DNA of 42,807 nucleotides from the NCBI GenBank assembly GCA_021162685.1, contig JAGGYF010000031.1, positions 1 to 42,807 of the forward strand, written 5' to 3'. This document shows, piece after piece, positions 1-42,807 of the stretch. A program made the position numbers and the translations under genes. Source of the stretch: Candidatus Iainarchaeum sp. Its GTDB lineage: Archaea; B1Sed10-29; WALL01. How positions within the stretch are numbered: the stretch's first letter is position 1; every line of letters begins with the position of its first letter. The notes beneath the pieces are model-generated. The model was given only the letters and a program-made list of their open reading frames with translations, was not told the origin of the DNA and did not search any database.

Positions 1-591
1 AAGATAGCAAAAGAGATACGAAACTTAGCAAGAAGCGAGATAAAAGAAGTTGAAGAACCATTTGAGAAAAAGCAAGTTGGCTCATCAACAATGCCGCAGA
101 AAAGAAACCCCCACAAGAGCGAAAGGGTGTGTGGCTTAGCAAGAATACTGAGAGCAAACGTTATGACTGCATTAGAGAATATTGCGCTTGAACATGAGAG
201 AGACCTGACAAACTCATCTGCAGAGAGAATAATGATTCCAGAGAGTTGTATCCTTATTGATTACATGTTAAAGCAGATGGAATACGTACTTAATGGGTTG
301 ATTGTTTACAAGGACAGAATGAAACAGAACCTTAAAGAAGATCCATTTGTAATGGCTGAAAGTGTTATGCTAGCACTAGTGAAAAAGGGAGTAGGTAGAC
401 AGGAAGCGCACGAGTTGGTCAGAAAAGCTGCGATGAAAGCATTCACTGAGAAAAAGAGTTTCAGAGAGGTACTCATGAAAACAAGGGGAATGGTCTTAAC
501 AGAGAAAGAATTAGATAAGGCACTAGACCCTAGGAATTACTTGGGGAGGACTGATGAGATAATAAACAAAGTCCTGAAGGAGCTGAAATAA
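1..591 (+). CDS. purB: Adenylosuccinate lyase (5'-truncated by window edge)
   Basis: Frame 1 is open from base 1 (KIAKEIRNLARSEIKEVEEPF...). Fumarase-superfamily signature GSSTMPQKRNP, plus ERDLTNS and GRQEAHE; first gene of the pur cluster in the window. Confidence 0.96.
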   Translation, partial: KIAKEIRNLARSEIKEVEEPFEKKQVGSSTMPQKRNPHKSERVCGLARILRANVMTALENIALEHERDLTNSSAERIMIPESCILIDYMLKQMEYVLNGLIVYKDRMKQNLKEDPFVMAESVMLALVKKGVGRQEAHELVRKAAMKAFTEKKSFREVLMKTRGMVLTEKELDKALDPRNYLGRTDEIINKVLKELK

Positions 592-1226
592 TGAAAATTA
601 CATACTATGGACATGCTGCGTTTCAGATTGATGACTTGGTTATAGACCCCTTTCTGTCTGGAAATCCTCATTGTAGAACAAGGCCAGAAGATGTAACATG
701 TAGCGTGATATGTGTTACGCACGATCATGAGGACCATATAGGGGATGCTATTGATATAGCAAAAAGAAACAATGCAACGATTGTTGGGATTCATGAGATA
801 GATGTTATGTGCAGGGGAAAAGATGTAAAATCCATAGGAATGAATTTTAGTGGAACTATTGATATCAATGGCTGGAAGATAACCATGGTTGAGGCATGGC
901 ATTCAAGTTATTCTGGAATGCCGTGTGGTTACATAATTGAGAAAGGAGGAAGAATATTATATCATGCTGGTGATACTGGATTATTTGGGGATATGAAACT
1001 TATAGGAGAGATGTACCATCCAGAAATAGGATTCATACCAATAGGCGGTCATTATACAATGGGTATAAAGGAAGCAGTTAAAGCATGTGAATTATTGGGG
1101 ATAAAAACTGCAATCCCAATGCACTACAACACTTTTCCTGTAATACAAGCTGACCCTAACGAGTTCAAAGAAAAAGCCCCATGTGAAGTCATTGTTATGG
1201 AACCCAACACAACAATAGAGGTGTAG
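591..1226 (+). CDS. Metallo-beta-lactamase-fold hydrolase (UPF0173 family)
   Basis: YGHAAF, IDPF, THDHEDH, HAGDT, PIGGHYTM and PMHYNTF motifs. Confidence 0.9.
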   Translation: MKITYYGHAAFQIDDLVIDPFLSGNPHCRTRPEDVTCSVICVTHDHEDHIGDAIDIAKRNNATIVGIHEIDVMCRGKDVKSIGMNFSGTIDINGWKITMVEAWHSSYSGMPCGYIIEKGGRILYHAGDTGLFGDMKLIGEMYHPEIGFIPIGGHYTMGIKEAVKACELLGIKTAIPMHYNTFPVIQADPNEFKEKAPCEVIVMEPNTTIEV

Positions 1227-1228
1227 AT

Positions 1229-2221
1229 TTGAAACCAAAATCATATGCCGAAGCAGGTGTTGATATAAAACAGGATGATAAGGCAATCATGAGTATCGCA
1301 AGATGGTGTGAGAAAACATTTGAGTTCAGAAAAGGGAAAAAAGGGGAAGTTGTGTCACATATTGGCCATTTCGCGAATCTTATAAAGGTGGGTAATCAAC
1401 AGCTTGTCTTAAGCACTGATGGTGTTGGGTCAAAGATATTGGTTGCTGAGAGACTTGGGAAATACGACACCCTTGGTTTTGACCTCATGGGGATGCTTGT
1501 TAATGATGTGATCTGTGTTGGTGCTGAACCACTTGCAGTCGTTGATTATATAGCAATGAAGAAACCAGACGAAAGGATTATGAGCGAAATAGGGAAAGGG
1601 CTATACGAAGCTGCAAAGGAGGCAGATGTTGCTGTAATTGGCGGAGAAACAGCCACACTCCCTGAAATGATAACTGGGATAGGAGAAAACCCATTTGACC
1701 TAGCAGGTACTGCATTAGGAATAGTAGGTGTTGGAGAAGAGATAACAGGAAGACGTATAAGTGAGGGAGATGTCCTAATCGGCTTGGAAAGTTCTGGTAT
1801 ACATTCCAATGGATTAACATTGGCTAGAAAGGTTTTAGATGACTGGTCTGAATTAATTGAGCCAACAAGAATTTATGTGAAACCCATAATGGAACTGATA
1901 AAGCAATGCGATGTTAAAGGCCTTGCAAACATAACAGGAGGTGGGATGTTAAATTTACTTAGATTGGGGTGTGGATTTGAGATAACAAATCTTGCAGAAC
2001 CGCAAAAGGTTTTCTTGGATATACAGGAAGCTGGACATATATCAGATGAGGAGATGTACAAAACATTCAATATGGGTGTTGGTTTTTGTGTTGTAGTTCC
2101 AAAAACATCAGTTGATACTGCTTTGGATGTGCTCAAAAGGTATGTTCATGCATGGGAAATGGGAAAGGCAATAGTGGAAAAGAAAGTTGTGTTAAAACAG
2201 AAAGGTATTAGTTTGATGTGA
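1229..2221 (+). CDS. purM: Phosphoribosylformylglycinamidine cyclo-ligase (AIR synthetase)
   Basis: SYAEAGVD, STDGVGSK, GGETA, SSGIHSNG, ITGGG and TFNMG motifs; TTG start. Confidence 0.96.
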   Translation: MKPKSYAEAGVDIKQDDKAIMSIARWCEKTFEFRKGKKGEVVSHIGHFANLIKVGNQQLVLSTDGVGSKILVAERLGKYDTLGFDLMGMLVNDVICVGAEPLAVVDYIAMKKPDERIMSEIGKGLYEAAKEADVAVIGGETATLPEMITGIGENPFDLAGTALGIVGVGEEITGRRISEGDVLIGLESSGIHSNGLTLARKVLDDWSELIEPTRIYVKPIMELIKQCDVKGLANITGGGMLNLLRLGCGFEITNLAEPQKVFLDIQEAGHISDEEMYKTFNMGVGFCVVVPKTSVDTALDVLKRYVHAWEMGKAIVEKKVVLKQKGISLM

Positions 2222-2225
2222 TTAT

Positions 2226-5195
2226 ATGGTAAGAAGAATTGAAGTAAAATTCAAACCAGAATTTAGGGATGCCAGGGCAGAGTATGTGAAGAGGAAGGTT
2301 AAAGAATACTTAGGTATTGACGTAGATGTTGAGAGGATTGATGTATACACAATTGATATCAATCTCAACGATGAGCAATTCAATAGGATAAAAGAGGGAC
2401 TATTCTATGACCCTGTGACGCAGATTGCATCATTTGAGCCAATTGAAGGGGTATTTGACTACCTCCTTGAAATTGGCTTCCTTCCAGGAGTTAAAGATAC
2501 TGAAGGAGAGACTGCAGCAGATGCAATCGCTGATTTATTGGGAATCCGTATCAAAGAAGGAGAAGGCGTGTATACATCAACGCAATATAGGCTCTCTGGA
2601 GATATAAAAAAAGAAGATGTTGAGGATATAGCCAAGAATCTACTCGCGAATGAGCTAATAGAGCACTGGAGGATCATTGACTTCAATGACTGGAAAGCTA
2701 ATGGTATTAGTGCTATTGTTCCAAAAGTTGAACTGAAACACAAACCAAGAGTTGAGGAAATAGATCTTAACGTCTCTGATGAAGAGCTTATACAACTCAG
2801 CAATAAAAGATCATTGGCATTGAGCCTTGCAGACATGAAAACAATACAAGCTTATTTTGGAAGAGAGGATGTGATAAATGAGAGGAAGAGGGTTGGTCTT
2901 GGAGAGAAGATTACGGATGTTGAACTTGAAGCAATTGCACAAACGCAAAGTGAGCACTGCAAACATAGGATATTCAATGGGATTATACATTACAGAGATG
3001 GTGAAAAAAATGAAACAATAGATAGCTTATTCAAAACATACATAAAAGGTTCAACAGAGAAGATTGCTGAGGAAAAGGATTGGATTGTTTCAATGTTTTG
3101 GGATAACGCAGGTGTTGCAAAACTAAACGAAGAATGGAATTACATTGTAAAATGCGAAACACATAACAGCCCAAGTGCTTTAGACCCATATGGAGGAGCA
3201 ATGACTGGCATTGTTGGAGTTTATAGAGACCCAATGGGGACAGGCAAGGGCTCAAAAATTGTCGCAGGAACATACGGTTTCTGCACTGGGTCACCGTTCT
3301 ATGATGGAGAGTTATTGCCAAGAATGCATCCAAAAAGGCTCTTAGATGGCATTGTTGAGGGAGTAAGAGATGGAGGAAACAAAAGTGGAATTCCAACAGT
3401 ATACGGAAGGGTGTTCTTTGATGATGGATTTATAGGAAAACCACTAGTATATGTATCAGCCATAGGAATTGCGCCATCTGAGATCAATGGGGAGCCATCG
3501 CACGAAAAAGGTATTGAGCCAAACGATCTTATTGTCATGTGCGGAGGAAGGGTTGGAAAAGATGGTTTACATGGTGTTACAGAATCATCGCTTGAACATG
3601 GTGCATGGATAACTGCAGGACATGTGCAGATTGGCGACCCATTTACACAAAAGAAGGTACATGACTTCCTTCTGGAAGCACGTGACTTGGGCCTATATAG
3701 GTGTATTACTGATTGTGGAGGCGGTGGTCTATCATCTGCTATTGGAGAAACTGCCCGTTTCAGTAATGGATGTGAAATACATCTAGATAAGGTGCCACTA
3801 AAATATGCGGGTTTGGATCCCTGGGAAATTCTTCTCTCAGAATCTCAGGAGAGGATGGTTCTTGCAGTTGACCCAAATAAAATCAACAGACTAAAGGAGT
3901 TAGCAAAAAAACATGATGTTGAAGTGAGTGTAATAGGAAAATATACAAACAGCGGGAAATTCCACGTGTTATATGAAGGAAAAACTGTTGCCTATCTCAA
4001 CATGGAATTTTTACATGGTGGTTTCCCACGGCTAATCCTTGAGGCAGAATGGAATGCCCCAGAGTATGAAGAGCCGAGCATAGATGAAAGCAACCATAAC
4101 AAAATATTGAAATCCATGCTTTCAAGGATAAACATAGCTAGCAAAGAATGGATACAAAGGCAGTATGACCATGAAGTTCAGGGAGGTAGTGTCATAAAGC
4201 CGTATATTGGCATAAAAGATGATGTATGCGGAGATGCTGCTGTTATAAAACCAATTCTAGACAGAAAAGAGGGCTTGGCAATTGCTGCTGGAATAAACCC
4301 AAAATATAGCCAAATAGATGCGTATTATATGGCTGCATGTGCACTTGACGAAGCAATAAGAAGGGTTTTAGCTGTTGGAGCAAATCTTAATCATATCGCC
4401 CTGAATGATAATTTTTGTTGGCCAAACTCAATATATGATGAGAAAAAGAACCCCGACGGGAAACACAAACTTGCGCAGTTAGTAAGAGCAAACAAAGCAC
4501 TATATGAATATACAACATATTTCAAGACACCTTGTATCTCAGGAAAGGATTCTATGTTTATAGATGGAAACATAAAGACAAAACAAGGAACTGTAAAGAA
4601 AATTTCTGGTTTACCAACATTACAGTTTACTGCTGTTGCAAAAGTTGATGATGTTGAAAAGTGTGTCACTATGGATGTAAAACATGCAGGTGATTTAGTA
4701 TACATCATTGGAGAAACCATGGATGAACTTGGTGCATCAGAGCTCTATGAGATGTTTGGAGAGATAGGAAAAAATGTTCCAAAGGTAAACAAAGAGGTTG
4801 CTCTGCGCATATATCAAACCGTGGAAAAAGCAATAAAAGAAGGAGTTATAGAATCATGTCATGGATGTTATAGAGGTGGTTTAGCAATCGCACTTGCAGA
4901 GAAGGCATTTGCTGGTGGCTTTGGTATGGAGATACATCTCTCAAAGGTGCCTTCAAATCTTGTTGAGGATTACAAGATTTTATACTCAGAGACCCCATCC
5001 AGATTTGTGGTGACTGTCAAACCAGAAAACATTGAGAAGTTTGAAGAGATGTGTAAAAACGTGGTTTTCAGCAGGATAGGTAGAGTTAGGGAGGATACAC
5101 AATTTATAGTATATGGTCTGGATGGGAACAAGATCATTAACGCTGATATAAATGAGTTAGAGGAGGCGTGGAAGAGTACGTTTAAGAACTTTTAG
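2226..5195 (+). CDS. purL: FGAM synthase synthetase subunit PurL with N-terminal PurS-like region (989 aa)
   Basis: SEHCKH, ETHNSPS, DCGGGG, SESQERM, QYDHEV and SGKDS motifs. An extra ~170-aa N-terminal region contains LPGVKD and NELIE PurS-like elements. Confidence 0.95.
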   Translation: MVRRIEVKFKPEFRDARAEYVKRKVKEYLGIDVDVERIDVYTIDINLNDEQFNRIKEGLFYDPVTQIASFEPIEGVFDYLLEIGFLPGVKDTEGETAADAIADLLGIRIKEGEGVYTSTQYRLSGDIKKEDVEDIAKNLLANELIEHWRIIDFNDWKANGISAIVPKVELKHKPRVEEIDLNVSDEELIQLSNKRSLALSLADMKTIQAYFGREDVINERKRVGLGEKITDVELEAIAQTQSEHCKHRIFNGIIHYRDGEKNETIDSLFKTYIKGSTEKIAEEKDWIVSMFWDNAGVAKLNEEWNYIVKCETHNSPSALDPYGGAMTGIVGVYRDPMGTGKGSKIVAGTYGFCTGSPFYDGELLPRMHPKRLLDGIVEGVRDGGNKSGIPTVYGRVFFDDGFIGKPLVYVSAIGIAPSEINGEPSHEKGIEPNDLIVMCGGRVGKDGLHGVTESSLEHGAWITAGHVQIGDPFTQKKVHDFLLEARDLGLYRCITDCGGGGLSSAIGETARFSNGCEIHLDKVPLKYAGLDPWEILLSESQERMVLAVDPNKINRLKELAKKHDVEVSVIGKYTNSGKFHVLYEGKTVAYLNMEFLHGGFPRLILEAEWNAPEYEEPSIDESNHNKILKSMLSRINIASKEWIQRQYDHEVQGGSVIKPYIGIKDDVCGDAAVIKPILDRKEGLAIAAGINPKYSQIDAYYMAACALDEAIRRVLAVGANLNHIALNDNFCWPNSIYDEKKNPDGKHKLAQLVRANKALYEYTTYFKTPCISGKDSMFIDGNIKTKQGTVKKISGLPTLQFTAVAKVDDVEKCVTMDVKHAGDLVYIIGETMDELGASELYEMFGEIGKNVPKVNKEVALRIYQTVEKAIKEGVIESCHGCYRGGLAIALAEKAFAGGFGMEIHLSKVPSNLVEDYKILYSETPSRFVVTVKPENIEKFEEMCKNVVFSRIGRVREDTQFIVYGLDGNKIINADINELEEAWKSTFKNF

Positions 5196-5203
5196 GTGTT
5201 CCT

Positions 5204-5977
5204 ATGGTAAAAGTGTTAATCTTGGTTGGGTATGGAATAAATTGTGACTACGAAACAGAGCATGCGTTCAGGTTAGCAAATGCGGAAACAGAAAGAGTAC
5301 ATGTTAATGAACTTATCACTAGAGAGAAAAACCTTGAAAACTATGATATAATGGCGATACCTGGCGGTTTCTCCTTTGGTGACGACCTATCAGCAGGTAA
5401 GGTATTAGCAAATAAAATGAAAACAAACCTACATGATGAGGTTATGGAGTTTGTCAAGTCTGGAAAGCTTATCATAGGAGTGTGCAACGGATTCCAAGTA
5501 CTTGTGAAATATCCTCTCTTGCCATCCATGGAAAAGCAGGAAGCAACACTAACATTTAACGATTGTGGAAGGTTTTTGGATAGGTGGGTTTACCTAAGAA
5601 TAAATGAAAAGAGCAGATGCATATGGACAAGAGGGATAACCCAACTGTACCTACCAATAAGACATGGTGAAGGAAAGTTTGTTGTAAAAGATGAGAATGT
5701 GAGAAAAAAACTCCATGACGAAGGGCTTATAGCATTACAATACTGTGATAAACAAGGCAATATAACTGATGAATTTCCATGGAATCCTAACGGAAGCATT
5801 GACAGTATTGCCGGCATTTGCGACAAAACAGGAAGGATCTTTGGATTAATGCCTCACCCAGAGGGATACTTATACAAAACAAATCATCCCAGATGGACAA
5901 GGGGAGAATCAGAAAAAGGCGAAGGGTTAAAAATATTCAGAAATGCTGTTGAGTATGCTGAGGAGAATTTAGTTTAA
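5204..5977 (+). CDS. purQ: FGAM synthase glutaminase subunit PurQ
   Basis: GINCD, PGGFSFGD, GVCNGFQ, HGEG, NPNGS and MPHPE motifs. Confidence 0.96.
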   Translation: MVKVLILVGYGINCDYETEHAFRLANAETERVHVNELITREKNLENYDIMAIPGGFSFGDDLSAGKVLANKMKTNLHDEVMEFVKSGKLIIGVCNGFQVLVKYPLLPSMEKQEATLTFNDCGRFLDRWVYLRINEKSRCIWTRGITQLYLPIRHGEGKFVVKDENVRKKLHDEGLIALQYCDKQGNITDEFPWNPNGSIDSIAGICDKTGRIFGLMPHPEGYLYKTNHPRWTRGESEKGEGLKIFRNAVEYAEENLV

Positions 5978-6299
5978 GCACCATCTGTGTTGGGTTGCAA
6001 GCCTTTTTATATTGCTCACAGTTATCACGCAGAAGAGTTCTTTTGGAAATTTATTGGTGGGTAAAGAAACAAAGCTATATTCTCTAAAAATTCTGTTCTC
6101 TTGTATTCATCAACAACAGAGTCTAATTTATAATACTTGCCAACCTTTCTAAGTGCAACATATCTAACTATTCTATTGTTTACTACTGCTTTCCATGCTT
6201 TAATTACGTCTTTAAATCCAATGTTTTCTATATTGTATTTTTTGGCTAATTCCTCTATTCGTGCATATCAATAAGCTCAGATGTCTTTGTTATTTTCAC
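5975..6299 (-). pseudogene. Frameshifted remnant of a GNAT (short ArgA-like) N-acetyltransferase
   Basis: Minus-strand pieces in different frames: VKITKTSELIDMHE* / RIEELAKKYNIENIGFKDVIKAWKAVVNNRIVRYVALRKVGKYYKLDSVVDEYKR / FPKELFC / DNCEQYKKACNPTQMVLK. These resemble GNAT beta-strands and the Cys-rich C-terminus of short ArgA-like proteins; judged by eye. Confidence 0.5.
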
Positions 6300-6357
6300 A
6301 CCCCAAGATATTTAAAACCCTAAAACTATAACTTAGTATGGCGGGGTGCTATTTGTT

Positions 6358-7245
6358 ATGGTAGCAAATGTTATTACACAAACTAGTCTCAACTTTCCAA
6401 AAAGGCAGGGGAAAGTAAGGGATATTTACGATCTTGGTGATTCTCTGTTGATGATATCAACAGATAGGATATCTGCATTTGATTGTGTTTTGCCAAATGG
6501 CATACCCTACAAGGGAATATGTTTGAATCAGTTATCCTTGTTTTGGTTTGATAAAATGAAGGATATCATTGATAATCACATTATTACAGGGAATTTTGAT
6601 GAGTTCCCAGATGAATTGAAAGAGCACTCAGAGCTGAAAGGAAGAAGTGTAATAGTAAAAAAGGCAAAACCAATACCAATAGAGTGTATTGTTAGAGGTT
6701 ATTTAACAGGTTCAGCGTGGAGGGATTATAAGAAGACTGGGAAAGTATACGGCATAGACATACCAAAAAATATGAAAGAATCAGAAAGGTTTCCAGAACC
6801 ACTGTTCACACCAACAACCAAAGCAGAAAGTGGTCATGATGAACCCATAAGCTTTGAACAAATGAGAGCAATAGTAGGGGAAGAAATAGCTGACATACTG
6901 AAAAGCAAAAGTTTGGAGATATACAAGAAAGCAAACGAATATGCTGAAAGTCGTGGCATACTTATCCCAGATACAAAATTTGAATTTGGATTACTAGGCG
7001 ATAAGGTGATTTTGATTGATGAGCTGCTAACCCCAGATTCCTCACGTTTCTGGTATGCTAAGGACTATGAACCAGGAAAACCAATAAAGCAGATGGACAA
7101 GGAGTATGTTAGGAGGTATCTAATGAGTGTAGATTGGAACAAAGAGCCACCTGCACCAGCGCTACCAGAGAAAGTTGTTGAAGAGACAAGTAGGAGATAT
7201 TTGGAGATATTTAGAGCAATCACGGGGAAGGACTTAGATGTTTAA
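6358..7245 (+). CDS. purC: SAICAR synthetase
   Basis: [40 protein letters not shown] and [12 protein letters not shown] motifs. ATG at 6358 follows a GGGGTG RBS. Confidence 0.97.
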
Positions 7246-8191
7246 TCCTGAGAAGTTTATTGAAGAGCAGATAGAATTTATGAAAAACAATGTTAATGGT
7301 AACGCTGTTATTGCCACATCTGGTGGTGTTGATTCTACTGTTGCTGCTGTTCTAGCACATAGGGCGATTGGGCATAAGTTGCATTGTATATTTGTGGACA
7401 CAGGATATATGAGGAAGAATGAGGCAAATAACGTGAAGGAAATGTTCAAAATATTGGGTATTGATGTTGAAGTTGTTGATGCAAGTCAAAGGTTTTATGA
7501 TGCATTGAAAGGTGTAACTGATCCAGAAAAGAAGAGGAAGATTATTGGCGAATTATTTATAAGGGTGTTTGAAGAAGCAGCAAAAAAGGATAATGCAGAA
7601 TACCTGATACAAGGTACTATCGCTCCTGATTGGATTGAGAGTGGTTCTGGTCTAAGAGACAACATAAAAAGTCATCATAACGTTGGTGGCCTACCAGAAA
7701 AAATGGGATTAAAACTCATAGAGCCATTAAGAGACCTGTATAAAGATGAGGTCAGAAAGGTTGGAAAAGCATTGGGTATACCAGAACATGTTTACAATAG
7801 ACAACCATTCCCTGGGCCTGGACTTGCGATAAGAATAATAGGTGAAGCAACACCAGAGAGGGTTAAGATACTCCAAGAAGCGATAGCGATTGTAGAGGAA
7901 GAAATAGAGAATGCTGCCAAAAATAAAGAGATGGAACTACCATGGCAGTACTTCGCTGTGTTGCTCCCTATGAAAACTGTTGGTGTGTTGGGAGATAAGA
8001 GAGCATACGGATACACAATAGGGATAAGGGCTGTTCAGAGTATAGATGGGATGACAGCAAAGTATTCAGAAATTCCACATAGTGTTTTACAGAGGATGTC
8101 GGAAAGGATAACTAGAGAATTGAAAGATTACATTAACAGAGTTGTGTATGATATAACATCAAAACCGCCAGGTACAATAGAGTGGGAATAA
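7238..8191 (+). CDS. guaAB: GMP synthase subunit B (ATP pyrophosphatase)
   Basis: [32 protein letters not shown] and KPPGTIEWE motifs; no glutaminase domain. Confidence 0.96.
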
Positions 8192-8754
8192 TGAATGTTT
8201 TAGTTGTTGATTTTGGGTCACAATGGACACATAGAATATGGAGACGATTACGATATCTAGAATGCGAAACAAAGATTATTCCAGTCACTACTCCTGTGGA
8301 GGAGATAGATGCAGATGGATTAATCCTCTCTGGTGGAGCAGTTAGGATAGGGTCTGGTGGGGAAGAAGAGGTTGGTTATGCACATGAATATTTAGATGAG
8401 TTACACATACCTATACTAGGGATATGTGCTGGTCAACAGTTTATAGCATTGCATTTTGGTGGTGATGTACAACCTGCAAGACATACTGAATATGGTAGAG
8501 TGGAGATAATTATTAAAGAAACAGATGATTTATTTGTAGGTGTCCCAGAACGATTTGTTGCATGGGCATCCCACAATGATGAGATTATAAACTGTCCTGG
8601 ATTTGACATCCTTGCTGTCTCAAAAGATGATGTCAATCATGCAATAAAACACAGGAAAAAGCCAATATATGGTACACTATTTCACCCAGAGGTTGAACAT
8701 ACTGAATATGGAGAAACAATCATGAAAAACTTTTTAGAGGTGTGTAAGCAATGA
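8191..8754 (+). CDS. guaAA: GMP synthase subunit A (glutamine amidotransferase)
   Basis: DFGSQW, LSGG, GICAGQQ, SHND and FHPEV motifs; TAATG coupling to guaAB. Confidence 0.94.
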   Translation: MNVLVVDFGSQWTHRIWRRLRYLECETKIIPVTTPVEEIDADGLILSGGAVRIGSGGEEEVGYAHEYLDELHIPILGICAGQQFIALHFGGDVQPARHTEYGRVEIIIKETDDLFVGVPERFVAWASHNDEIINCPGFDILAVSKDDVNHAIKHRKKPIYGTLFHPEVEHTEYGETIMKNFLEVCKQ

Positions 8755-9881
8755 TTGAAAGAAAAGAAATACAAAAAATCGCTGAAGGTTATGATGGAGA
8801 TATAACAATTGGGGTATTAGGAAGTCACTCAGCGGAAGAGGTAGGGATGGCTGCAAAAGCAGCTGGAATGAAATGTGTGGTGATATGTCAGAAAGGAAGG
8901 GAACAATTGTATGCAAAACATTCAAAACATCTATTCAGCGATATTATTGTGCTGGAGAAGTTTTCAGATATGACCAATGATGAAATCCAGGAAAAACTTA
9001 TTGAAATGAATACTGTGTTCATCCCAAACAGGAGCTTTTCTGTTTATGTCGGATATGATAACATAGAGAATATATTTAAGATTCCAATGTATGGTAATAG
9101 GTTTATTTTAAGAGCTGAAGAAAGAACTGCTCCGAGGAACCAGTACTGGTTACTTGAAAAAGCGGGGATAAGGTTTCCAAAGGAATTCAAAAAGCCAGAA
9201 GAAATAGACAGAATGGTAATAGTCAAAGTGCAGCAAAAGGACAATCCGCTAGAGAGAGCATTCTTTTACCCAAGCTCAGCAGAGGAGTTCTATGAGCAGG
9301 GGGATAAACTGATAAAAGAGGGGATAATATCCGAAGAAGGACTCAAAAAGGCGAGGATTGAGGAGTTTGTGCTGGGCCCGAGGTTTAATGCCAATTTCCA
9401 GGGTTATGCACTAAAGGATGTTTTCGGAGAGCTTGATTTTCTTGGTTTGGAGGACAGGATACAGACAAATATTGGAGGAATACTAAACCTTCCAGCAAAG
9501 GAACAACTTAAAATCAATGTGTACTTGAAGAATGAAGAGGTAGGACACAAAGGCGTAACAATGAGGGAGTCTCTGAAGCCACAACTGTATGATGCTGCAG
9601 AGAAATTTATGAGGGTAGTTGAAGAGGAATATCCGCCTGGTATGATTGGGCTGTTCAGTCTTCAAGGGGCAATGCCTTATGGGAAGAACAACAGACCAGA
9701 ATTTGTTGTATTTGATGTAAGCCCAAGAATTCCAGGATGCCCGTGCGTTGGACCTACAAGTCCAGAAATGAGAAGGTTGAGCTTGAAATATGGAAAAGAC
9801 ATTGAAGCACCGCTTGATCTAAGTATAATGGAGATAGGGTATGCAGCAAAAAACGGAAGGTTGGCAGAGGTGGTAACATGA
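8751..9881 (+). CDS. PurP-like ATP-grasp paralogue (divergent type; LERAFF replaces the GGRG loop)
   Basis: GSHSA, PNRSFSVY, MYGNR, IEEFVLG and FDVSPRIPG motifs; clearly paralogous to the downstream purP. Confidence 0.85.
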   Translation: MIERKEIQKIAEGYDGDITIGVLGSHSAEEVGMAAKAAGMKCVVICQKGREQLYAKHSKHLFSDIIVLEKFSDMTNDEIQEKLIEMNTVFIPNRSFSVYVGYDNIENIFKIPMYGNRFILRAEERTAPRNQYWLLEKAGIRFPKEFKKPEEIDRMVIVKVQQKDNPLERAFFYPSSAEEFYEQGDKLIKEGIISEEGLKKARIEEFVLGPRFNANFQGYALKDVFGELDFLGLEDRIQTNIGGILNLPAKEQLKINVYLKNEEVGHKGVTMRESLKPQLYDAAEKFMRVVEEEYPPGMIGLFSLQGAMPYGKNNRPEFVVFDVSPRIPGCPCVGPTSPEMRRLSLKYGKDIEAPLDLSIMEIGYAAKNGRLAEVVT

Positions 9882-10966
9882 TACCAAAAAAGAGGATTGA
9901 TGAAATACTAGATGGATATGGAGATGACATAACAATAACAACTGTTTGTTCACATACAGCACTTCAGATATTTCATGGAGCGAAGAAGGAAGGATTCAAA
10001 ACATTGGGAATTGCCACAAGAGACAGGATAAATACGTACGATGCTTTCCCTCTTGCAAAACCAGATGAATATATTGTTGTTGACAAAATGAGTGATATAT
10101 TGAATGAGAACATACAGGAACAACTAAGAGAAAGGCACGCTGTTATTGTTCCACATGGTTCATTTGTGGAATATGTTGGGTCAAAAAATATAGAGGATAG
10201 ATTAGAGGTGCCAATGCTTGGCAACAGGGCAGTACTAGATTGGGAGAGTGATAGAGAGAAAGAGAGAAAATGGCTAAAAGAAGCAGGATGCAAGGTGCCA
10301 CCACGAATAAAAGACCCATCGCAGATTGATAGGCCATGTCTAGTAAAATTTTGTGGAGCAAAGGGTGGAAGAGGGTTTTTCATAGCCCTTAATGAAGAGG
10401 AATTTTATAGGAAACTTGGGGACAGAAACGAGGATTATATAATTCAAGAGTTCATACTTGGAACAAGGTACTACCACCACTTCTTCTACTCTCCATTATC
10501 TGATATAGGATATAAGGCAGGTGAAGGGCACATAGAGCTGTTAGGTATTGACAGACGAAACGAATCAAACATTGATGAACTTCACAGGTTTGGCTTTACA
10601 AGAGATGAGCTTGAGAGAGTTGGTGTGAAACAAACATTTGTTGTTACAGGAAATCTACCACTAGTAGTAAGGGAATCGTTACTCCCAAAAATCTTTGAGA
10701 TGGGAAGGAGCGTAGTTGATAAATCAGTTGAGTGGTTTTATCCAGGTATGGTTGGTCCATTTTGCCTTGAAACAATATGCACAGATGACCTTGAATTTTA
10801 TGTATTTGAGATCTCCGCGAGGATCGTTGCTGGAACAAATCTCTATCCTATGGGTTCCCACTACTCATACTATATGTATGACGAACCAATGAGCACTGGG
10901 AGGAGGATTGCAATTGAGTTGAAGAACGCAATAAAGCAAAACAGAGTAAAAGAGGTGGTTTATTGA
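9878..10966 (+). CDS. purP: Formate-dependent FAICAR synthetase PurP
   Basis: SHTALQIFHGAKKEGF, PHGSFVEY, GAKGGRG, RESLL, EISARIVAGTN and MSTGRRIA motifs. Confidence 0.95.
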   Translation: MIPKKRIDEILDGYGDDITITTVCSHTALQIFHGAKKEGFKTLGIATRDRINTYDAFPLAKPDEYIVVDKMSDILNENIQEQLRERHAVIVPHGSFVEYVGSKNIEDRLEVPMLGNRAVLDWESDREKERKWLKEAGCKVPPRIKDPSQIDRPCLVKFCGAKGGRGFFIALNEEEFYRKLGDRNEDYIIQEFILGTRYYHHFFYSPLSDIGYKAGEGHIELLGIDRRNESNIDELHRFGFTRDELERVGVKQTFVVTGNLPLVVRESLLPKIFEMGRSVVDKSVEWFYPGMVGPFCLETICTDDLEFYVFEISARIVAGTNLYPMGSHYSYYMYDEPMSTGRRIAIELKNAIKQNRVKEVVY

Positions 10967-12489
10967 TGTTGGCATTGATTAGTGTCTCTGACAAAACAGG
11001 TATTGTAGAGTTTGCCAAAGGTCTAAAAGAGTTAGGATATGACATCATATCAACGGGTGGAACAGCAAAGGTACTTAGGGAATCAGGAATAGACGTTATT
11101 GATGTATCTGAATATACTGGTTTCCCTGAGATGATGGATGGGAGGGTAAAAACCCTACATCCTAAAATACATGCTGGAATCCTCGGGCTGAGAAACAAAG
11201 AGGAACATATGAGACAGATGGAAGAACATGGCATAAAACCAATAGACCTAGTTGTTGTTAATCTATATCCTTTTGAGCAGACCGTATCTAAAGGTTGCTC
11301 ATTAGAGGAGGCAATAGAGAACATAGACATTGGTGGGCCAACATTGCTTCGTTCTGCTGCGAAAAACTTTGAGAGTGTGGTTGTAATTTGCAACCCAAAG
11401 AGGTATAATGAGATACTAGAAAAATTGAGGAAAGGTTCGGTTGATCTAGAAACAAGAAAAATGCTCGCTGCTGAGGTCTTTATGCATACAGCTCACTATG
11501 ATACTATAATAGGTAACTATCTAAAAGAGGAGAAGTTCCCAACTACATTAAACCTGACATACGAAAAGGTTCAGAATTTAAGATATGGAGAAAACCCTCA
11601 CCAAGAAGCTGCATTCTACAAAGAACCGTTTGTTACAGATTCCTGTTTAGCAACAGCAGAGCAGCTGCATGGAAAAGAATTAAGCTTCAATAATATCCTT
11701 GATATGGACTCTGCATTGAAACTTGTGAAGGAATTTGATGAAATCGCATGTGTAATAGTAAAACATAATAATCCATGTGGAGCAGCAATAGCAGATAAGC
11801 AGATTGATGCGTACAGAAAAGCATTAGAAACAGATCCCATCTCAGCATTTGGTGGCATTATAGCATTCAATACACCAGTAGAGGAAGAGACTGCACAAGA
11901 GATCATTAAAAGATTTTATGAGTGCGTAATTGCTCCTGGATACAGTGAAAAGGCACTTGAGGTACTAAAAACAAAGAAGAAATTGAGATTAATGAAAGTG
12001 CCACCATTTAGAGGGAAGAAGGATAACAAGTCCCTTGAAATAAAGAGGGTTGTTGGTGGCATATTAATACAGGATAGGGATCAAGAACTCTACAAGGAAC
12101 TAAAAGTTGTAACCAATAGAAAGCCAACTGATGAAGAGATGAAAGCTATGATCTTTGCATTGAAGGTATGTAAACACGTAAAAAGCAATTGCGTAGTATA
12201 CGCAAAGCAGGATAGAACCATAGGGATAGGTGCGGGTCAGATGTCAAGAGTAGATTCCTCAGTTATCGGAGCGATGAAAGCAAAAAACGCGGGTTTGGAC
12301 ACAAAAGGCACTGCATTAGCATCAGATGCATTCTTCCCGTTTAGGGATGCTGTTGATGCAGCTGCAGAAGCAGGAGTGACAGCCATTATCCAACCAGGCG
12401 GCTCTATAAGAGACCAAGAAGTAATAGACGCCTGCAACGAGCACAACATCGCGATGGTGTTTTCTGGGATGAGACATTTTAATCATTGA
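10966..12489 (+). CDS. purH: Bifunctional AICAR transformylase / IMP cyclohydrolase
   Basis: ALISVSDKTG, DGRVKTLHP, IDIGGP, LRYGENPHQ, KHNNPCG, GAGQMSRVDS, SDAFFPF and RHFNH motifs. Confidence 0.97.
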   Translation: MLALISVSDKTGIVEFAKGLKELGYDIISTGGTAKVLRESGIDVIDVSEYTGFPEMMDGRVKTLHPKIHAGILGLRNKEEHMRQMEEHGIKPIDLVVVNLYPFEQTVSKGCSLEEAIENIDIGGPTLLRSAAKNFESVVVICNPKRYNEILEKLRKGSVDLETRKMLAAEVFMHTAHYDTIIGNYLKEEKFPTTLNLTYEKVQNLRYGENPHQEAAFYKEPFVTDSCLATAEQLHGKELSFNNILDMDSALKLVKEFDEIACVIVKHNNPCGAAIADKQIDAYRKALETDPISAFGGIIAFNTPVEEETAQEIIKRFYECVIAPGYSEKALEVLKTKKKLRLMKVPPFRGKKDNKSLEIKRVVGGILIQDRDQELYKELKVVTNRKPTDEEMKAMIFALKVCKHVKSNCVVYAKQDRTIGIGAGQMSRVDSSVIGAMKAKNAGLDTKGTALASDAFFPFRDAVDAAAEAGVTAIIQPGGSIRDQEVIDACNEHNIAMVFSGMRHFNH

Positions 12490-12585
12490 TGTTTTAATAG
12501 TGGGGTCTTGTGCCCCACGGCTCCCAGGGTGCCAACGCTGATTGCGATGGTGTTTTCTGGGATGAGACATTTTAATCATTGATGT
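12451..12585 (+). repeat. Perfect 42-bp direct repeat of the purH 3' end (12451-12492 and 12544-12585) around a GC-rich insert
   Basis: GCGATGGTGTTTTCTGGGATGAGACATTTTAATCATTGATGT occurs twice (45 bp with 1 mismatch if extended left). The insert holds a GTGGGG..CCCCAC hairpin and GGCTCCCAGGGTGCC. Confidence 0.95.
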
Positions 12586-12598
12586 GTAGTGAAAACAC

Positions 12599-13288
12599 AT
12601 GAAAGTTGGTTGTTGCGGTTGGAGCTATCTTGATGCAAAAGCATATTTTGGTGATAGGTGGAAGGAAAGATTTGAATCTAAGCTTGCTGCATACGCCTCT
12701 TTATTTGAGTTGGTTGAAATTAACTCAACTTTTTACAGGATACCAAAAGAAAAAACTGCGGAGAGATGGAGAAATGAAGTTCCAAAAGAATTTGAATTCA
12801 CTGTTAAATGTTCTCAGATTGTCAGCCATAAAGATAGATTTAGAACAAATGTCTCTCTGGAAGCATTTAATCAAACAAAAAGAATAGCCGAGATACTTAA
12901 TGCCAGGATTATTCTAATACAATGCCCACCAAGCTGGCATATCAATGATGAGAATGAGAGATTATTTAGAAGGTTCATGGAATCAATAGATTGGAATGGA
13001 AAAATTGCTTGGGAGTATAGGGGGAAAGAAAACAAGGAACGAGTAAAAGAACTGTGCAAGGAGTTTTCGCTAATACATTGTGTTGATCCGTTAAGGGAGA
13101 GAAGCCTAAGTAAAGGCATTGGTTACTACAGACTCCATGGATTCGGAAAACCTAGCATGTATAATTATAGGTTCAGTGATGAGGAACTGGAAAGAGTTAG
13201 GAGAAACGTAAGGAAGAAAAGCTATGTCTTATTTAACAATATATATTGCTATGAAGATGCATTAAGATTTATGAGGATGATACAATGA
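12599..13288 (+). CDS. DUF72 domain protein
   Basis: VGCCGWSY, VEINSTFY, FTVK, QCPPSW, WEYR, YYRLHG and LFNN motifs. Confidence 0.92.
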   Translation: MKVGCCGWSYLDAKAYFGDRWKERFESKLAAYASLFELVEINSTFYRIPKEKTAERWRNEVPKEFEFTVKCSQIVSHKDRFRTNVSLEAFNQTKRIAEILNARIILIQCPPSWHINDENERLFRRFMESIDWNGKIAWEYRGKENKERVKELCKEFSLIHCVDPLRERSLSKGIGYYRLHGFGKPSMYNYRFSDEELERVRRNVRKKSYVLFNNIYCYEDALRFMRMIQ

Positions 13289-13686
13289 AACTAACATTGG
13301 GAGATTGGCTGGAATTTGTATTATCTGGACTGCCTCCTGTGGATTGGTACTATGCACTAAGCCACAAGCCCACAAGGGTTGAGAAGGCTTTATTCCCAAA
13401 ATTTGTCAAAAGACCACATAAAGAATGGATTATTGCGACTGCTGAACATATTATTTATTTAATCCTTGGTTTTTGTTTTACATATTTTATCAACTTGGAC
13501 TGGTCATTAAAAGTTGGTGTGTTTGCTATCTTTATAGTCATTCCATTAGAGTTTTTATACTTCAAATGGAGGGTTGCACTGTTCAAAGAAATGGATTGGT
13601 GGAGATTAGGAATAGCAGCACTCTGGAATATGTTCAATATTTTGATGTATTGGTTGATTGGGATTGCTATTGCCCTACGGTTTTAG
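13285..13686 (+). CDS. Hypothetical membrane protein
   Basis: ATGA overlap with the DUF72 gene; about 3 hydrophobic segments. Confidence 0.7.
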   Translation: MKLTLGDWLEFVLSGLPPVDWYYALSHKPTRVEKALFPKFVKRPHKEWIIATAEHIIYLILGFCFTYFINLDWSLKVGVFAIFIVIPLEFLYFKWRVALFKEMDWWRLGIAALWNMFNILMYWLIGIAIALRF

Positions 13687-13903
13687 GCCATACTTGGATG
13701 TTATTCTGTGTTATCCTAACTATTCTATGATACGGTATATTTGTGCCATTTGAAAGAACCATGGCAAATGGTCCAAGTTCAACAATATCCTCAAAACGTA
13801 TATGCTTTATGTTCCCTTTTGCACCCCTATGTATAATCTCAATTGTTATTCCCTTCTCATTGTTCCACTTGAATTTATTTAGGAGGTTTCTTAATCCTCT
13901 CAT
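13667..13903 (-). CDS. DUF504 / UPF0248 family small protein
   Basis: LNKFKW, IHRGA and IPYHRI motifs. Confidence 0.85.
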   Translation of the reverse strand: MRGLRNLLNKFKWNNEKGITIEIIHRGAKGNIKHIRFEDIVELGPFAMVLSNGTNIPYHRIVRITQNNIQVWPKTVGQ

Positions 13904-13912
13904 CTGCTCCCA

Positions 13913-14326
13913 TCACTCTCCTATTATTGTTAGTATAACTTCACGGTTTCTTGCCTTAAAAAATTCAATAAAGAATATCCTCTGCCATGTACCAAGTGCT
14001 AGGTTGCCATTTATTATAGGAATTGTTGTACTTGAGCCAAATAGCTGGTTTTTTATGTGTGCGGTTGCATTTATGTTCCCTTCGTAGTCATGCCTGTATT
14101 TCTTGTTTAGGGGCAGAATATCCTTGAGGAATTCCTTTGTATCAGAATGCATATCTTCATCTGCCTCTTGTATAGTTATGGCTGCTGTGGTATGCTCAGA
14201 GAATATATTTAGAATACCCTGGTTTATGCCTGTCTCTTTGACAAATGACTGTGCTTCATCTGTTATATCAATATATTCGTGATCGTGTCTTGTTTTTACT
14301 CGGATTCTTTTTGTTTTCACCTTCAT
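13913..14326 (-). CDS. YjbQ / UPF0047 family protein
   Basis: DITDE, HTTAAITIQE, NATAHIK and LGTWQRIFFIEF motifs. Confidence 0.92.
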   Translation of the reverse strand: MKVKTKRIRVKTRHDHEYIDITDEAQSFVKETGINQGILNIFSEHTTAAITIQEADEDMHSDTKEFLKDILPLNKKYRHDYEGNINATAHIKNQLFGSSTTIPIINGNLALGTWQRIFFIEFFKARNREVILTIIGE

Positions 14327-14368
14327 ATTTTAGATAGTGTGTATGGAGGTTTAAATTGCTTTTGGGCA

Positions 14369-15238
14369 TTAAGAGAGGAGTATCCAAAATAGTAAATCGC
14401 CAGTTAGTAATGTGAGGACAAGGGAGATGAATATAAATGGTCCAAATCTTGGGAGATATTCATTCACAGGTATTGTTTTTATTTTATGCTTCTTTGCATT
14501 TTTCTTTATCTGCGAAAGTTGTGGTTCCCAGAGTGTTCTCTGCTTACCAAGCCCTAGGGCTTTTTTCATTTTTTCGTCTATAAGCTCTAATGCAAGAACA
14601 TCATCATCATTTAGTTTTGAGATTGGTTTTGACTTTACAATATACATCTTTAGTATGTCCTCCTTAAAGGCTAAAACAAATGCTCCTAGTATCATAGGTA
14701 TTGCTATTATGAGCATTCTTGCGTTCAAGATGTACCAAACATAGAACATTGGTAGCATAATGGCACATATCCCAATGCCCTTAATTGTTTTTCTATTGAA
14801 TTGCTTTATCCTTTTTCTATCATTGTATATGCGAAAGATATAACCAAGAGAGACAAAGAACATTGCGATGATTACTGCTGTGAAGAATATAGATACTATT
14901 GGAGGATATGGTGGAACAACCCTTATGTGTGTAAAAGAGACTAATTGCTCTGGGTATTTTGGGATTAGGAGAGACAATGCAGTAAATAGTTTTACATCAC
15001 CTCCTCCTAACTGGCCAAAGAAATAGAAGACTAATCCAACCAAGAATACTATGCCTGCAATTCCGTAATATAGTATTGCAGTCTCTAATCCGTAAACAAA
15101 TGGTAAGATAATTGCTCCTATTGCTATCATAGCGTATGTTAGGGTGTCGGATATGTAACTGGTTTTCCAGTCCTGATATCCTGCTATAAGTGTCCCTACT
15201 ACAGCAACAAATATGCTAATCCATTGTAACGTGTTCAT
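14369..15238 (-). CDS. A24 family prepilin/prearchaellin peptidase
   Basis: Multi-pass membrane protein with the catalytic Asp motifs DWKTSYISD and GGGDVKL; C-terminal PRFGPFI. Confidence 0.88.
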   Translation of the reverse strand: MNTLQWISIFVAVVGTLIAGYQDWKTSYISDTLTYAMIAIGAIILPFVYGLETAILYYGIAGIVFLVGLVFYFFGQLGGGDVKLFTALSLLIPKYPEQLVSFTHIRVVPPYPPIVSIFFTAVIIAMFFVSLGYIFRIYNDRKRIKQFNRKTIKGIGICAIMLPMFYVWYILNARMLIIAIPMILGAFVLAFKEDILKMYIVKSKPISKLNDDDVLALELIDEKMKKALGLGKQRTLWEPQLSQIKKNAKKHKIKTIPVNEYLPRFGPFIFISLVLTLLTGDLLFWILLS

Positions 15239-16472
15239 GCACCCCTAATACATTCAATTCTTTACACACACAGCCGGGGAGAATATCCGAAAAACTTGGC
15301 TTTGTTCTCCCATCATCTCCAGATATAATCTCCTTTATGTATGTACCTGATTCTGCTGTTATTACTGCTCTAAACGTGTGGTTATCTATTTTCTCACATC
15401 TCACTTCCTTTATTCTTTTCCTTCTCGTTAGGTCTGCTCTTCTATGCAGGACTCTCTTTGGTGTTCTCTGTGATATTGTGGTTTCTGAAAATGTCTTCTC
15501 TATCTGCTTGAGTTTCTCTTCTGTTACTTCTACATCACAGGAGATTATTGCCTCGTAGGTCTTATCATATTTTATAGCCTTCAAAAACCTTACCTCTTCT
15601 TTTGAGGACTTCCTCATATCCTTTACTTCTACTTTTCCTTCTGCATAAATATTGATGGTATGCATGAGTGACTGAAAATCTATGTTTCTCTTTATTGGCT
15701 CTTTTATCTCAATAACAAATGGTCTCCATCCCAACATCTTCGCATCTATGTCTTCCCTACCCGAACCATGGAATTTGTGGGCCTTACCTGCTGTTACATC
15801 CATGATGGGTTTTGCTATTATCTCTTCCACACTCTCCTTGTACATCTTTCCAGTATAGTTGCATTTTTCGCATCCTCTCCCATGACAATATCTACAATAC
15901 CATTTTGTTTGTGGTATCCCAGAAACTAATTTCCTATATCTTCCAAAGATAAACAAGGGATGGGATAGTATAGTCACTCTTACATCTTCTCCCCTTAAAT
16001 CTACAAGAATAGTTATATCTGGGTTTCTAAACTCTGCCTTCTTTCCCGTTTTCTTCTCTATTGCTCTTCCTATCTCCCTAACAATGTCCTTTTTTATGGG
16101 TTCACAATAAGCTGCCCCTACTTCCTCCCATATCTTTTCCTCTGCAACCAATAGTGACTCATCAACAGTTGTGCCAACAACAAATGTATCAAAATCATAA
16201 TTTTGAATCATCTCTTCAGCATACTCTATTGCTTTTGGAATCTTGTAGAAAATCCCTCTACACAATGGGCATTGTTTGCTCATTTTTGGCTTCGCGCTCT
16301 TTGTTTCAAGTAATGTCCTTGCCTCATCTATGCTCTTTGCATTACGTATTGCCCAGCCTATCTCATCTGTGTTATGCCCTTTAAACAATAACGAGAACTG
16401 CCTTCCAATACATCTATCACAGAGCCCCTTATTGACAAGCTTTGCTTTCATCTCATTGAAGTCAATTTCCAT
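15216..16472 (-). CDS. pus10: tRNA pseudouridine 54/55 synthase Pus10
   Basis: CDRCIGRQF, GRYRK..IPQTKW, FHGSGREDIDA, QRTPKRVLHRRAD and GTYIKE motifs. Likely ATG at 16472. Confidence 0.95.
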   Translation of the reverse strand: MEIDFNEMKAKLVNKGLCDRCIGRQFSLLFKGHNTDEIGWAIRNAKSIDEARTLLETKSAKPKMSKQCPLCRGIFYKIPKAIEYAEEMIQNYDFDTFVVGTTVDESLLVAEEKIWEEVGAAYCEPIKKDIVREIGRAIEKKTGKKAEFRNPDITILVDLRGEDVRVTILSHPLFIFGRYRKLVSGIPQTKWYCRYCHGRGCEKCNYTGKMYKESVEEIIAKPIMDVTAGKAHKFHGSGREDIDAKMLGWRPFVIEIKEPIKRNIDFQSLMHTINIYAEGKVEVKDMRKSSKEEVRFLKAIKYDKTYEAIISCDVEVTEEKLKQIEKTFSETTISQRTPKRVLHRRADLTRRKRIKEVRCEKIDNHTFRAVITAESGTYIKEIISGDDGRTKPSFSDILPGCVCKELNVLGVHEHVTMD

Positions 16473-16986
16473 ACCTAAACCTCTTCTCTTCACCCTCAAC
16501 ATATAATCTAATAAGTACTTCATCACTGAAATCCATTATGCAAAAGGATTGCTTCATATCTGCATTTCCGCCCCCCCATACACCACAAGCACTGCCCGGG
16601 TTCACAAATAGAGTATCATTATATATGCTGATATCTGACACGTGTGTATGGCCATGTATTAGTATATTTGCGTTCATCTTCTTCGCATACATATAAAGTT
16701 GGGGGATATCTCCCCTTGGAACAATCTCTGTGCCATGCATCATCCCTATCTTCCATTTCCCTATCCTCTTCTCTATGTGATGGGGCAGATCCAAATAATC
16801 CATATTTCCCTCAACTGCAAAGACTGGTGCAAAAGAATTAAGATAGTCAAGTGTCTCCTGATTTGTTATATCCCCTGTACAAAAGATCATATCTGGCCCT
16901 GCCTCATTCATTATATCAATTATCCAACTCGGTATAACCTTTGCCCTGTTAGGTATGTGAAAATCCCCTATTGCTACTATCCTCAA
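16462..16986 (-). CDS. Calcineurin-like metallophosphoesterase (YfcE/MJ0936/Vps29-like)
   Basis: GDFHIP, GD, GNMD, HG, HGHTH and NPGS motifs. Confidence 0.92.
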   Translation of the reverse strand: MRIVAIGDFHIPNRAKVIPSWIIDIMNEAGPDMIFCTGDITNQETLDYLNSFAPVFAVEGNMDYLDLPHHIEKRIGKWKIGMMHGTEIVPRGDIPQLYMYAKKMNANILIHGHTHVSDISIYNDTLFVNPGSACGVWGGGNADMKQSFCIMDFSDEVLIRLYVEGEEKRFRYGN

Positions 16987-16990
16987 CTAA

Positions 16991-18307
16991 TCACCTAAAT
17001 CGCTTCATCAGTGAGGAGAGATTGGAAGGTGGTCTCTTCCCCTTCTTCATCTTTGAAAACATCTTCTTTGCTAGATTAAATTGTTTTAAAAGTTCTCTTA
17101 CTTCTTCTTCCTTTCTCCCTGATCCCTTTGCTATTCTTTCTATTCTGCTCTTCTTAATAATATCTGGATTCTTTCTCTCCTCCTCTGTCATACTATCTAT
17201 AATGACTTTGTATATCCTCAATTTCTCTTCGCTTTTTTCTATGTCCTCATCTGATATCTTCATAGATAATCCCAATTGCTCTAACACCTTAGATAATGGT
17301 CCCATTTTTCGTGTTGCTTCAAGTTGTTTATAAAATGTCTTTAATGTAAACTCCCCCTTCAGCATCTCCTCGGGTGATAATTCCTCCTCTTCTACTATCT
17401 CCCTTACCTTGCTCAAAAGGGAGGATAGGTCTCCATATCCTAATAAACGTGAGATGTATCGTTCTGCATTATATATCTCGAAATCATCTATCTTCTCTCC
17501 TGTTCCAATAAAGACTATTGGTACCTTTGCCTCAGCACATGCAGAAAGTGCTCCTCCTCCTTTTGCACTTGAATCCATCTTTGTTATAATAACTCCAGTA
17601 AGACCTACTGCATCATTAAACTGCTTTGCTTGCTTTGATGCAGTCTGTCCCATATCTGCTCCAATAACAAGATATGTTTCATCTGGTTTTAGAACCTGAG
17701 CTATCTTATTTATTTCATCTATCAATTCCTTATTTATTGAATCCCTTCCAGCAGAATCTACAATTATTACATCAAATCCCTTGAATGTGTCTAATCCCTT
17801 TTTTAGTATAGATATTGGGTCTCTCTCTTCTGGCATACCAAAGGAGGGAATATTGATTTTGTCACCAAGTTGTTTTAACTGCTCGTATGCTGCTGGCCTC
17901 CAGGTATCTGTAGTTATCATTGCAGTTTTTAGTCCTCTTTTTGAAAAGAATTTCGCAAGTTTTGCTGTTGTACTTGTCTTGCCGTGTCCATATGTCCCAA
18001 CAAGCAGGATCTTTTGAGGTTTTATGTCTGGTGTGTGTCCTTCTCCAACAAGACTGACAAGTTCGTCATATACAATCTTTATAAAGTGTTCCTTTTGGCT
18101 TAGTCCTTTTGGTGGCTTCTCTGATTTAACCCTCTCTCTTATCCTCTTGGTCATCTCCAAAACAAGCTTTACATTAACATCTGCTTGTATCAATGTTCTT
18201 TGCAGTTCTCTAATGCTCTGGTTTAGGAGTGTTTCATCAATGATTGGTGCTCCAGATATTTTGCTTATGACATTTCTCAACCCTGCTGCAAATTTTGAAA
18301 TGGGCAT
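16991..18307 (-). CDS. srp54: Signal recognition particle protein SRP54
   Basis: QADVNV, GHGKTS, DTWRPAA, DSAGR, TKMD and GTGE motifs; M-domain SMTEEER...RIAKGSG. Confidence 0.96.
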   Translation of the reverse strand: MPISKFAAGLRNVISKISGAPIIDETLLNQSIRELQRTLIQADVNVKLVLEMTKRIRERVKSEKPPKGLSQKEHFIKIVYDELVSLVGEGHTPDIKPQKILLVGTYGHGKTSTTAKLAKFFSKRGLKTAMITTDTWRPAAYEQLKQLGDKINIPSFGMPEERDPISILKKGLDTFKGFDVIIVDSAGRDSINKELIDEINKIAQVLKPDETYLVIGADMGQTASKQAKQFNDAVGLTGVIITKMDSSAKGGGALSACAEAKVPIVFIGTGEKIDDFEIYNAERYISRLLGYGDLSSLLSKVREIVEEEELSPEEMLKGEFTLKTFYKQLEATRKMGPLSKVLEQLGLSMKISDEDIEKSEEKLRIYKVIIDSMTEEERKNPDIIKKSRIERIAKGSGRKEEEVRELLKQFNLAKKMFSKMKKGKRPPSNLSSLMKRFR

Positions 18308-18337
18308 AATATCTTTATCTCCACAATACTATTAAAA

Positions 18338-19288
18338 CTAACCCAATATTCTTGATACAATTACTTCTGGCTCAAATGGCTCTATGTCATCATATTCCTG
18401 CCCAACCCCAATGTAGAGTATTGGTTTTCCTGTCTCTTTTGTTATAGATATTGCTCCTCCTCCCTTAACATCAACATCCATTTTTGTTAATATGATGCCA
18501 TCAATTCCAACTGCTTCATCAAACTGCTTCACACGCTCAACAAGAACATTTCCCGCAAGAGCTTCATCTACATAAATCTTAAGCGTTGGTTCTGCTACTC
18601 TGGCCACTTTCCTTAACTCTTCTATGAGGTTTTTGTTTGTCTCCTGTCTTCCTGCAGTATCAATAAGAACGCAGTCTATGCCTCTTGCTTTTGCGCTTTT
18701 TATGGCATCAAATGCAACTGCTGCAGGATCTGCCCCATAGCTATGCTTTACTAACTTAATACTCAATCTCTTGGCGTGCTCTTCCAGTTGCTCAATACTT
18801 GCTGCCCTAAATGTATCCGATGCTGCGAGTATGACAGAGAAGTTTTTATTCATTAAGAGGTGCGCAATCTTTGCTATTGTCGTTGTTTTGCCTGCTCCAT
18901 TTGGGCCAAGAAACATAATGACGCATGGTTTTGTTTTACTCACAACATCAACAATATCTATATGCTTTGGGGAGGAGAGGATATTTAGCAAAGTATCCTT
19001 AAATATGTTTTGTATTGTCTTCTCTATGTTCTCTCCCCTCTTGAATTTTGTCTTCATAAGTCTTGTTTTTATTTCCTCACATATTGCCTCTGCTGTATCC
19101 CTCGCAACATCTGATTCAAGAAGGGATATCTCTAAGTCCCACATGAATCTATCTATCTCTTCTTCAGATATAGTGAACTCCTTTGCTACCTTCTCTTTTA
19201 TTTTTGTTTTTACTGAAAGCTTTGCTGAGGTCTGCTTTGTTATCTTTTTTGTTATATCCTTTATCTTATCCTTGAGGAATTCAAACAT
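18338..19288 (-). CDS. ftsY: SRP receptor FtsY
   Basis: GPNGAGKTTTIAK, DTFRAAS, DTAGR, TKMD and GVGQEYDD motifs. Confidence 0.96.
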   Translation of the reverse strand: MFEFLKDKIKDITKKITKQTSAKLSVKTKIKEKVAKEFTISEEEIDRFMWDLEISLLESDVARDTAEAICEEIKTRLMKTKFKRGENIEKTIQNIFKDTLLNILSSPKHIDIVDVVSKTKPCVIMFLGPNGAGKTTTIAKIAHLLMNKNFSVILAASDTFRAASIEQLEEHAKRLSIKLVKHSYGADPAAVAFDAIKSAKARGIDCVLIDTAGRQETNKNLIEELRKVARVAEPTLKIYVDEALAGNVLVERVKQFDEAVGIDGIILTKMDVDVKGGGAISITKETGKPILYIGVGQEYDDIEPFEPEVIVSRILG

Positions 19289-19292
19289 GGAA

Positions 19293-19739
19293 TCAACCAA
19301 TCACAGGAACATTGCCTTCCTTCTCTCTGCTTCTTAGATATTCCTCAAGTTTCTGCCTTATCTTTGACGCCTCAGTACCTATTTTCTTTGCTGTCTGTTG
19401 GAGGTTTTCTATGGTTGCAACTAGTTGTTTTTCCCTTTCTTCAAGAAGAGATAGTACCTCAGATATATTTTTCTCAACAACAACATCAGAACCAACATTT
19501 ATAGGCACTTTGCTTTCTTTGCCTAATTTTGCTGGGAGGTATACCCCAACTCCAACTGGAATAAGACACTCTCTTTCCTCACTCGGAAGACTTGAAAGGG
19601 TATTCTTTGTCAAACGCAATTCGTTAAGTGTTGCTATGATTGTGTTTATCTGTCTTTCTATATCTGCTATCCTCGCTTCATCATACTGTAATCTTGCGGC
19701 TGCTTCTTCTGGACTTAGTTCTACCATTTCATTCACCAC
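19293..19739 (-). CDS. pfdA: Prefoldin subunit alpha
   Basis: Coiled coils flanking IPVGVGVY / NVGSDVVVEK beta-hairpins; conserved position before ftsY. Confidence 0.92.
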   Translation of the reverse strand: MVNEMVELSPEEAAARLQYDEARIADIERQINTIIATLNELRLTKNTLSSLPSEERECLIPVGVGVYLPAKLGKESKVPINVGSDVVVEKNISEVLSLLEEREKQLVATIENLQQTAKKIGTEASKIRQKLEEYLRSREKEGNVPVIG

Positions 19740-19959
19740 TCAATTGTTTCACTAGAAGGCTTTTACTTTCCTCTGGTGGTATCTCCTTTACTTCCTTTAT
19801 CTTTATACTCCTCTGTTTCAGTTTATGTCTTGAACCAAGATTGGAAAAAACCCTGTGCAATGCTGTTGCTGCGTTTAAAGCCCTTACATCAATTGTAAAA
19901 TTATGATCCTTTCTATTTTGTCTGAATGTTCCTTTAACCCTAAATATCTTTGTTGTCAT
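19729..19959 (-). CDS. rpl18a: 50S ribosomal protein L18Ae/LX
   Basis: KIFRVKG, GSRHKLK and IKIKEVKEI motifs; synteny. Confidence 0.92.
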   Translation of the reverse strand: MTTKIFRVKGTFRQNRKDHNFTIDVRALNAATALHRVFSNLGSRHKLKQRSIKIKEVKEIPPEESKSLLVKQLSGE

Positions 19960-19963
19960 CACA

Positions 19964-20629
19964 TCACCTTCCAAAGAATAATGCTTCATCTATTCTCCCT
20001 ATTTCAAATGGAGTGGCCAGTGAACCGATAATTGCTCCATTTACGTTGGCGAGTATTCCACTCTTAACAAAAGGATTCCCATAATTTACAGAACCAATGT
20101 CACCTGGAACGCCAAATATCTTCTCTAATGCTTTTATCTCTTCCTTTGTAGTGTTCGGGTTTGCAAGAAATCCCTTGTTTGTTGCAATAACGCATGAACC
20201 ACAGGTATCTATCCCTGCTACTTTCATTTTTGTTATATCCACGCCTAATGCCTTCTCCATTGTCTTTATTGTTTTATCCGAGAATAGGGGACTGGCGACT
20301 GCGCCTGCATCATTACATGTTATCAGGTTTCCTATTGCTGTATAATCCTTTATAACCGCCACATTATCAAAATGCTCTGAGAGTAGCTCCTGCTCCTCCT
20401 TGTATATGCATTCTGGAACTACTATCCCATTATTGTTCATGCAGCAGAAAACACCAATGAGAGATGAGTTGTATATTGTTGTTTTCACTGGCTTAGTCTT
20501 CAACACCTCTCTCACAAGGGACTCAAATTCGCCACTCGCCTGATGAGGGAGTAATGTTATATTATCATTTGTAGAGGAGAACACCCCAACAAACGGGTTG
20601 CCTATTATATTCGCTTGCTCAAGATACAT
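19964..20629 (-). CDS. eif6: Translation initiation factor 6 (aIF6)
   Basis: GNPFVGV, GNLITCND, ATNKG, GSVNYG and EIGRIDEAL motifs. Confidence 0.95.
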   Translation of the reverse strand: MYLEQANIIGNPFVGVFSSTNDNITLLPHQASGEFESLVREVLKTKPVKTTIYNSSLIGVFCCMNNNGIVVPECIYKEEQELLSEHFDNVAVIKDYTAIGNLITCNDAGAVASPLFSDKTIKTMEKALGVDITKMKVAGIDTCGSCVIATNKGFLANPNTTKEEIKALEKIFGVPGDIGSVNYGNPFVKSGILANVNGAIIGSLATPFEIGRIDEALFFGR

Positions 20630-20633
20630 AACA

Positions 20634-20978
20634 TCACGCAGGCTCGGCAATTGCTTTTTCCTCTTCCTCTAAAATCTTTATCTTTACCTTCCTTGGTGGG
20701 TTCTGTATACCACTCTTCCATATTAACCTGTTAAGTTGCTCAGAAATCAAAACATTCTCCTTCCTTGTGTGTTTTTTTAGGTATCTCTTTATTATTTGGA
20801 CTGCTGCCCTGGCTCTCTTTGTGCGAGGCTTCTCCCATGCATCTGACAGATTAACAGTATGGACTGTTTCCTTCATCTTCTTTGGTTTTGGTTTTTCCTC
20901 TATCTTTTTCTTCTTCTTTTGTTGTTCTTCCTTTGCCTTAACCTCTTCTTTTTTGCTTTCTTTCTCATCTGTCATCAT
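20634..20978 (-). CDS. rpl31e: 50S ribosomal protein L31e with Lys/Glu-rich N-terminal extension
   Basis: TVNL, PRTKRARAAV and LNRLIWKSGIQNPPRKVK motifs. Confidence 0.93.
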   Translation of the reverse strand: MMTDEKESKKEEVKAKEEQQKKKKKIEEKPKPKKMKETVHTVNLSDAWEKPRTKRARAAVQIIKRYLKKHTRKENVLISEQLNRLIWKSGIQNPPRKVKIKILEEEEKAIAEPA

Positions 20979-20986
20979 AATCCCCT

Positions 20987-21172
20987 CTACTCACTGTTTT
21001 TTAGTATTCTCCTTATCTTCTTACCCTTTTTCGTTCTTCTCCAGTGATGCTGTTTTGGGTTTACTGTCACGCTTCTATCTGTTTTCATCATCACCCAAAC
21101 AGGCACACGCTTGTTACTCTTTCTCATGCTTGTAAGCATTTCTTTAACCTTTTGGCTCTTTCTGCTTGGCAT
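20987..21172 (-). CDS. rpl39e: 50S ribosomal protein L39e
   Basis: NKRVPVWVMMKT..NPKQHHWRRTK motif. Confidence 0.94.
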   Translation of the reverse strand: MPSRKSQKVKEMLTSMRKSNKRVPVWVMMKTDRSVTVNPKQHHWRRTKKGKKIRRILKNSE

Positions 21173-21177
21173 AATCC

Positions 21178-21498
21178 TCACTTCCTTATGATTCTCGGTT
21201 CTCTCCTTCTACCTTGTATTTTATATAAAATTGTTTTGAGTTGATTATCATCTATTTTGGCTATTTGGCCAGATTGGTACAGGTATATAATCAAATTCTC
21301 AACCTGTGATGCAATTGTTGGGTTTGCTAATTTTAGATTTGTTAGTCTTGACCTTGCTTCTGTTGTAAGAACCCTTTTTAGTATCGCTTGTTTTTGTACC
21401 TCAATTGCTGCTGCCTTCTCCTCTGCTATCCTCTGCGCTTCCATTTGTTGTCTCAGAAACTGCATCTTCTTTTCCCTTATCTGCTCCAAATCACTCAT
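21178..21498 (-). CDS. PDCD5/TFAR19-like DNA-binding protein
   Basis: LTTEARSRLTNLKL and VENLIIYLYQSG motifs; conserved position after rps19e. Confidence 0.93.
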   Translation of the reverse strand: MSDLEQIREKKMQFLRQQMEAQRIAEEKAAAIEVQKQAILKRVLTTEARSRLTNLKLANPTIASQVENLIIYLYQSGQIAKIDDNQLKTILYKIQGRRREPRIIRK

Positions 21499-22000
21499 CC
21501 TTCTCCTCCTTTTTCTCTGATTTTTTAGCTGATTTTTTTGATTTCTTTGTCTTCTTCTCTGGTTTCTTCTGCTTTTTCTCCTTTCTTGGTATACTCTCTG
21601 CCGCTATCTTATCAAGTAATGATTGTCCTTTGCTCGTTATAATTCTTCCACCTTTCTTGTGCTTCTCAACAAGTCCTGCCTTTTCCAAACTCTGAAGTGC
21701 TGTTCTTATAATCTTCCCACTGGCGTCAACGTGCTTCTCTGGCTTAACTCCTCTATTCTTTTTTCCACCATACCATTTCCTAAGCTTTTGAACACCAATT
21801 GGTCCTTGTATGTATATTTTTCTCAAAATGGATGCGCAACGCACATACCACCAATCTGGATTATCTGGTTTTCTTTCAGCATGGGCTCCTGTTTTTACCC
21901 ATTTTGTCCATTCTGGTGCCTTCATCTCAGGCATTTGCTTAAACTGTTCTGCTACTTTTTGTATAATAACCTGTGCTGGTACATCATTGATAGATGCCAT
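21491..22000 (-). CDS. rps19e: 30S ribosomal protein S19e
   Basis: PEWTKWVKTG, DWWYVRCASILRK, SGKIIR and LQSLE motifs. Confidence 0.97.
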   Translation of the reverse strand: MASINDVPAQVIIQKVAEQFKQMPEMKAPEWTKWVKTGAHAERKPDNPDWWYVRCASILRKIYIQGPIGVQKLRKWYGGKKNRGVKPEKHVDASGKIIRTALQSLEKAGLVEKHKKGGRIITSKGQSLLDKIAAESIPRKEKKQKKPEKKTKKSKKSAKKSEKKEEKDE

Positions 22001-22095
22001 TAATACACCTCTGCTTCCGCTAACCTATATTGGACTCTTATGTGAGCTCACAAACAAACAACGCCGCTAGAAATGAGCCCTGGGCTGAGCTCTTC

Positions 22096-22446
22096 CTATT
22101 TTTCTGTTTTCTTCCTTTTTAAATGTTTGCTTTCTAGGTATAATCTTGATACATGGCCACATTCCTTGCAGGTTATAGTCATGTGTGGTTTTGGTCTGCT
22201 CTTCTTTCTTATGATTGCTGTTCTTCCTGGCTTTAAGTATATATAGCAGCCCTTACATATTCTTGCTTTCAGCTCCTTTGGAATCGTAACATTATACCTC
22301 CGCGACATGTATATTGCTAACCTACAATACCTCCTTGCCCTCTCCTTGTCTTTTTTTACCACACGAGATGCAAGCGAGATAAGTTGCTTTATGTGGTTTA
22401 ATGCTATCCTTTTTACCCATTTTGGCTTTTGCCTTCGTTTTCCCAT
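22096..22446 (-). CDS. rnp4: RNase P protein component 4 (Rpp21)
   Basis: ARRY, ICKGC...LKPG...TCKECG zinc ribbon; synteny. Confidence 0.92.
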   Translation of the reverse strand: MGKRRQKPKWVKRIALNHIKQLISLASRVVKKDKERARRYCRLAIYMSRRYNVTIPKELKARICKGCYIYLKPGRTAIIRKKSRPKPHMTITCKECGHVSRLYLESKHLKRKKTEK

Positions 22447-22506
22447 GTTTCACATAACACACTAAATATATAAAAATAAGATGCTATTATATGAAGCGGT
22501 GTTTGC

Positions 22507-22788
22507 TTGAAAAGGAAGAGCGATATAATAAATCTTGCAAAACTAACTGCAATCCAGATTGGTGTTTTCATCATATTTGAGGTCATTGTGTTCTTGCTCA
22601 TTGCTATTGGAGTTGTGCCAGCCTCATTGATGCTCACAACAATGGGCGTGCTAACATTAAGGATAAGTACTGTTTATCTTGTTCTCGCTGGCCTTGTGAT
22701 TGTGCTCGTATCTGCGTTTTGGCTTGCTATTCTTGTTCATTACAATATTGTTGAAGTGAAAGACATTGACTTGGGGTTTAGATGGTAA
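22507..22788 (+). CDS. Hypothetical two-TM membrane protein
   Basis: Two long hydrophobic segments; TTG start after a divergent TATA-rich spacer. Confidence 0.6.
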   Translation: MKRKSDIINLAKLTAIQIGVFIIFEVIVFLLIAIGVVPASLMLTTMGVLTLRISTVYLVLAGLVIVLVSAFWLAILVHYNIVEVKDIDLGFRW

Positions 22789-23550
22789 GTATTGTTATCT
22801 ATGACCTTAAAGGAAGAACTGTAAGCGAATGGTTTGTAAAAGAGCTTGAAAATTTTGTTATTATCACAAAGATATTTGATCACTTCAAACCAGAAGTGTT
22901 CCAAAAAGCAAAAAGATTATATCACAGAGGCTGTTGCAGAGCTTGCGATTTCAGCCATGCTAAATATCATGAGAAGAACCTATGAAGCAATGAGGCAGTG
23001 TGATGAGGGTGATTATGATTTTAGAAAATTGCTGAGCAATGAGTTGAATGGTAAAACACTTGGCATCATAGGATATGGAAGGATTGGTAAAAGGGTCGCT
23101 GAACTAGCAAAATGTTTTGGGATGAGGGTTGAGTACTATTCTAGGTCTAGTAAAACCATGGAACTGGATGAACTAATTAGAACATGTGACGTGATTTCTG
23201 TTCATTGCCCCCTTACAAAGGAGACTGTTAATCTTTTGGACGAAAATAGAATTAAAAAAATGAAAAGTGGGACTGTTTTAATAAATACATCAAGAGCAGA
23301 GATATGCGATATGGAAGTAATCATTGAGATGGCCAGCAAAGGTAGGATAAGGGCCTATTTTGATGAAATTATTGACAAGGAAGTAAGGGAGAGATGTAGA
23401 AAAAACAAAAACATATTCTTAACTCCTGATTATGGATGGTGGACAGAAGAGGCACAGGAAAGGTTGGAAAAGGAGACAATAGAGAACGTAAAGGCCTGGC
23501 TTAATGGTAAGCCAAAGAATGTTGTAGTAGGTCAGGGGGCTTCGAACTAA
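22782..23550 (+). pseudogene. Frameshifted/degenerate D-2-hydroxyacid dehydrogenase
   Basis: The N-terminal piece (MVSIVIYD...FQKAKR) and the main piece (EAVAE, GIIGYGRIG, HCPLT, INTSR) are in different frames, with the break near 22905-22920. The substrate domain is too short and the catalytic TPH is TPD. Confidence 0.75.
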
Positions 23551-23582
23551 TTATCAAAAGATTTATAAGAAGGGAAAGGGTG

Positions 23583-23632
23583 GGCTTCCCAGGGTAGCCA
23601 GGGGAAACCGTAGGTGTCCCCTAGGGACGCTG
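23583..23632. repeat. GC-rich palindromic (REP/MITE-like) element next to the tRNA-Val 3' end
   Basis: GGCTTCCCAGGGTAGCC, hairpin AGGGGAAACCGTAGGTGTCCCCT, then ACGCTG. The motif is shared with 12519-12540. Confidence 0.55.
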
Positions 23633-23635
23633 TAG

Positions 23636-23708
23636 TGGGCTTGGGCGGGTTCGAACCGCCGATCTCTGCCTTGTAAGGGCAGCGTCATAACCACTAGACC
23701 ACAAGCCC
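23636..23708 (-). tRNA. tRNA-Val(TAC)
   Basis: GGGCTTG acceptor stem, D-arm TAGTGG, anticodon arm CTGCC-CT-TAC-AA-GGCAG, GGCGG-TTCGAAC-CCGCC T-arm; CCA not encoded. Confidence 0.97.
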
Positions 23709-23763
23709 GCGCTCTTTATTTTGGGCATATATCTTTTTATATATTGAGGTGGTATGTGTAAAC

Positions 23764-24108
23764 ATGCACAGAATTGTATTATTGAAGATTGGTGGGAAAA
23801 GGTTGCAGCTAATAAAGATTGTTGGTGCGCTAATTGTTTGCGCTGCTTCCTTGGGTGTCCTTGATTCTATAGCTACGCTCTTTAGGATAATAAAACAGGT
23901 TGAGATTGCTAAGACCAGCGAACAAATTGCGTTATCTGTATTTGGGCTGCCACCAACAGCACTAACAAGTGATGTGGTCATGGGATTTTTTATGCTCCCA
24001 ACAGCGATATTTATGCTTTGGCTTGCTGTTTTTGTAATAGGGGCAATGGTATACAGAAGTGGTGGCGTTATCCTCCCAGTAGAGGAAAATGTTGAGATCT
24101 CAAAGTGA
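23764..24108 (+). CDS. Hypothetical membrane protein (2 TM)
   Basis: GAGGTGG RBS upstream; two hydrophobic helices. Confidence 0.65.
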   Translation: MHRIVLLKIGGKRLQLIKIVGALIVCAASLGVLDSIATLFRIIKQVEIAKTSEQIALSVFGLPPTALTSDVVMGFFMLPTAIFMLWLAVFVIGAMVYRSGGVILPVEENVEISK

Positions 24109-25326
24109 TGCGCCAACCACTATTGTTTTTACCTTCTTTGGTTTTGATATCTTTGCTTGCTTCAAGCCGACAAGCTTTGCTATTCCTTTTGAGTCCGCGA
24201 GTTCAACAAGCCTCTGTGTTATTATTCCATCAAACACAACTGCGTATATGCCCTTTGTATTCTTTATGGCATCTATCATTTCCGCAACTGGAACCTCTGC
24301 TATTACCTCATTGTTTTTGTTCACTAGTGCTGCCATCATACTTCCTTTTAATCCATCGTATATGTGCAATAGCCTCTCATCTTCTGGTTTTATGATGTGT
24401 CTATACTTTTCTCTTCTCCTTGTTGCAGTTCTCTGTGTCTGCCTCCTCTTTCTAAATTCAGGTCTCCTTGTCTGCTTTTTGATAGGTATCCTCAATGAAC
24501 TAACTTGTTTTAAGAACCTGTCCACTGGCATCTTATTACGTAGACATTTTATAATCTCCTTTTTCGTTAGCTCTTCCACCTCTTTTCCGTCTGGCGCTTT
24601 TGCAACATAATCTACTGCTCCTTCATAAACTAGCTGAGCAACGACCATGTCTCCTCCTCTATCCCCATCAACAAATGCTGTTACCTGTTTTTTCTTTGCC
24701 AATTCCACAACTGTTCGCGGTATCTTTTGTCCACTTAGTGCTATAACGTTTTTTATACCATAACTCAGAAGATTTAAAACATCTGCTCTTCCTTCAACAA
24801 CTATAATCTCCTCTGATGTATCTATATCTGGCCCTGCAGCCAACTTTTCCCTGCCATACTCTTGAAGCTCTGCCATCTTTGCCTCTGCTCTTACCTTTTC
24901 TGATATCTCCTTGCTTTCTGGGATTGTCTCTTCCATTTTCTCCAAAAGTTCTTTTGCTCTCTGGACTACAAACTGTCTCTTCGTTGAACGGGTGTCCTCT
25001 ATCTTCTCCACTGTTATCTTTGCTGTACACGGTCCTACTCTATCAACTGTTTCAAGTGCTGCTGCAATGATGGATGTCTCTGCCCTATCAAGAGAACTTG
25101 GGACAATGATGTGACCTATTGTTTTGCCACTCTTTGTCTCAACTGTTACCTCTATTCTTCCTATTCTGCCAGATTTCTGAAGTTCTCTTAGGTCAAGATC
25201 CTCTCCTAAAAGTCCCTCTGTTTGGCCAAAGATTGCTCCAACAATATCTGGCTTCTCCACAATGCCATCAATCTCTACTTTTCCTTTTATAACATACTTT
25301 ACTGTATCAATATACGTCTTGCCCAT
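24100..25326 (-). CDS. dnaG: Archaeal DnaG-type primase / exosome-associated protein
   Basis: DIVGAIFGQTEGLLG, ELQKSGRIGRI, TOPRIM VVEGRADV, DGDRGG and GKEVEEL motifs. Confidence 0.97.
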   Translation of the reverse strand: MGKTYIDTVKYVIKGKVEIDGIVEKPDIVGAIFGQTEGLLGEDLDLRELQKSGRIGRIEVTVETKSGKTIGHIIVPSSLDRAETSIIAAALETVDRVGPCTAKITVEKIEDTRSTKRQFVVQRAKELLEKMEETIPESKEISEKVRAEAKMAELQEYGREKLAAGPDIDTSEEIIVVEGRADVLNLLSYGIKNVIALSGQKIPRTVVELAKKKQVTAFVDGDRGGDMVVAQLVYEGAVDYVAKAPDGKEVEELTKKEIIKCLRNKMPVDRFLKQVSSLRIPIKKQTRRPEFRKRRQTQRTATRRREKYRHIIKPEDERLLHIYDGLKGSMMAALVNKNNEVIAEVPVAEMIDAIKNTKGIYAVVFDGIITQRLVELADSKGIAKLVGLKQAKISKPKKVKTIVVGASL

Positions 25327-25338
25327 AAATATCTCCTC

Positions 25339-25719
25339 CTATTCTTCTCTTATTTCTTCTATGATTTTGGGCAAGTCCTCGAATTGCACAACTCCAACCA
25401 GCTTGTTTAATTTTTCTCTATATGAGAGATCTGGTTGGATAGCCTCATTCAAGAAAAAGTTCTTGAGTTTTTCAGCAGCTTTATTTCCAAACGGGTCAAG
25501 ATCTGTTAGGATTATTGCTTTCTTCACGCCCTTCTGTGAAAGTGCCTGTGTGAGTTCACTGAGGGTTGTCTTGGAGAGTGTCATAATCTCACCATGCAAC
25601 CCTAGTCTGCTCAACGCTTTTTTGTCATTTATACCTTCAACGATAATCGGAACGCCCTGCAATAGTTCGTATTGCAGGTCATCCAATATCCTATCTATTT
25701 TGTCTCCCTTTGTCATCAT
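25339..25719 (-). CDS. Small TOPRIM-domain protein (UPF0292-like)
   Basis: IIVEGINDKKAL and ILTDLDPFG motifs; adjacent to dnaG as in many archaea. Confidence 0.9.
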   Translation of the reverse strand: MMTKGDKIDRILDDLQYELLQGVPIIVEGINDKKALSRLGLHGEIMTLSKTTLSELTQALSQKGVKKAIILTDLDPFGNKAAEKLKNFFLNEAIQPDLSYREKLNKLVGVVQFEDLPKIIEEIREE

Positions 25720-25994
25720 ATCCTTAATTTGTTTTTTATTTCATCTATTGTTAGGCCTTCAACAAGAATCCTCTTCTTGTTTGAACCAAGGCCAGATATG
25801 ATCTTGACTTCAGTATCAAGAACCTTTCTCAAATGGGCTAGCAATTCTCGGTTTGCCTTGCCCTTTTTTGGTTCACTCACCACCTTTATTTTTAGTTCTT
25901 TTGTCCACTCATCCACACCAACAATGCTGAATGCATCTGCGTTTGTGATGACGTGGACATCAATAACTACCCCAAAAGGGGTCTGAGTAAACAT
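25716..25994 (-). CDS. DUF167 / UPF0235 (YggU-like) protein
   Basis: LKIKV..PKKGKANRELL..VKIISG..S..K motif. Confidence 0.88.
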   Translation of the reverse strand: MFTQTPFGVVIDVHVITNADAFSIVGVDEWTKELKIKVVSEPKKGKANRELLAHLRKVLDTEVKIISGLGSNKKRILVEGLTIDEIKNKLRI

Positions 25995-26010
25995 AATACA
26001 TCACCAGGAT

Positions 26011-26130
26011 GTATGTTGCCCCATTGTAACACCCTCCTTCATAGCATATGCTTAGAGGGCTGACCAATGGGGCTGTACTGTTTCTTGTTGACTACCTCCT
26101 CATGAATCAGAGGTGTCACCCAGAAACAGC
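26011..26130 (-). ncRNA. Two-hairpin archaeal box H/ACA pseudouridylation guide RNA
   Basis: Hairpin 1: GCTGTTTCT/AGAAACAGT + ACA, with a CTGA-TTCA-TGAG K-loop-like apex. Hairpin 2: GCCCCATT/AATGGGGC + A-ACA. Both pockets lie 14 nt from ACA and complement conserved 23S rRNA sequences. TTTATAAA box 23 nt upstream. Confidence 0.8.
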
Positions 26131-26181
26131 ATTTATATTTGCAGTGGTTATTGTTTATAAATGTTATGTATATTTATTGCA

Positions 26182-26979
26182 CTATTTTGATGCCACGTAT
26201 TTTGTTATGTCTGTTTTTGTAATTATGCCATTTAATACATTTTTTTCTGAAACAATGACGCTTCCAACCCTCTTTTTAATCATAAGGTGTGCTGCTGTAG
26301 CTGCATCCGATTTTGGAGCAATTTTGACCAGTTCTGTCTTCATAATGTCCTCTACGATAAGAGGGACTAGAACTACGCTCTTTCTTTTCTTATTTTTTGA
26401 TGCTCTCACAATTCTTCTAGGTCTTAATCCAAACGTGGATAATGCAATGTCCTTCTGGGAGATTATACCATAGATCGGTGGTTCCCATACAACGAGCTGC
26501 TCAATGCCATATCTCTCCATTTCTTTCAATGCATGGAATATAGATTGTTGTGGTTTGATTGTTCTGACCTTTTTCTCCATGATGTCCTTTGCTTTGATAA
26601 TGCCTTTGTAGTAACTTGCAAAATACTTTGTGAAATCTGTCTTCGTCACTATGCCCATTATCTGTTTGTCATAGACAATTATTGCATGTGCATTTTTTGA
26701 GATAAGAACCCTGGCTGCATTCTCTACACGCGTGGTTGGCTTTACTTTTACAAAAGATTTGCTCATAATGTTCTTTGCTTGTATGCTGTCAATGGGCTTT
26801 CTTGATGCGAAAAACGCATCAGCCAAATCTTTGTCTGTTATTATTCCTATTGGTTTATCCTTATCAACAACAAGAAGAGAGCTTATCTTATGTCTAACCA
26901 ACATGTTTCGTACATGTGCAACAGTATCTGTTGGTGAGACAACATAAACTCTCGATGTCATGATTGCGTGTATTTCCAT
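26182..26979 (-). CDS. CBS-domain protein (4 CBS repeats)
   Basis: Repeated IM..V..V.P and GIIT..D motifs. Confidence 0.92.
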   Translation of the reverse strand: MEIHAIMTSRVYVVSPTDTVAHVRNMLVRHKISSLLVVDKDKPIGIITDKDLADAFFASRKPIDSIQAKNIMSKSFVKVKPTTRVENAARVLISKNAHAIIVYDKQIMGIVTKTDFTKYFASYYKGIIKAKDIMEKKVRTIKPQQSIFHALKEMERYGIEQLVVWEPPIYGIISQKDIALSTFGLRPRRIVRASKNKKRKSVVLVPLIVEDIMKTELVKIAPKSDAATAAHLMIKKRVGSVIVSEKNVLNGIITKTDITKYVASK

Positions 26980-26982
26980 GTG

Positions 26983-27522
26983 TTATTCACCTGCACACTC
27001 TTCACAGAGAAGTACACCATTTACCAACCTGAGGGACTCAGAATACTCACCACATCCCTCACAGATTCCAGAAAATCGTTTTTCTGGTTGTGTGCTATAC
27101 TCACTCCTCATTTTTGCTCTTTCAGAAACTATCTCAAACAAAGCAGGGGATAATGTAATAAGGTCTGTTTCTGTGATTATCCCAACTATTTTACCATCAT
27201 CAACAACAGGTAAACGTTTTATGGATAGGTCTCTCATGATTCTCATCGCCTCTTCTACATCTGTATCTGGGGTAATTGTTCGTATAGGGTGGCTCATTAC
27301 TTCTTTTACCTTTACCTTCTTTGGGTCTTTTTCCTTGGCAAAAACCCGTTCAAGTAGATTTGAATCTGTCAATATTCCTATTGGTTTCTTCTTTTCAGCT
27401 ACAATCACTGAACCTATGTCCAAATCAACCATATACCTCAATGCTTTATCACAGGTATCATCTGGACTGACTGTTATTACTCCCTTTCTCATTGCGTCTG
27501 ATACAGGTACTCCTACTGCCAT
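26983..27522 (-). CDS. CBS-pair protein with C-terminal zinc ribbon
   Basis: Two CBS repeats followed by GICEGCG...LCEEC. Confidence 0.92.
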   Translation of the reverse strand: MAVGVPVSDAMRKGVITVSPDDTCDKALRYMVDLDIGSVIVAEKKKPIGILTDSNLLERVFAKEKDPKKVKVKEVMSHPIRTITPDTDVEEAMRIMRDLSIKRLPVVDDGKIVGIITETDLITLSPALFEIVSERAKMRSEYSTQPEKRFSGICEGCGEYSESLRLVNGVLLCEECAGE

Positions 27523-27561
27523 GCTATCACTATTAAGTATTAGGAGCCAAAGGATTTAAAT

Positions 27562-27672
27562 TTATTCCTTCTCCTTCTTCTCTTTCTCCTCCTTTTCACA
27601 TTGTTTACATATCCCTCTTGATGTTAATTTTGTGTATCTTCCGCATCGCGGACAGTTCTGTTTAAATGACAT
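27562..27672 (-). CDS. 36-aa CxxC...CxxC zinc-finger microprotein (not in ORF track)
   Basis: MSFKQNCPRCGRYTKLTSRGICKQCEKEEKEKKEKE*. GGTGA RBS 4 nt before the ATG; fills the gap within a co-oriented operon. Confidence 0.75.
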   Translation of the reverse strand: MSFKQNCPRCGRYTKLTSRGICKQCEKEEKEKKEKE

Positions 27673-27676
27673 GTAT

Positions 27677-28297
27677 TCACCTTATTATTGCAATTACTCT
27701 TGCCTGCGCACCATCCACTCCATTTATTAGGAGAGGGAATGCATATATGTGACATTGTTGTGGTAGTTTATCCAAGTTTACAAGAAATTCAATAATCAGA
27801 ATATTTCTTGACAAAAGGTATTTATGTGTTTCAAAATTATATTTGCTGTCTCCTGGGCTTGTAGAGTCTATGCCTATCATCTTCGCTCCTTTTGCAGCTA
27901 AATACTTTGCTGCATCAAGCGTTAAATGAGGTTGCCTGTCTAATGATATTCCTCTTCTCATGATTCTTTTCATCTCTCCTGTCCTTATGAGAACTATATC
28001 TCCCCGTTTTATAGGTGCTTTTTTGAATGGCTCGCTGGTTATCTCCTTCTCTTTGCAATCAACAACAATTGCTCTTCCAAAAAAATGCTCTGGTTTGAAC
28101 TTATCTATGCTCTTCCCCTTTGTTAACATGTGCATCGGTGCGTCTATGTGCGTACCAATATGTGTTTGTAGAGATATAGAATGCTCGCACCATCCGTGCT
28201 TTTTTACTGTATTGACATTCTTTATCATTGGTTTTGGCTCGCCTGGATAAACAACCATATCTTCAGAGATAGGATATGTCAGGTCTACTACTCTCAT
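27677..28297 (-). CDS. Cyclase family metal-dependent hydrolase (kynurenine formamidase-like)
   Basis: HIGTHIDAPMH, LIRTG, GIDS and IIEFL motifs. Confidence 0.92.
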   Translation of the reverse strand: MRVVDLTYPISEDMVVYPGEPKPMIKNVNTVKKHGWCEHSISLQTHIGTHIDAPMHMLTKGKSIDKFKPEHFFGRAIVVDCKEKEITSEPFKKAPIKRGDIVLIRTGEMKRIMRRGISLDRQPHLTLDAAKYLAAKGAKMIGIDSTSPGDSKYNFETHKYLLSRNILIIEFLVNLDKLPQQCHIYAFPLLINGVDGAQARVIAIIR

Positions 28298-28301
28298 GCT
28301 A

Positions 28302-28649
28302 TCACAGCAATTTTAGTTTTGAGAAGACTTTGTCTATTTCTGGTTCTGGCGCTGGACCTGCTCCAAAACATGTTACTGTTCCTTCCTCTACTTGTGTTCT
28401 TCCAGCATCAACAACAAGTTTTGCTGGCAAGTACTTCTTAGCAGCATTATATAGGTCCATTAGTTCCTCCTTTGAATTAACTTTTAGCACAACTACCTTT
28501 TCACCTTCTGCTAACCAGCCAACTGCATAATCTGGTCGTATCCTAACTGCCTCAAGATAAGTATCAAGAACAGCATGACTTGCCTGTGCACACATCTTTC
28601 CTTTTCCCATTTCTATATCTGTTCTCATCACCACTGCCATCTTATACAT
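28302..28649 (-). CDS. pth: Peptidyl-tRNA hydrolase Pth2
   Basis: MGKGKMCAQASHA, KVVVLKV, DAGRTQV and GAGP motifs. Confidence 0.95.
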   Translation of the reverse strand: MYKMAVVMRTDIEMGKGKMCAQASHAVLDTYLEAVRIRPDYAVGWLAEGEKVVVLKVNSKEELMDLYNAAKKYLPAKLVVDAGRTQVEEGTVTCFGAGPAPEPEIDKVFSKLKLL

Positions 28650-29062
28650 CAAACCACCACATATTTCTTTATCTCTTCTGCGACCTCACCTAATGTTCTT
28701 CTATCTGGCCTATGATATGGGAAATGTATTTCTATTCCATCACCAGTAAATCTAGGTAAGATATGAAAATGGATATGTTTTATGTGTTGTCCTGCTGCTT
28801 TTCCGTTGCTCTGTATTATATTTATTCCCTCTGCATTCAATGCCTGCTTTACTGCCTTTGTTATAATGTATACTGTTCTTGCTAAATGCAATGCATCTTG
28901 CTCGCTCATTTCATCAATGGTTTCTATATGCCTTTTTGGTATCACAAGGACATGGCCTTTTGTAACCTGGCCTATATCCATGAATGCCAGTGTATGTTCA
29001 TCCTCATATATTTTACTCGCCTTTTCCTTTCCTGCTACAATGTCACAAAAAACACAGTCCAT
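28649..29062 (-). CDS. HIT family nucleotide hydrolase
   Basis: CVFCDI, GHVLVIPKRH and AGQ..HIHFHILPR motifs. Confidence 0.95.
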   Translation of the reverse strand: MDCVFCDIVAGKEKASKIYEDEHTLAFMDIGQVTKGHVLVIPKRHIETIDEMSEQDALHLARTVYIITKAVKQALNAEGINIIQSNGKAAGQHIKHIHFHILPRFTGDGIEIHFPYHRPDRRTLGEVAEEIKKYVVV

Positions 29063-29127
29063 AGATGCACCTTGGAAAGCTATACACTACACTATATTTA
29101 AAGTTACCTAAGTATATTATATTAACT

Positions 29128-30168
29128 ATGGGATCAAATTTAAGGGATATTATTGAGTTTCTTGGAAAGAGGTATGTTGCGGACAAGGTTATACCTCCTA
29201 CTACTATGTACTCATCGGAGAAGAGGAGGTATAGGCTTTTCCCTATAACAGAACATTCGTTCAAAAATTATAACCCTCTCTCCCTAGATGCTGCGTTTTC
29301 TGTTGTTGCTATTGATGGTGGTTCTGCAGAGGTATTTGATACTGCGTACTGGGGTATTGGATACATAAAATTAAGGGCAAGAAAGATTGTATTTGACCCT
29401 AAAAAGAAGATTGCGAAGACCATTGAAACAGAATCAAAGGACAAGTTTGTATTATTTTTAACAGAGGATGAGATAGAAACAAAAAATGATGATGTTGTCA
29501 AGAGGAAGTTTTATGAAAAGGGTAATTATCTGAAAAGAGAGGAGACGAGATTCGCCAGAGAACTAACAAAAAAAGGGTTTGTTGATAAAGATGAACTTGT
29601 TCTCATTGATGGAACACTAAGTACGCAGGGATTTTATGAGCAGGAATTAGTTAAGGTCCATGATAACATCCTAGGGATATCAAAAAGGAGCGGTATGACA
29701 ATAAATAGGTATGCTGCTTCATCTTATCTTTCAAAGCTTGCTATGAGATATAAAAAGAATAGTATGCCTTGGTACTGTTATCCGCTGGTCGCAGAGTATC
29801 CTGGAAAGGAAAAGCCAATTGCTGAGATTATGTTTGCGAGTTTTGTTAGTAATAGCATACATTGTTTTAGGATTGACTTCCCTAGTAATGTATTAAATAA
29901 GCTTGATGAGAAAGACAGAGAAGAGCATATAAGTGAACAGCTATCAAAGGTTGCGATGTTCAGCTTGGAACCAAAATATAGGAACTATCCTTATCCTCTT
30001 GGTGCTGTTCACACAGACGCTGTTATGAGACCGAGAGATAGGGAATATGCACAAGAATATGTTAAAAAGGTATTGCTTAATACGAACATGGACAAGGACG
30101 TTGCTGATCTGATAAAAAGAGATATTGAAGAAGATTTATGGTATGAGAGATTTAGGAGGAGAGCGTGA
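29128..30168 (+). CDS. nurA: NurA-family nuclease (divergent paralogue)
   Basis: VAIDGGS, LIDGTL, GISKRS and YPYPL..VH motifs; coupled to a HerA-like gene. Confidence 0.85.
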   Translation: MGSNLRDIIEFLGKRYVADKVIPPTTMYSSEKRRYRLFPITEHSFKNYNPLSLDAAFSVVAIDGGSAEVFDTAYWGIGYIKLRARKIVFDPKKKIAKTIETESKDKFVLFLTEDEIETKNDDVVKRKFYEKGNYLKREETRFARELTKKGFVDKDELVLIDGTLSTQGFYEQELVKVHDNILGISKRSGMTINRYAASSYLSKLAMRYKKNSMPWYCYPLVAEYPGKEKPIAEIMFASFVSNSIHCFRIDFPSNVLNKLDEKDREEHISEQLSKVAMFSLEPKYRNYPYPLGAVHTDAVMRPRDREYAQEYVKKVLLNTNMDKDVADLIKRDIEEDLWYERFRRRA

Positions 30169-31748
30169 TGAAAAAGGTTGGAAAAGTAGATTATTTTGAT
30201 GGGAACAAAGGAAAGCTGTTCTTCTTTGTTGAAGATGAGAATGGGGTGGAGGAGGAAGGATTTTATAAGGTAGAAAACGATGAAAAGGTGTTCTACATCT
30301 TTGTTACCAGCCTCTGTGAAATGCCTTTAGACTCTGAATTAAGAGCGAGGTATTCAAAGTATGATTATGCATTTGATACTGAAGAACGATACCTCTTGTA
30401 TGCACAGGCAACTATCCTACTTGAATATAGAAAAGGGGATAAAAAGAAGATAATAGGTTACAAAACAATCCCAAGACATAATGAACTTGTTTATGTGTTA
30501 GAAACGCATGACTTTGATATCCTTGGTCTGCCAAAACTTGATTTTGCACATGTTAGGTCGGGGTCACATCACTTTGACACAAAAGCAGGTTTCAGAAAGG
30601 AAGCATATATTACTCATTGGCTCCTATGCGGCTGGACAAACTCTGGGAAAACAAATGCCGCAAAGGTATTACTAAATGTAACAATAAAAGGAGATGGAGA
30701 ACCGTTTGCTGGAGGAGTAGTTATAGACCCACATGGAGAGTATTATCAGGAGCTTAAACATTTCAATACTGTTGGTGCGCCAAGGGTTATACACTATACT
30801 GTTGGCGCTGGAAATGATGAATTTGAGAAGGAGTTAAAGATTTCATATCAGAACATATACCCTAGTTATCTGACAGAGGTGTATGAATTCAGGGAAGATA
30901 CACAAGTAAACTTTATGAATCAGTGTGTACGCTGGAAAGGCAGGAAAGACTGGATAAGATATCTGCTTGATACACCAGTTGAGAAAATTGTTGATGACTT
31001 CAAGAATGAGGAGAAAGGAGAGTTATCTCCCTTAACTGTCATGGCTGTGAAGAATAGACTAAATGGTATATTCAAAGAAGACGAAGAGGTTTGGACAGCA
31101 GAATCAAATAATTTTATTAGTACTATTGTGGAAGGTGTCACAAGAGGAAATTGGTATATAATAGATGTTAGCTCTATTGGTGAGAGAACAACAAAGGTCA
31201 TTACAGCGATGATCGCAAAAAGTATTTTCTCAAAGTATAAATCACAGAGAGTTAGAAACTATAACGAGTGGAAAAAATACAAGCCAGCTGGTATCCTGGT
31301 GGAGGAGGCACATAATTATTTAAGTCCTGAGGAGACAGGAAAGGGCAATGTAATCGCAAAAATAGCAAAGGAAGGAAGAAAATTTCATGTATTCACCATT
31401 GTTGTTGAACAGGATCCAGGAGGAATTGATCATAGAATATTGAAACAGATACACAACAAGGTGATTTTGCAGCTTATCCCTTCTGACGCAAGAGTGATTG
31501 CAGAAACAACACCCTATGTCAATGAACTTGAGAAGAAGATACCTTATTACAGTATAGGAGAGGGTCTCTTTGTTTCAACTGGCTCGTTTAATTTTGCACT
31601 TCCTGTAAAGTTTCCGAGGATATCCGAATGGATTGATAATAATATAGATAAATGTAAGAGATGTGGCAAGCCAACAATGAGCATAACTGGCCTATGCCTA
31701 AACTGTCAGAATGTAAAGAAAAACAGAGATATCAGCGCATTTATGTAA
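30168..31748 (+). CDS. herA: HerA/FtsK-family (DUF87) ATPase with C-terminal zinc ribbon
   Basis: N-terminal HAS-barrel-like region, Walker A GWTNSGKT, IDPHGEY, Walker B VEEAHNY, IAKEGRKF and EQDP; tail CKRCG...LCLNC. Confidence 0.88.
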   Translation: MKKVGKVDYFDGNKGKLFFFVEDENGVEEEGFYKVENDEKVFYIFVTSLCEMPLDSELRARYSKYDYAFDTEERYLLYAQATILLEYRKGDKKKIIGYKTIPRHNELVYVLETHDFDILGLPKLDFAHVRSGSHHFDTKAGFRKEAYITHWLLCGWTNSGKTNAAKVLLNVTIKGDGEPFAGGVVIDPHGEYYQELKHFNTVGAPRVIHYTVGAGNDEFEKELKISYQNIYPSYLTEVYEFREDTQVNFMNQCVRWKGRKDWIRYLLDTPVEKIVDDFKNEEKGELSPLTVMAVKNRLNGIFKEDEEVWTAESNNFISTIVEGVTRGNWYIIDVSSIGERTTKVITAMIAKSIFSKYKSQRVRNYNEWKKYKPAGILVEEAHNYLSPEETGKGNVIAKIAKEGRKFHVFTIVVEQDPGGIDHRILKQIHNKVILQLIPSDARVIAETTPYVNELEKKIPYYSIGEGLFVSTGSFNFALPVKFPRISEWIDNNIDKCKRCGKPTMSITGLCLNCQNVKKNRDISAFM

Positions 31749-32949
31749 CAAAGTCGCCAAAAAGTTTCATTGCACAAAGTTCTCCACACATTGTGCATTT
31801 CCTCCTATTTACTGGTGGCCTCCTCTTTATATACTGCTTCGGTTTGGATTTCTCTATTGCATATCTCAGTTGTTTGTTCCAGTCTAATGCTCTTCTAACA
31901 ATGGCCATATTATTATCTCTATCAACATCAATACCTTTTGCTATATCTGCTACATGCGCAGCTATCTTTGCAGTGATTGTTGCTTGTTTTATGTCATCTT
32001 CATCTGGAAGGCATAGATGCTCAGAAGGCGTTACATCACATAGAAAATCTGCACCATAAGTTGCTGCTAATGCTCCTCCAATTGCTGCTACTATATGGTC
32101 ATATCCCGGAGCTATGTCAGTCACCAATGGACCTAAAACATAAAAAGGTGCATTATGGCAATATCTCTTCTCCAATCTAACATTCTCTGCCACTTGATTT
32201 ATTGGTATGTGACCCGGGCCTTCAACTATTACCTGTACTCCTCTCTTCCTAGCCCTTAATACTAGCTTCCCTAATGTTTTTAGCTCTGTTATTTGCGCTT
32301 TGTCAGTTGCGTCTGCAATACAACCTGGCCTAAGACCATCTCCCAAGCTTATGACAACATTGCTCTCTTTTAATATATCTAGTATATAATCAAAGTTTTT
32401 ATATAGTGGGTTTTCTTCTCCATGCTGTTGCATCCATGCAGCTAATATGGATCCACCTCTGCTAACAATGCCTGCCATCCTTTTTCTTGCCTTTTTCACA
32501 GCTTCCTTTGTCACACCTGAGTGAATTGTGACAAAATCCACACCATCTCTCACGTGTTTCTCTATCGCATTAATCATATCATCCTTTGTCATGTCAAAGA
32601 TTGTTTTGCCTATTATTGCTTGATATATTGGGACTGTTCCGACAGGCACACACGTACCTTTTATGATCTTCTTTCTCGTCTTATCTGGGAAGCGGGTGCT
32701 GAGGTCCATAACAGTGTCTGCTCCATATTCTATTGCAATCCTTGCCTTTTTCAATTCCGTTCTAATATCTGCGATGTCTGAAGACGTGCCAATATTCACA
32801 TTGATTTTTGTCCTCATGCCTTCACCTATGGCAACTGGAGTGATGTTTTCTCTCCTATTGTTCTTAAGCACCACAACGGCTCCCTTCAGGATTTTCCTTC
32901 TTAGTTGGTTCTCTGATATGTTTTCTTTGGTTGCTACCTTTCGGATCAT
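31741..32949 (-). CDS. thiC: Phosphomethylpyrimidine synthase ThiC (BzaA/B/F-type not excluded)
   Basis: KINVNIGTS, ADTVMDLST, GTVPIYQ, VSRGG, SLGDGLRPG, EGPGH, DIAPGYDH, EHL and CTMCGELC motifs. Confidence 0.92.
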   Translation of the reverse strand: MIRKVATKENISENQLRRKILKGAVVVLKNNRRENITPVAIGEGMRTKINVNIGTSSDIADIRTELKKARIAIEYGADTVMDLSTRFPDKTRKKIIKGTCVPVGTVPIYQAIIGKTIFDMTKDDMINAIEKHVRDGVDFVTIHSGVTKEAVKKARKRMAGIVSRGGSILAAWMQQHGEENPLYKNFDYILDILKESNVVISLGDGLRPGCIADATDKAQITELKTLGKLVLRARKRGVQVIVEGPGHIPINQVAENVRLEKRYCHNAPFYVLGPLVTDIAPGYDHIVAAIGGALAATYGADFLCDVTPSEHLCLPDEDDIKQATITAKIAAHVADIAKGIDVDRDNNMAIVRRALDWNKQLRYAIEKSKPKQYIKRRPPVNRRKCTMCGELCAMKLFGDFVT

Positions 32950-33021
32950 ATTCTCACCAATAATAACATTTATTAATGGGCTCCTATAAAAATAATACGC
33001 TACTTCTGGAGGGTAGATAAT

Positions 33022-33192
33022 ATGGAGAAATTAACAAGATTTGAGAGGGCAAGGATTATAGGAGCAAGGGCTCTGCAGTTAGCTATGGGTGCGCCTCCAC
33101 TCATACCTACAAATAGGTTTTCCGCTCCACTTGAAGTTGCAAAAGAGGAGTTCAAAAAGGGAGTGGTACCCATAACTGTTATCAGGGAGTGA
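33022..33192 (+). CDS. rpo6: RNA polymerase subunit Rpo6 (RpoK), 56 aa (not in ORF track)
   Basis: [28 protein letters not shown]...[17 protein letters not shown]; GGAGG RBS. Confidence 0.96.
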
Positions 33193-33197
33193 AGAGC

Positions 33198-33407
33198 ATG
33201 GGAAAGCAGATGAGCAAGGTTCTGAAAGCAAAGGCAATAAAGTTGTTCAGTATGTTCCCGGACAAATTTACTACTGACTTTGAAAAGAATAAACAGATTC
33301 TGGATGAATATAAAATTTTTAGTTATTCAAAAGTGGATAGGAATATTGTTGCTGGGTATATCACCAGAATAAAGACAATGACAGAAAAACAGAGTAAAGT
33401 TGAGTAG
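33198..33407 (+). CDS. rps17e: 30S ribosomal protein S17e
   Basis: FTTDFEKNK and SK..RN.VAGYITR motifs. Confidence 0.92.
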   Translation: MGKQMSKVLKAKAIKLFSMFPDKFTTDFEKNKQILDEYKIFSYSKVDRNIVAGYITRIKTMTEKQSKVE

Positions 33408-34124
33408 ATGCTCTCTGTTATTATTGCAGCATATAATGAAGAGCAAAATATAGGCAGATGCCTTACATCTATCAGGGCACAAGATTTTGATGATTATGAA
33501 CTAATTGTTGTTGTTGCTGGTAAAGACAGAACATATGATATAGCTAAGGAATTTGCGGATAAAGTGATAAGGGACAAAAAGGAGAAAGGAGCAGGACCTG
33601 CTAGAAACATAGGGGCAAAAAAATCCAGAGGAGATGTGTTGATATTTACAGATGGAGATGTTGTTGTTGCTAAGGATTGGTTAAAAAAATATAATGAAGT
33701 GTTTTGTGATAAAGATGTTATCGCTGCTGGTGGAGCAGTAAGGACATTAGATGGTGGGCTACTTGAAGAAATAATATATAAAACAAACTCAGATTGGTTG
33801 TATAGGATTACTCCTCTTTTTGGTTTCTATCAGTTGAGTGGGAATAATTGTGCATATAGAAAAGAAATGTTTATGAAGGTTGGAGGGTTTGATGAGACAC
33901 TTAGTATGCTGGAGGATACAGAACTGCCCAATCGTATAAAGAGATACGGAAAAATTGTATTTAGGCCAGACATTATTGTGTATGCATCTGCACGCAGGAT
34001 CATGGAGCAGGGATACTGGCATCTGTTTTTTAAGTATATGAAAGCATACTATACATTATATATAAAGAAGGCTCCTGTGAAACAGCCCTATTTTATGTCT
34101 GCTCTAAAACATAATAAATATTAA
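33408..34124 (+). CDS. Glycosyltransferase family 2
   Basis: SVIIAAYNEE, ARNIGA, FTDGD, GGFDE and ED motifs. Confidence 0.92.
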   Translation: MLSVIIAAYNEEQNIGRCLTSIRAQDFDDYELIVVVAGKDRTYDIAKEFADKVIRDKKEKGAGPARNIGAKKSRGDVLIFTDGDVVVAKDWLKKYNEVFCDKDVIAAGGAVRTLDGGLLEEIIYKTNSDWLYRITPLFGFYQLSGNNCAYRKEMFMKVGGFDETLSMLEDTELPNRIKRYGKIVFRPDIIVYASARRIMEQGYWHLFFKYMKAYYTLYIKKAPVKQPYFMSALKHNKY

Positions 34125-34130
34125 GGTGTA

Positions 34131-35339
34131 TTGAATAGTTTCATTATGGAATTTTTGTTGGTGCTCGCTGTTATTGTTCTTGTATCAAAATTTTTTGGTG
34201 AAATTGCAGAGCGTTTGCAATACCCGAGTGTTTTGGGGTATATCATTGCTGGTCTTCTTTTCTCTCCTGTCCCTGCATTGGTTTTGGGAAAGCCGCTCAT
34301 ACCTCCCTCAAATGAGCTTGCGGTTTTTGGTGAACTTGGTGCAATACTCATTCTATTCTCTGCAGGAATCAGAGAGATAAACATAAACTTTCTTTTGAAG
34401 AACAAGGTGGCCTCATTTGCATCTTCAGTGTTTGGCTATATTTTCTCGTTTGCTATTGTGCTTTTTGTGGGTATGGGTTTGAAGAATATAAATAGTATTT
34501 TTGTTCTGACACCAGTTCAGCTACTCATCGCTGCAACTGCCTTTTCCATAACATCCATAACAACAAGTGTTAGGGCGCTGATAGACATTAAGAAGCTAAA
34601 TACAGATATGGGGAGAACTATCCTCGCATCATCTGTTATTGATGATATTCTTGGCCTTGTGTTGTTTGTTCTTATCTACAGTACATTAGCAGAATACCAC
34701 CTTTCCATAAGTAGTATATTGAAAATTGGTCTCTTTGCTGCAATCACCTTCCTTGTTTTTGTTATTGGGAGTAAAACCCTACCAAATGTTGTTGGGAAAC
34801 TCAAGAGTCTTGAGGTGGAAGAGGCACAGTTTTCTATTGCTTTCATACTGATGCTCGCCTTTGCGTACATGACGCAGCTCTTTGGGTTTCATGGTGTTAT
34901 TGGTGCTTTTCTGGCTGGCATGGTGATATCAAGAACTACACTGAAAGATAGTGGGTTTTCTGAGAAGCTAGCTTCTCTCACATATGGTATATTTGCTCCT
35001 CTGTTCTTTGCTTGGGTTGGGATGATGGTTAATCCCGTTTGCCTCACTTTTGTAATATTCCTTATAATTGCTGGTGTGCTTGCAGCAAACTTTATAGGTT
35101 CGTTCATTGGAGCGATTATTGGTAAGATGGACTCATTAAATGCTGTTGGTGTTGGTATTGGTGTTCTCCCAAGAGGAGGGTTTGATCTTATCATATTGGC
35201 AATAGCAAAAAGTTCAGGTATATTGAATGGTGTTGCATCAGATATTTTGTTTAATGCTGGTGTCATGCTTGCACTTGTTAGTATAATTATAACTCCTATT
35301 TTGTTCAGGATTGTTGTAGAAGGAAAAGAGCTGGAATAG
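34131..35339 (+). CDS. Cation:proton antiporter (CPA2, KefB/NapA-like)
   Basis: About 12 TM segments; PSVLGYIIAG, LF.AG, VIDDILG, GAFLAG, PLFF and PRGG motifs. The start may be ATG 34146. Confidence 0.92.
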   Translation: MNSFIMEFLLVLAVIVLVSKFFGEIAERLQYPSVLGYIIAGLLFSPVPALVLGKPLIPPSNELAVFGELGAILILFSAGIREININFLLKNKVASFASSVFGYIFSFAIVLFVGMGLKNINSIFVLTPVQLLIAATAFSITSITTSVRALIDIKKLNTDMGRTILASSVIDDILGLVLFVLIYSTLAEYHLSISSILKIGLFAAITFLVFVIGSKTLPNVVGKLKSLEVEEAQFSIAFILMLAFAYMTQLFGFHGVIGAFLAGMVISRTTLKDSGFSEKLASLTYGIFAPLFFAWVGMMVNPVCLTFVIFLIIAGVLAANFIGSFIGAIIGKMDSLNAVGVGIGVLPRGGFDLIILAIAKSSGILNGVASDILFNAGVMLALVSIIITPILFRIVVEGKELE

Positions 35340-35397
35340 GGTAAAATTCCACATGTTTTAAATAACTTGTTATTAATAAAATAGTGCACGTTGTTAT

Positions 35398-35472
35398 AGC
35401 GGGGTGGAGCAGCTAGGAGTGCTCGTCGGGCTCATAACCCGAAGGTCGTTGGTTCAAATCCAACCCCCGCTA
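35398..35472 (+). tRNA. Initiator tRNA-Met(CAT)
   Basis: AGCGGGG...CCCCGCT-A with A1:U72; anticodon stem TCGGG-CT-CAT-AA-CCCGA with three G:C pairs; TTCAAATC T-loop. Confidence 0.97.
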
Positions 35473-35485
35473 CTATCCTCATTTT

Positions 35486-35791
35486 TTACTTCGTTCGCTT
35501 GAAGTGATAAAGAACTCTATCCAAATCTTGCACTTTATCTCCCTTTATAACTATACCCTCTTCTCTCAAGCGCCTTTTCTTTTCCCTTGCCCCTTTTGAA
35601 TATCCTCCTAGTCTGCCGTCTGACATGATCACTTTATAGCAGGGGTATTTATCTGGATATTTATTTGTTCTCAATAATGTTGCTACTGCTCTTGGTGATG
35701 TCTGCAATACTTCTGCAAGTTCTTTGTATGTTGTTATCTTTCCTTTTGGTATCTTAAGAAGGTAACAATTCAATCGTTCCCTTAGTGACAT
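35486..35791 (-). CDS. MGMT family O6-alkylguanine DNA alkyltransferase (short form)
   Basis: IPKGKITTYKELA, SPRAV, PCYKV (Cys retained), GGYS and LREEG motifs. Confidence 0.9.
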   Translation of the reverse strand: MSLRERLNCYLLKIPKGKITTYKELAEVLQTSPRAVATLLRTNKYPDKYPCYKVIMSDGRLGGYSKGAREKKRRLREEGIVIKGDKVQDLDRVLYHFKRTK

Positions 35792-35812
35792 GGGCCCCCC
35801 TCACTTCCTGTA

Positions 35813-36031
35813 TTATTTTGGTTTTATGATTGTTAGTGCCCCATCCCCTAATTTAATAATGGTTACACTATCTTTTAATACTGGAGGTATAAACCTTCCC
35901 TTTCTATCATAATAACCATATATGTAATTACATATGGTTGCTGGGCTTAGTCCTGCTCTTCTGGCTATTTCTCTTATCCACAACCCATTTGGGTGTTGTT
36001 TTATTATATTTAACACACGCTCATGTGACAT
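35813..36031 (-). CDS. Small helix-turn-helix protein
   Basis: GLWIREIARRAGLSPATI HTH pattern. Confidence 0.78.
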   Translation of the reverse strand: MSHERVLNIIKQHPNGLWIREIARRAGLSPATICNYIYGYYDRKGRFIPPVLKDSVTIIKLGDGALTIIKPK

Positions 36032-36195
36032 ATTCTATACCTCTTAGTCTGTTGTGTTATTATGAATTGTTCTTTGATATTGAAATAATATATGTCAAAT
36101 CAAATATTAATATTGAACACTGTTCAGTCATCATTTAATATTTATAATATCATCGTTTTTATAACTTCATGTTTAATTTCATGCATTCCTTTTCA

Positions 36196-36819
36196 TCATT
36201 TCACAGAAAATCGTGACAAAAATCCTTTTGCTTCATCAACATCTGGTTTGAATGGAAAATGTATACCCTTGAATAATTCACCATACTCTAATACCTTTTC
36301 TAGTAATTCAATTTCATCGTAATCAAGAGGAAGGATATACAAGTGAACCCTTAGGTCATCCCTTACTCCCTTATCAGATGCACACATAAGAAGGTTTAAC
36401 ATCTCCCATGTGAAATTTTTTGGTTTTTTGAAACGTGATAAAAAGGCATTTATTTCCAAATTAACGTCTGGTGGCGCATCTGGGAGTGAATAAATATTAG
36501 GTAATGTAGTGTTCTCACCTAAATATAAGAAATGGGTTTGGTACAATTCACTTACCTTTCTCGGGGTTGGCAACCTTCTCTTTTTTGCATCAATCTTTGA
36601 TAATATAATTGCCTTTTCCCATACTTCACCTTGATCAGGGGAGTATTTGAGTAGTATATTCTTATCCACTAAAGGAGAAAAAACCTCTCTTTTCAGCTTG
36701 TAAATTACTTTTCTCGGCTTCTTTGATATAAAATACCCTCTTTTCTGGAGCAGCCTAACAATGTTTACCGGAAGTATGGGGGCACCCTGGCCGCAGATAT
36801 TAATAATATCTACAATCAT
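36196..36819 (-). CDS. Hypothetical protein
   Basis: 207-aa open frame with no recognised motif. Confidence 0.6.
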   Translation of the reverse strand: MIVDIINICGQGAPILPVNIVRLLQKRGYFISKKPRKVIYKLKREVFSPLVDKNILLKYSPDQGEVWEKAIILSKIDAKKRRLPTPRKVSELYQTHFLYLGENTTLPNIYSLPDAPPDVNLEINAFLSRFKKPKNFTWEMLNLLMCASDKGVRDDLRVHLYILPLDYDEIELLEKVLEYGELFKGIHFPFKPDVDEAKGFLSRFSVK

Positions 36820-36993
36820 AGGTTATTTTATGTTCTTATACAAATATATAAGTTTGTGTCCCAAGAACATAGGACTTAATCATTGTTCGCGCAACATATA
36901 AAAATACTATAATTATTGCAAAATATACCTATATACCACCAATCTTAAATATGAAAAGTTATACAATAAACACAAAAACAAGGGTTGTTTGCT

Positions 36994-37749
36994 ATGAAAA
37001 AGGTAGCAGTTGTATTCAAAAAGGAGTTCCCACGCTCAATGAAAGAGAAGATACAGAAGGAGATAAAAAGAGCAGGATTTAGTATATCAAAAGATTTTGA
37101 TTTTGTTATTGTTTTTGGCGGGGATGGCACAATATTTGAGACAGAGATGTCAAAAGCCAGAGGAAAGCCAATATTAGCGCTAAATGCAGGAGATCTGGGC
37201 TTTTTAACACAAGGAGAAGCAACAGATATAAGGAAAGTACTCTCAGCTGTGAAGAAAAACGATTTCTTCATAGAGGAGAGGGCCAAGCTCTACCTCTCTG
37301 TAAACCACAAAAAACAGGCAGAAGCCCTAAATGATATATATATAACAAGCGCGATACCTGGGAAAGCGATAAGGGTTGAGGTAGGAGTAGACACAAAGAA
37401 CATCTGCTCCTTGATATGTGATGGAGTTCTTGTCTCAACACCAACTGGGTCAACAGGATATAATATATCAGCAGGGGGCAGCATTATAGAGCCGCGATGT
37501 AAGGTTATAAGTATAACCCCAGTAAACCCCCATATCTCCTCTATAAAACCCATAGTAATAGATGATGAGCATGAGATACAGATAAGGGCAAAACAGAACA
37601 CTAAAATAGTAGGAGTAATAGATGGTATAAAAGAGGTGCAGATAAAACCAAATGCACTAATAACCATAAAGAAGTCTAAGAATACAGCAAAATTCATAAA
37701 AATAGGGAAAACGACATATTTTGATAAGATCAACAAATACTTTACCTAG
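36994..37749 (+). CDS. nadK: NAD(+) kinase
   Basis: GGDGT, GDLGFL, ALND, DGVLVSTPTGSTGYNISAGG and IDG motifs. Confidence 0.95.
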   Translation: MKKVAVVFKKEFPRSMKEKIQKEIKRAGFSISKDFDFVIVFGGDGTIFETEMSKARGKPILALNAGDLGFLTQGEATDIRKVLSAVKKNDFFIEERAKLYLSVNHKKQAEALNDIYITSAIPGKAIRVEVGVDTKNICSLICDGVLVSTPTGSTGYNISAGGSIIEPRCKVISITPVNPHISSIKPIVIDDEHEIQIRAKQNTKIVGVIDGIKEVQIKPNALITIKKSKNTAKFIKIGKTTYFDKINKYFT

Positions 37750-38089
37750 TCCTACCAAGAAGGCTTCGTGATGTTCTTCTCATCGTTCCCATAGCCGGCT
37801 TTCTGTATCCTCTTCTTTCTGCTTCTATCTCTCCTTCTTCTGGCATCACATTCTTTCCTTTTCCTACAATAATGATATCCCCAACAGCAACAACATTCCT
37901 ATACAAAACACTCTTTTCTCTGAGGACTTCTTTTGCCTTCTCCTTTGAGATTGATCTCAGAGGTTCTGTTGTCAGACGCACGATCTTTCCTGTTTCAAGG
38001 TTTAGTATTATGTCATTTACTTTTCCAATATACCTTGCATCATCATTGTATATGTCCATGCCATAGAGCTCTGATATATACATTGCCAT
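37742..38089 (-). CDS. PRC-barrel domain protein (family of archaeal CdpB cell-division proteins)
   Basis: ISELYGMDIY..DARYIGKVNDIILN...V.AVGDIIIV pattern; basic C-terminal tail. Confidence 0.88.
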   Translation of the reverse strand: MAMYISELYGMDIYNDDARYIGKVNDIILNLETGKIVRLTTEPLRSISKEKAKEVLREKSVLYRNVVAVGDIIIVGKGKNVMPEEGEIEAERRGYRKPAMGTMRRTSRSLLGRTR

Positions 38090-38161
38090 TTTTCCACCCC
38101 AAACTATTAATATCAGTAACTAATTAATTCGTTGGGGTATTTAAACCTTATAGATGGTTTT

Positions 38162-38836
38162 ATGGATATATATGATATCAAAATAGGAGATAAACACATA
38201 AGAATAGTGGGCACTGGCCATGTAATAAAACAATCCATCAAAACAATAGAAAAGGCAATAGAGGAATTTAACCCAGAGGTCATATGTGTTGAGCTTGACA
38301 TGTTCAGAGTAATTAACATGAGGAAAAAAAGAAAACCATCAATAAAACAAGCAGTATCAGGCAGAAACAAGCTTCAAAATATTATCTATTTCTTGCTTTT
38401 CTCTTTGCAGAAAAGGGCAGGAAAAACAATGGGAATGAAGCCAGGTGCAGATATGATGTATGCTATAAATGAGGCAAGGAGAAGGGGGATACCCATCTTC
38501 CTCATTGATAGAGACATAAGGGAAACAATGGAAGATATGATGAAATCTATGTCCTTTTTAGAGAAAATGAGACTCATAAAAGCAATATTTCTTGGGTTTT
38601 TTGAAATGGGAGACAAAGAAGCGATTTCTACTGTCGTAGACCAAAAAGAGGAGATTATGAGAGAGTTTAAAAAGGAATTTCCCTCTTTGTACTACGTGCT
38701 TGTGACAAAACGCAACAGATATATTGCAGAAAACATACTCTCGCTTCCTAACAAGCGCATAATGGTAGTTATTGGTGCTGGTCATGTACCTGGTGTAATA
38801 CGTAATATACAGTCAAGAAAGCGTAAGTTTACGTAA
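38162..38836 (+). CDS. TraB/PrgY (Tiki/TraB) family protein
   Basis: VGTGHV, VELD..R, PGADM, IDRDI, KRN and IGAGHVPG motifs. Confidence 0.9.
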   Translation: MDIYDIKIGDKHIRIVGTGHVIKQSIKTIEKAIEEFNPEVICVELDMFRVINMRKKRKPSIKQAVSGRNKLQNIIYFLLFSLQKRAGKTMGMKPGADMMYAINEARRRGIPIFLIDRDIRETMEDMMKSMSFLEKMRLIKAIFLGFFEMGDKEAISTVVDQKEEIMREFKKEFPSLYYVLVTKRNRYIAENILSLPNKRIMVVIGAGHVPGVIRNIQSRKRKFT

Positions 38837-38854
38837 ACTTTACGTAAAGTTTAC
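38823..38854. repeat. Tandem overlapping palindromes GTAA-N2/3-TTAC x3
   Basis: GTAAGTTTAC GTAAACTTTAC GTAAAGTTTAC. Includes the perfect 16-bp AAGTTTACGTAAACTT and 14-bp ACTTTACGTAAAGT palindromes. Confidence 0.85.
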
Positions 38855-38858
38855 ATAT

Positions 38859-39548
38859 CTACATAGCAATGATCTGGTATTTTGTTCGTCTCCCTTTCTT
38901 AATACTCCTCACATATCCTGCTTCTTGCAATGCCTTCAACCTCTCCCATATATACTGCCTTGTATAACCCACTCTATCAACAAGCTCCAATGTGCTTAGT
39001 TCCTCTTTAGCAAGCGCATCCAATATCTTCTTATCTGCTTCTAATAATTCAATTGTTTGTTCTACATGTGTCAACTCCGTAATATCTTGTGTCAGTTGAC
39101 GTGTCGTATTGTCAATTTGACGTGTCAACTCTGCTTTTCGCTCCTCCAGTTCCCTTATCCTATCATTGATATCCACAATCCCTGACAAGATCCTATCCTC
39201 CTTGACTATGTCTTCATTTATTAATGCCTTTATATCCTCTAAATCGTGCTTTTTGGCCATATCTTCCCCAATAACGTCCAATTTTTCGTTTATAGACCTA
39301 TATAACTCCTCTAACTTGCTTATTCTGTCTTGGATTGTTAGTAGAGGATGTTCAACAGCAGGCGAGTAAACCCTCTGTTCTGGAGCATTTAACGATTCTA
39401 ATGCAATTGTTTGCTCTTTAATTCCAGAAATAAGCTCCTTTTTTTTATTCACCTGTATTTCTTCCTCTTTTCTGTGTTTTAAAGGCTCTTCTTCATTTTT
39501 CTTTTCTTCGCTTCTCTTCTTCTTAAGCAGCCATGACAAGAAACCCAT
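38859..39548 (-). CDS. Protein with amphipathic N-terminus, long coiled coil and C-terminal winged helix
   Basis: N-terminus MGFLSWLLKKK; heptad-rich middle; ArsR-like wHTH ILDALAKEELSTLELVDRVGYTRQYIWERLKALQEAGYVRSIKKGRRTKY. Confidence 0.85.
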   Translation of the reverse strand: MGFLSWLLKKKRSEEKKNEEEPLKHRKEEEIQVNKKKELISGIKEQTIALESLNAPEQRVYSPAVEHPLLTIQDRISKLEELYRSINEKLDVIGEDMAKKHDLEDIKALINEDIVKEDRILSGIVDINDRIRELEERKAELTRQIDNTTRQLTQDITELTHVEQTIELLEADKKILDALAKEELSTLELVDRVGYTRQYIWERLKALQEAGYVRSIKKGRRTKYQIIAM

Positions 39549-39556
39549 GTGTATAT

Positions 39557-39615
39557 TATGTCAGTTGACATATTTAATCATTTAGTTTACGTAACCTTAC
39601 ATGTCAACTGACGTA
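39557..39615. promoter_or_regulatory. Palindromic operator/centromere-like cluster upstream of the coiled-coil wHTH gene
   Basis: TATGTCAGTTGACATA (39557-39572), GTAACCTTAC (39591-39600) and GTCAACTGAC (39603-39612). Confidence 0.7.
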
Positions 39616-39640
39616 TTTATTATTACATCAAATATAATAA

Positions 39641-39946
39641 GAACTCTCACTTTTAATGTTTTTGGGCCATTTTTACATTTTCTACCCTCTTCTCTCACTT
39701 TTTTGGTATGCTCCCTCACTTCTCTCACTTTTCCTGTATGTGAATACCGGAAGTAAACCCCTTGGTTAGAACTCTCACTTTTTCTATTTCCCCAAGGAAC
39801 TCTCACTTTTTAGGCCTTTATTTTCTATCTCCCCTTGCTTACTCTCTCCTTTTTAATGTTTGATGTATGGATCTCTCACTTTTTTGTGATGGCCTGTGGC
39901 ATGTTTAGTGGTAGGGATCTCGTTGCCGAGAACTCTCACTTTTTTT
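39641..39946 (+). repeat. Array of co-oriented CTCTCACTTTT direct repeats (iteron-like)
   Basis: Exact 11-mers start at 39644, 39692, 39722, 39772, 39800, 39873 and 39933, with variants at ~39711 and ~39842. Four copies extend to GAACTCTCACTTTT. Confidence 0.9.
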
Positions 39947-40094
39947 AGGTAGGAGAAGAGCCCCAAAAACGTATAACCAAATAATCCTTTTATAAAATAT
40001 ATAATATAATATACATCTTATATAAGACATTTCTGAAAGAAACCTTTATAAATATCCTTTTACAAAGTATATAACAAAAAACAATGGTGGGTGT

Positions 40095-40364
40095 ATGGAG
40101 CCTGAATTTTTTATAAGAACAAAGCCAGTAAGGGCATTAGTTGCCTTATCTGACAAAAATAGGGAATGGTACGCACATTTATTGGCAAAGGAGATAGATT
40201 GTACCTATGCACATCTAATAAAGCTTTTAGATACCATGGCTGAAGCAAACATAGTAATATTTGAGAGAGAGGGAAGGATAAAGAAGGTAAAACTGACAGA
40301 ATTTGGAGAAGAGTTAGCACATGATTTTGAGACAGTTTTGAGGAGATTAGAAAAGATAAAATAG
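40095..40364 (+). CDS. Small MarR-like winged-helix protein
   Basis: LAKEIDCTYAHLIKLLD..ANIV.FEREGRIKKVKLTEFG wHTH pattern; GGTGG RBS. Confidence 0.88.
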   Translation: MEPEFFIRTKPVRALVALSDKNREWYAHLLAKEIDCTYAHLIKLLDTMAEANIVIFEREGRIKKVKLTEFGEELAHDFETVLRRLEKIK

Positions 40365-40428
40365 AAAAATATACCGAGAAAAAGAGTTTTGGAAAATACC
40401 AAAATGTTTGGTAAAACATTATTGCAAA

Positions 40429-40632
40429 TCATTGCTGTGCCATGTAAGAGATTGTTATAAAACCCACCCATACTGGGGCGAGGACAGGCAGAATAGTGGT
40501 TATTGGAATGTTAAGAAGGTGGAGAATAACCCCTAATACGAATGAGATCACCGTGCTTATACCAATAGAGAGCAGAATAGAAGTATCCCTCCTATGTGGA
40601 GGGTGCGGAGGGTGAGGCGGTTTTGGTGGCAT
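40429..40632 (-). CDS. Small membrane protein with Pro/His-rich N-terminus
   Basis: MPPKPPHPPHPPHRR followed by two TM helices. Confidence 0.7.
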   Translation of the reverse strand: MPPKPPHPPHPPHRRDTSILLSIGISTVISFVLGVILHLLNIPITTILPVLAPVWVGFITISYMAQQ

Positions 40633-40633
40633 A

Positions 40634-41104
40634 TTAAACCCCTATTGCAATAATTGATAAAACCAATATCTCCTCTTCTTCTGGCTTAAGATCAAAAAAT
40701 TCCCCCTCAATGCCCTTTCCAAGATTTGAGAGTAGTGGTATGTATACACCAATAGAACGCAATCTCCCAATGGCCTTATGGTTCTTCATAATCTTGAACT
40801 CCTGGGTGAATAATGTCTCATGTTCATGTATATCAAATAACTTCTTCGCCTTTCTGAATACATCAAAATGCGTCATAATCCCTATTCTCTCATAAACCGA
40901 GCCAATATACTCTCCTTGCTTGTATATTTTTGCATTCCTCACTATTATACCTGACCTCACAATAGTGTAATGTGTATCAAACCAATCCACTTCAAGAACA
41001 TCTTTGTAAAATGGCCGCTCTATTCGTATGATCTCAGTAGAGCTCCCCCTCCTTATCTTCATCAATGCTCCCTTCAATCCAGCACTTAGTTCAAAACTTA
41101 CCAT
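40634..41104 (-). CDS. Hypothetical beta-rich protein, possibly LURP-one/scramblase (tubby-like) fold
   Basis: Alternating beta-strand pattern ending in a hydrophobic C-terminal helix (ILVLSIIAIGV). Confidence 0.5.
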   Translation of the reverse strand: MVSFELSAGLKGALMKIRRGSSTEIIRIERPFYKDVLEVDWFDTHYTIVRSGIIVRNAKIYKQGEYIGSVYERIGIMTHFDVFRKAKKLFDIHEHETLFTQEFKIMKNHKAIGRLRSIGVYIPLLSNLGKGIEGEFFDLKPEEEEILVLSIIAIGV

Positions 41105-41109
41105 CTATA

Positions 41110-41466
41110 TCAGCTCACCGGCGTTTTCCACCTCTTTATGAAACTTTGCCAGATATCTGCCATTTCTTGGCATCTATTGGCAAATTGTTCGGATAATATC
41201 CATTCTCCATCTACCTTTGTTATCATACCAGCATCCCTGAGCTTATCAATCATTGTGTAGTATTCCTGGTGCGTACATCCAAATTCTTTTTGTAGGGCTT
41301 CCCATTCCTTTGCTGGTATTCTCTTCCTCTTTATAAGCGCATAGATGAATGATTCTGCTTTTTGGCTCAATTCTGGCTTTCTGTAGAACAAGCCCTCTAG
41401 TATTGTTCTTAGGTCAGGGATACGTTCCCTTGCTTTGATCTTTATGGTTGTCTCGTACTTTGCCAT
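41110..41466 (-). CDS. Hypothetical protein with probable winged helix
   Basis: EYYTMIDKLRDAGMITKVDGEWILS resembles a wHTH recognition helix plus wing. Confidence 0.72.
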   Translation of the reverse strand: MAKYETTIKIKARERIPDLRTILEGLFYRKPELSQKAESFIYALIKRKRIPAKEWEALQKEFGCTHQEYYTMIDKLRDAGMITKVDGEWILSEQFANRCQEMADIWQSFIKRWKTPVS

Positions 41467-41672
41467 TCCACCACGCTATAATAATATTAAAAACTCATAT
41501 ATATTAGTTGTAGTTCAAGTATAATAAGCACAGAAACCGCAAACAAACAACCCATACCTCAGTATATATCTTATCCTAATACACTATCTTCCGCCTCAAA
41601 TCCCCTAGATTAACAGTAAGATATAGTAAAAAAGAGCACAACCCCGTATTGCTAGTATATCATATCAAAATA

Positions 41673-42038
41673 TTATACAACCCTTAGCGTGGCAGTGGTT
41701 TTCACCTGTCCTGTTGCTTTGTCAAACCTTACCTCATGTTCCCTAACTGTTATCTCAATATTATAGCTACCTGGCTGGATATTATACTTCCCATATATCT
41801 TGAATATAGCATCCTTTGATTGATTAGGCTCTATTCCCCCTAATCTGACCCTTTTCTCCTTTAGCAGGTTTTCTCCTACAAAATTCAGGACAAATGGCAA
41901 TTTTACACTAACAGAGTAGTTCTTTGCAGTATTGCTCCTATTCTTTACCTCAACTGCAAGGATCACTGTTTCCTTTCTTCCAGCAACCATTCTCAATGGC
42001 GTAAAACTTGTTCTGACGCGCATCTGCGGCTCTTCCAT
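41673..42038 (-). CDS. Hypothetical Ig-like beta-sandwich protein
   Basis: VEVKN...YSVSV.LP...IEPNQSK..F.I...PGSYNIEITV CARDB-like pattern; no signal peptide. Confidence 0.65.
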   Translation of the reverse strand: MEEPQMRVRTSFTPLRMVAGRKETVILAVEVKNRSNTAKNYSVSVKLPFVLNFVGENLLKEKRVRLGGIEPNQSKDAIFKIYGKYNIQPGSYNIEITVREHEVRFDKATGQVKTTATLRVV

Positions 42039-42083
42039 CAAACCACCTTACTATTTATACATCTTCTTAGAATAAATACCCAT

Positions 42084-42536
42084 ATGATTCCAGAAAGGGA
42101 GTATATTAAGAGAAGATATATAATAAGGGATATGCGCTACCCAACAAGCGTGAAACTAACAAAGAATTCACTACTTAGATGGTTCTGTCTGAGCATTGGA
42201 TTGCTTTCTGAGGACGAGTCACGGCAGAGTGTAGTACCTATTCTTGATGCATTTTTACACCTACAACTAAGTGAGAGAAGGAACCCAACTATACCAGAGA
42301 TTGCAGAACTAGCAAAACAGCCAGAAAAGGCAGTTAGATACCATATGAATAAACTTGTAGACCTAGGCATTGTAGAGACAAATTCTAGGCAATATAGGTT
42401 TGTGCTGGATGAGCAATCTGATACCCTAGACCTTGTTGAGTCCTTCAAACAGCATTTCTCAAAAAACGTGGAAAAAACCCTGAAAAACATAGAGAAGGCA
42501 GTTTCAGAAATCCAACGCCAGTATAGCCAAGGTTAA
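42084..42536 (+). CDS. Winged-helix (ArsR-like) protein
   Basis: PTIPEIAELAKQPEKAVRYHMNKLVDLGIVE...YRF pattern. Confidence 0.85.
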   Translation: MIPEREYIKRRYIIRDMRYPTSVKLTKNSLLRWFCLSIGLLSEDESRQSVVPILDAFLHLQLSERRNPTIPEIAELAKQPEKAVRYHMNKLVDLGIVETNSRQYRFVLDEQSDTLDLVESFKQHFSKNVEKTLKNIEKAVSEIQRQYSQG

Positions 42537-42807
42537 ACAGCAAAAAAACCCTAAAAAATATCACTTTTTAGATAAGCAATATTTTAGCTTAAATTCAGAT
42601 TATATTAGAAAAAATAAGACTGTATAGTATAAAACAGCGTAAAATAAGGTTTTAATACAAAATAAAACAATATCTTACTGTTTTTACGAAAAGAAGTGCT
42701 ATTCTTCCCTATCCTATTTTTGGGCATAAAACATACTTGTAAGAAGAATTCTTTTAAAAGAAGCTTTTTTAAAATATTCTTCATAAATATATTATAACAT
42801 AGTATAT

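Follow-up and report, generated by a model that had tools for sequence, protein, structure and literature searches.

Computational analysis of the window, a stretch of 42,807 nucleotides of Candidatus Iainarchaeum sp. (contig JAGGYF010000031.1), revealed a gene for a 229-aa protein that carries palindromic sites before, within and after its coding sequence and lies in a candidate replication origin (oriC), as judged from sequence features. According to the best reading, to which an even chance is given, the product is a site-specific protein that would form a phased complex at the candidate oriC, repress its own gene and tether DNA through its N-terminus. From computational results on the clustering, phasing and conservation of the sites, the constraint at the codon level, the fold of the protein and the ORB-like context, we infer that the protein binds its sites, regulates its own gene, tethers DNA and acts at an origin; the locus is thus suggestive of a factor, undescribed so far, that organises or tethers the origin. 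The gene and its sites are arranged as follows:

38859..39548, minus strand: gene (ORF) of the 229-aa protein, which starts MGFLSWLLKKK
38821..38856, no strand: downstream array of three abutting palindromic units with ACGT as the joiner
38823, 38833 and 38844: downstream sites GTAAGTTTAC, GTAAACTTTAC and GTAAAGTTTAC, respectively
39067..39130, no strand: intragenic sites, with full sites at 39091-39100 (GTCAGTTGAC) and 39111-39121 (GTCAATTTGAC)
39557..39615, no strand: upstream sites at 39560-39569 (GTCAGTTGAC), 39591-39600 (GTAACCTTAC) and 39603-39612 (GTCAACTGAC)

All of these sites had been listed in an earlier note on this DNA, made from the sequence alone, and each was found where that note had placed it. 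The motif GTMA-N2/3-TKAC had 10 matches in the window, eight of which were within 38823-39612, while the other two, at 15973 and 40287, were isolated, in agreement with the earlier remark that no such clusters were noticed elsewhere in the window. In the whole genome, 77 matches were found in 1,113,673 bp (0.069/kb). First-order Markov simulations of the background gave 23-40 matches per 300 kb, and consequently about 0.06-0.1 matches were expected in 793 bp, against 8 observed, for a motif that was defined post hoc and that replicates in independent genomes. With a run of three sites defined by neighbours no more than 150 bp apart, the sole runs in the genome were the two arrays flanking the gene of the 229-aa protein. 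The motif excess suspected earlier was far above the background. The downstream array spans the whole 22-bp gap between the convergent genes and runs into the final codons of a TraB-family gene. The outer two upstream sites are one 10-mer in inverted copies; the proximal one is probably an operator, since it ends 12 bp from the ATG and is located downstream of a TATA-like ttaaatat. Within the gene, GTCAACT half-sites were found at 39070 and 39124 in addition to the full sites.

The association of the site clusters with the gene, which had been proposed from the single locus, was borne out across the order Iainarchaeales. In 14 orthologous loci, 84 sites were found in 19.7 kb of locus zones and 6 in 61.5 kb of flanks (~43-fold enrichment), and the start-to-start distances between sites peaked at 10-12, 20-22, 30-33, 42-43, 52-53 and 62-64 bp, i.e., in steps of ~10.5 bp. 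The double-unit pattern had 24 forward matches in the 13 genomes of the order, compared with 0 for the reversed-pattern control, and abutting double units were present in 9 of these 13 genomes and in none of the 18 genomes of the other orders of the phylum. Relatives have equivalent arrays of up to 11 units 3' of the stop codon, upstream sites are also present in loci L014, L015, L016 and L017, and in 10 genomes the sites are strictly adjacent to the start and the stop of the gene. In families f2 and f4, the gene was present and abutting double units were not found, and loci L019 and L020 had one strict site each; these cases count against the preferred reading.

The sites inside the coding sequence, which encode ELTRQIDNTTRQLTQ, were evaluated by synonymous-codon permutation in 11 orthologous coding sequences. 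Full sites were observed 13 times against a mean of 1.68 expected (maximum of 6 in 1000 permutations), and GTCAAC half-sites 18 times against 5.8 expected; neither observed count was reached in any of the 1000 permutations. Both Arg codons within the intragenic sites are CGT, which accounts for 5.7% of Arg codons genome-wide, and in loci L017, L019 and L025 the motif is retained in another reading frame. These results support the constraint on synonymous sites at 39067-39130 that the earlier note had raised as a question. It is reasonable to argue, as that note did, that plain autoregulation requires no sites inside or 3' of the gene, an argument strengthened by the helical phasing.

The same evidence bears on a rival that we regard as possible but rather unlikely, namely, that the protein is no more than an autoregulated wHTH transcription factor of the ordinary kind, whose small regulon would comprise its own gene, the TraB and PRC-barrel neighbours and a second PRC-barrel locus, in which case the ORB-like setting would be incidental and the N-terminus would have an unrelated role. 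Up to 11 phased units 3' of the stop codon and sites held at the codon level within the coding sequence are atypical of a simple operator, and this explanation gives no role to the conserved N-terminal motif or to the 50-residue linker. It is favored, however, by the ArsR/MarR-like wHTH, by the overlap of the proximal site with the likely transcription start, and by family f2, in which the PRC-barrel gene is located directly 3' of the array. It is also favored by a secondary double site conserved in G002 and G003, 62 kb away, between the second PRC-barrel gene and an ORF of 312-342 aa, the 21-mer of which recurs in G004 and G005; this double site fits a regulon and a centromere equally well.

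It is also conceivable, although improbable in our estimate, that a different factor (the 89-aa wHTH-like protein, another small wHTH protein or Orc1) reads the palindromes or that they function as hairpins of single strands, at 3' ends or the origin, with the 229-aa protein a syntenic bystander. The gene of the first of these factors is located beside the iteron region:

40095..40364, plus strand: divergent wHTH-like gene of 89 aa, conserved beside the iteron region of 9 loci with 61-69% identity

Its product, which had no match in Pfam and NCBIfam, is a possible alternative binder of the palindromes or of the iterons, and conservation in this block extends to at least five further small HTH/wHTH genes. 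No motor or partner gene was identified. As single strands, both the array downstream of the gene and the inverted pair upstream of it folded into hairpins better than shuffled sequences (z of −2.75 and −5.24, respectively). On the other side, 31 of 74 10-bp sites (37.7 expected under independence of the halves) join GTAA to TGAC or GTCA to TTAC, combinations in which pairing within the site is broken; the element is therefore conserved as a sequence and not as a helix. The sites in the coding sequence and the strict adjacency to its start and stop point to the 229-aa gene, and the invariant recognition helix of its product parallels the invariant GTMA core of the sites.

The architecture noted earlier, with an N-terminal motif, a coiled coil and a wHTH, proved correct according to both the alignment and the AlphaFold2 model. 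The parts of the protein are:

residues 1-12: hydrophobic/polybasic motif MGFLSWLLKKKR
residues ~15-62: disordered K/E-rich linker
residues 65-81: motif VEHPLLTIQDRISKLEE
residues 68-95 and 101-181: helices in the AlphaFold2 model, the latter a coiled coil, followed by the wHTH at residues 170-229

The C-terminal part is a winged helix-turn-helix of the HTH_24/ArsR-SmtB-like type (clan HTH): Pfam PF13412 (HTH_24) matched residues 170-214 with 31.5 bits (cut-off of 21.9), Foldseek matched SmtB/CzrA (E ~2e-4), and the model, with a pLDDT of 77.5 overall and above 90 for residues 120-229, contained the elements H186-193, H197-209, E213-218 and E221-226 (pLDDT >90). Membership in the ArsR/SmtB metalloregulators themselves was rejected, since NCBIfam NF033788 scored 30.2 bits (cut-off of 55), only the wHTH aligned and the architecture differs in its N-terminal peptide, linker and 80-residue helix. 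Searches with the whole-protein fold matched only the wHTH domain (residues 151-229), the PDB profile search returned only the ArsR wHTH and a spurious coiled coil, and the ESM Atlas yielded nothing beyond generic clusters of archaeal wHTH proteins (scores of 0.88 or less).

The family is single-copy, narrow and characteristic of Iainarchaeales (DPANN). A single-copy orthologue was found in 9 of the 12 other genomes of the order, mostly the same orthologues were recovered in the phylum-wide search, and among 1.84 billion representatives 17 proteins reached E ≤ 1e-30. No fused forms were found among these homologues, the known lengths being 167-264 aa, and matches to long representatives (e.g., P0041, 943 aa) were rejected as repeat or coiled-coil noise. 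Residues H67, P68, Q73, R197, Q198, W201 and R203 are invariant in the family alignment, as is the recognition helix TRQYxWxRL. An origin from a mobile element or from plasmid partition was rejected as well: tblastn found no full-length homologues on 72,556 plasmids or in 50,697 phage records, the plasmid matches being three wHTH-only matches on Haladaptatus plasmids and the phage records giving none, and synteny is conserved.

For residues 60-229, a homodimer was predicted with an ipSAE of 0.47 (best control, 0.00), a value attained by 20 of 30 solved homomers and by 1 of 23 single chains; contact agreement between runs was 82% or more, and the pLDDT of the partner was at least 75. The predicted interface comprises residues 117-180 in antiparallel pairing. 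In this model the antiparallel coiled coil would place the two winged helices an estimated ~100 Å apart, so antiparallel pairing alone leaves the recognition of a 10-bp palindrome unexplained.

The N-terminus, with a start of the form MG-h-h-x-[FW]-h-K/R-rich, is conserved in the family and in shorter distant relatives (P0042-P0048). The amphipathic helix proposed earlier was not distinctive: the hydrophobic moment of residues 2-12 was 0.32, the 39th percentile among the protein's own 11-mers (0.15-0.79 in the family). The net charge of residues 1-16 was +3 (0 to +7 in the family). An N-terminal membrane anchor is plausible; the N-terminal residues resemble the start of the membrane-binding helix alpha0 peptide of Vipp1 (MGLFDRLGRVV...), with a match of the first seven residues. 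Membership in PspA/Vipp1/ESCRT-III was rejected, since the PspA_IM30 profile had no match and the likeness to Vipp1 is limited to the first ~7 residues.

The likeness of the N-terminus to PCNA-interaction motifs equals its likeness to the Vipp1 helix start, and a live, if unlikely, rival is that the same DNA-binding module bears a PIP-like N-terminus, which would couple the origin to the sliding clamp instead of the membrane (e.g., for replication-coupled removal or re-initiation control). [quoted passage not shown] In the PIP-box Q-x-x-[ILM]-x-x-[FWY]-[FWYL], the hydrophobic and aromatic positions fit (G-F-L-S-W-L; G-L-L-D-F-L in the family), whereas the conserved glutamine has no counterpart, the motif beginning at Met1, and several family members have no aromatic residue at the expected position. 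Moreover, membrane-binding peptides just as typically have a hydrophobic patch followed directly by a polybasic run; the match to the Vipp1 start also counts against the PIP-like reading.

The setting of the locus among ORB-like boxes and iterons, which the earlier note had missed, changes the most likely purpose of the module relative to the earlier reading as a centromere or anchor. The following elements were found:

35795..35813, minus strand: ORB-like box A, ATACAGGAAGTGAGGGGGG, inverted relative to box B and with AAGTGAG in common with the iterons
36765..36781, plus strand: ORB-like box B, TACCGGAAGTATGGGGG, adjoining the AT-rich stretch 36801-36950
39644..39942, minus strand: iterons, eight direct AAGTGAG[A/G]G (consensus AAAAAGTGAGAGTTC), all in the gene-sense orientation
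39742..39761, plus strand: ORB-like box C, GAATACCGGAAGTAAACCCC, with a conserved core and a C-string in place of the G-string in this genome

The genome of the window (G000) contained the ORB-like pattern only at 35795 and 36765 (control, 0), and 7 of its 13 copies of AAAGTGAGAG were within the iteron region. Further AT-rich stretches were found at 36051-36175 and 39976-40050; thus, clustered, inverted and genome-unique boxes flank AT-rich DNA, as in the definition of an ORB/oriC region. In the 10 genomes with an orthologue, 20 of 30 distinct boxes were located no more than 8 kb away from it, frequently paired in inverted orientation. Sense iterons were found no more than 600 bp upstream of the gene or inside its 5' end in 13 of the 14 loci with upstream sequence. 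In four orthologues, they were inside the coding sequence, read as K-S-E-S/R (10 observed against 1.67 expected); the palindromes written as LTRQ and the iterons written as KSER are two clear examples of DNA signals placed within coding sequence.

In the genome of the window, orc1/cdc6 is located on another contig (C27) and is not adjacent to the locus, while in three of five relatives (G002, G003 and G007) it is on the contig of the locus, 18-29 kb away. No repeats or boxes were found around orc1/cdc6, the flanking spacer being only 60-142 bp. That orc1 is not adjacent and that box C has no G-string both count against the preferred reading. A GC3-skew change point in G002:C13, between the genes centred at 101,258 and 102,073, coincided with the locus (0 of 500 permutations); the switch was opposite in sign to those of G007, G006 and G003, and the change point of G007 was 11 kb from the gene. 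The GC3-skew evidence is therefore inconsistent, with mixed signs, and gives no firm support for an origin. When 11-mers with local repetition in the genome of the window were ranked de novo, coding tandem repeats and an array with a 73-75-bp period dominated, and the ranking was uninformative about origins. Among the papers listed by a literature search, none dealt with replication origins in Iainarchaeota, Diapherotrites or Iainarchaeum, and neither that listing nor the portions of the archaeal-origin literature compared revealed a coiled-coil wHTH protein that resides at an origin and has phased palindromes of its own.

In the preferred reading, the C-terminal winged helix would read the 14-bp palindromes RC-GTMA-N2/3-TKAC-GY; since these are one helical turn apart, many copies of the protein would be placed on one face of the DNA. 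The copies may assemble into a higher-order complex through the coiled coil, and binding at the promoter-proximal site would repress the gene and make the complex self-limiting. The genome has a single cluster of ORB-like boxes and AAGTGAG iterons, and this cluster, the candidate oriC, encloses the module; the complex would therefore most likely organise, position or gate the origin region. The N-terminal motif, on a flexible linker of ~50 residues, would tether the complex to a second surface, with the membrane as the first choice and otherwise a protein such as PCNA. Of the one-gene centromere/anchor system proposed earlier, the motif excess, the co-occurrence with orthologues, the intragenic constraint and the architecture stood, whereas the amphipathic helix was not distinctive.

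To our knowledge, the positioning, segregation and licensing of archaeal chromosomes are largely unknown, above all in DPANN. The locus combines, in a compact and testable system, a single small protein with a 14-bp site of defined sequence, an array of such sites in phase and, away from orc1, a candidate origin. Should the protein bind and tether its sites, it would be an archaeal counterpart of the bacterial origin anchors and nucleoid-occlusion factors, built from different parts. A more specific and more tentative proposal, which we hold possible but short of probable, is that Iainarchaeales have a dedicated one-protein origin tether, a coiled-coil winged-helix protein that coats phased palindromes at oriC and is anchored to the membrane or coupled to the sliding clamp. 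If true, this would be the first anchor or gate described for an archaeal chromosomal origin, and variant forms of it may be shared with other DPANN lineages.

Among bacterial systems, RacA of Bacillus subtilis combines an HTH with a coiled coil, binds clusters of short inverted repeats, the ram sites, in the origin region and attaches this DNA to the cell envelope; its HTH is N-terminal and of the MerR type, and it reaches the membrane through DivIVA. In contrast, the 229-aa protein has a C-terminal winged helix of the HTH_24/ArsR type, its putative tether is a 12-residue N-terminal peptide, its sites are tightly phased around its own gene and its host is archaeal. Profile searches revealed no sequence relationship, and assignment to RacA/MerR-type anchors was rejected, with no MerR match for the protein. 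Noc, of the ParB family, binds the membrane through a short N-terminal helix and recruits palindrome-bearing DNA, its NBS sites being scattered over the chromosome and not known to be arrayed around the noc gene; the ParB/Noc family was likewise rejected, as no ParB/CTPase domain was detected and no ParB-type family was among the Pfam and NCBIfam matches (E ≤ 0.01). Centromeres of the ParR/parC and pSK1 Par types have repeats with a period of ~10-11 bp by the gene of the binder, cooperative coating and autoregulation, whereas the gene studied here is chromosomal, vertically inherited, single-copy and in conserved synteny, with no motor gene seen in its block.

Two archaeal comparisons remain. 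Sso10a of Sulfolobus is described in the part of PMC4941522 consulted as a wH with a long helix that forms an antiparallel coiled-coil dimer and bends or bridges DNA or forms filaments on it; the 229-aa protein likewise has a winged helix joined to a long helix and a predicted antiparallel coiled-coil dimer. According to the same part of that source, Sso10a is a ~10 kDa protein with no apparent sequence specificity, a coiled coil C-terminal to the wH and no tether peptide. The wH domain matched Sso10a-2 (4hw0) with Z of 10.5 and an rmsd of 1.9 over 64 residues, which is no better than the match to any wHTH (Z of 9.8-11.7 for all of the best 50 structure matches). As to the archaeal Orc1/Cdc6 ORB/mini-ORB origins, in the portions of PMC4153887 (Table 2), PMC1868953 and PMC1904270 compared, the locus differs in the 5' half of its boxes (AATACC instead of TTCCAGT), in the spacer between GGAA and the G-string (4-5 nt compared with 5-6 nt in the published consensuses), in the distance from orc1 and in the single direction of its iterons. 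It resembles them in the box consensus GAATACCGGAAGTAAGGGGGT, the 3' half of which, GGAA followed by the spacer and GGGGGT, matches and which shares GGAA, a short spacer and GGGGT with the consensuses of PMC4153887 Table 2 and PMC1868953, as well as in the inverted pairs, the shorter repeated derivatives (iterons with AAGTGAG), the AT-rich stretches and the uniqueness of the boxes in the genome.

The 229-aa protein gene at 38859-39548 (minus strand) is accompanied by palindromes of the form GTMA-N2/3-TKAC, which the earlier note had attributed to a one-gene centromere and membrane-anchor system; every palindrome it listed was found at its coordinates. Across the 42,807-bp window the pattern had 10 matches, eight of them within 38823-39612 and the remaining two isolated, at 15973 and 40287. 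The window is an entire contig of a 1.11-Mb genome in 45 contigs (completeness estimate 98.41%), in which 77 matches were counted (0.069 per kb); first-order Markov simulations, used as the background, gave 23-40 per 300 kb. The proposed clustering against background was observed, the genome's only runs of three sites being the two arrays that flank the gene. Of the 16 genomic sites that fit the extended consensus RY-GTMA-N2/3-TKAC-RY, 7 were at the locus, and so were all three T[GT]ACGT[AC]A junctions of the window and five of its six GTCAACT/AGTTGAC half-sites.

Similar clusters, expected beside orthologues, were found in the order Iainarchaeales: strict palindromes were grouped at the gene in eight of nine relatives with whole-genome loci, immediately 3' of the stop codon (as many as 11 units in genome G001, 9 in G010 and 8 in G007), 5' of the start and within the CDS. 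The ninth relative, G008, had one strict site, in the CDS, and its downstream variants were all degenerate. In 14 non-redundant loci, 84 sites were present in 19.7 kb of locus zones versus 6 in 61.5 kb of flanks (4.25 vs 0.098 per kb), and start-to-start distances peaked at 10-12, 20-22, 30-33, 42-43, 52-53 and 62-64 bp, which places the sites on the same side of the double helix. With its flanks, the unit was a 14-bp palindrome, with ACGT at the joints. A pattern of two abutting units had 24 forward matches in 13 genomes of the order, whereas the reversed control pattern had none; such double units were present in 9 of the 13 genomes versus 0 of 18 from the other orders of the phylum, counts that are not independent because the genomes are kin. 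Families f2 and f4 possessed the gene without abutting double units, their sites being fewer or degenerate, and in G005 and G011 the double unit was present and the orthologue was not found with the first query. It should be noted that one 3441-bp metagenome contig (L024) was an inverted duplication, in which the gene recurred as a second, partial copy (470-973, minus strand) and either end bore PRC-barrel fragments; this is probably an artefact of assembly, a fold-back at a palindrome-rich locus.

Synonymous constraint on the sites, raised in the earlier note, was detected by codon shuffling inside each of 11 complete orthologous CDS (1000 shuffles per CDS). Full sites numbered 13, part of them array units overlapping the CDS 3' end, against a shuffle mean of 1.68 (maximum 6), and GTCAAC half-sites numbered 18 against 5.8 (maximum 12). 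A site was located at about +316 to +533 in 8 of the 11 CDS; in the window, this region codes for ELTRQIDNTTRQLTQ. Both Arg codons within the intragenic sites were CGT, a codon used for 5.7% of the arginines in this genome's long ORFs, and three orthologous loci (L017, L019 and L025) retained the DNA word in another frame, as ACG/GCG/GTG TCA AC(T/A).

The coiled coil and winged-helix C-terminus proposed for the product were supported by an HTH_24 match (31.5 bits, cut-off 21.9) and by an AlphaFold2 model built with the family alignment (mean pLDDT 77.5, above 90 from about residue 120), which had the following predicted segments:
residues 3-17, helix (low confidence)
residues 18-62, disordered stretch
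residues 68-95, helix
residues 101-181, single long helix continuing into the winged helix-turn-helix domain

Homologues were named only as "winged helix-turn-helix" proteins, from Candidatus Diapherotrites/Iainarchaeum MAGs, and only 17 proteins reached E ≤ 1e-30 when 1.84 billion cluster representatives were searched by profile. Among the 12 other species genomes from the order, 9 carried the orthologue in single copy; in the 28 more distant genomes searched it was not found, save three domain-level matches at E ~1e-3. The N-terminus was nearly invariant (M-G-[LIF]-[LF]-x-[FW]-[LIF], then 3-7 Lys/Arg), and the block VEHPLLTIQDRISKLEE and the recognition helix T-R-Q-Y-x-W-x-R-L were invariant in the family alignment. 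In unplaced archaea, shorter proteins (159-225 aa) had the parts in the same order, for example, a MSLLDLLKPKKK-type start, EDPLITISRQL, coiled coil and winged helix. Homodimer prediction for residues 60-229 gave an ipSAE of 0.47 versus 0.00 in the best control, a value that 20 of 30 solved homomers attained, as did 1 of 23 single chains; the runs shared 82% or more of their contacts, with a partner pLDDT of 75 or higher. The predicted interface was antiparallel and spanned 117-180 (148 with 148, 131 with 169); dimerisation via these residues is thus supported, short of proof.

Binding of the palindromes by the gene product would be the simplest account of clustering, family, co-occurrence and codon constraint, because an invariant recognition helix pairs with an invariant GTMA core, the sites strictly adjoin the start and stop of the gene, they are written into its own codons and their phyletic distributions coincide. 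The gene may instead be a bystander, with the palindromes recognised by a different protein or serving as hairpins; RNA folds in the window at z -2.75 and -5.24 lend the hairpins some support, but by our count 31 of 74 10-bp sites join non-complementary halves, such as GTAA...TGAC. If the product binds the sites, helical phasing and the coiled coil suggest a cooperative higher-order complex across about 0.8-1 kb. Putative autorepression would act through the promoter-proximal site, since this site ends 12 bp 5' of the ATG, downstream of the TATA-like ttaaatat.

Double units were also found away from the gene in G002 (97.5 kb and 164.0 kb), G003 (64.3 kb), G004 (contig C24) and G007 (contig C11). 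One secondary double palindrome had a conserved position 62 kb from the main locus (G002:C13:164000-164020 and G003:C45:64319-64339), in the gap where a second PRC-barrel gene converges with an ORF of 312-342 aa. Its 21-mer recurred at G004:C24:16638 and G005:C14:14320, and its counterpart in the genome under study (contig C34, about 14.2 kb) was reduced to one GTCAACT half-site. These secondary sites near PRC-barrel genes support the alternative of a simple regulator whose regulon is small.

Eight direct AAGTGAG[A/G]G iterons, all in the sense orientation of the gene, were present 5' of it (39644-39942), and this region held 7 of the 13 exact AAAGTGAGAG copies of the genome. Sense iterons lay within 600 bp upstream of the gene or in its 5' end in 13 of 14 loci with upstream sequence, with an additional, more distant copy in L020 only. 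In L021, L022, L025 and L017, AAAAGTGAGAG iterons continued into the CDS, where they encode KSER/KSES of the disordered linker; the frame was always K-S-E-S/R (10 observed vs 1.67 expected, maximum 6 in 1000 shuffles), which points to a signal at the DNA (or RNA) level embedded in the codons.

ORB-like elements, which are candidate Orc1 boxes, had the consensus GAATACCGGAAGTAAGGGGGT. Together with AT-rich stretches, they form a candidate oriC away from orc1/cdc6, with a box type unique to this place in the 1.11-Mb genome:
35795-35813, minus strand, ORB-like box A
36765-36781, plus strand, ORB-like box B
39742-39761, plus strand, ORB-like box C, with a C-string in place of the G-string
36051-36175, AT-rich stretch
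36801-36950, AT-rich stretch
39976-40050, AT-rich stretch

The 3' half, GGAA, a 4-5-nt spacer and GGGGGT, resembled both published ORB consensuses, CTTCCAGTGGAAACGAAAGGGGT with a 6-nt spacer (Pelve et al., quoted in PMC4153887, Table 2) and GTTCCAGTGGAAAC-AAA----GGGGG (PMC1868953), and the 5' half was mismatched. The pattern CCCC-N3-7-TTCCNGTAW matched only boxes A and B in this genome (control matches, 0). The iterons look like truncated boxes, since AAGTGAG is common to them and box A and the copy at about 39722 bears the box 5' half, ATACAGGAA. Of 30 distinct boxes (our count, nested matches merged) in the 10 genomes that carry the orthologue, 20 lay within 8 kb of the gene, often as inverted pairs, and in L015, L016, L021, L022 and L028 a box followed the last downstream palindrome by about 15-100 bp. 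At G002:C13:97495-97579, 4 kb from the gene, an additional ORB-like box was followed by a three-unit palindrome array, a second box-plus-array copy. The start codon of a 101-aa MGMT-type DNA-binding-domain gene (35486-35791) abuts box A.

The single orc1/cdc6 gene of the genome under study was on a separate contig (C27), tightly flanked, with no repeats or boxes in its surroundings. An extended-consensus palindrome, GCGTAAGCTTACAC (C27:20831-20844), one of only nine outside the locus, lay 13 bp past its stop codon; no counterpart was seen at orc1 of G002 and G007. In G002, G003 and G007, orc1/cdc6 shared a contig with the locus, at a distance of 18-29 kb, and had no boxes in its surroundings except one TACCGGAA in a G002 spacer.

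Third-position GC skew, corrected for coding strand, had its best change point on G002:C13 (168 kb) between two genes with midpoints at 101,258 and 102,073; the orthologue itself occupies 101,741-102,388 (0 of 500 permutations as high). On G007:C1 (178 kb) the best change point was at about 38 kb, and the orthologue is at 49.4 kb (3 of 500 permutations). The replication term had conflicting signs (+0.046 in G007, +0.049 in G006, +0.076 in G003 and -0.107 in G002) and was not significant in G009 and the genome under study. Skew support for an origin at the locus is only suggestive.

Synteny was conserved across the order, with genes for 150-aa HTH, 122-aa, 118-aa (68-76% identity), 156-aa and 89-aa wHTH proteins, the iterons and the gene, then palindromes with an ORB-like box, TraB-family, PRC-barrel, NAD kinase, 207-aa, 72-aa HTH and MGMT-like DNA-binding-domain genes. 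The locus was read as a chromosomal core region, and a mobile-element origin was rejected in view of this synteny and of the plasmid and phage collections, in which no full-length homologue was found. The conserved block of five small genes at 40095-42536 (89-aa wHTH-like, 156 aa, 118 aa, 122 aa and 150-aa HTH_20) had four members without a Pfam or NCBIfam family. The window also carried a NurA-HerA gene pair (29065-31748) and two tRNA genes (23636-23708 and 35398-35472).

The predicted complex of protein and palindromes would sit inside the best oriC candidate of these genomes, beside the ORB-like boxes. The N-terminal peptide and long flexible linker look like a tether, judging by sequence. 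The membrane, given about half of the weight as its target, is favoured by the hydrophobic/aromatic patch followed by a polybasic run and by the match of the first residues to the membrane-binding Vipp1 helix alpha0 peptide MGLFDRLGRVV... (bioRxiv 10.1101/2024.07.08.602470); the N-terminal hydrophobic moment was not distinctive. About a quarter goes to PCNA and the rest to some other target. The family consensus MGLLDFL matches positions 2-8 of the C-terminal QYNLTDFL, QSRLDQWF and QKNLGEWF of the same genome, and PIP motifs occur at extreme termini (PMC3504372). PIP-type C-terminal motifs were noted in the ORFs C25:14630-18178, C27:13651-18360 and C33:13277-14305 (QKNLGEWF, QYNLTDFL, QSRLDQWFGG); as read from these termini, they are the organism's own putative PCNA-interaction consensus.

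Bacterial origin anchors and plasmid centromeres include RacA/ram, Noc/NBS and ParR/parC. The module may be likened to these in function, its binding being proposed here, and by Pfam and NCBIfam profiles the protein was not a member of the RacA, Noc or ParR families. Its winged helix matched that of Sso10a structurally (Z 10.5), and the predicted pairing would resemble that of Sso10a, in which an antiparallel coiled coil carries the winged helix (PMC4941522). In the accessible part of the literature, no work on replication origins of the Iainarchaeota/Diapherotrites lineage was found. For an archaeal lineage without anything comparable described, what is proposed as new is a site-specific origin/centromere-like binder assembled from parts different from those of the known systems.

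Follow-up and report, generated by a model that had tools for sequence, protein, structure and literature searches.

Beside one of the most AT-rich tracts of its genome, the small-genome DPANN-type archaeon Candidatus Iainarchaeum sp. carries an array of short co-oriented repeats directly upstream of a gene for a small winged-helix protein, wHTH89. The boxes, the extreme AT tract, and the wHTH89 gene form one module, which recurs throughout the phylum and beyond it. We tentatively propose, with a probability of about 0.4, that the array and the AT tract constitute a non-canonical chromosomal replication origin or origin control region. The window analyzed here is the whole contig stretch of 42,807 nucleotides. 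An earlier note on its sequence had proposed either an origin whose box is specific to the lineage or a binding platform for the neighboring winged-helix protein; both survive the present analysis and neither is proven, the module being conserved and the strand skew mixed.

Anatomy of the array

On the + strand of the window, the exact 11-mer CTCTCACTTTT starts at positions 39644, 39692, 39722, 39772, 39800, 39873, and 39933 (n = 7), and a search of both strands allowing at most one mismatch returned the same seven matches and no others. The number expected by chance in the window is 1.42, and seven copies were reached in 0 of 100 shuffles. With two variant boxes added to the seven exact ones, nine boxes were located within 300 bp, all of them co-oriented, at start-to-start spacings of 48, 21, 9, 50, 28, 42, 31, and 60 bp. 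Both the box count and the spacings (48, 30, 50, 28, ~43, ~30, and 60) given in the earlier note agree with these measurements. The features of the region are as follows.

38859..39548, - strand: cc_wHTH229, a protein of 229 aa with a basic N-terminus, a long coiled coil, and a C-terminal winged helix
39560-39571 and 39601-39612: perfect 12-bp inverted repeat with a 29-bp spacer, upstream of the 229-aa gene
39641..39654, + strand: box 1 (GAACTCTCACTTTT), found by 11-mer search
39689..39702, + strand: box 2 (exact 11-mer core), found by 11-mer search
39710..39723, + strand: variant box (core CTCCCTCACTT), with a five-base overlap with box 3
39719..39732, + strand: box 3 (exact core), found by 11-mer search
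39769..39782, + strand: box 4 (GAACTCTCACTTTT), found by 11-mer search
39797..39810, + strand: box 5 (GAACTCTCACTTTT), found by 11-mer search
39839..39852, + strand: variant box (core CTCTCTCCTTT)
39870..39883, + strand: box 6 (GATCTCTCACTTTT), found by 11-mer search
39930..39943, + strand: box 7, nearest the gene, with the start of its core 162 nt ahead of the ATG
39960..40080: extremely AT-rich stretch (G+C 0.207) that may serve as an unwinding element and/or a promoter region
39989..40013, + strand: AT element (TTTATAAAATATATAATATAATATA), assigned by eye
40040..40054, + strand: BRE/TATA-like element (AAACCTTTATAAATA), located some 50 nt ahead of the ATG
40095..40364, + strand: ORF of wHTH89, an 89-aa AF1382-like winged-helix protein that always accompanies the array

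The array lies in the ORF-free gap 39549-40094, which, under a crude longest-ORF mask, is the second-longest of the 1.11-Mb assembly, in line with the long intergenic gap described before. Once the CRISPR array is set aside, it is the top 9-mer repeat cluster of the genome. A genome-wide count of the exact 11-mer, one of the checks proposed earlier, gave 10 copies, seven of which belong to the array; the remaining three all fall within ORFs, so that no regulon of CTCTCACTTTT sites is visible at the level of exact 11-mers. No comparable iteron region was detected in the rest of this genome or in the two-contig relative G015. The other iteron-like gaps here were set aside as the CRISPR array, coding repeats, or GC-rich repeats that appear tRNA-related by eye.

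The AT-rich tract at 39960-40080 (121 bp, 20.7% G+C) falls in the lowest 0.025% of 55,431 genome windows of 121 bp and ranks in the top three 120-bp places of the genome for AT content, which substantiates the very AT-rich stretch noted earlier at these positions. Within it, the AAACCTTTATAAATA element is a candidate promoter of the wHTH89 gene; words resembling it occur at the same place in relatives, in which AAATAT-type elements can also be seen by eye about 25-30 nt past the last box. On the other side of the array, the inverted repeat at 39560..39612 is likely to be the operator or promoter region of the 229-aa gene.

An RNA gene was searched for at the array, and no Rfam match was found in 39400-40200 at E-values up to 1; at gathering score, Rfam returned only two tRNAs in the whole window. 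A mobile element was rejected in view of the housekeeping gene context and by order-wide synteny around the array, the window encoding proteins for purine synthesis, SRP54/FtsY, ribosomal proteins, a Toprim-domain protein, and NurA/HerA. Four DNA sequencing runs yielded short low-depth contigs identical to the window, and these contained no joints or length variants of it.

Proteins encoded beside the array

Winged-helix genes diverge on both sides of the gap, as had been read from the sequence. On the + strand, the family profile of wHTH89 matches AF1382 (PDB 2qvo) with an E-value of 3.3e-11 over 83 of 94 positions. The AF2 model (pLDDT 89.7) retrieves AF1382 in Foldseek at a TM-score of 0.85-0.90, followed by MarR-family chains. 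For the wHTH89 of the window, no Pfam match passes the family cut-off, and no match to a Rep family was obtained. By profile and predicted fold, wHTH89 is a MarR-like, AF1382-like minimal winged-helix protein with a C-terminal helix.

On the - strand, residues 170-214 of cc_wHTH229 match the Pfam family HTH_24 (E 1.3e-7), and the ESM Atlas offers only generic MarR/TrmB-like leads below 0.9. The same resource assigns a 118-aa neighbor to the AF_0843 family of unknown function. Homologs of cc_wHTH229 adjoin the array in nine of 10 loci of the same order. Across relatives, the divergent neighbor of the array may be the 229-aa coiled-coil winged-helix protein, a PRC-barrel gene, or an AAA+ ATPase. 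The last of these, an AAA_22 ATPase that carries a winged helix at its C-terminus, holds the position in six genomes of three families, and its gene has dense iterons of its own with a period of 10-12 bp. This combination of ATPase and winged helix is an initiator-like architecture and counts in favor of an origin.

Two candidate relationships of the ATPase were rejected. BLASTP found no similarity that would make cc_wHTH229 a remnant of the AAA+ gene, and a paralogy of the ATPase with Orc1/Cdc6 was not supported: only its Walker A region aligns to the Cdc6 of this genome. A profile of six members searched against the PDB reached Cdc6 at an E-value of 0.19, behind NB-ARC and RuvB-like chains; the best NCBIfam match is an ExeA-like ATPase, and the single-sequence AF2 model (pLDDT 41.6) is too poor for use.

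Conservation of the module in relatives

Homologs of wHTH89 were found in 28 of 41 relatives; within the phylum, they are present in 24 of 31 genomes and in 11 of the 11 high-quality ones. The core CTCACTTT occurs upstream of the wHTH89 gene in 18 of 20 loci, so the array is conserved in relatives before the same gene, as the earlier note had wished to see checked. All 75 boxes of these loci lie on the strand of the wHTH89 gene and none on the opposite strand; a second set of 22 loci, several shared with the first 20, likewise contained no reverse box. The consensus of the 75 copies is (G/T)(A/T)(A/T)CTCTCACTTTT and lacks a dyad. It also does not match the canonical ORB, as stated before, although the comparison with ORB words is a weak test. 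Furthermore, an AT tract within the lowest 0.2% of windows lies at most 700 bp from the array on seven of nine relatives' contigs, and is retained even on a contig of 56% G+C.

The array travels with the wHTH89 gene, on the gene strand, despite the changing divergent neighbor. This constancy would also suit a self-contained regulatory or architectural platform, in which wHTH89 would cooperatively occupy the boxes ahead of its gene and control its own promoter, perhaps together with the divergent one, while the AT tract serves as a strong archaeal promoter pair plus leader, with no role in replication. In seven of the 20 loci, the last box stands 160-162 nt from the ATG, and it precedes the AT element by about 25-30 nt, with the BRE/TATA-like element near -50; such a fixed distance fits plain promoter control equally well and counts against an origin. 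The MarR-like minimal fold of wHTH89 points the same way, as do the genes of other regulators in these gaps, which bear repeat arrays of their own, and the skew evidence, which is non-significant overall.

Nevertheless, such a platform appears somewhat unlikely. An archaeal autoregulator needs far fewer than seven to nine boxes, and those found here extend 130-430 nt upstream of the presumed promoter. Lacking a second genomic target, wHTH89 would regulate itself alone, yet it is kept in every high-quality genome. Further points against it are the AT tract, which in seven of nine relatives belongs to the most AT-rich places of the whole contig, and the three contigs whose strongest skew switch falls at most 3 kb from the array. 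In distant homologs (37%-39% identity), the recognition-helix motif is kept while three TTATACATAA repeats replace the box; the link between wHTH89 and the box is therefore unproven, a point that counts against the origin reading.

The direct repeats upstream of an adaptor-like gene also bring to mind a centromere-like site, where a segregation complex would form on the boxes in the manner of TubR-tubC, ParR-parC, and AspA of pNOB8. A possible partner is the coiled-coil winged-helix protein, its place being taken by the AAA+ ATPase in other families. In type II and III plasmid centromeres, direct iterons lie upstream of the adaptor's own gene, and the present plan matches. The wHTH89 profile weakly matches AspA (E 0.0055-0.027) and TubR (E 0.6), and AspA chains appear in Foldseek at TM-scores of 0.73-0.75. 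That the genome holds a single such locus would be in keeping with a centromere, as would the PRC-barrel genes nearby and the sepF-like genes recognized by eye beside cdc6. However, the likeness to AspA and TubR is that of the general MarR-like fold, and many MarR regulators score higher. No motor gene of the ParA, ParM, or TubZ type was seen among the window genes of the conserved neighborhood, and an extreme AT tract is not a known feature of centromeres. We accordingly regard a centromere as quite improbable.

Position relative to orc1/cdc6

The window holds no cdc6, as previously noted, and the only Cdc6_C match of the genome lies on contig C27. There, the gaps flanking cdc6 measure 85 and 95 bp, and on seven relatives' contigs of the same phylum the upstream gap is 59-142 bp. 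These short gaps leave no room for an origin, and the origin thus does not lie next to cdc6. For a different lineage, by comparison, PMC5905446 places an origin by skew next to cdc6. Across the upstream gap in relatives stands a small conserved gene, sepF-like by eye, and large ORFs of about 880-895 aa adjoin cdc6. When both are on one contig, cdc6 and the array are 11-75 kb apart (11 relatives).

The earlier note had named an ORB-bearing origin elsewhere as a finding that would speak against its proposal. Five 12-letter ORB-like words, allowed at most two mismatches, gave scattered matches and no convincing intergenic cluster, although the words make this a weak test; to that extent, the proposal stands.

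Strand skew and operon direction

Strand skew gives a mixed answer. In three of 12 contigs, those of G002, G015, and G020, GC3 skew switches most strongly at a point 1-3 kb from the array, and in G002 and G015 a strand-controlled test was significant on both arms; these results speak with reservation for an origin. The part of the earlier expectation that survives is this proximity: the switches are of the maximum type, their polarity is not conserved, and pooled tests are non-significant. The sliding-window switch test over the 12 contigs gave a Fisher p of 0.12, and the skew pooled over ±10 kb at 22 loci showed no difference. Neither the window's own contig nor the cdc6 contig shows strand skew. 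Cumulative skew reaches its maximum 1.0-11.6 kb from the array in five of the first nine contigs, and G035 has its skew minimum at cdc6, away from the array. Under standard polarity, a cumulative maximum is of the terminus type and thus argues against an origin at the array; inverted skew polarity has been seen in haloarchaea (PMC1868953) but is not known to apply to the present lineage.

Such a maximum is what a terminus element would produce, in which the wHTH89-bound boxes act as a polar fork barrier and the terminator gene, autoregulated, sits beside its sites. In G002 and G015, on either arm, it is the genes reading toward the array that are G-rich. The 16S rRNA is directed at the array in G040 and G015, and in G015, G019, and G020 so are rpoB and the L2/L14 operons; of the ORFs on the cdc6 side, 367 are oriented toward the array and 244 away from it (summed over nine contigs). 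If the array were an origin, these rRNA, rpoB, and ribosomal-protein operons would be replicated head-on, whereas a barrier would spare the co-oriented RNA-polymerase and ribosomal-protein operons, which form a long block on one arm, from meeting the fork head-on. A polar barrier also requires a single box orientation, as found, and in four of five contigs the switch lies slightly upstream of the array in the gene orientation.

Other observations tell against a terminus. The skew has the opposite sign on the downstream arm in G003, G006, G009, and G035 and on the upstream arm in G007, G021, and G038, so that arm polarity varies between relatives and the pooled tests are non-significant, a variation that also counts against an origin. 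The position of cdc6 within 11-75 kb, with its adjoining ORFs of about 880-895 aa, is a neighborhood more usual near origins. No opposed set of sites occurs on either strand of the window, and in the Ter systems known to us an extreme AT tract plays no role. We know of no fork trap in archaea. A terminus element at this locus is consequently a poor prospect, and it would be correspondingly bold to suppose that the array and wHTH89 fix the chromosome terminus as the first Ter/terminator-protein system of Archaea.

A putative model for initiation at the array

Taken on its own merits, the origin reading draws on the direct-repeat boxes beside an extreme AT tract, the sole locus of this kind in the genome. 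We propose that the seven to nine co-oriented 14-bp boxes are cooperatively bound by a sequence-specific protein. Its likeliest identity would be wHTH89, encoded directly downstream, whose promoter would then be controlled from the last box. The nucleoprotein array so formed may stress the adjacent 120-bp AT tract, predicted to be among the easiest-melting stretches of the genome, and Orc1/Cdc6, encoded elsewhere, would load MCM at this tract. The anatomy of the locus, its uniqueness, its conservation with strictly oriented boxes, and the missing space for an origin at cdc6 are established here, whereas the identity of the box-binding protein, unwinding, and initiation belong to the model.

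Some features of the locus sit poorly with an origin. Every box is found on the same side of the AT tract, with no inverted copy, whereas known archaeal origins have an AT-rich element with boxes on both flanks, as summarized in a review (PMC5333045). The box is unlike the canonical ORB, and the array is not beside orc1/cdc6; in favor of an origin, the same review reports that ORBs differ between genera in their number, orientation, and sequence and in how they are spaced.

In the literature we found no replication origin described for this group of DPANN archaea, whose members are tiny and mostly uncultivated. Given this, and the lack of room for an origin at cdc6, the single-copy, phylum-wide module is the best available handle on the replication and organization of these chromosomes. 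If it is an origin, it would represent an archaeal origin uncoupled from orc1/cdc6 and built on non-ORB direct repeats, and metagenome-based estimates of growth rate would gain a sequence landmark. Were it instead a centromere or a terminus barrier, archaeal chromosomes would have a landmark of a new kind.

Comparison with known systems

The nearest precedent for the proposed origin is archaeal oriC, in which ORB or mini-ORB boxes bound by Orc1/Cdc6 surround an AT-rich unwinding element. The likeness lies in short repeated boxes beside an extreme AT tract within a long gap between genes, at one locus per genome with a winged-helix gene alongside, orc1/cdc6 lying 11-75 kb off in the relatives. 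The array differs in its co-oriented, one-sided boxes, in a dyad-free consensus that does not match the ORB words, in its separation from orc1/cdc6, and in skew and operon direction, which do not consistently support an origin. In Sulfolobus, oriC3 is specified by WhiP, a winged-helix initiator other than Orc1/Cdc6 (PMC3607249). The present module is likewise an origin-type locus beside such a gene, wHTH89 being a single 89-aa MarR-like domain related to AF1382. WhiP itself is Cdt1-related and much larger.

Iteron theta-plasmid origins combine direct iterons, an AT-rich region, and an adjacent autoregulated gene for a winged-helix Rep protein, and the order of direct repeats, AT tract, and winged-helix gene is the same here. 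Rep proteins, however, have two winged-helix domains against the one small domain of wHTH89, and the present context is chromosomal and housekeeping, with no plasmid or virus genes nearby. The TubR-tubC, ParR-parC, and AspA (pNOB8) centromeres share direct repeats upstream of a small DNA-binding adaptor gene. Their 11-12-bp repeats are contiguous, whereas the boxes here are spaced by 28-60 bp and accompanied by an extreme AT tract; a plasmid-type centromere also requires a motor NTPase gene, and none was found in the conserved neighborhood, an AAA_22 ATPase being the divergent neighbor only in other families. Tus-TerB and RTP-Ter are bacterial fork traps, RTP being a winged-helix protein. As in these systems, oriented sites lie beside the gene of the presumed binder and, in some relatives, a skew maximum lies at the site; in contrast to their two opposed groups of sites, the array is one cluster in one orientation, and its skew polarity is not conserved.

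Finally, the closest counterpart of wHTH89 in full-length sequence and fold is AF1382 of Archaeoglobus fulgidus (PDB 2qvo, 3o3k, and 3ov8), an uncharacterized protein for which the PDB entry titles name neither a function nor a DNA site. Whichever reading holds, the boxes provide a candidate and testable DNA target for the AF1382 protein family.

The box array and its intergenic gap

The window is the entire contig C32 of a 1.11-Mb genome (G000; 45 contigs, 98.4% complete), whose source is a DPANN-type archaeon, judging by the titles of the related loci (Candidatus Iainarchaeum, Diapherotrites, Micrarchaeota and Nanobdellati). The earlier note had claimed a box array in a long intergenic gap of this contig, and the array was recovered as seven exact copies of the 11-mer CTCTCACTTTT plus two variants, all on the + strand. 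At one mismatch or fewer, 1.42 matches to this word are expected in the window, and seven were reached in 0 of 100 shuffles. The genome-wide count that the note had proposed gave 10 exact copies, of which the three outside the array all lie within ORFs. The three-base prefix of the copies is GAA in four and GAT in one. Among the genome's 9-mer repeat clusters the array ranks first, above the CRISPR array at the start of C26, and its gap is the second longest in the genome by a crude longest-ORF mask, ORFs having been called by the longest-ORF rule rather than by a gene finder. The CRISPR array itself (G000:C26:1-500, at the contig start) contains a ~37-nt repeat in six or more copies. An Rfam search of the array region returned no RNA family; tRNA genes at 23636-23708 (-) and 35398-35472 (+) are the window's only Rfam matches at gathering score.

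Features of the array locus in the window
38859-39548, - strand: 229-aa protein, coiled coil plus C-terminal winged helix (HTH_24, E 1.3e-7)
39549-40094: intergenic gap of 546 bp between the 229-aa gene (-) and the wHTH89 gene (+)
39560-39571 and 39601-39612: arms of a perfect 12-bp inverted repeat, separated by 29 bp of AT-rich sequence and lying between the 229-aa gene and the first box
39641-39943, + strand: box array
39960-40080: AT-rich tract after the last box, G+C 0.207
40040-40054: BRE/TATA-like word ahead of the wHTH89 ATG, read by eye; putative promoter element
40086-40093: GGTG-rich word ahead of the wHTH89 ATG
40095-40364, + strand: wHTH89, an 89-aa winged-helix protein

The inverted repeat, immediately upstream of the 229-aa gene, is likely an operator over the promoter of that gene.

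Conservation and variation of the module

Homologs of wHTH89 are present in 28 of 41 relatives and, within the phylum, in 24 of 31 genomes, including all 11 that are at least 90% complete; these relatives are draft assemblies and mutually kin. The search for a similar array in relatives, which the earlier note had proposed, gave one or more exact 11-mers no more than 700 nt upstream of the wHTH89 homolog, on the gene's strand, at 15 of 20 loci. The core CTCACTTT occurs in 71 copies at 18 of the 20 loci, and a looser pattern gave 75 boxes, again at 18 loci, and zero in reverse orientation. Of 22 loci in a further set, which overlaps the first 20 at several loci, 16 have boxes and none has a reverse one. 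The consensus is (G/T)(A/T)(A/T)CTCTCACTTTT(T), and box spacings cluster at 27-29, 35-39, 48-51, 56-61 and 72-84 bp. Seven loci place the start of the last box core at nearly the same distance before the ATG, 162 nt at six of them and 160 nt at the other, with AAATAT-type words, read by eye, about 25-30 nt after the last box in relatives. Synteny within the order runs from the 229-aa gene through the array and wHTH89 to genes for 156-, 118- and 122-aa proteins, the second of which belongs to the AF_0843 family.

Six genomes from three other families instead have, divergent from the array, a gene for an AAA_22 ATPase of 370-505 aa with a C-terminal winged helix, a predicted architecture that is initiator-like; comparison with Orc1/Cdc6 revealed no specific similarity. 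This gene is directly preceded by a second dense array with a 10-12-bp period (TACYCG, TTACTC or ACACG types), seen at L157:9170-9375 and at L153, L151, L152 and L149, upstream of the wHTH89 homolog and in the place equivalent to window 39549-39640. At L157 it comprises ten forward TACYCG words 9-13 bp apart except for a single 22-bp step, plus two inverted words; at L149 it comprises ten ACACG words spaced mostly by 10-12 bp. The few inverted copies adjoin the ATPase gene. A further recurrent word, GTAGTGTAAGA (GTAGTGCCTAAAA in L154), is found in three to four copies in the array gap of L150 and L154; in G000 it has two copies, at 21412 and 21612, in the long gap C26:21081-21623, and lies also at C17:2756. 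Some other factor may bind this word.

The flanking winged-helix proteins

A wHTH89 profile built from 20 homologs best matched the uncharacterised Archaeoglobus fulgidus protein AF1382 (PDB 2qvo, E 3.3e-11), followed by SlyA/MarR proteins; weaker still were the matches to AspA, which binds the pNOB8 centromere (E 0.0055-0.027), and to TubR (E 0.6). Its AlphaFold model (pLDDT 89.7) superimposes on AF1382 with a TM of 0.85-0.90, the next structural matches being MarR-family chains, SSV1 F-93 and AspA. A Pfam search with wHTH89 gave no family reaching the cut-off, and its homologs are named 'MarR family' or 'hypothetical' by their sources. From the strict linkage we infer that wHTH89 binds the boxes. 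Its distant homologs at L159-L161 (37-39% identity) keep the recognition-helix motif, yet there three TTATACATAA repeats replace the CTCAC boxes, between a PRC-barrel gene (by eye) and the wHTH gene; thus box and protein do not simply co-vary.

The 229-aa protein has a short hydrophobic-basic N-terminal stretch, then a long charged coiled coil and the winged helix, and on this order reads like a tether of DNA to membrane or scaffold. A centromere-like site, to which the AspA and TubR matches would be relevant, is improbable in our estimate. A PRC-barrel gene (37742-38089) lies near the 229-aa gene, as in several relatives.

The AT-rich tract

The AT-rich stretch claimed by the earlier note holds up, its G+C falling in the lowest 0.025% of the genome's 121-bp windows and placing it among the genome's top three 120-bp places for AT content. 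Besides the 120-bp window at 39965, those at 36057 and 42552, both within the window's last 7 kb, are among the genome's six most AT-rich. In seven of nine relatives a 120-bp window in the contig's lowest 0.2% lies no more than 700 bp from the array; in the remaining two the AT window near the array ranks at 0.2% and 3.2%. One of the relatives, of the same family as the window, has a contig (G002:C13) with 56% G+C versus about 38% in the window; base composition has thus changed a great deal inside a single family, and the AT tract by the array was nonetheless kept in this contig, which is among the seven.

cdc6 and other candidate loci

Other iteron-like non-coding regions were found neither in G000 nor in the two-contig relative G015, which speaks for the array as the origin. 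The sole cdc6 of the genome (C27:19613-20818) points the same way, with just 85 and 95 bp of intergenic space on its two sides, and with upstream gaps of 59-142 bp in seven relatives' contigs of the same phylum. It is divergently paired with a conserved gene for a 116-123-aa protein whose N-terminus resembles archaeal SepF by eye (G000 region C27:19155-20818). Its distance to the array, 11-75 kb in the 11 relatives whose cdc6 and array share a contig (cdc6 downstream of wHTH89 in 10), also supports an origin at the array, these relatives sharing synteny and thus not being independent. Near cdc6 there is an ORF of 880-895 aa, and the G000 ORF C27:17044-18360 includes a stretch reading like an intein or homing-endonuclease block. 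Three tandem 32-bp repeats at the extreme end of another contig (G000:C33:35863-35960) may continue past the assembly break.

Strand skew and gene direction

The skew check proposed by the earlier note gave a divided answer. When 12 contigs were scored for skew switches in sliding ±30-kb windows, the top positive switch fell 1-3 kb from the array in three of them (G002, G015 and G020), but the rank-based combined p was 0.12 and polarity was inconsistent. The cumulative GC-skew maximum lies near the array in five of nine relatives' contigs (G015, 1.0 kb; G002, 2.2; G019, 3.8; G040, 10.7; G020, 11.6) and not in G007, G016, G035 and G038; in G035 the minimum is at cdc6. In a strand-controlled test of third-codon-position GC skew, ORFs directed toward the array were G-richer than those directed away on both arms in G002 (p ~1e-6 each arm) and G015 and on one arm only in G020, G040 and G019, the contrast being reversed on one arm in G007, G035 and G038. 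Among five further contigs the sign was reversed on the downstream arm in G003, G006 and G009 and on the upstream arm in G021; G017 was not significant, and the window's own contig likewise gave no signal. Pooled over 22 loci, ORFs no farther than 10 kb from the array showed no toward/away difference. Within G000, contigs C32 and C27 lack strand skew and other contigs show some. In G019:C1:115000-165000, which probably holds giant genes, a 50-kb stretch in which one strand has an AT skew of 0.45-0.59 and coding strands are very A-rich distorts the skew curves of that contig.

By the usual rule, a cumulative-skew maximum is of the terminus type. Haloarchaea show inverted skew, their origins lying at maxima (PMC1868953); the one DPANN paper found, on another lineage, reports standard skew and an origin beside cdc6 (PMC5905446). 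Operon direction gives evidence independent of skew. Transcription of 16S rRNA is directed toward the array in G040 and, as reasoned from coordinates, in G015 under either joining of its two contigs; L2, L14 and rpoB are so directed in G015, G019 and G020, three genomes with shared synteny. Over nine contigs together, the cdc6 side has 367 ORFs running toward the array and 244 running away; the opposite side has 218 and 233, respectively. These directions are evidence against an origin or in favour of a terminus; a fork barrier there is, all told, improbable. Co-orientation with replication is weaker in archaea than in bacteria.

Discussion

Together, wHTH89, the array and the AT tract look more like a chromosome landmark than an ordinary regulator, since the protein occurs in every good genome of the phylum and its only recognisable sites form a large oriented array before its own gene, beside the chromosome's most meltable DNA. 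The coincidence of skew features with the array in three to five genomes speaks for a landmark of replication, while the polarity and inconsistency of the skew, together with operon direction, are evidence in the opposite sense. A platform serving the winged-helix protein alone, the self-contained alternative to which the linkage of boxes and gene is pertinent, we consider unlikely, though less so than a centromere-like site or a fork barrier; part of the probability we assign to none of these readings. Among landmarks an origin best fits the anatomy, and because an origin must also exist somewhere, we prefer this reading: the anatomy and uniqueness of the locus suggest, with a probability of roughly 0.4, that the array and AT tract are an origin or origin control region. 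Set against known systems, the box is unlike the canonical archaeal origin recognition box (ORB).
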